Assembly (NCBI GenBank): GCA_002269645.1
Contig: NIVC01005144.1
Span: 1 to 24,873 of the forward strand
DNA: 24,873 bases
Origin: Macrostomum lignano
Taxonomy: Eukaryota
Direction: 5' to 3'
Shown in pieces: positions 1 to 24,873 of the stretch (positions are counted from its first letter, which is position 1; each line of letters opens with the position of its first letter). The notes below the pieces were generated by a model. That model ran no database searches, was not told the origin of the DNA, and worked only from the letters and a program-made list of their open reading frames with translations. The position numbers were made by a program, and so were the translations under genes.

Positions 1-113
1 GAGACACGGCGGGAAACGGTCGCGGCAGCTGGACGGTGGTGCCTTTTTTGAAACACTGATTGGGTACTGATAGTACTTCTGCACTATTAGCGTAATTTGC
101 CAGATCATTATAG
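1..113 (-). CDS. DEG/ENaC channel, coding exon 2 (partial, runs off window; apparent -1 frame change at 44-49)
   Basis: Acceptor ctttcag ends at 114. Spliced in phase 1 to exon 1 it reads ...LFGL-S-IMIWQITLIVQKYYQYPISVSKK (end of TM1 plus the YxxYP motif). The family FPAV motif (PFPAVS, positions 19-2) lies in the -1 frame. Confidence 0.85.
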
Positions 114-682
114 CTGAAAGTGATGGCAGTAATATTATACTTTGCTAATCAGTCTTATGTTTGCACTTATGTTGTTCAGTTCCTATCTTATATGGCATGG
201 GACGAAGAGATGTGCGTGTTAGTCAGCAGGGTTCCTCGACAGACATCACATCGACATCGTCCACCTCTCGAGTAAAATTTTCTGGGCAACAGAACTGCCG
301 CTTATTAAACAACTAGCGAGATTTCTCCCAGAAAAAATCACTTCAATAACTACGTTTAACTTTGTTTGCTCTGCGCCCAGGGATCTTGGCAATGGCTACA
401 AAAATAGCAGCTTAAGACGTATGCATACTTTGCTATTAGTGGAAGAATTTAATTTTGCAAACCTGCAACAACAGACTTTAAAGCAACCCCACTCTTGCTT
501 GTAGTAATAATAAATTATTAAGCTAGGCTCGCGTCTAGGAAGATGGAGGAGGCAGGACTCAGCGCGGTAGGTGGACTTTTCTGCACAGCTCACTGCTCTA
601 TAGGGCTTTTTCCTTCTCTAGCATCGCTTCAAACCTATTGAACCAAGTGTTTCATGTCTCTCAGGGTGCTAAGATCACTCAC

Positions 683-971
683 ATAGTCCAAACAGAAGCA
701 GCAGGACCCATACAGTACGCCTGAGTGGGCTTTGGCTCCGCCTGATGTTGGGCAACCCGTGCATGCCGGTGTTCTCGGCCCAGCCGACCATCAGGGCGCG
801 GAATGAAGACCCCTCGGACTGCTGCTTTTGCTGCTGCTGTCGCTGCAGCTGCATTTTCAAAACTGCCGAGCCTGTTGGCGAATCCGGCGGAGGAAGCGTC
901 AAAGGAGGCGGCGGCGGCGGCGGATGCATGGCAGCTTCGATATGCGAGTTTTGTAAAGGAACTTTGAGCAT
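683..971 (-). CDS. DEG/ENaC channel, first coding exon (cytoplasmic N-terminus with poly-P and poly-Q, HG motif, start of TM1)
   Basis: Translation WAENTGMHGLPNIRRSQSPLRRTVWVLLLLFGL matches the conserved T-x-HG...RR..W pre-TM1 motif. GTGAGT donor at 682-677. ATG at 971, with an alternative ATG at 929. Confidence 0.9.
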
Positions 972-1524
972 ATCTGGGACACGTAGAATCACCGCTTGCT
1001 GGTGCTGCCAAGCGTGGCAGAGGTTGGGTTGCGTTCTGAGGGAGCTGGCTTGGCAAATATAGGCGGGAAGTATTAGGCCCGCGGCTTGGGCGCATTGGGC
1101 TCGGTCGCCAAGGACAACCGGTGTTTTCTAACATAATAACTCTCTTTCCTGTTAGATCGTACCACCAATGGCATTTGACGGATTGTGTTCTTGGACAATG
1201 CTTTCTGTCTACGTTAACCAGATAGATTTACTACTTTCAGTAAAAACTTTTGCACACGCACAGGTATTTTAAGTCTGAGTCAGAAAGTTTAAACCGACTC
1301 GGATCAGCCAATCCGTCATGACCGTTCCTAATCTTGTGGCGGCGGCGTTTTTGATTTACATTAATCCACGCGATCCGAATTCGAACACTGTAAGCCCTGC
1401 TCGATAAATTGAACTGTCTCCTGTTAACTGGACTCCATCCCCGTTAACTTGTACAAGATATGCGCGTAACTTTAGGCCAGGACCGGTTTCTGAGAGTTCC
1501 TACTCTTCATACGAGGTGTTGGGA

Positions 1525-2135
1525 GCATCAGATTTCCCTGCAGAAGGGTTCCTGCATGAAGTTTCCCTCCAGCTAAGTTCTCCCGTAGCAAAGTTTTCCC
1601 ACAGAAGCTTTTGCGAAGTTTTTCGGTAGCGTACACCCACACAGGAAGTTTTCCGCAGCGATCAGCTTCTGCCCCCGCGTTTTGGCGTCCATATAGCGCC
1701 CTGAATCCACTGGCGCCTTTTCCTGCCTACTGTCAGAGAATCATAGAATGATATGTTTGCAGCTCCCGTGTCCCTCGACCACTTACTGCAGGTGTCGTTT
1801 CTAAGTTTCAGTGCTCTGAGGACCAGAACGAGTCCTCATCTCTTAAATAGGGAAAACGAAGCGACACCTGTACACAAAGGGTCAAGGAGCATTAAACTAA
1901 AAGATAGCCATCCAAGAACACCTGCTCACGTTTGATTCATGTTGCAGCAGCAACCCTCATGACTCGTTTAAGATGATTGATTCCTGCCGTCTTGAGTGCA
2001 ATTTCAACATTTTAGAAGGCCGTGTACATTAAAGCTCAAGCCTAATTTGAACTGTCAGTTAGCTATGGGGTTGTTCGGGGTGTTCTACGTTTGGGAAAAC
2101 TCCGTGCGGAAAAACTTTAGCGGGAAAATCTCTTA
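1525..2135. repeat. Degenerate AAGTTTTCC-type repeat cluster (1525-1660) with inverted copies (2090-2135); possible MITE/foldback remnant
   Basis: aagtttccc, aagttctccc, aagttttccc, aagtttttcgg and aagttttccg on the left; gggaaaactc, ggaaaaactt and gggaaaatct on the right. Confidence 0.4.
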
Positions 2136-3583
2136 TAGACCCGACTGAGCTCTTTACAGTTTACAATTGTAGCCACACCTGTAGAGACGCTATTTGTTCA
2201 AAGTTTGATTTGCAGACACTATACGGCTCATTCAAACCAGCATCAATTAAAGCTATAGTTTTTGCGTGTACGCACAGCTTGTGCAAAATGTTTCATCGCT
2301 TCATGACATGCGTGCGCGTAATGTGATGACTCGATTGCATGACAGCGGAGTGAACTAGAACTCTCAGATTTAGATGTACGAGTACTTCATTTTTTGCTAC
2401 TCGACCGATACTGACTTTTGGGATGCCCGTAAGTTTCTCTGGCTTACGTAGCAACCTGTATTCTCCGACTGACTTAAATCTGAAGAGTACCGAGTCTAGC
2501 CGTACCCAGGTCGCGCTTCAGGTTGGGACGCTTCAAAGGTACATGTAGTTCACCAACGCGCAGCACTCTATCGCCAAGTTCATTCAAGTGACTATCCTTT
2601 AGAAAACTGACAAGTTAGTACGTTACGTACAAGTTCGATTGAATTAAAACTAGAAGACAGAGTAAGACGTTCACAGTCCCAGTTATGTGAAGTGTTTGCA
2701 CTATCAGCTCCAGTTCTAACGCAATGTAACAAGCGCCAAAGATGCGCCGCAGCTGACTTTTAGAACTTTCGACCATCGAGTCTTATCGCGCTGGTGTTGT
2801 GAAGACGCCGCACGAAGTGCAAGCTATTTTTAGCCGCTCACATAAGCCAGGGTATGAAAAATGGCAGTACAACGAAAAGTCTCCGACTGGCCTCAGTAAC
2901 TAGCTACTTGAAGTAGACCTGCGAGTAAATATTTTTCCCGCAGTCCAGATAAAGAGGCAACTAACTACCCGGGCGCTACAATAGATGCTTGCAGCAAAAT
3001 TATTCCAATATCTTTTAAACTATTGCAGACTAAAATTTAAAAGAAAAAGTCGATTGAGAAAACGAAACAGATTAAAAAGCCGAAAAGGTCCTAAGAAAGT
3101 GTGTGGTTATTCGAAAAAAGAAAATAATTGCTTGTATATTTTTCAACGCTTGATTCATTAATATTTGTTGTTGAGTTCAAATGTATAAAACGTAGCGGAA
3201 TGCCAAAAACTGTCGATAAATTTATGTAAATAGCCTTCAAAAATAGAAAAAATGACACTGAAAAATGTGCAAGTGGCTAATTGAAAGTATTTGAATTAGG
3301 CCGAAAAAAGCCAGACAAAAAAGCAAAAAACTAAGTCGCTGTTACATTTTGCCAATTTTGCTAAGACAGCACAACTTACACTGTTGCTCTTCAGTTCGTA
3401 TACTTGAATTACATGATAACACAAACTAAATATTTGGTCAATTAGTGAGGCAAATAGGGATCAATAGGGATGGAGCTCTGTCTAACGACAAGGACAAGGG
3501 CCAAATTGAACGGGAAATCAGAATCGCCATGCGGACAGAGCGTAAATAAAATTGCAAAAAAGCGATTACATGTTTCTCATGTA

Positions 3584-3589
3584 TTTATT
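3584..3589 (-). promoter_or_regulatory. Polyadenylation signal AATAAA of the ZnT gene
   Basis: AATAAA on the - strand about 45 nt after the TGA stop at 3637-3635. Confidence 0.55.
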
Positions 3590-3634
3590 GCAATAAACGT
3601 TATAAAAGTCTTTGAGACTGAAGAGCAGGAGTGA

Positions 3635-4749
3635 TCAGTCTTGCGGGTCCTGGCAGTGCTCGCAGTCTGCCATGGCCTCAACGTATTCCTCGATCTGCAC
3701 AGTGACCTCGTGAAGTTGAAACCGCTGCTTAACCAGCCTTGTGGCCGCCAGCAGCAACTCCTGCTGATTAGCGTCCTTAACAACGGCCAGGTGCGCGCTG
3801 ACGGCCGTTTTGTTCATTGTGAGACTCCACAGGCGCAGGTTGTGCACTTCGATAACGCCTGGCACAGAGGCGAGCGTCTCCTTGACAATGTTGAAGTCCA
3901 AGCCCTTGGGTGTAGCCTCCATCAGCACGCGCATAGTGTCGCGCAAAATGCTGAAAGTGGTGAACAGGACCAGGATGGAGAACAGGAAGGTGCAGATGGG
4001 GTCGGCCAGTTTCAAGTCAGGTCGGTAGTAAATAACAAAGGCCGCACAGAGGACGCCCAGACTCTGCAAGAAGTCGCCAACTACATGAATAAAAGCTGCC
4101 CGAACGTTGATGTTTTGATCTGAATGGCGTGATCATCGTTGCCGTGATTGTTGGCGTGACTGTGACCGTGGTCAGTGCCGAGACTGTGACCGTGCTGATG
4201 CAGCGTCACCGCCATGATGATGTTAACCGCCACACCAACACCGGACGTGATGAGCATAGCCTGGCCTTGAACTTCGAAGTTCTGATTGACAACGCGTTCA
4301 ATTGCCAGGTAAACCAGTATACCGGTGACCACCCAGATCATGAGCACAGAAACCAGGGCCCCGACAACTTCGGCCCGGTGCCAACCGAAGCTCATTCTCT
4401 TCGTGGCCGGCCTGGAGGCCAGGTAGAGCGCCAGCAGGCTAATCATGAAGCTGGCAAAGTCCGTCAGCAGGTGAGCAGCGTCCGTCATGATGGCCAAACT
4501 GTTGGCGATGGCGCCGCCAACGATCTCGCCGGCCATGAAGAGCAGGCAGAGCAGCGAGGCGACCCAGAGCTTGCGCCGGGCCGTGCGCTGGCCGAGCGCC
4601 AGCAGCTGTTCCCTGACCTGCTCGCTGGCGTGGCAGTGCAGCCCGGCCTCGCTGTCCGAGCTGGTGCCCCGCTGCATGGCGTGGTAGGACGGACCGGCGT
4701 GAGACACCAGACTGCTCTTCTCGCTGACATTGGCACCGTGGCTTGGCAT
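3635..4749 (-). CDS. SLC30A2: Zinc transporter ZnT2-like (SLC30A2/3/4/8 group, CDF family); intronless; one -1 frame break at about 4113-4132
   Basis: ARRKLWVASLLC...SLAIMTDAAHLLTDFAS (TM2 zinc site HxxxD), FGWHRAEVVGAL, His-rich loop HGHSLGTDHGHSH. Then, in the -1 frame, NINVRAAFIHVVGDFLQS (TM5 HxxxD), ADPICTFLFS, LMEATPKG, VHNLRLWSLT, TVQIE, CEHCQDP. Confidence 0.93.
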
Positions 4750-6425
4750 TGTGGACACAATAATCAATGTGTGCGCGTGACAACTGCAAAGTTTAATCAT
4801 TAGTAGGGACTTAAAATGTGAAGTTTTGAAGAGGCTATATGCCTATGTTTAATCGGCTTGACCTTCTCACGAACCTTTTTAAACAGCCAATCCGAACAAA
4901 CGCTATGGGGTCTCACTTCATACTCGAGTGTACTTGCATTCAAATTGCTAACAAAGCAATTAACAGATCTGAGAAGCACCTGTGAGGGTCAGGAAAATTA
5001 CTACTGTTATCAAAGCTCTTGCTGATAATCTTTGGCAGAATTATAAATTGCAACACACCCATGCCACGTGACATGAGTTTCTTGTTGGGAAACACTTTTG
5101 AACTATAGTAGAAAGCAAAATAAACATAGAAGTACAATTAAACTGTATGCAAGACTAATGGTAAAGGAGCTTAAGAAAAAAAGATTTTGTGAATTTCTGA
5201 ATAGGCCTAAAAACAATTAGATTTTTTCTTTTTTTCTGAACATGCTCTCATTTTCAACAAATTTGATATTTTTAGACTTGTATTTTATTTTTTTATTTTG
5301 AATAAGTAATTAAGTAGTTCAACTATTAGAAGTTATGAATATAAATATATATATGTAACTTATTTGGCCATAAAAAACTAAGTCATTATTGCTACTTAAA
5401 TAAAATAAAAAATATAAGCAGGAAAAGAGAACAGAAAGAATATTAAAACTCCTAAATTCTAGAAAAAAACTCTACAATAAACTCATTTAAATCCTAGACA
5501 TATTGTGAAAAGTTTCAAATTATTTTTCACTTGAATATAAAAGAAAGTAGCATATAATAGTCCTATTTCTACTCAAAAATAGAAATCAATAATAGGCTTA
5601 TCTGGCTATTAAAAGTATTTTTGAACTATATAAAATAATAATAATGATAAATAAGATTAGACAATATCTTAAACAATGATCTATATCCATTAAAAATATT
5701 AGGGCCTAGGGCTAGGGAGTATAATAACTGGGTCTAATTAAAAATGTTCAAAATATCCAAAAATGCACCCATAATAACAAAGCAATGAACCAAAAAAGGA
5801 TGATTTTTCAAAATTTAATATGGAAATATGGCTACACTAAGCCTTTACTCTGAGCCCAATAAATTTAGACAGCATAGACAGTTAGACCTAATAATGCAAA
5901 AATCATTTTTTGAGAGCTGAAGCAACATGGGTTTACTAGTAAGACAATATTAGTAATAAATTAAGATGCTAATATAGCTGAGTTAAGTAAAGGTTACTAC
6001 CTAAATACCATTGAATAATACAATCTACTTGCTACTTGCACCTATACATTATAATGTTTGAATATGAATATACTTTCGTATGTTTGATTGTTTTATGCAT
6101 ACAGAGGTAAACTAGCAAATAAAGGAAAGAGTTGCAAATAATTACTTAAAAAATAAATAATTCTAAATCAATCAGGCTGTTGGTCTGTAGCAAATGCAAC
6201 AATAACAACTGCAAGTGCTGTTTTTGTTTGCTGCACGCAATTCGTTCGCTTTAGTCCCCGAAACATTTCGAAGAAAATCATTGTTTTAAATTTAGAGTGA
6301 GCATAACATTTTAACAAGTTTCGACGGCATTTACAAGCAATATTACCAGCGGTTCCTATACGTCCCTCCTTGCCTCGTCTCTCCAATTTAAATAATTGCG
6401 TTACATTCCATCTATCTTGATTTCC

Positions 6426-6492
6426 CCAGGCGATACTACATCACTTGTTTATGTACAGTAGCTTTGTTGAGCAGCTGGTCGTATTTTGACCA
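6426..6492. repeat. Direct repeat A, left copy (pairs with 11050-11116)
   Basis: ccaggcgatactacatcacttgtttatgtacagtagc...ttttgacca; 6 mismatches over 67 bp against the right copy. Confidence 0.9.
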
Positions 6493-6499
6493 TTAGTGA

Positions 6500-6628
6500 A
6501 GGGGAGGCAAAGACAAACCGAGTGTGAAGACGGCAAGGCAATGAAAAGCTAGGGGGTGCACCCCAAGTCGGTCAATGGTATTGTTGAAACAAATTGATTA
6601 GAGAGGATTTAAAATTAACGAGAAAAAA
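6500..6628. repeat. Repeat B, copy abutting repeat A
   Basis: gggaggcaaagacaaaccga...aaaagctaggg.gtgcaccccaag...aaaattaacga recurs at 6848-6960. Confidence 0.85.
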
Positions 6629-6847
6629 TTCCAAACGCGAGCAAACCCTTACAGTAGCCGCATAGGTGGCGGCCTTAATAGGCACACGGCATGCACAACG
6701 TACCCAAAAACCCAAGCTGACAGCCAACACCCAAACAGCCCCCAAGAACCACGTATGTAGCTATATACAATGGACCTTGACAGCCCCCTTGCTTGCATTA
6801 AAGGCGCTTAGCCCTCGCCGGCTCGCGCAAACCGATATATTAATTAA

Positions 6848-6960
6848 GGGAGGCAAAGACAAACCGATTGTGGCGACGGTGAGGCAATTAAAAGCTAGGG
6901 GATGCACCCCAAGGCCAAACTAACAAATAAATGAACGAATGAGAAAATTAACGAAAAAAA
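6848..6960. repeat. Repeat B, inner copy
   Basis: Core of about 66 bp strongly similar to 6502-6567, plus the shared aaaattaacga tail. Confidence 0.85.
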
Positions 6961-7071
6961 GGGAAATTAAGGCAGGGGATAAGAGTAGAAATATAAAAAC
7001 CTTGAAATCACGAGTAAAAGTCACTCAAAGGCAATTCTCTCTAAAAAGCGCCAGCAATATGCGAACCAGCT

Positions 7072-7975
7072 TCAGCAGAGAATCTGCATAGGCAGTGGAA
7101 GGTAGGCAGTCACAGCATCACTTCGCCAGTCACCGATGCATTTCACCTCTTAAACAGAGTACCACCTCTGCGCAAGCTGTGCGCTGAGAAAGAACGGTCG
7201 AACGTCCTACCCAACAGTTGCTAGGCAACGCTTGAGGAACCTGTCGAATCTTGAGGCAGACAGGACAATAGAGGATCCGCTCGCCAACTGATTGGAGAAC
7301 ACAGGTTGCCTGCCACCAAGCTTGCTAATGCGGAGGTGACTCTCTAGCGCGGCCACCAGGCAAAGCGGATGCCCTTCTTTTAGCATTGGAAGCAACACTC
7401 GGTGCAGCCTCGCTCCGAACTGGTTCGTTTTGCCATAACTGACGGAGAGCACAACCCTCTTCGGGTGGTATTTAAAGGCTGAGACGGAGATCGCTGAACC
7501 GGATTGCTGGCAGGGCAGGAGACTGTGGAACGCCAAAAAATCCCCCACCAAGAAATCGGCGTCACAAGCCAGCAGACTGTATCAAGCGAACTGCTCGAAT
7601 TAAGTCGGTTCCTCACAGACCGGCAGCTTCTGTCTTGGTCGCTGGCCCAACCTCCGTTTGGCGACGCGAACGAGCAGTCAGACCAGGTGGTTTTTGTTCG
7701 GTCCTCAGCATCATCACAAGTTTTGAACCAGCTGGACAGTGCACTGACGTGGACACGCAGACTGTTGAACGATCTCAGGGGGCATTCGACTAGGTGGTTA
7801 AGTAGCACCGACCAGTCGTATCGAGTCGGGTTGGTCCCGCTCTCGTTGCAATAACTGCGCCAGGACCGGACGGCCGATGAGATTGCCCTGTGTGACTGCG
7901 GTGCGTATGTTGCGGCGAGGAGGCCGGAGGTGGCGGCGCCGAGGGTCTGCGTTGCAGGGAGGCGGCCTGTGAAGA
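7072..7975 (-). pseudogene. Tyrosine recombinase of the YR retrotransposon (frameshifted)
   Basis: N-terminal LAATYAPQSHRAISSAVRSW (integrase SAM-like region), GKTNQFG, LCLVAAL, FSAHSLRRGG (HxxR, 7190-7161), GDWRSDAVTAY (catalytic Tyr at 7104-7102); these lie in different frames. Confidence 0.85.
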
Positions 7976-8094
7976 TAAAAAACAGGAAGCAAAAACAGAA
8001 AACGCGTGATCGGAAAACTCCACAGGGAAATTTGCACCGAGCCAAAAACACAGAAAATAAAACTAAACAACTCATGACATGATTGCAAGCGGGA

Positions 8095-8481
8095 CCCGCA
8101 TCAGAAAACAGCTGATAGGCACCAGGAAAGTGAAAGACCTCAAATTCAACGTCGAAACGCAGACACAGCAGCGTAACAGCCTGCAACAACCACATCAGCC
8201 GCGAGTCCTTGGAGACGCCTCGCCTCAGCATCCAACACGCCGTTTCATTGTCGCAGTCGACAGCCAGCCGACACCCGACCAAGGACTGGGGTCATCTCAA
8301 AACAGCCAGCGAGATAACCACAGCCTCCTTGTAATTGATGCAGTAATCCTGAAAAACAGTGTGAAAAACAATCGTGAAGTGTGGAATCCAAGCAGATTCA
8401 GATGATTGTAGAACTTTTAGCAGGACTCCTGACCTCCACAGAAGGCGAAGTCATCCATGTAGGCCTTCATAGCGTAGAACC
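8095..8481 (-). pseudogene. YR-element RT C-terminal fragment (YMDD) and RNase H
   Basis: FYAMKAYMDDF (YMDD at 8461-8450); INYKEAVVISLAVLR*PQSLVGCRLAVDCDN...SKDSRLMWLL...HFPG (DIRS-type RNase H; TGA at 8294-8292 where W is expected). Confidence 0.8.
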
Positions 8482-9786
8482 TGGCAGGGCTCTGGTGCCG
8501 ACTGTCTGCACTCGCTCACTGTCTGCAGTGACGATCCACAGTCCCAGCTGATCCATGAGGTCGCACCCCAGGATGTCAGATCCGGTATTGACCACGCTAA
8601 GGTTGACGTAAGGCACTACTTTGTCCTTGAGCTGCACCGAGGTCAGGATGTCACCAAGCACGCCGATCTTGCTGCCGTTGAAAGCGACCAGCTTCCGTGA
8701 TGACGCCTGCAGGGGCACGTTGGACAGAAGTCTATTGTACGTCGTCTTGGTGATGATGGAGACTCGCGAACCGGAGTCAACGAGCAGCTTGACAGGCCTC
8801 CCGTTCAGCAGCACTTCGCAGTGCTTGCTTGCTGCCGCAGCTGTCGACACAGTGCAAATGGAGTACTCATCCTGAAGCTGTCGCACTCCGTTGCCGCTCC
8901 TGCAGACTCTGGCGAAGTGCCCGCGCTTGCCGCAGGACTTGCACTTCTGCCCCTTTGCTGGGCAGGTCTGTCCACCGACATGCGCCGCTGAGCCACAGTA
9001 GCCGCAGCTCCGGCCGTCGGTTGTCGGCTTCAGTGCCTCGTGCTGTCTTGCCACTGCTCTACTGTTCTTAGCCTTGCTGATCTGCTGGACTCCACACGAG
9101 CTGTTTGGGTCTGTGTGGCTGCCTCCCTTGATGGCCTGGGCCTCCAGCAGTCCAGTTTCCAGTCGCTCCGCCAACTGCACAGCTGTCGCCAAGGTCAGCT
9201 CCGGCTCCATAAGCAGTCGCTCCCTGATGTGGTTGCTGAGCACTTTCTCGACGAGCTGGTCACGCAGCATCTCCTCCTGGAAGGTCTTGAAGTCGCAGTT
9301 CGAAGCCAGGTTTCGCAGCGCGGCAACGAAGTCCCTGATCTTCTCGCCCGGTCGCTGAGCTCTCTGTCGGAATCTGTGCCTCTCAGCAACTACGTTGACT
9401 TTGGGTCCGAAGTGCGTGTCCAGGAGCTTCAGCGTGTCATCAACTGTTGATGGCGGATGCTCTTCTTCCTCCTGATTGCGACTGGCCTGCAGAGACATGT
9501 AGATGTTTTGTCCCTCTGCACCCAAGCAGTGGATGAGCAACGCTTGTTTTCTTTGCTCCGGCAGATCGATGGCTCCCGATGCTAGCAGGTAATTGCTGAA
9601 CATTGCTTTCCATCGGTTCCATTCAATCAGCGATGCTCCAGCGGCTGGCAGAAACGGCTGCGGTGGCGAAATGTTGACACTCATTCTGTTGGCTGTAACT
9701 CTGCTTGACTGTTGGGCTGCTGCTTGTTGGGACCCTCGCTGTGGGTCGCCCATTGCACTTGCATTTGCGCCTTCTGTGCTGCTCAT
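8482..9786 (-). CDS. Gypsy gag plus aspartic protease, open but 3'-truncated
   Basis: EWNRWKAMFSNYL, ALLIHCLG, ERHRFRQRAQRPGE, EMLRDQL, CKSCGKRGHFARVC zinc knuckle, LLVDSGSRVS protease site, ILGCDLM; runs into host sequence and stops at 8467. Confidence 0.88.
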
Positions 9787-9850
9787 GACTTGGCAGATTT
9801 TAGAGTTTGCGCTTTTGCTGAATCACGCTGGCCCAAATCAATTTATTTCT

Positions 9851-9863
9851 CCGCGCGACGCCA
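9851..9863 (-). promoter_or_regulatory. Primer-binding site of the Gypsy element
   Basis: TGGCGTCGCGCGG begins 3 nt after the LTR-terminal CA; the TGG complements the tRNA CCA end; cognate tRNA not assigned. Confidence 0.7.
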
Positions 9864-9866
9864 AAA

Positions 9867-10064
9867 TGTGGTGAGCGAGAGACAAGCCAGTCAGGTTTAG
9901 TCCAACAAACAAAATTCAAACCCTCACCTAAAGGGTGGAGCTATTCTTATATTTACTCGAGAACGCATGTACATATACAAACAGAGCGAGCATGTACATC
10001 GGATCCCTTGACCCCCAAACACCGACTAGCAAAACAACCCAGTGAGTAAACTCACTTTACAACA
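9867..10064 (-). repeat. 5' LTR of the Gypsy element (about 198 bp)
   Basis: Starts TGTTGTAAAG and ends ...CTCACCACA on the - strand; TATA-like TATAAG inside; followed by the PBS. Confidence 0.75.
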
Positions 10065-10634
10065 GAACCCAGGCTTCAATGGCTGGCTGGCCCTCGCCTT
10101 GGAGCTGAATCTTCATGCCTGTGACCCGGTGGTCATCTGGGTGCACTCCAAATGAACGGTACGATACAAGTCCACTTTGCACATATACGCGCCGCTATAC
10201 AGCTTCAAGGCAAAGTTGCTGGCAGATGTAAAACGCAACTTCCGTTTCGACTCGAAGAAATCATTGACTGAGGTGCGAGTTGGCAGGCTGCAGCCGTGAA
10301 TAAGGCGGATGGAAGACGAGTCCACCTTAGGGATCGCACCAAGTGCACTTAAAATTAGCGGCCGATTGCCTGCCTGACAGCGCCTGTAGAGGTCCTGCTC
10401 AAGCTCCTGATGCACTTGGGCCTCAACAGCTTGTTGTTGAATAGTAGCTGATCTGTGATTCGCCATTTCAGTGTGGTTCTTATAATCCATCACCTTATTA
10501 GTAATACGGAAGCCATTCTTCACACCATCGAGCTCGAACCTGACCCGGTCCTCCAGCATCTCGGTCCCAGCCAGCTCTTCCCGCCAAACCGCAAAGACAA
10601 GGTCGCTCGACAACTCTGTTGAACTGGGGGTCAC
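10065..10634 (-). pseudogene. YR-element reverse transcriptase, N-terminal part
   Basis: GVKNGFRI, NHRSA, SALGAIPK, RLIHGCS.P..SVND, MCKVDL, then frameshifted YRSFGVHPDDHRVTG; the LPFG motif is missing. Confidence 0.85.
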
Positions 10635-10721
10635 TTAAGGGAGAGATCCCCCGTGGGGCACAGGAGGGTGACCCGGAGCTAGACCTTGAGTCCTGTGCCC
10701 CCACCTCACACGCTAGTTTTT

Positions 10722-10943
10722 TTAAAGTTGGCCCGAGTCTTCATCAGCGTATGCTCGGGCCTCGGAGTGCGGCTGTGAGCACCTGCGGCACTGATGAGTT
10801 CTGTTGCAGCCGCTGAGACTGTTGAAGTCGAAACAGACCGGTGGCTGCGTTCGCTTTTTAGGCGCTCTTGCATTTATCAATTTGTTGGTGCCATCAAGTG
10901 TGTTGCCACCAGACGCTGACAGCACTCCACCGCATTCCGTCAT
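10722..10943 (-). pseudogene. YR-element gag remnant with Cys/His finger
   Basis: PVCFDFNSLSGCNRTHQCRRCSQPH resembles Ngaro/DIRS ORF1 fingers and sits upstream of RT. Confidence 0.65.
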
Positions 10944-11049
10944 GCTGGAAAATCTCGAGAAGCCCTCAAGGACTACTACTACTCTTTGAACGTATGTACG
11001 CTCGTATGTCCATTCTCTCTAAGCGATTGCGCCAATCCCTAGCAAGACT

Positions 11050-11116
11050 CCAGGTGATCCTACATCACTTGTTTATGTACAGTAGCTCTGTTGAGCAACT
11101 GGTGGTATTTTGGCCA
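11050..11116. repeat. Direct repeat A, right copy (5' end of the YR element)
   Basis: 61/67 identical to 6426-6492. Confidence 0.9.
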
Positions 11117-13253
11117 GTATTCAACAAAGATACAGAATAAAAATCTACCTTTTTTGTCATTGTTCATGAATCACGAGTATGAGTACTAGCAGCAAAGTAG
11201 TTTTCAAAAGGAACGCGACTTTCTGCTCTCTCTTTAAACTTCTATCATTTCCTAGAAAGAGCAGCGTTGCTGACTGCACACCTACAGTTATGATCTGGAG
11301 AGGTGCACCACAAGGTGCATTTGTTTCCCAAGGATTTGTACGAGAGATGGAGATGGGATCTACCGAGTGTATTGGTGTATTGGTAGACTGACAGAAACAG
11401 GACGAAATCGTTTCTGTCAGTTGCACCACATGCATTGCTTATTTATGCACTTCAATCCGTGATGGATCACATGGGAGTCTGCGCCAAGAACGTACTGCCT
11501 GCCAGATACCCCAATATGGTAAAAAGACGCCGTTTTTTGTACCAAAAGACTCGCCTTTGGTTTTGTCATGGTTTCACCGTTTTGCCCAGTGCAAAGTCAA
11601 GGTAAAATCTTATGCTACTGAAATAGAATTATATGCGTGCTGCTTATGCAACGCTTGTATTCTGGATTAATTACTTTTTTAATATTTTACACACACTGGA
11701 TAGGCGTCTTGGTCTTCCTACTCAGTTTTCAGCCAGCACGATAGGTCTGGTTACAGCTGGATGCTATAATTAAACGCTGCAAAAAACTCAGAGGTATCAG
11801 TTAAAACCGAGTTTTCCTCTTTTATGAGAAGCATTGTAGGAGCAATTGGCAATGCAGGGTCTGGAGATTTCGGATCCCATAATGTTTTTTGTTGCTAGAC
11901 GAGTTGAAGCTAGCTCTGGATTCCCCGACAGCCCATAGATATTGCATTTCTACTATTCTAAAGTCGGCATTAACCTACCTGATCAGGTCATACATTTGAG
12001 CATTTAAACATTTCTGAGCATCTATATTCTACATTTGAACACTCCTTCCATGACCTCACCAGCGCACTCTACGACTCCAACTCGTAGGAAGGGAGGAAGG
12101 ATGTTGGCACGAAGCCCGACGCTCAGGAGGTCACTCGTTCTGGTTTTTTTAAATTGGGTACTGATTATTCAGGAGGATGTATGTGCAGCCTTCTATCCGA
12201 TACAGATGCAAACATCCAATGATGCGTGCTGTCGATGATATCAGCCAGACGGTGCGAACAATATTGGCCATTATAGCTAGTAACGAAGCCACTTTCTGGG
12301 TGGAAAACCTTTTGTTAAAGTGTCTACAAGAAACAATTGGAAACTCTGGCACTCAATCTTTCAGGCTGTGAATAAAAAATAAAGGAAAAGTGGACTTAAT
12401 TTTGTAAAATAGTGAACTGCAAAAATCCAGATCTGCACGTCTGGTTTACTAGTCCTAGCAGACATCCGATTTCTGCCGCCCTTGATGACAACATTATAGG
12501 TTTCTTAGTGATTTAGCCGACTCAATCGACCAATCTCAGTGTGGTAAAGGACGCGCGCGCAATCGAACTATCACATTGGAGACGAAATTAGCAATTGTTC
12601 ATCTCTTTGCGTGGCATGGTAGATTTCTGCTCGGAAATTCTACTCAATTGGTGTTTCCTACATCCTTACGTCTAGAGTGGTGGGAATTAGTTCATATCTA
12701 AGGAGCAGGTATTACTGAGTACACGGCTTATGTTCTGTTCGCCACAATCGCTGAGCACTTTTTCCCATCTATATTAATTACAACATTAAAAATGCTTCTC
12801 GATACGTTCTCTTTAGGACTCGTAAAGAAACGATCAAAAGTAGCCCAATCATCTGTTACGATGCAAGATAGTAAAGCAAAGAAGCTCATGTACACCTGAG
12901 TGTTTTGTTTCTCTCAAGATATGTTCATGTGATTATCTGCATAAGCACGAAACTCCAGACGCAGTTATTTAATTAAAATTTCAAAAATACGTTAGCATAG
13001 ATCCTTATACATTCTGGAACTGTAGTACTCTAGATCTCTAGTTCTGGTCTGGTCAAATCTGTTAATTCTCAAACCGGATTTTCAACAGGTACCCATCACT
13101 ATGGCATCCACAGAGACTTGCTGAGCATACTGTTCACTTCATCCTATGCAACATGCAAAAGCTTGCGACGGGCTAGCTGCCTAACTCGCTGATACGAGCT
13201 AGTATGCGTCCGAAACGAATACTAGCAGACTGGTAATGCTAGGCTTTGAATTG

Positions 13254-13343
13254 TAACTACTAACTAACTAACTAATTAACTAACTAACTAAGTAAGTAAG
13301 TAACTCACTAACTAACTGACTAACGACTTTGTAACTAACTAAT
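13254..13343. repeat. Imperfect (TAAC)n microsatellite
   Basis: taactaactaac... with taag variants. Confidence 0.9.
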
Positions 13344-13603
13344 TTATTAAGTAAAATCAAGCAGTGACTCCCCCGATAAAATGGCAGTCAAATGGCTGGA
13401 CACTATTGCTCAGCATAAATTAATTTACCAATGGGAATTTCCACTTCCGGCGAGTGTATTGGCTGCTGAGCACGCTGTCCAATGACAGTCAAGCCAGGCG
13501 CTTTTAAAAATCCTTGAATACCTTGTCCTGCTCTGTCTTCGCTGTCAACTTCATTATATTTTGCATCGCACTTAGACAGGGACGGAAATCTCCTCTCGAA
13601 GTC

Positions 13604-13780
13604 ATGCAGGTGCAGCACGACTCCAACGATTCCACTATCGCAGGTCAGTCGAGCCCGGCGAATCTCGGGCCTGTGCAGCAGTCATTGCTGGGCATTCTCA
13701 TGCTCAGCCTGAGCCTGCTAACGTCAGCCGGTAACGCACTGGTTTTGCACGCAGTCAGAACTGACAAGCGATTGCAGACT
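13604..13780 (+). CDS. HRH1: Histamine H1-like GPCR, exon 1 (N-terminus, TM1)
   Basis: MQVQHDSNDS...LSLLTSAGNALVLHAVRTDKRLQT; GTGAGC donor at 13781, phase 0. Confidence 0.88.
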
Positions 13781-13945
13781 GTGAGCTTTCGTGTTTGTAA
13801 AAATTACCAGCATACAGTTTATTATTTATTCTCACGTGCCTAGTGTGACCAAACAGCTTATCCATTTGTAAGGAAAACACATTCATTCGGTCGGGTTTGT
13901 GCTCAAGACCTAAGTAACTAAACGTAGCTAAAGTAGAAAAGTATA

Positions 13946-14405
13946 GCAGTTGAATGGCTGGCAGTTGAATGGCTGGCAGTTGAATGGCTGGCAGTTGAAT
14001 GGCTGGCAGATGAATGGCTGGCAGTTGAATGGCTGGCAGTTGAATGGCTGGCAGTTGAATGGCTGGCAGATGAATGGCTGGCAGTTGAATGGCTGGCAGT
14101 TGAATGGCTGGCAGTTGAATGGCTGGCAGATGAATGGCTGGCAGTTGAATGGCTGGCAGATGAATGGCTGGCAGTTGAATGGCTGGCTGTCAAATGGCTG
14201 GCAGTTGAAAGGCTGACTGTCAAATGGCTGGCAGTTGAATGGCTGGCAGTTGAATGGCTGGCAGTTGAATGGCTAGCAGTTGAATGGCTAGCAGTTGAAT
14301 GGCTGGCAGTTGAATGGCTGGCAGTTGAATGGCTGGCAGTTGAATGGCTAGCAGTTGAATGGCTAGCAGTTGAATGGCTGGCAGTTGAATGGCTGGCAGT
14401 TGAAT
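13946..14405. repeat. 15-bp minisatellite (GCAGTTGAATGGCTG), about 30 copies, in GPCR intron 1
   Basis: Direct reading; the GCAGAT variant recurs every 60 bp in the left half. Confidence 0.97.
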
Positions 14406-14734
14406 TTCATTGTCAAAATAGCATCTCGTAAGCCAGCAATATTAGCTTCTTAGACAAAATATGACTTACCGAATAATATTTTCCGCTTGACCGCGATGAC
14501 TTCCAGTAATCAGTTTTTACGAGTATCTATAAGAGCCGCAATAGCTGATTGAAGACTCCTTTAAACTCAGAGTTTTCAGACAAGGAGGATGAATTCAGCT
14601 TTTAAAAAATCCTCTGTGCTACACTCCTTTATCCCGATTTCATTTTGCGAGTAAAATGGAACCCCTTGCTGCAATAGGCCAGGGGTGTTGTCTTGCGAAT
14701 CACACTAATGAGGACCAACCCCCAAGGCACAGAG

Positions 14735-14903
14735 AGTGTACATGCCCGACGATTAGAGAGTCAGGGCCCCTGTGTGAGAGTGTGCCTGCGAGTGATGTGC
14801 TCAGGAGCCAGCGGAACGGGCAGAGTTGCCGTCAGCGCTGGTTGTGGGATGATGTCGTCGAAGTCGTTGGCGCCAGGTTGGCCGCAGCCCTCCTGCGAAT
14901 ATT
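14735..14903 (+). repeat. Dispersed structured repeat, copy 1 (candidate ncRNA or SINE-like element)
   Basis: About 70% similar by eye to 23414-23622; stems conserved through compensatory changes. Confidence 0.7.
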
Positions 14904-16801
14904 TATAATAGGACTGTGTGAACTTTAAAAATGAGCGCGGGAGTAGAGATGCTATTCTTGGTTGAGTCGGTACTTTGCGTGTTCATAAAACAGTCAGAAC
15001 ATACAAACGTAAAAAATTCTATATTTCTAGAATTTTGAATTGGTTCTGTTTAATCTGAAGCTTTTGAAAGTGCTACTTCCATTTCAATTAATTGATACAG
15101 ACAAAAGACTGTTTTCTAATCCACAAAGTCGCCCTTCGCTTTGAAAAAAATTGACTATACACTTGAAATTTTCTGATCCTGCCTCCGCCTCCTCATCCTG
15201 AAGAGATTAGGAGCCCTCTCATCCCGAAGGGTTTTGTCTAACATTGAGACGCACGCGAGAACAAATCCAGGATCACGTGAACACGTGAAAAGGTTAAAAT
15301 AAATTAAAGAGTTGACGTCAGCGCTGGTGCCGTGAGACGAAGTGGCCATCATTACCATTAGCAAATTCATGCAGAGCAAAGACACCTTTTCTGTTCCTAA
15401 AAAAACTTCAGGGCAACCATTTTTCGCCAGTAGCAAATGATTCACTCGCTTGGCCGGCAAGCAGCTGGCGGAGCCAGAGAGAATTCTATTGGGAGAAGCA
15501 GCTGTCTCACAGGCTGGTGGTGTTAAATTATTGACGAGGCCAAGGTTTCCGGTAACGCGGGAATATTCAAGTATCGGATCTGATAATCAATAGTGCATGC
15601 CTTCTCTGCTTGAGTTTATCAAGACTTTTCAATTCTGACTTGATTCCGCGGCTGTCTGTCACTCCGTAACTCGTCACAGACAGTCAGTAAGCTTTGCATT
15701 GCACAGCGAAGTGTGGTCAAAACTATACGGTTCCCGAGATTAATAATTAATATAGATAAAATTATTCACAAATTTTTACTGTCAACTCACCGAATCGCCA
15801 CATAAATTACTGAGCTCTGTATTAGCCAAGTGAAAGAAATAATTTCAAGGCCGACATTTCACGTCTTGTCGACTGATTGCGTGATGGTTCAATCTGATTA
15901 CTCCCAAAGCGGAGAGGTAATTAGATCACGCTACAGCTGGGTGAATCTAGTGGGCATCCCAGACTGATTTAAAAGAGGCCAGATCAACAGAATAGAACAA
16001 AAACAGGTTGCTCTGCTCTCTTTGCCCTGTGGTGATGAAATGACCGCAGTCACTTCCAGTTCACAAGCGGCAACTGTGCTAGATATTGTTTCATTTCATT
16101 GCTTGGTAACCAGTTATAGCAAGGTTGCGAATAAGGTGCTCGCGGCTCGCTATAGGGCCGTGATTCAGCACACAAAATTGCTAAATGGTTTTGCGAAAAA
16201 ATTCAATTTCACGACACGGTCGCTTGATAAATGACTTTGACTCTCAGCTCAGTTATTGATCAGTTTTTTTCGGCGCTTAAAAGGGACTGTTTCAGCTGAT
16301 TTCATTCCAGCAATTGCACTGCATTAACGGCATTCATTTTGAAAAGCAAAATGAAGATTTGCTGTTAATTGAAGTAGAAGTAGAACACATTTGGCTATCA
16401 AAGGTATTTTCGTGTACGCTCTCTAGCTACGAGTATATCATACGAGGATAAACAACCCGTGCTCAGATGAGGGTCAATATTTTAGCCATAATTGATATTT
16501 TCCCCAGCTTCTGCTGTTCCAAGGATCATTTGAAGCCAGTACGCGCCTGGTCCAGGGTGGTTTCACCAGTTTATGGACTTTGATTTCGGACAAATACTAT
16601 ATTGGAGACTGGCAGTGAAGCAAAATGAAAGCTTTTCTCATCTGCATGATACGTTTTTCTAAACAGATAATTCTAGTCTGAAGGTTGAGAAACCATTTCT
16701 GCTAAAAAACCAATCGAAAAAGGTTGCATTAAACAATAATTCATTCGTTAACAGAATCATCAATTAACATTCGGTCAAACACATTAGCCACTTGCAAGTA
16801 T

Positions 16802-17479
<678 letters not shown>

Positions 17480-18460
17480 AATTTGGTCTTTAAATGGTCT
17501 TCACAACTTTCAAGGTGCTACGCTATCGTTACCAGAACTATAATTTATAGGAAGATTACTCCTACGAGCCAGCGCATGCCCTGAATCGATTGAGCAGACG
17601 GACACGGTTGGCAGGAGCTCAGCTAGTGCGCGCAACTCCCACGCGCAGCCTTGCCTAATGGCTCGCAGTCAATTCAAACCAACAACTTGAAGCTCTCAAC
17701 AGTGAAAGATGAGTGCAGGCGGGATGCTGTGCACGGAAACGTTTTCTATGTCGGCGTCCGCTTGGCACCCGAGCTCGCGAACCGGACAAAACAAGACCGG
17801 ACGCTAAAGCGAGATGGAGCTAAGCTTTCAGGGACGCGGGTTATTTAGCGTATGGGAGTCTGCAGTCAATGGATTAAGTGCAAGGGCAGTATTAACTATT
17901 GCTCAGGGAGGGGCTGACTCAGACTGCAATAGATAACTTGAATTAAGTGAGTTTTTAAAAACTCAACCACTATTTCAAATGTGCAACTGAATTTGATTAA
18001 GATGCCAAAAGTACATTTAAATGCAAGTTTCTGTCTTATCATTATCATATAAATAATAATTTCGACATAGAGCTCTAGTAGAGAAATAATTGATCCGCTG
18101 GAGCCCAACTTTGTCTGAAAGTGGGTGGAGAATCAGGCGACTCGCAAAAGTAATTGACTGGGCCCGCGCCCCATCGCTGATCTCGTCAGAAATCCCAGTC
18201 CGGAGCCGACATGCCTATGGGCCACTATTTATAGTTTAACTTCTTCTTTTCTGACTCGGAATAACTTCTCCTCTCAACGCATAGATTATGCCAAGATGAG
18301 ACAGTAGGACCCGGCAGTTGGATCGATAAGAACTGGCTACTTCAGAAAGTTCAGCTGGCGAAGTACTGAAAAGTACTCGTCATAATGGAAAATTACATTT
18401 AAGCTTAATCTCTAATTTCTCTGCGAATGGCACAGGCGTACGTCTTGGCCTTAATTTCAG

Positions 18461-18558
18461 GTGTGCAACATGTTCATTGTCTCTCTGGCCTCCGCGGATT
18501 TTATTGTTGGCGCATTTGTAATGCCAGTGTCGGCCGTGTACGTGCTGTCAGGCAGGTG
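18461..18558 (+). CDS. HRH1: Histamine H1-like GPCR, exon 2 (TM2)
   Basis: tttcag acceptor; VCNMFIVSLASADFIVGAFVMPVSAVYVLSGR; GTAAGT donor, phase 2. Confidence 0.9.
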
Positions 18559-18807
18559 GTAAGTGAAACAGCGTATTGGCGAGGCTGCGGAGATGATCGG
18601 TTTGGTAAATATGTCGTTTAGGCAAAATTTTTGGTTGGAACTTAAATGTAATAAAAGTATATCTCGAGATAGTTAATATCACGTATAGCATAGTTTCGAC
18701 CTTTTAGCTTGCATGTTTAGCCGTGTGAACAAAAAATGTTAGACAGCTCTATTTGAAGTCTCCTCATGTCCAATTTAATACTGAGCTGCTTTGCAAACAA
18801 TTTCAAG

Positions 18808-19045
18808 GCGATTCGGCCGCGCCTTGTGCCAAGTGTGGCTGTCTCTTGACTACACGGCTAGCACGGCATCGATTTTGAACCTGCTAATCCTCAGTCTGGA
18901 CCGCTATTGGTCTGTGACGGCGCCTCTGCGGTACCTGCCCAAGCGCACCAGGAGCCGGGCGCGGCTAATGATAGCTGGCGTGTGGGCCACCTCGGGCCTG
19001 TGGATTGTGCCGATCTTCTGCTGGCACTGGATGGCCAGTCACGGG
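18808..19045 (+). CDS. HRH1: Histamine H1-like GPCR, exon 3 (TM3-TM4)
   Basis: (W)RFGRALCQVWLSLDYTASTASILNLLILSLDRYWSV..PLRY; D3.32 and DRY; tttcaag acceptor; the donor (GTGTGT) is less certain. Confidence 0.9.
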
Positions 19046-19466
19046 GTGTGTTTTCTTTCTCTGATTAAATGATAGAGCTGTGGTAAATTAGGAGTTTTCT
19101 CTGACAGTTTGCCGCTGCTCCCGAACGTAGACATGGCAACTCTGCTGCATGTCTTTCGTCTCCTAAGAAGTATTAGCTAATTCTTTGCGTCGTTGGCTGA
19201 CTAGGAACAATAATTAATTTAGACAGCAGAACTCGCTGAATCACGGTTGTCTCAAAATGAGAGCAGTGTTACAAGGTGCCCCTTGAGAGCATAACCTAGG
19301 CCACTCTGCCGATCAACGGCAGCAGCAGCAACTCGTGCAAGAGCTGTGTAGGCAATGCGCGGATGTAATATAGCTTTTTGCAGCCCATTTTGGCCTACGT
19401 GCATTGATACGTTTGCCAATGCAACGAAGCTTTGTCTATGGTAGCAAGGCTGGCACAGCGGCATTT

Positions 19467-19732
19467 AATTTGGTCCAACAAGCATCAATTTGGTCCAACA
19501 AGAGTCAATTTGGTCCAACAAGCATCAATTTGGTGCAACAAGAGTCAATTTGGTCCAACAAGCATCAATTTGGTCCAACCAGCATCAATTTGGTGCAGCA
19601 AGAGTCAATTTGGTCCAACAAGAGTCAATTTGGTCCAACAAGAGTCAATTTGGTCCAACAAGAGTCAATTTGGTCCAACAAGAGTTAATTTGGTCCAACA
19701 AGAGTCAATTTGGTCCAACAAGCTTTGGACCA
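19467..19732. repeat. 20-bp tandem array (AATTTGGTCCAACAAGAGTC/GCATC), 13 copies, ending in an inverted half-unit; GPCR intron 3
   Basis: tggtccaaca starts every 20 bp from 19471 to 19711; ttggacca at 19725-19732. Confidence 0.95.
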
Positions 19733-20242
19733 CCAAGCAAACGTATCTTGGATTAAACTAAATGCGCGTAAGCCCAAATGGGCTGCAAAAAGCTACACTA
19801 CTGCCTTTGACGATCTAAAAAAGACTCCATTTGTTCCCCAACAAAGCAACACGAGCAATGTGGTCATAGACTACGACCGTTTAAGCCATAGGCTATAGAG
19901 AATTGAGATTATGTTGACTAAGCGTTAACGGTCATCTGTTGGAATTGATGGAGTCATAAAAGCCTACAATTTAAGTTCAGACTGAGGGACTCGTTCTCGT
20001 ACTGATAGGCTGCGTCCCATAGGCGTACTCATTCATGTTGCAATATTATGCACGGTTTTTGACGGAAACCCAAATTCCCGAAGACTAATAGGAGCCACTC
20101 TGGCGGGCAACTTACTTTGCAGTCGTCAGTAGATTCTTCAGTAAATTGATGTCTCCACTGACTTAGGGTACATGACCGTTCTGCTCGTGGTATGTTCCCT
20201 TGCATCATTTTCCAACATTCAAAATCTTCCAACTCCTGTCAG

Positions 20243-20518
20243 ATCCACACGATCCCGATAAGCGAGTGCGATCCAGAATACAAGGAGAGCTTCCCGCTGA
20301 AAATTGTGACTGGCTTGCTTAACTTCTACATCCCGTTATCGGTGATGTACGTCTTGTACGGCCGGATTTTCCAAGAAATTCGCAAGCGCTCCAAGCTCGA
20401 GAAGCAGAGCGGCAGAGGGCGCTCCGGCGCCAATGAGCCGCTCATCAGGCAGCCGAACCAGCGGGACCGACAAAGCGACAGGAGAGGTCGACCACCTGTA
20501 AATAATGATAGTGGGCAG
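20243..20518 (+). CDS. HRH1: Histamine H1-like GPCR, exon 4 (ECL2, TM5, start of ICL3)
   Basis: ctgtcag acceptor; IHTIPISECDPEYKESFPLKIVTGLLNFYIPLSVMYVLYGRIF; CAG/GTAAGA donor. Confidence 0.9.
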
Positions 20519-21390
20519 GTAAGAAAAGTCGTTTGTAATTGTTGTTTCACGATATAACTCATGCCTCTCAGTGCGCTTTTGGCGCCTGCTTGGACGGCAG
20601 AGTTCATATATTTATTATCAATGCTCATGCGCTCCAAAACCATTTTTTTGCCAGGAAAGATGCATTCACGGTGAAGTTTTTCTTCAAGCCTCAGCTGAGA
20701 TAAAGGCTCATGCATTGACTCCTTCTCATTTTAAAGCACCAAAAATTATCAAAAGCCTTCCAATCATTCTTCGAAATTTGAAGCTAGCCAGAGTCCAGGA
20801 GTGGAATTTGCTCATCTAACTCCCATAACCCCCTGCGGTGCGTGAGCTGAGCAGCCAGAGATTTCGATCCGTCAGCGAGAGAAGTATCAGGCCAAGACTT
20901 GAAGAGGATCCTGTCGGAATTAAGCCGCCGGAGGGGCGTCTATAAAGCTTCCGGTTCGATGGGTTGAAAAAGTACAACATGCAATTGATAACCGCACTTG
21001 GCTGTCAGGAAAATTCCAACCTCAGTATTTATTTTTGAATCCATGGAGACTCAAGCATTCGTTTTGGCTGATCTGTTCGAATCTAAACAGAGTTTCGGTT
21101 GGCAAACAACAAGTCAAAAAAGCATTCTATGAGAAGTGCATATAATGTTTACACGTAAGCATTAGCTTAAAAGATAGGCACCTTATTTTTGTTCTAGCTA
21201 CCAACAAAAGCTATTCAATTTTTTCCGTCTGAGCATTGAGCCAGGTCTATTCAGCAGAGATTCTCTCAGTTCTTGAACAGTACATACATAGTCAGTCAGC
21301 TGTAAATGAAACACTATTACACTTTCAATGCGCATAACAAAATAGCAGAGACTTAAAAATAGCAAAATAGCGATATCCATCCCTTTTCAG

Positions 21391-22035
21391 GTTACGTTTC
21401 GCTTCAGCCGCTCTGCAGCTGCCGTCACAGTCACCGTGGCCGGTGACCAATCGTCACCCCAGCGGACGCCCTCACCTGTAGGCGAGTCAATGGCGTCGCT
21501 AGGCAACGGGCCGTCATCGCAGCCGACAATGGAAGTGGCTGCTGAGGACGCGGATGGCAATGACGTCACCTCGACTAACCGAGCTGAGGCTGGTCGTGGC
21601 GACCTGTTGGTTCTGCTGCGAAGACTGCGCAACAGCCAGACAGTCCGCTGGCCACGATTCAGGCTGAGCAGCTCCCTGCAGAAGGAGGTGAAAGCGGCAA
21701 AGCAGCTTGGCGTCATCATGGGCGCCTTCACCGCCTGCTTCCTGCCCTACTTTGTGCTCTTCGTGGTCGTTGCCTTCTGCCCCGACTGCGTCAGCGACAG
21801 CCTCATGCTGGTTGCAACGTGGATCGGGTACGCGAACTCCACCTTCAACCCGGTACTTTACCCGCTGTGCAATCATGCGTTCAGGCGGAAGTTCCGCAGC
21901 ATGCTGTGCTGCGGCAGGCGCAGAGACGCTGAGCTTGAGGCCACCCGCGCCCTCTACCAGAGGGGTCGGGCCACCTTCGGCGCCGCCGCCGCTGTTGTGG
22001 CTGTCAACCGTCGGGCTCTGGATGGGCCTCAGTAA
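21391..22035 (+). CDS. HRH1: Histamine H1-like GPCR, exon 5 (ICL3, TM6, TM7, C-tail, stop)
   Basis: ttttcag acceptor in frame; KEVKAAKQLGVIMGAF, CFLPYF, WIGYANSTFNPVLYPLCN closely match HRH1 KAAKQLG...WLGYINSTLNPLIYPLCN. Confidence 0.93.
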   Translation, partial: VTFRFSRSAAAVTVTVAGDQSSPQRTPSPVGESMASLGNGPSSQPTMEVAAEDADGNDVTSTNRAEAGRGDLLVLLRRLRNSQTVRWPRFRLSSSLQKEVKAAKQLGVIMGAFTACFLPYFVLFVVVAFCPDCVSDSLMLVATWIGYANSTFNPVLYPLCNHAFRRKFRSMLCCGRRRDAELEATRALYQRGRATFGAAAAVVAVNRRALDGPQ

Positions 22036-23413
22036 AGAGTTAACTGGACCTATAATTGAACTTTGATCGGATGTCATGCATATACTCTCGTGAATGTAAT
22101 CTGTTGAATTCGTTTGGTAAACCAACCTTTGTCACCACTTTGCTCCACGTATTTCTATGTTTGTCTGGTTTCCAATATGATCAAACTGTGTTCTACCGGC
22201 GTTAACTTAAGCAAATTTAGCTATTAGCTATTGTTAGGCCGGCAAGAAATTTCTTAAATTATTTTCTTAAATCCCTGGCACCATCGTTTGATCCACTTGT
22301 CTGTGTGATTGTTACTTTGATATTTTTTATGTTGTGTACCGCTTTCAGAAGCACAGGCAATATTTATCATCAAAGGAACGCTCACTTTCCCGAGCACCTG
22401 TAGTTTTCTGTCGTTGTGAAATCTCAGTCTTGTGTCAGCCGCCCCTCTAAAGGATTTTTTATTCAAACTAGCGCTCGTCTGCAGCTGTTTAGACTGCCCC
22501 CAACAGGTATTTAAATATAATTTTATTGTACCATAAATTGCACCATTATTACTTAAATTGCAGGATAACCAATCCACTTTCCTGTGGCACTTTCCACACA
22601 GAGAACTAGTAACTACTCGTAACTTAACGAGCTAAAATATCATGAATGCTACACAACAGTTTGTACTCAGCTTATTTTGACCAGTAAATTGACATTTGAT
22701 GAGAGTTAACCAAAAAATACAGAGTTCCAACATGTCAACAGTGTAAATTCAGAAGTACTCTGCAGAAAATTGAAGCAGCACGGCGCAGGGGCAAACATTT
22801 TCGTGGAAATTAACCCGAGCCTGGAAAGGTGCCGTGAATTCATCGACAAATTCAGTCTCTACACAAATTTCCGAATTCATCTTAAAAGCAACATCTAAAA
22901 GTACTAGGACTTACTATTGATAAATCAACTGATAACCAAGGGCAATAGGCTTTTAGCATAGCGAGCTAAAATAAAAATAGCTGCTTGTAAACAAGGTCGT
23001 GACAATCAAGCAACATAAGCTTTAGTTGATTACTACAATTTACAATAGAATACTCATCAATTTAATTAGTCACAAATTCAAATTTGACGACCAAGTAAAG
23101 ATTTGAATGCTCTCTATCACGGAATCCTCATGGTCGATTTTTTGCCCTGAAAGCGACTTTGACTACTAATTGGAATACGAGTTAGTAGAACCCCAGTCAG
23201 TGGAATACCAGTTACTTTCTACGTCTTGCTCAGGGACAACTGTTTTATTGGTCTTGCTTGTATTTACCTAAACTAATTTACGAGTAGAAGGTAGTCTAAC
23301 GCAACCTTTGAAAAGAGTCAACATTGGAAAGCATTTTCCTGGAGAAAGGATGCTTAAAATTAACGCATGCTTCTCCTGCTACTCTAGATGTCAAGCGCTT
23401 TCGAAGTGTACAT

Positions 23414-23622
23414 AGTGTGCATGCCTAACGATAAAAAAAGTTAGGGCCACTGTACACTCCTGTGTGAGTGTGTGTCTGTGCGTATGACTGCGTACGTATC
23501 CGCGCGCTTGTGTGCCTGCTCAGGGGAGTCGGCGGAATAGGCAGTAATGCCTCTCGCCGGTTGTGTGACAATGTCGCTTAAAGTGCGCCAGGGTGCACAC
23601 AGCCCCTGCCTGTAAAATGTTT
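23414..23622 (+). repeat. Dispersed structured repeat, copy 2, followed by a T-run
   Basis: Shares tgctcagg, gcggaa, ggttgtg, atgtcg, gcgccagg and cagccc blocks with 14735-14903. Confidence 0.7.
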
Positions 23623-24473
23623 TTTGAAATTTAAAAATCTATAGTCGAATTTTTTCCAAATCCCAATGAAATATTCTTAATAAAGGGTAATAAATCAACT
23701 TGACTGCATCAACACCTGGGGAGATAAGAAACTTTCAGAGAAAGCTTCACCTGCATGGTGAGTCAACTCATTTTTGTATAAATTTACATCATTTCGAATC
23801 AGCACATGGGCGGAATTTTAAATTGAATGATCGCTAGACTAACGCCTGTGTACGCAAGAGCTCAGGGATGCACTGAAACTACTAAACCATACGATTAAGT
23901 TAATCCTCCGCTGGCTTAGACACTACGGCAGAATGCAGTCGAAATCGATTTTGTTTGCTCATATAGTCACGCATCCTGAAGAGGATGAGGCGATAACGAA
24001 GGGGATTTCTTTAAGTGGCCACCGCAGGCTTTGTTTGGAGCCGGTGCGACCGCGCGAGTGCGACACCCCTGCGAGTTGTTTACACAGACCAAATAAAATG
24101 AGAAATGGGGGACTCACTTTAGCACCAGAGCTGGCTGCGATGGATAGCAAACACTTTCCGTGTTGAAATTCCAATGAAAGGTGACGAAATGCATTTTTCA
24201 CTTCATGACCAAGGCCAATTTTGATGTTTAGTCCACTCAGAAAATGCCACTCAGATGAAACTGTATAATTTATAACCATTATTTTGAACTTCTGATCTTT
24301 CGAGCAAGCTACCGTAATTCTGTGACTTTAAATAATCGAGCTGAACTCTTGTTACAAAATTATAGCAGAAAAATTCCTGATAAATGTATTCAAAACTTTG
24401 ACTGAGCCGGAATGAATGCGTCTCAAATCATAAACTTAACGGCGCTTGAAAAGAGAAAGCCGCGATCCAGATT

Positions 24474-24873
24474 TTATTGGTCGTCTAACAAGCCTTTCAT
24501 ATTGAATGCAAATTGCAGTAGATGCAATTTTATCATGGCCACAAGTGATGAAAGAGAGAGCAGATGGTCGAGAATAAATAGGTAAAAACACAAGAGTGAA
24601 CTCAAAGACTTGTCAGATTGTTGACCAGTCGCCTTCATAGTCTCGTGTCGCTGACAGATTGCATGGAAGGGCACTGGCGGCTGGCCAAGACGTCGCATTC
24701 CAGACGCCTTGGGTCGGAGCAGGCCGCTCTCCCGGTCAAATACATAACTGATTTCGTCCGGTCGCTCAACGCGGCTACTTCTGTCCATGACCAGAAGCGA
24801 GCGCAAAGCGTCAATCCTACCGTAGCTGCTGTGTTGATTTTTGAAGCTCTGCACGTCCTCGGCGTTGTTCGCA
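24474..24873 (-). CDS. Probable terminal exon of an unidentified gene entering from the right edge
   Basis: Frame is open from the window edge (ANNAEDVQSFKNQ...) to TAA at 24474; GC-rich codon-like first half, hydrophobic tail, AATAAA overlapping the stop; no family recognised. Confidence 0.4.
   Translation of the reverse strand, partial: ANNAEDVQSFKNQHSSYGRIDALRSLLVMDRSSRVERPDEISYVFDRESGLLRPKASGMRRLGQPPVPFHAICQRHETMKATGQQSDKSLSSLLCFYLFILDHLLSLSSLVAMIKLHLLQFAFNMKGLLDDQ

Follow-up and report, generated by a model that had tools for sequence, protein, structure and literature searches.

A diverged repeat pair of Macrostomum lignano with a common 3′-domain RNA fold: probable decayed LINE tails

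In contig NIVC01005144.1 of the Macrostomum lignano genome (assembly GCA_002269645.1), analysed at its whole length of 24,873 nt and referred to here as the window, two diverged repeat copies, A and B, keep in their 3′ half a common fold of the + strand beyond chance. The fold of the repeat is probably real, and with moderate confidence the two copies are regarded as decayed LINE-tail copies, the fold of which was selected in the mobile element. Most likely, the pair is ordinary mobile-element debris and not a new host RNA gene.

Copies A and B and their surroundings in the contig

The two sequences are homologues on the same strand, and together with a third, short fragment they comprise the following features outside the fold.

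14735..14932, + strand: copy A, full homologous stretch according to alignments
23414..23638, + strand: copy B, full homologous stretch according to alignments
14744..14767, + strand: stem A hairpin of copy A (GCCCGAC..GTCAGGGC), with its equivalent in copy B at 23423-23447 and one G-C to A-T double change
14892..14932, + strand: A+T-rich tail 3′ of the fold in copy A, according to blastn and gapped alignment
23607-23638, + strand: A+T-rich tail 3′ of the fold in copy B
15308..15343, + strand: third fragment, 36 nt, similar to 14822-14855 (3′ strand of helices 3 and 2)

The pair had been reported in a preliminary description as same-orientation copies of a candidate structured RNA, and the coordinates and letters given there were all exact, with each named stem in its place. 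True homology was confirmed by a Smith-Waterman score of 52.5, compared with 10.4±1.8 (maximum 17) for shuffled sequences, and by blastn, which aligned 14798-14932 with 23517-23638 (E=2.7e-8) and 14735-14795 with 23414-23487 (E=0.004). Identity varied with the gaps permitted from 66% over 163 aligned columns of the MAFFT alignment, in which the 55 mismatches were divided into 33 transitions and 22 transversions, to 79% over 184 columns of a gap-rich optimal alignment. The likeness extended slightly 3′ of the limits drawn earlier, to positions ~14932 and ~23638, where both copies end in the common TTTAAAAAT. In the A+T-rich tails, similarity stopped at the common GAAnTTTAAAAAT, 30-40 nt 3′ of the fold, and this end of the tail is presumed to be the 3′ terminus of the element. 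Outside the ca. 200 nt of homology the flanks had nothing in common. Both copies form G+C-rich islands, with a GC content of 0.60 in copy A (flanks 0.36-0.41) and 0.54 in copy B (flanks 0.36-0.40). Copy B has two inserts of its own, of ~10 nt and 25-31 nt, including the hairpin to which its low folding z-score is in part owed.

The third fragment scored 21 against 14822-14855 (null 9.0±1.4) and was found in the paralogous locus L033 as well. Within it, 15308-15328 holds a perfect TGACGTCA palindrome, which is CRE-like; the corresponding sequence in copy A is TGCCGTCA, and copy B has nothing similar. No further copies were found in the window by nhmmer, and the known copies and the scrap are all on one strand and within 9 kb.

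Besides the repeat, the contig contains a zinc-transporter gene (- strand), a tyrosine-recombinase retroelement remnant, and an unannotated gene (+ strand) for an aminergic-type G-protein-coupled receptor (GPCR). The first GPCR intron holds copy A in sense orientation. Copy B is located ~1.4 kb past the GPCR stop codon (22035), likewise sense to the gene, and the single annotated gene of the contig is 18.6 kb away from it. The exons of the GPCR gene and the open reading frames of the retroelement remnant, the domains of which were named by eye, are:

13514-13843, + strand: GPCR exon 1, TM1
~18440-18580, + strand: GPCR exon 2, TM2
18791-19072, + strand: GPCR exon 3
20192-20557, + strand: GPCR exon 4
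21436-22035, + strand: GPCR exon 5
7207-8282, - strand: tyrosine-recombinase-like ORF of the retroelement remnant
8467-9786, - strand: gag/CCHC/aspartic-protease ORF of the retroelement remnant
10113-10634, - strand: reverse-transcriptase-like ORF of the retroelement remnant

The GPCR gene shows the DRY motif LDRYWSV and NPVLYPLCNHAFRRKF. Its last exon is carried by no M. lignano protein on record, and the best database relatives of this exon were 51-73% identical over part of the length. In intron 1, a 15-nt unit (GCAGTTGAATGGCTG) is repeated 31 times at 13946-14405, ending 330 nt 5′ of copy A, and (TAGA) is repeated 160 times at 16831-17468. At 19365-19801, also in a GPCR intron, inverted repeats of 41 nt (88% complementary) surround a tandem array of 13 units of 20 nt, an arrangement reminiscent of foldback or MITE-like elements. 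The retroelement remnant (~6426-11124, - strand) is bounded by direct repeats of 70-75 nt with 88-90% identity (6426-6500, 11050-11124); a database search with its gag-protease ORF gave no close relatives, and the stretch 8481-10064 of the window, i.e. most of the gag ORF, is missing from the loci L031-L033.

The SLC30A2-like zinc transporter (3635-4800, - strand) has a 1-nt deletion near 4128 in comparison with the intact, single-exon L031 paralogue of 381 amino acids. The deletion results in two ORFs, and the annotated product has just 232 amino acids; a zinc-transporter query was 95% identical to the M. lignano protein PAA47743.1. This copy is either pseudogenised and redundant, or its deletion is a long-read indel error.

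A common fold of the 3′ domain and its drift in duplicate loci

The 3′ part of both copies was folded into a Y-shaped domain, in which two hairpins are closed by a further helix.

14803..14891, + strand: Y-shaped 3′ domain of copy A, consensus fold, covariance-model score 120.5 bits
23524..23606, + strand: Y-shaped 3′ domain of copy B, minimum free energy structure identical to the fold (z=-2.71), covariance-model score 96 bits
Helix 1, closing the fold: 14803-05/14889-91 in A, 23524-26/23604-06 in B
Helix 2, stem B of the preliminary description: 14809-13/14836-40 in A, 23530-34/23555-59 in B
Helix 3, inner hairpin of the preliminary description: 14819-22/14827-30 in A, 23540-43/23548-51 in B
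Helix 4: 14841-47/14882-88 in A, 23560-66/23597-603 in B
Helix 5, copy A: 14853-54 and 14856-58 with 14870-72 and 14874-75
Helix 5, copy B: 23572-73 and 23575-77 with 23585-87 and 23589-90

Between helices 2 and 3 there is an internal loop, the 5′ strand of which reads GCGGAAYRGGC. Helix 4 follows directly 3′ of helix 2, with the letters GTTGTGG/CCGCAGC in copy A and GTTGTGT/ACACAGC in copy B, and its variable apical part is formed by helix 5. When compared with column shuffles, the consensus fold of the 3′ domain had a z-score of -4.0 (0 of 500 shuffles as good), and with the same substitutions placed at random, z-scores of -4.7 and -5.0 (0 of 400). With re-alignment the values were -2.8 to -3.2, the nulls including one in which only the mismatch pattern was rotated. 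On the minus strand the fold reached just -1.3 to -2.2; the + strand scores above it because of conserved G-U pairs. The folding energy of copy A on its own was ordinary (z=-0.39 overall and -0.10 for the 3′ half).

The stems named earlier, i.e. stem A, stem B, the inner GGCA/TGCC hairpin and the terminal hairpin, do pair, and double changes between G-C and A-T were seen. As evidence for selection, the compensatory changes did not hold: RNAalifold counted 4 such pairs, the shuffle mean being 3.6 and 49% of shuffles having at least 4, and in a better alignment 2-3 were observed with 0.5-1.5 expected (P=0.08-0.27). Nor did the blocks claimed as invariant stand out, as the longest identical run was 10 nt, at or below the chance expectation that we calculated by our own arithmetic for 66-79% identity. 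Stem A pairs as described but gained no statistical support, the z-scores of the 5′ domain ranging from +0.6 to -1.0; in the paralogue L033, a T at 14747 makes it a perfect CCTGAC/GTCAGG. The terminal hairpin can pair, but it is outcompeted by the better-supported helix GTTGTGG/CCGCAGC, which uses the same bases and has its equivalent in copy B as well as in the LINE untranslated region described below.

More than half of the M. lignano genome is repetitive, and the assembly is highly redundant, with 180 Mb of non-repetitive blocks at least 95% identical owing to duplicated large chromosomes (PMC5730564). Three near-identical duplicate loci holding copy A (L031, L032 and L033) were reached through members of the zinc-transporter cluster; L031 and L032 had identical variant sites over the copy A region, and a 4-nt insertion in addition. 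Copy A differs from its duplicates at 3.0-3.6 substitutions per 100 nt, compared with 2.0-2.8 in the 1.6 kb of surrounding intron. Four of the 10 distinct substitutions fell on paired positions (4.7 expected), and of these four, three break a pair, one creates a wobble pair and none is compensated. The pair-breaking A to T change at 14810 strikes a pair that had been described as covarying. With a rate of change no lower than that of its intronic flanks and with substitutions that break stem pairs, copy A is without present constraint and is drifting neutrally. Of the proposed selection on an RNA fold, the fold shared by the 3′ domains stood against the null models, but the resident copy A is not under selection.

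Searches for relatives and the 3′ untranslated region of a LINE

The fold of the 3′ domain was cast into a covariance model (R1), which was searched with filters off against ~140 kb of M. lignano loci. Besides copy A, its duplicates and copy B, a single outlier was obtained at 1404-1475 (- strand) of the locus L037, with 17.3 bits and an E-value of ~0.007-0.012, the next-best match having 10.9 bits. The outlier falls within the 98-nt 3′ untranslated region (UTR) of a full-length LINE, in the sense direction.

L037 1390-7289, - strand: full-length LINE in contig NIVC01001304.1, with a 13-nt target-site duplication

Both ORF1 and ORF2 (1139 amino acids) of this element are open, and ORF2 contains the domains Exo_endo_phos_2 (endonuclease), RVT_1 and RNase_H. 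The LINE is present in one of three duplicates; as it is missing from the duplicate loci L034 and L036, the insertion is recent and points to LINEs that have lately been, or still are, active in M. lignano. The match begins 12 nt past the stop codon and stops ~15 nt short of the end of the element, where two TAAGTCAA(A)G repeats follow, and the LINE terminates 23 nt past helix 1.

Folded alone, the LINE UTR gave identical minimum free energy and centroid structures with the same architecture as in A and B: a closing helix CAGGG/CCCUG, a hairpin UAGCGG-[GAAUG]-GGCG-CCCG-CGCC-CCGCUG, and an adjoining hairpin UGUCCC/GGGACA. The unpaired GCGGAAYRGGC and the closing CAGCCC are common to the LINE UTR, A and B. 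When the LINE was added as a further row, 98.2% of the cells paired, five pairs were changed on both sides, and none of 500 shuffles was equal, in an alignment that is fitted to the model and leans to structure. Homology to the 3′UTR of an element encoding endonuclease and reverse transcriptase was accordingly found at the level of structure, with marginal similarity by sequence alone, which for copy A had z=2.2-2.4 (P ~0.03) and for copy B was not significant. The link to the LINE thereby rests on one covariance-model match with a rough E-value and on its position, and the L037 element is to be seen as a relative, not as the parent.

The LINE is from the same species as A and B and agrees with them in the architecture of the 3′ domain, in both motifs and in strand sense. 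It differs in having a 6-nt loop in place of helix 5 and in its TAAGTCAAAG repeats, which the tails of A and B do not resemble. The extra 5′ part of A and B, consisting of stem A and a GT-rich linker, is lacking from the L037 UTR, and no counterpart to the 5′ 70-100 nt of the copies was found in the element.

The non-redundant M. lignano sequence examined amounted to ~80 kb, from loci reached via protein look-ups, and no further copies were found in the ~55 kb of it lying outside the window. Likewise, a broader model (R2) including the LINE row produced no additional copies in ~160 kb. The DNA pattern CGCYGGTTGTGKGAYRATGTCG had no matches in viral contigs, and all 28 matches of the pattern CGCNGGTTGTGNGANNATGTCG in metagenome contigs were dismissed as chance, being in bacterial contigs of 55-73% G+C and without extension.

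When the window was searched with the L037 ORF2 by tblastn, no ORF2 remnant was detected near A or B, and BLASTP comparison of the upstream ORFs with the ORF2 C-terminus gave nothing; this absence would agree with a non-autonomous derivative or with copies truncated to a very short length. A putative relic of a CCHC zinc knuckle, located upstream of both copies and by eye similar to the C-terminus of the LINE ORF2, was rejected as neither BLASTP nor tblastn supported it. No convincing target-site duplications were found for either copy, and at the divergence of A and B they would mostly be erased; when checked as the preliminary description had proposed, copy A showed as its only repeat the 7-mer TGCGAAT at 14694 and 14894, and copy B had nothing comparable.

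Several other classes of elements were considered and set aside. A MITE or DNA transposon was rejected as neither A nor B has an inverted repeat between its ends and target-site duplications were not found, and a SINE with a Pol III-type head (tRNA, 5S, 7SL) as ARAGORN found no tRNA in the window and Rfam gave no match. In Rfam 15, which covers snRNA, snoRNA, SRP and ribozymes such as hammerhead, HDV and twister, no family reached the gathering score over the window, and around either copy the matches were at chance level (E≥2.8). The earlier suggestions of an ncRNA gene, a SINE core or a ribozyme found no support in the Rfam and tRNA searches. By eye, none of the snoRNA C/D and H/ACA boxes, the Sm site, the Pol III A/B boxes or a Helitron-type end was conserved between A and B, and no T-run terminator was seen after copy A. 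A protein-coding exon or pseudogene was discarded as well, because copy B has stops in all frames and frameshifts, and mismatches are even over codon phases. The 90-aa ORF across copy A had no Pfam match, and among 1.84 billion representative proteins it returned one marginal, repetitive match (E=7.9e-4).

Origin of the repeat and its meaning for Macrostomum lignano

In the reading that we favour, A, B and the 36-nt scrap at 15308 would be old copies of the 3′-terminal part of a M. lignano non-LTR (LINE) family, either as 5′-truncated LINE insertions or as a short non-autonomous derivative bearing the same tail. We infer the descent of A and B from such a LINE, and also that the fold serves recognition by reverse transcriptase: as happens in stringent-type LINEs, the enzyme of the element itself would recognise the 3′UTR stem-loop on the transcript and proceed to target-primed reverse transcription, so that the fold would be selected in active, transcribed master elements. 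Differences between master sub-lineages would then appear compensatory, and each copy would drift neutrally after its insertion. A fold selected in the masters and followed by decay would explain why the differences between A and B preserve structure and why the + strand is favoured, why homology ends 30-40 nt past the fold, and why a G+C island is followed by an A+T tail and the duplicates drift neutrally. Of the possibilities named in the preliminary description, the evidence favours a retroelement cis-element, the same architecture being present in the 3′UTR of an intact LINE.

Comparable systems are known. A stringent-type LINE has a 3′ tail with a stem-loop that is recognised by its ORF2 protein, and the tail also occurs in partner SINEs (PMC4176376, PMC1636434). 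As in A and B, the stringent LINEs and SINEs of eel (UnaL2/UnaSINE1) and zebrafish (ZfL2-1, ZfL2-2) carry structured RNA right at the 3′ end, with an internal-loop hairpin followed by a short tail, and in the eel and zebrafish LINE tails, too, the fold is kept while the sequence drifts and short dispersed copies contain the tail only (PMC1636434, PMC4176376). The fold of A and B differs as a two-hairpin Y closed by a third helix, when the UnaL2/ZfL2 type is a single hairpin, and unlike in tail-sharing LINE/SINE pairs, no tail repeat is common to A/B and the L037 LINE. With its RNase H domain, the L037 LINE presumably belongs to a different clade from the L2-type examples. SINEs with conserved central domains (CORE, V, Deu and similar) resemble A and B in that internal blocks are kept among short copies that are dispersed and have diverged, whereas no tRNA-, 5S- or 7SL-derived head was detected in A or B. 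To our knowledge, A and B match no known SINE core.

It is possible, although rather improbable, that A and B represent an undescribed short, SINE-like non-autonomous family of Macrostomum, which would parasitise RNase-H-bearing LINEs via the shared Y-shaped 3′ domain. If so, this would be the first flatworm LINE/partner pair defined by a three-helix tail.

The repeat might also be a functionless, ancient local duplication in the GPCR locus, in which palindromic hairpins were inherited and the resemblance to the LINE 3′UTR is coincidental. Just two copies and a scrap are known, all within 9 kb on one strand, and the ~55 kb of other M. lignano DNA added none; the lack of target-site duplications, the chance-level compensatory count, the neutral evolution in the paralogues and the weak sequence-only similarity to the LINE UTR all fit such an origin. 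We nevertheless consider it unlikely, as the flanks share nothing past ~200 nt, the fold surpasses three null models on one strand only, and the sole outlier of the model fell exactly in a LINE 3′UTR, in the sense direction and with an architecture predicted independently. Less credence still is given to a structured RNA functional in the host and maintained by selection for its fold, either as two paralogous genes for small ncRNAs or as elements acting in cis within the GPCR pre-mRNA and 3′ region. The fold signal of the + strand with its G-U asymmetry, the sense orientation of both copies to the GPCR gene, and their G+C-rich composition within A+T-richer flanks agree with such a function, but there was no Rfam family even at E≤10 and no tRNA, no Pol III boxes, T-run terminator of copy A or conserved snoRNA boxes were seen by eye, the folding energy of copy A is ordinary, and copy A changes at a rate equal to or above that of the surrounding intron, with pair-breaking changes in the duplicates.

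Finally, the Watson-Crick palindromes of which the stems consist form on the minus strand too, and a perfect TGACGTCA is present in the 15308 scrap, as could be expected if duplicated palindromic binding sites for protein (e.g. CCTGAC-N9-GTCAGG, GGCA-N4-TGCC) had been kept at the level of DNA and not of RNA. This explanation is very improbable, since the + strand clearly outscores the minus strand via conserved G-U pairs, the palindromes are struck by substitutions in the paralogues, and TGACGTCA is not common to A or B.

Macrostomum lignano is a model for transgenesis and regeneration, and its repeats hamper genome assembly and annotation. With decayed LINE tails as the preferred origin of A and B, the pair calls for caution, as a diverged repeat pair with "compensatory" differences can be mistaken for a new structured RNA although selection on its fold took place in a mobile element and not in the host. 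With its GCGGAAYRGGC loop, the Y-shaped domain is a concrete candidate signal for recognition by the reverse transcriptase of LINEs in M. lignano.
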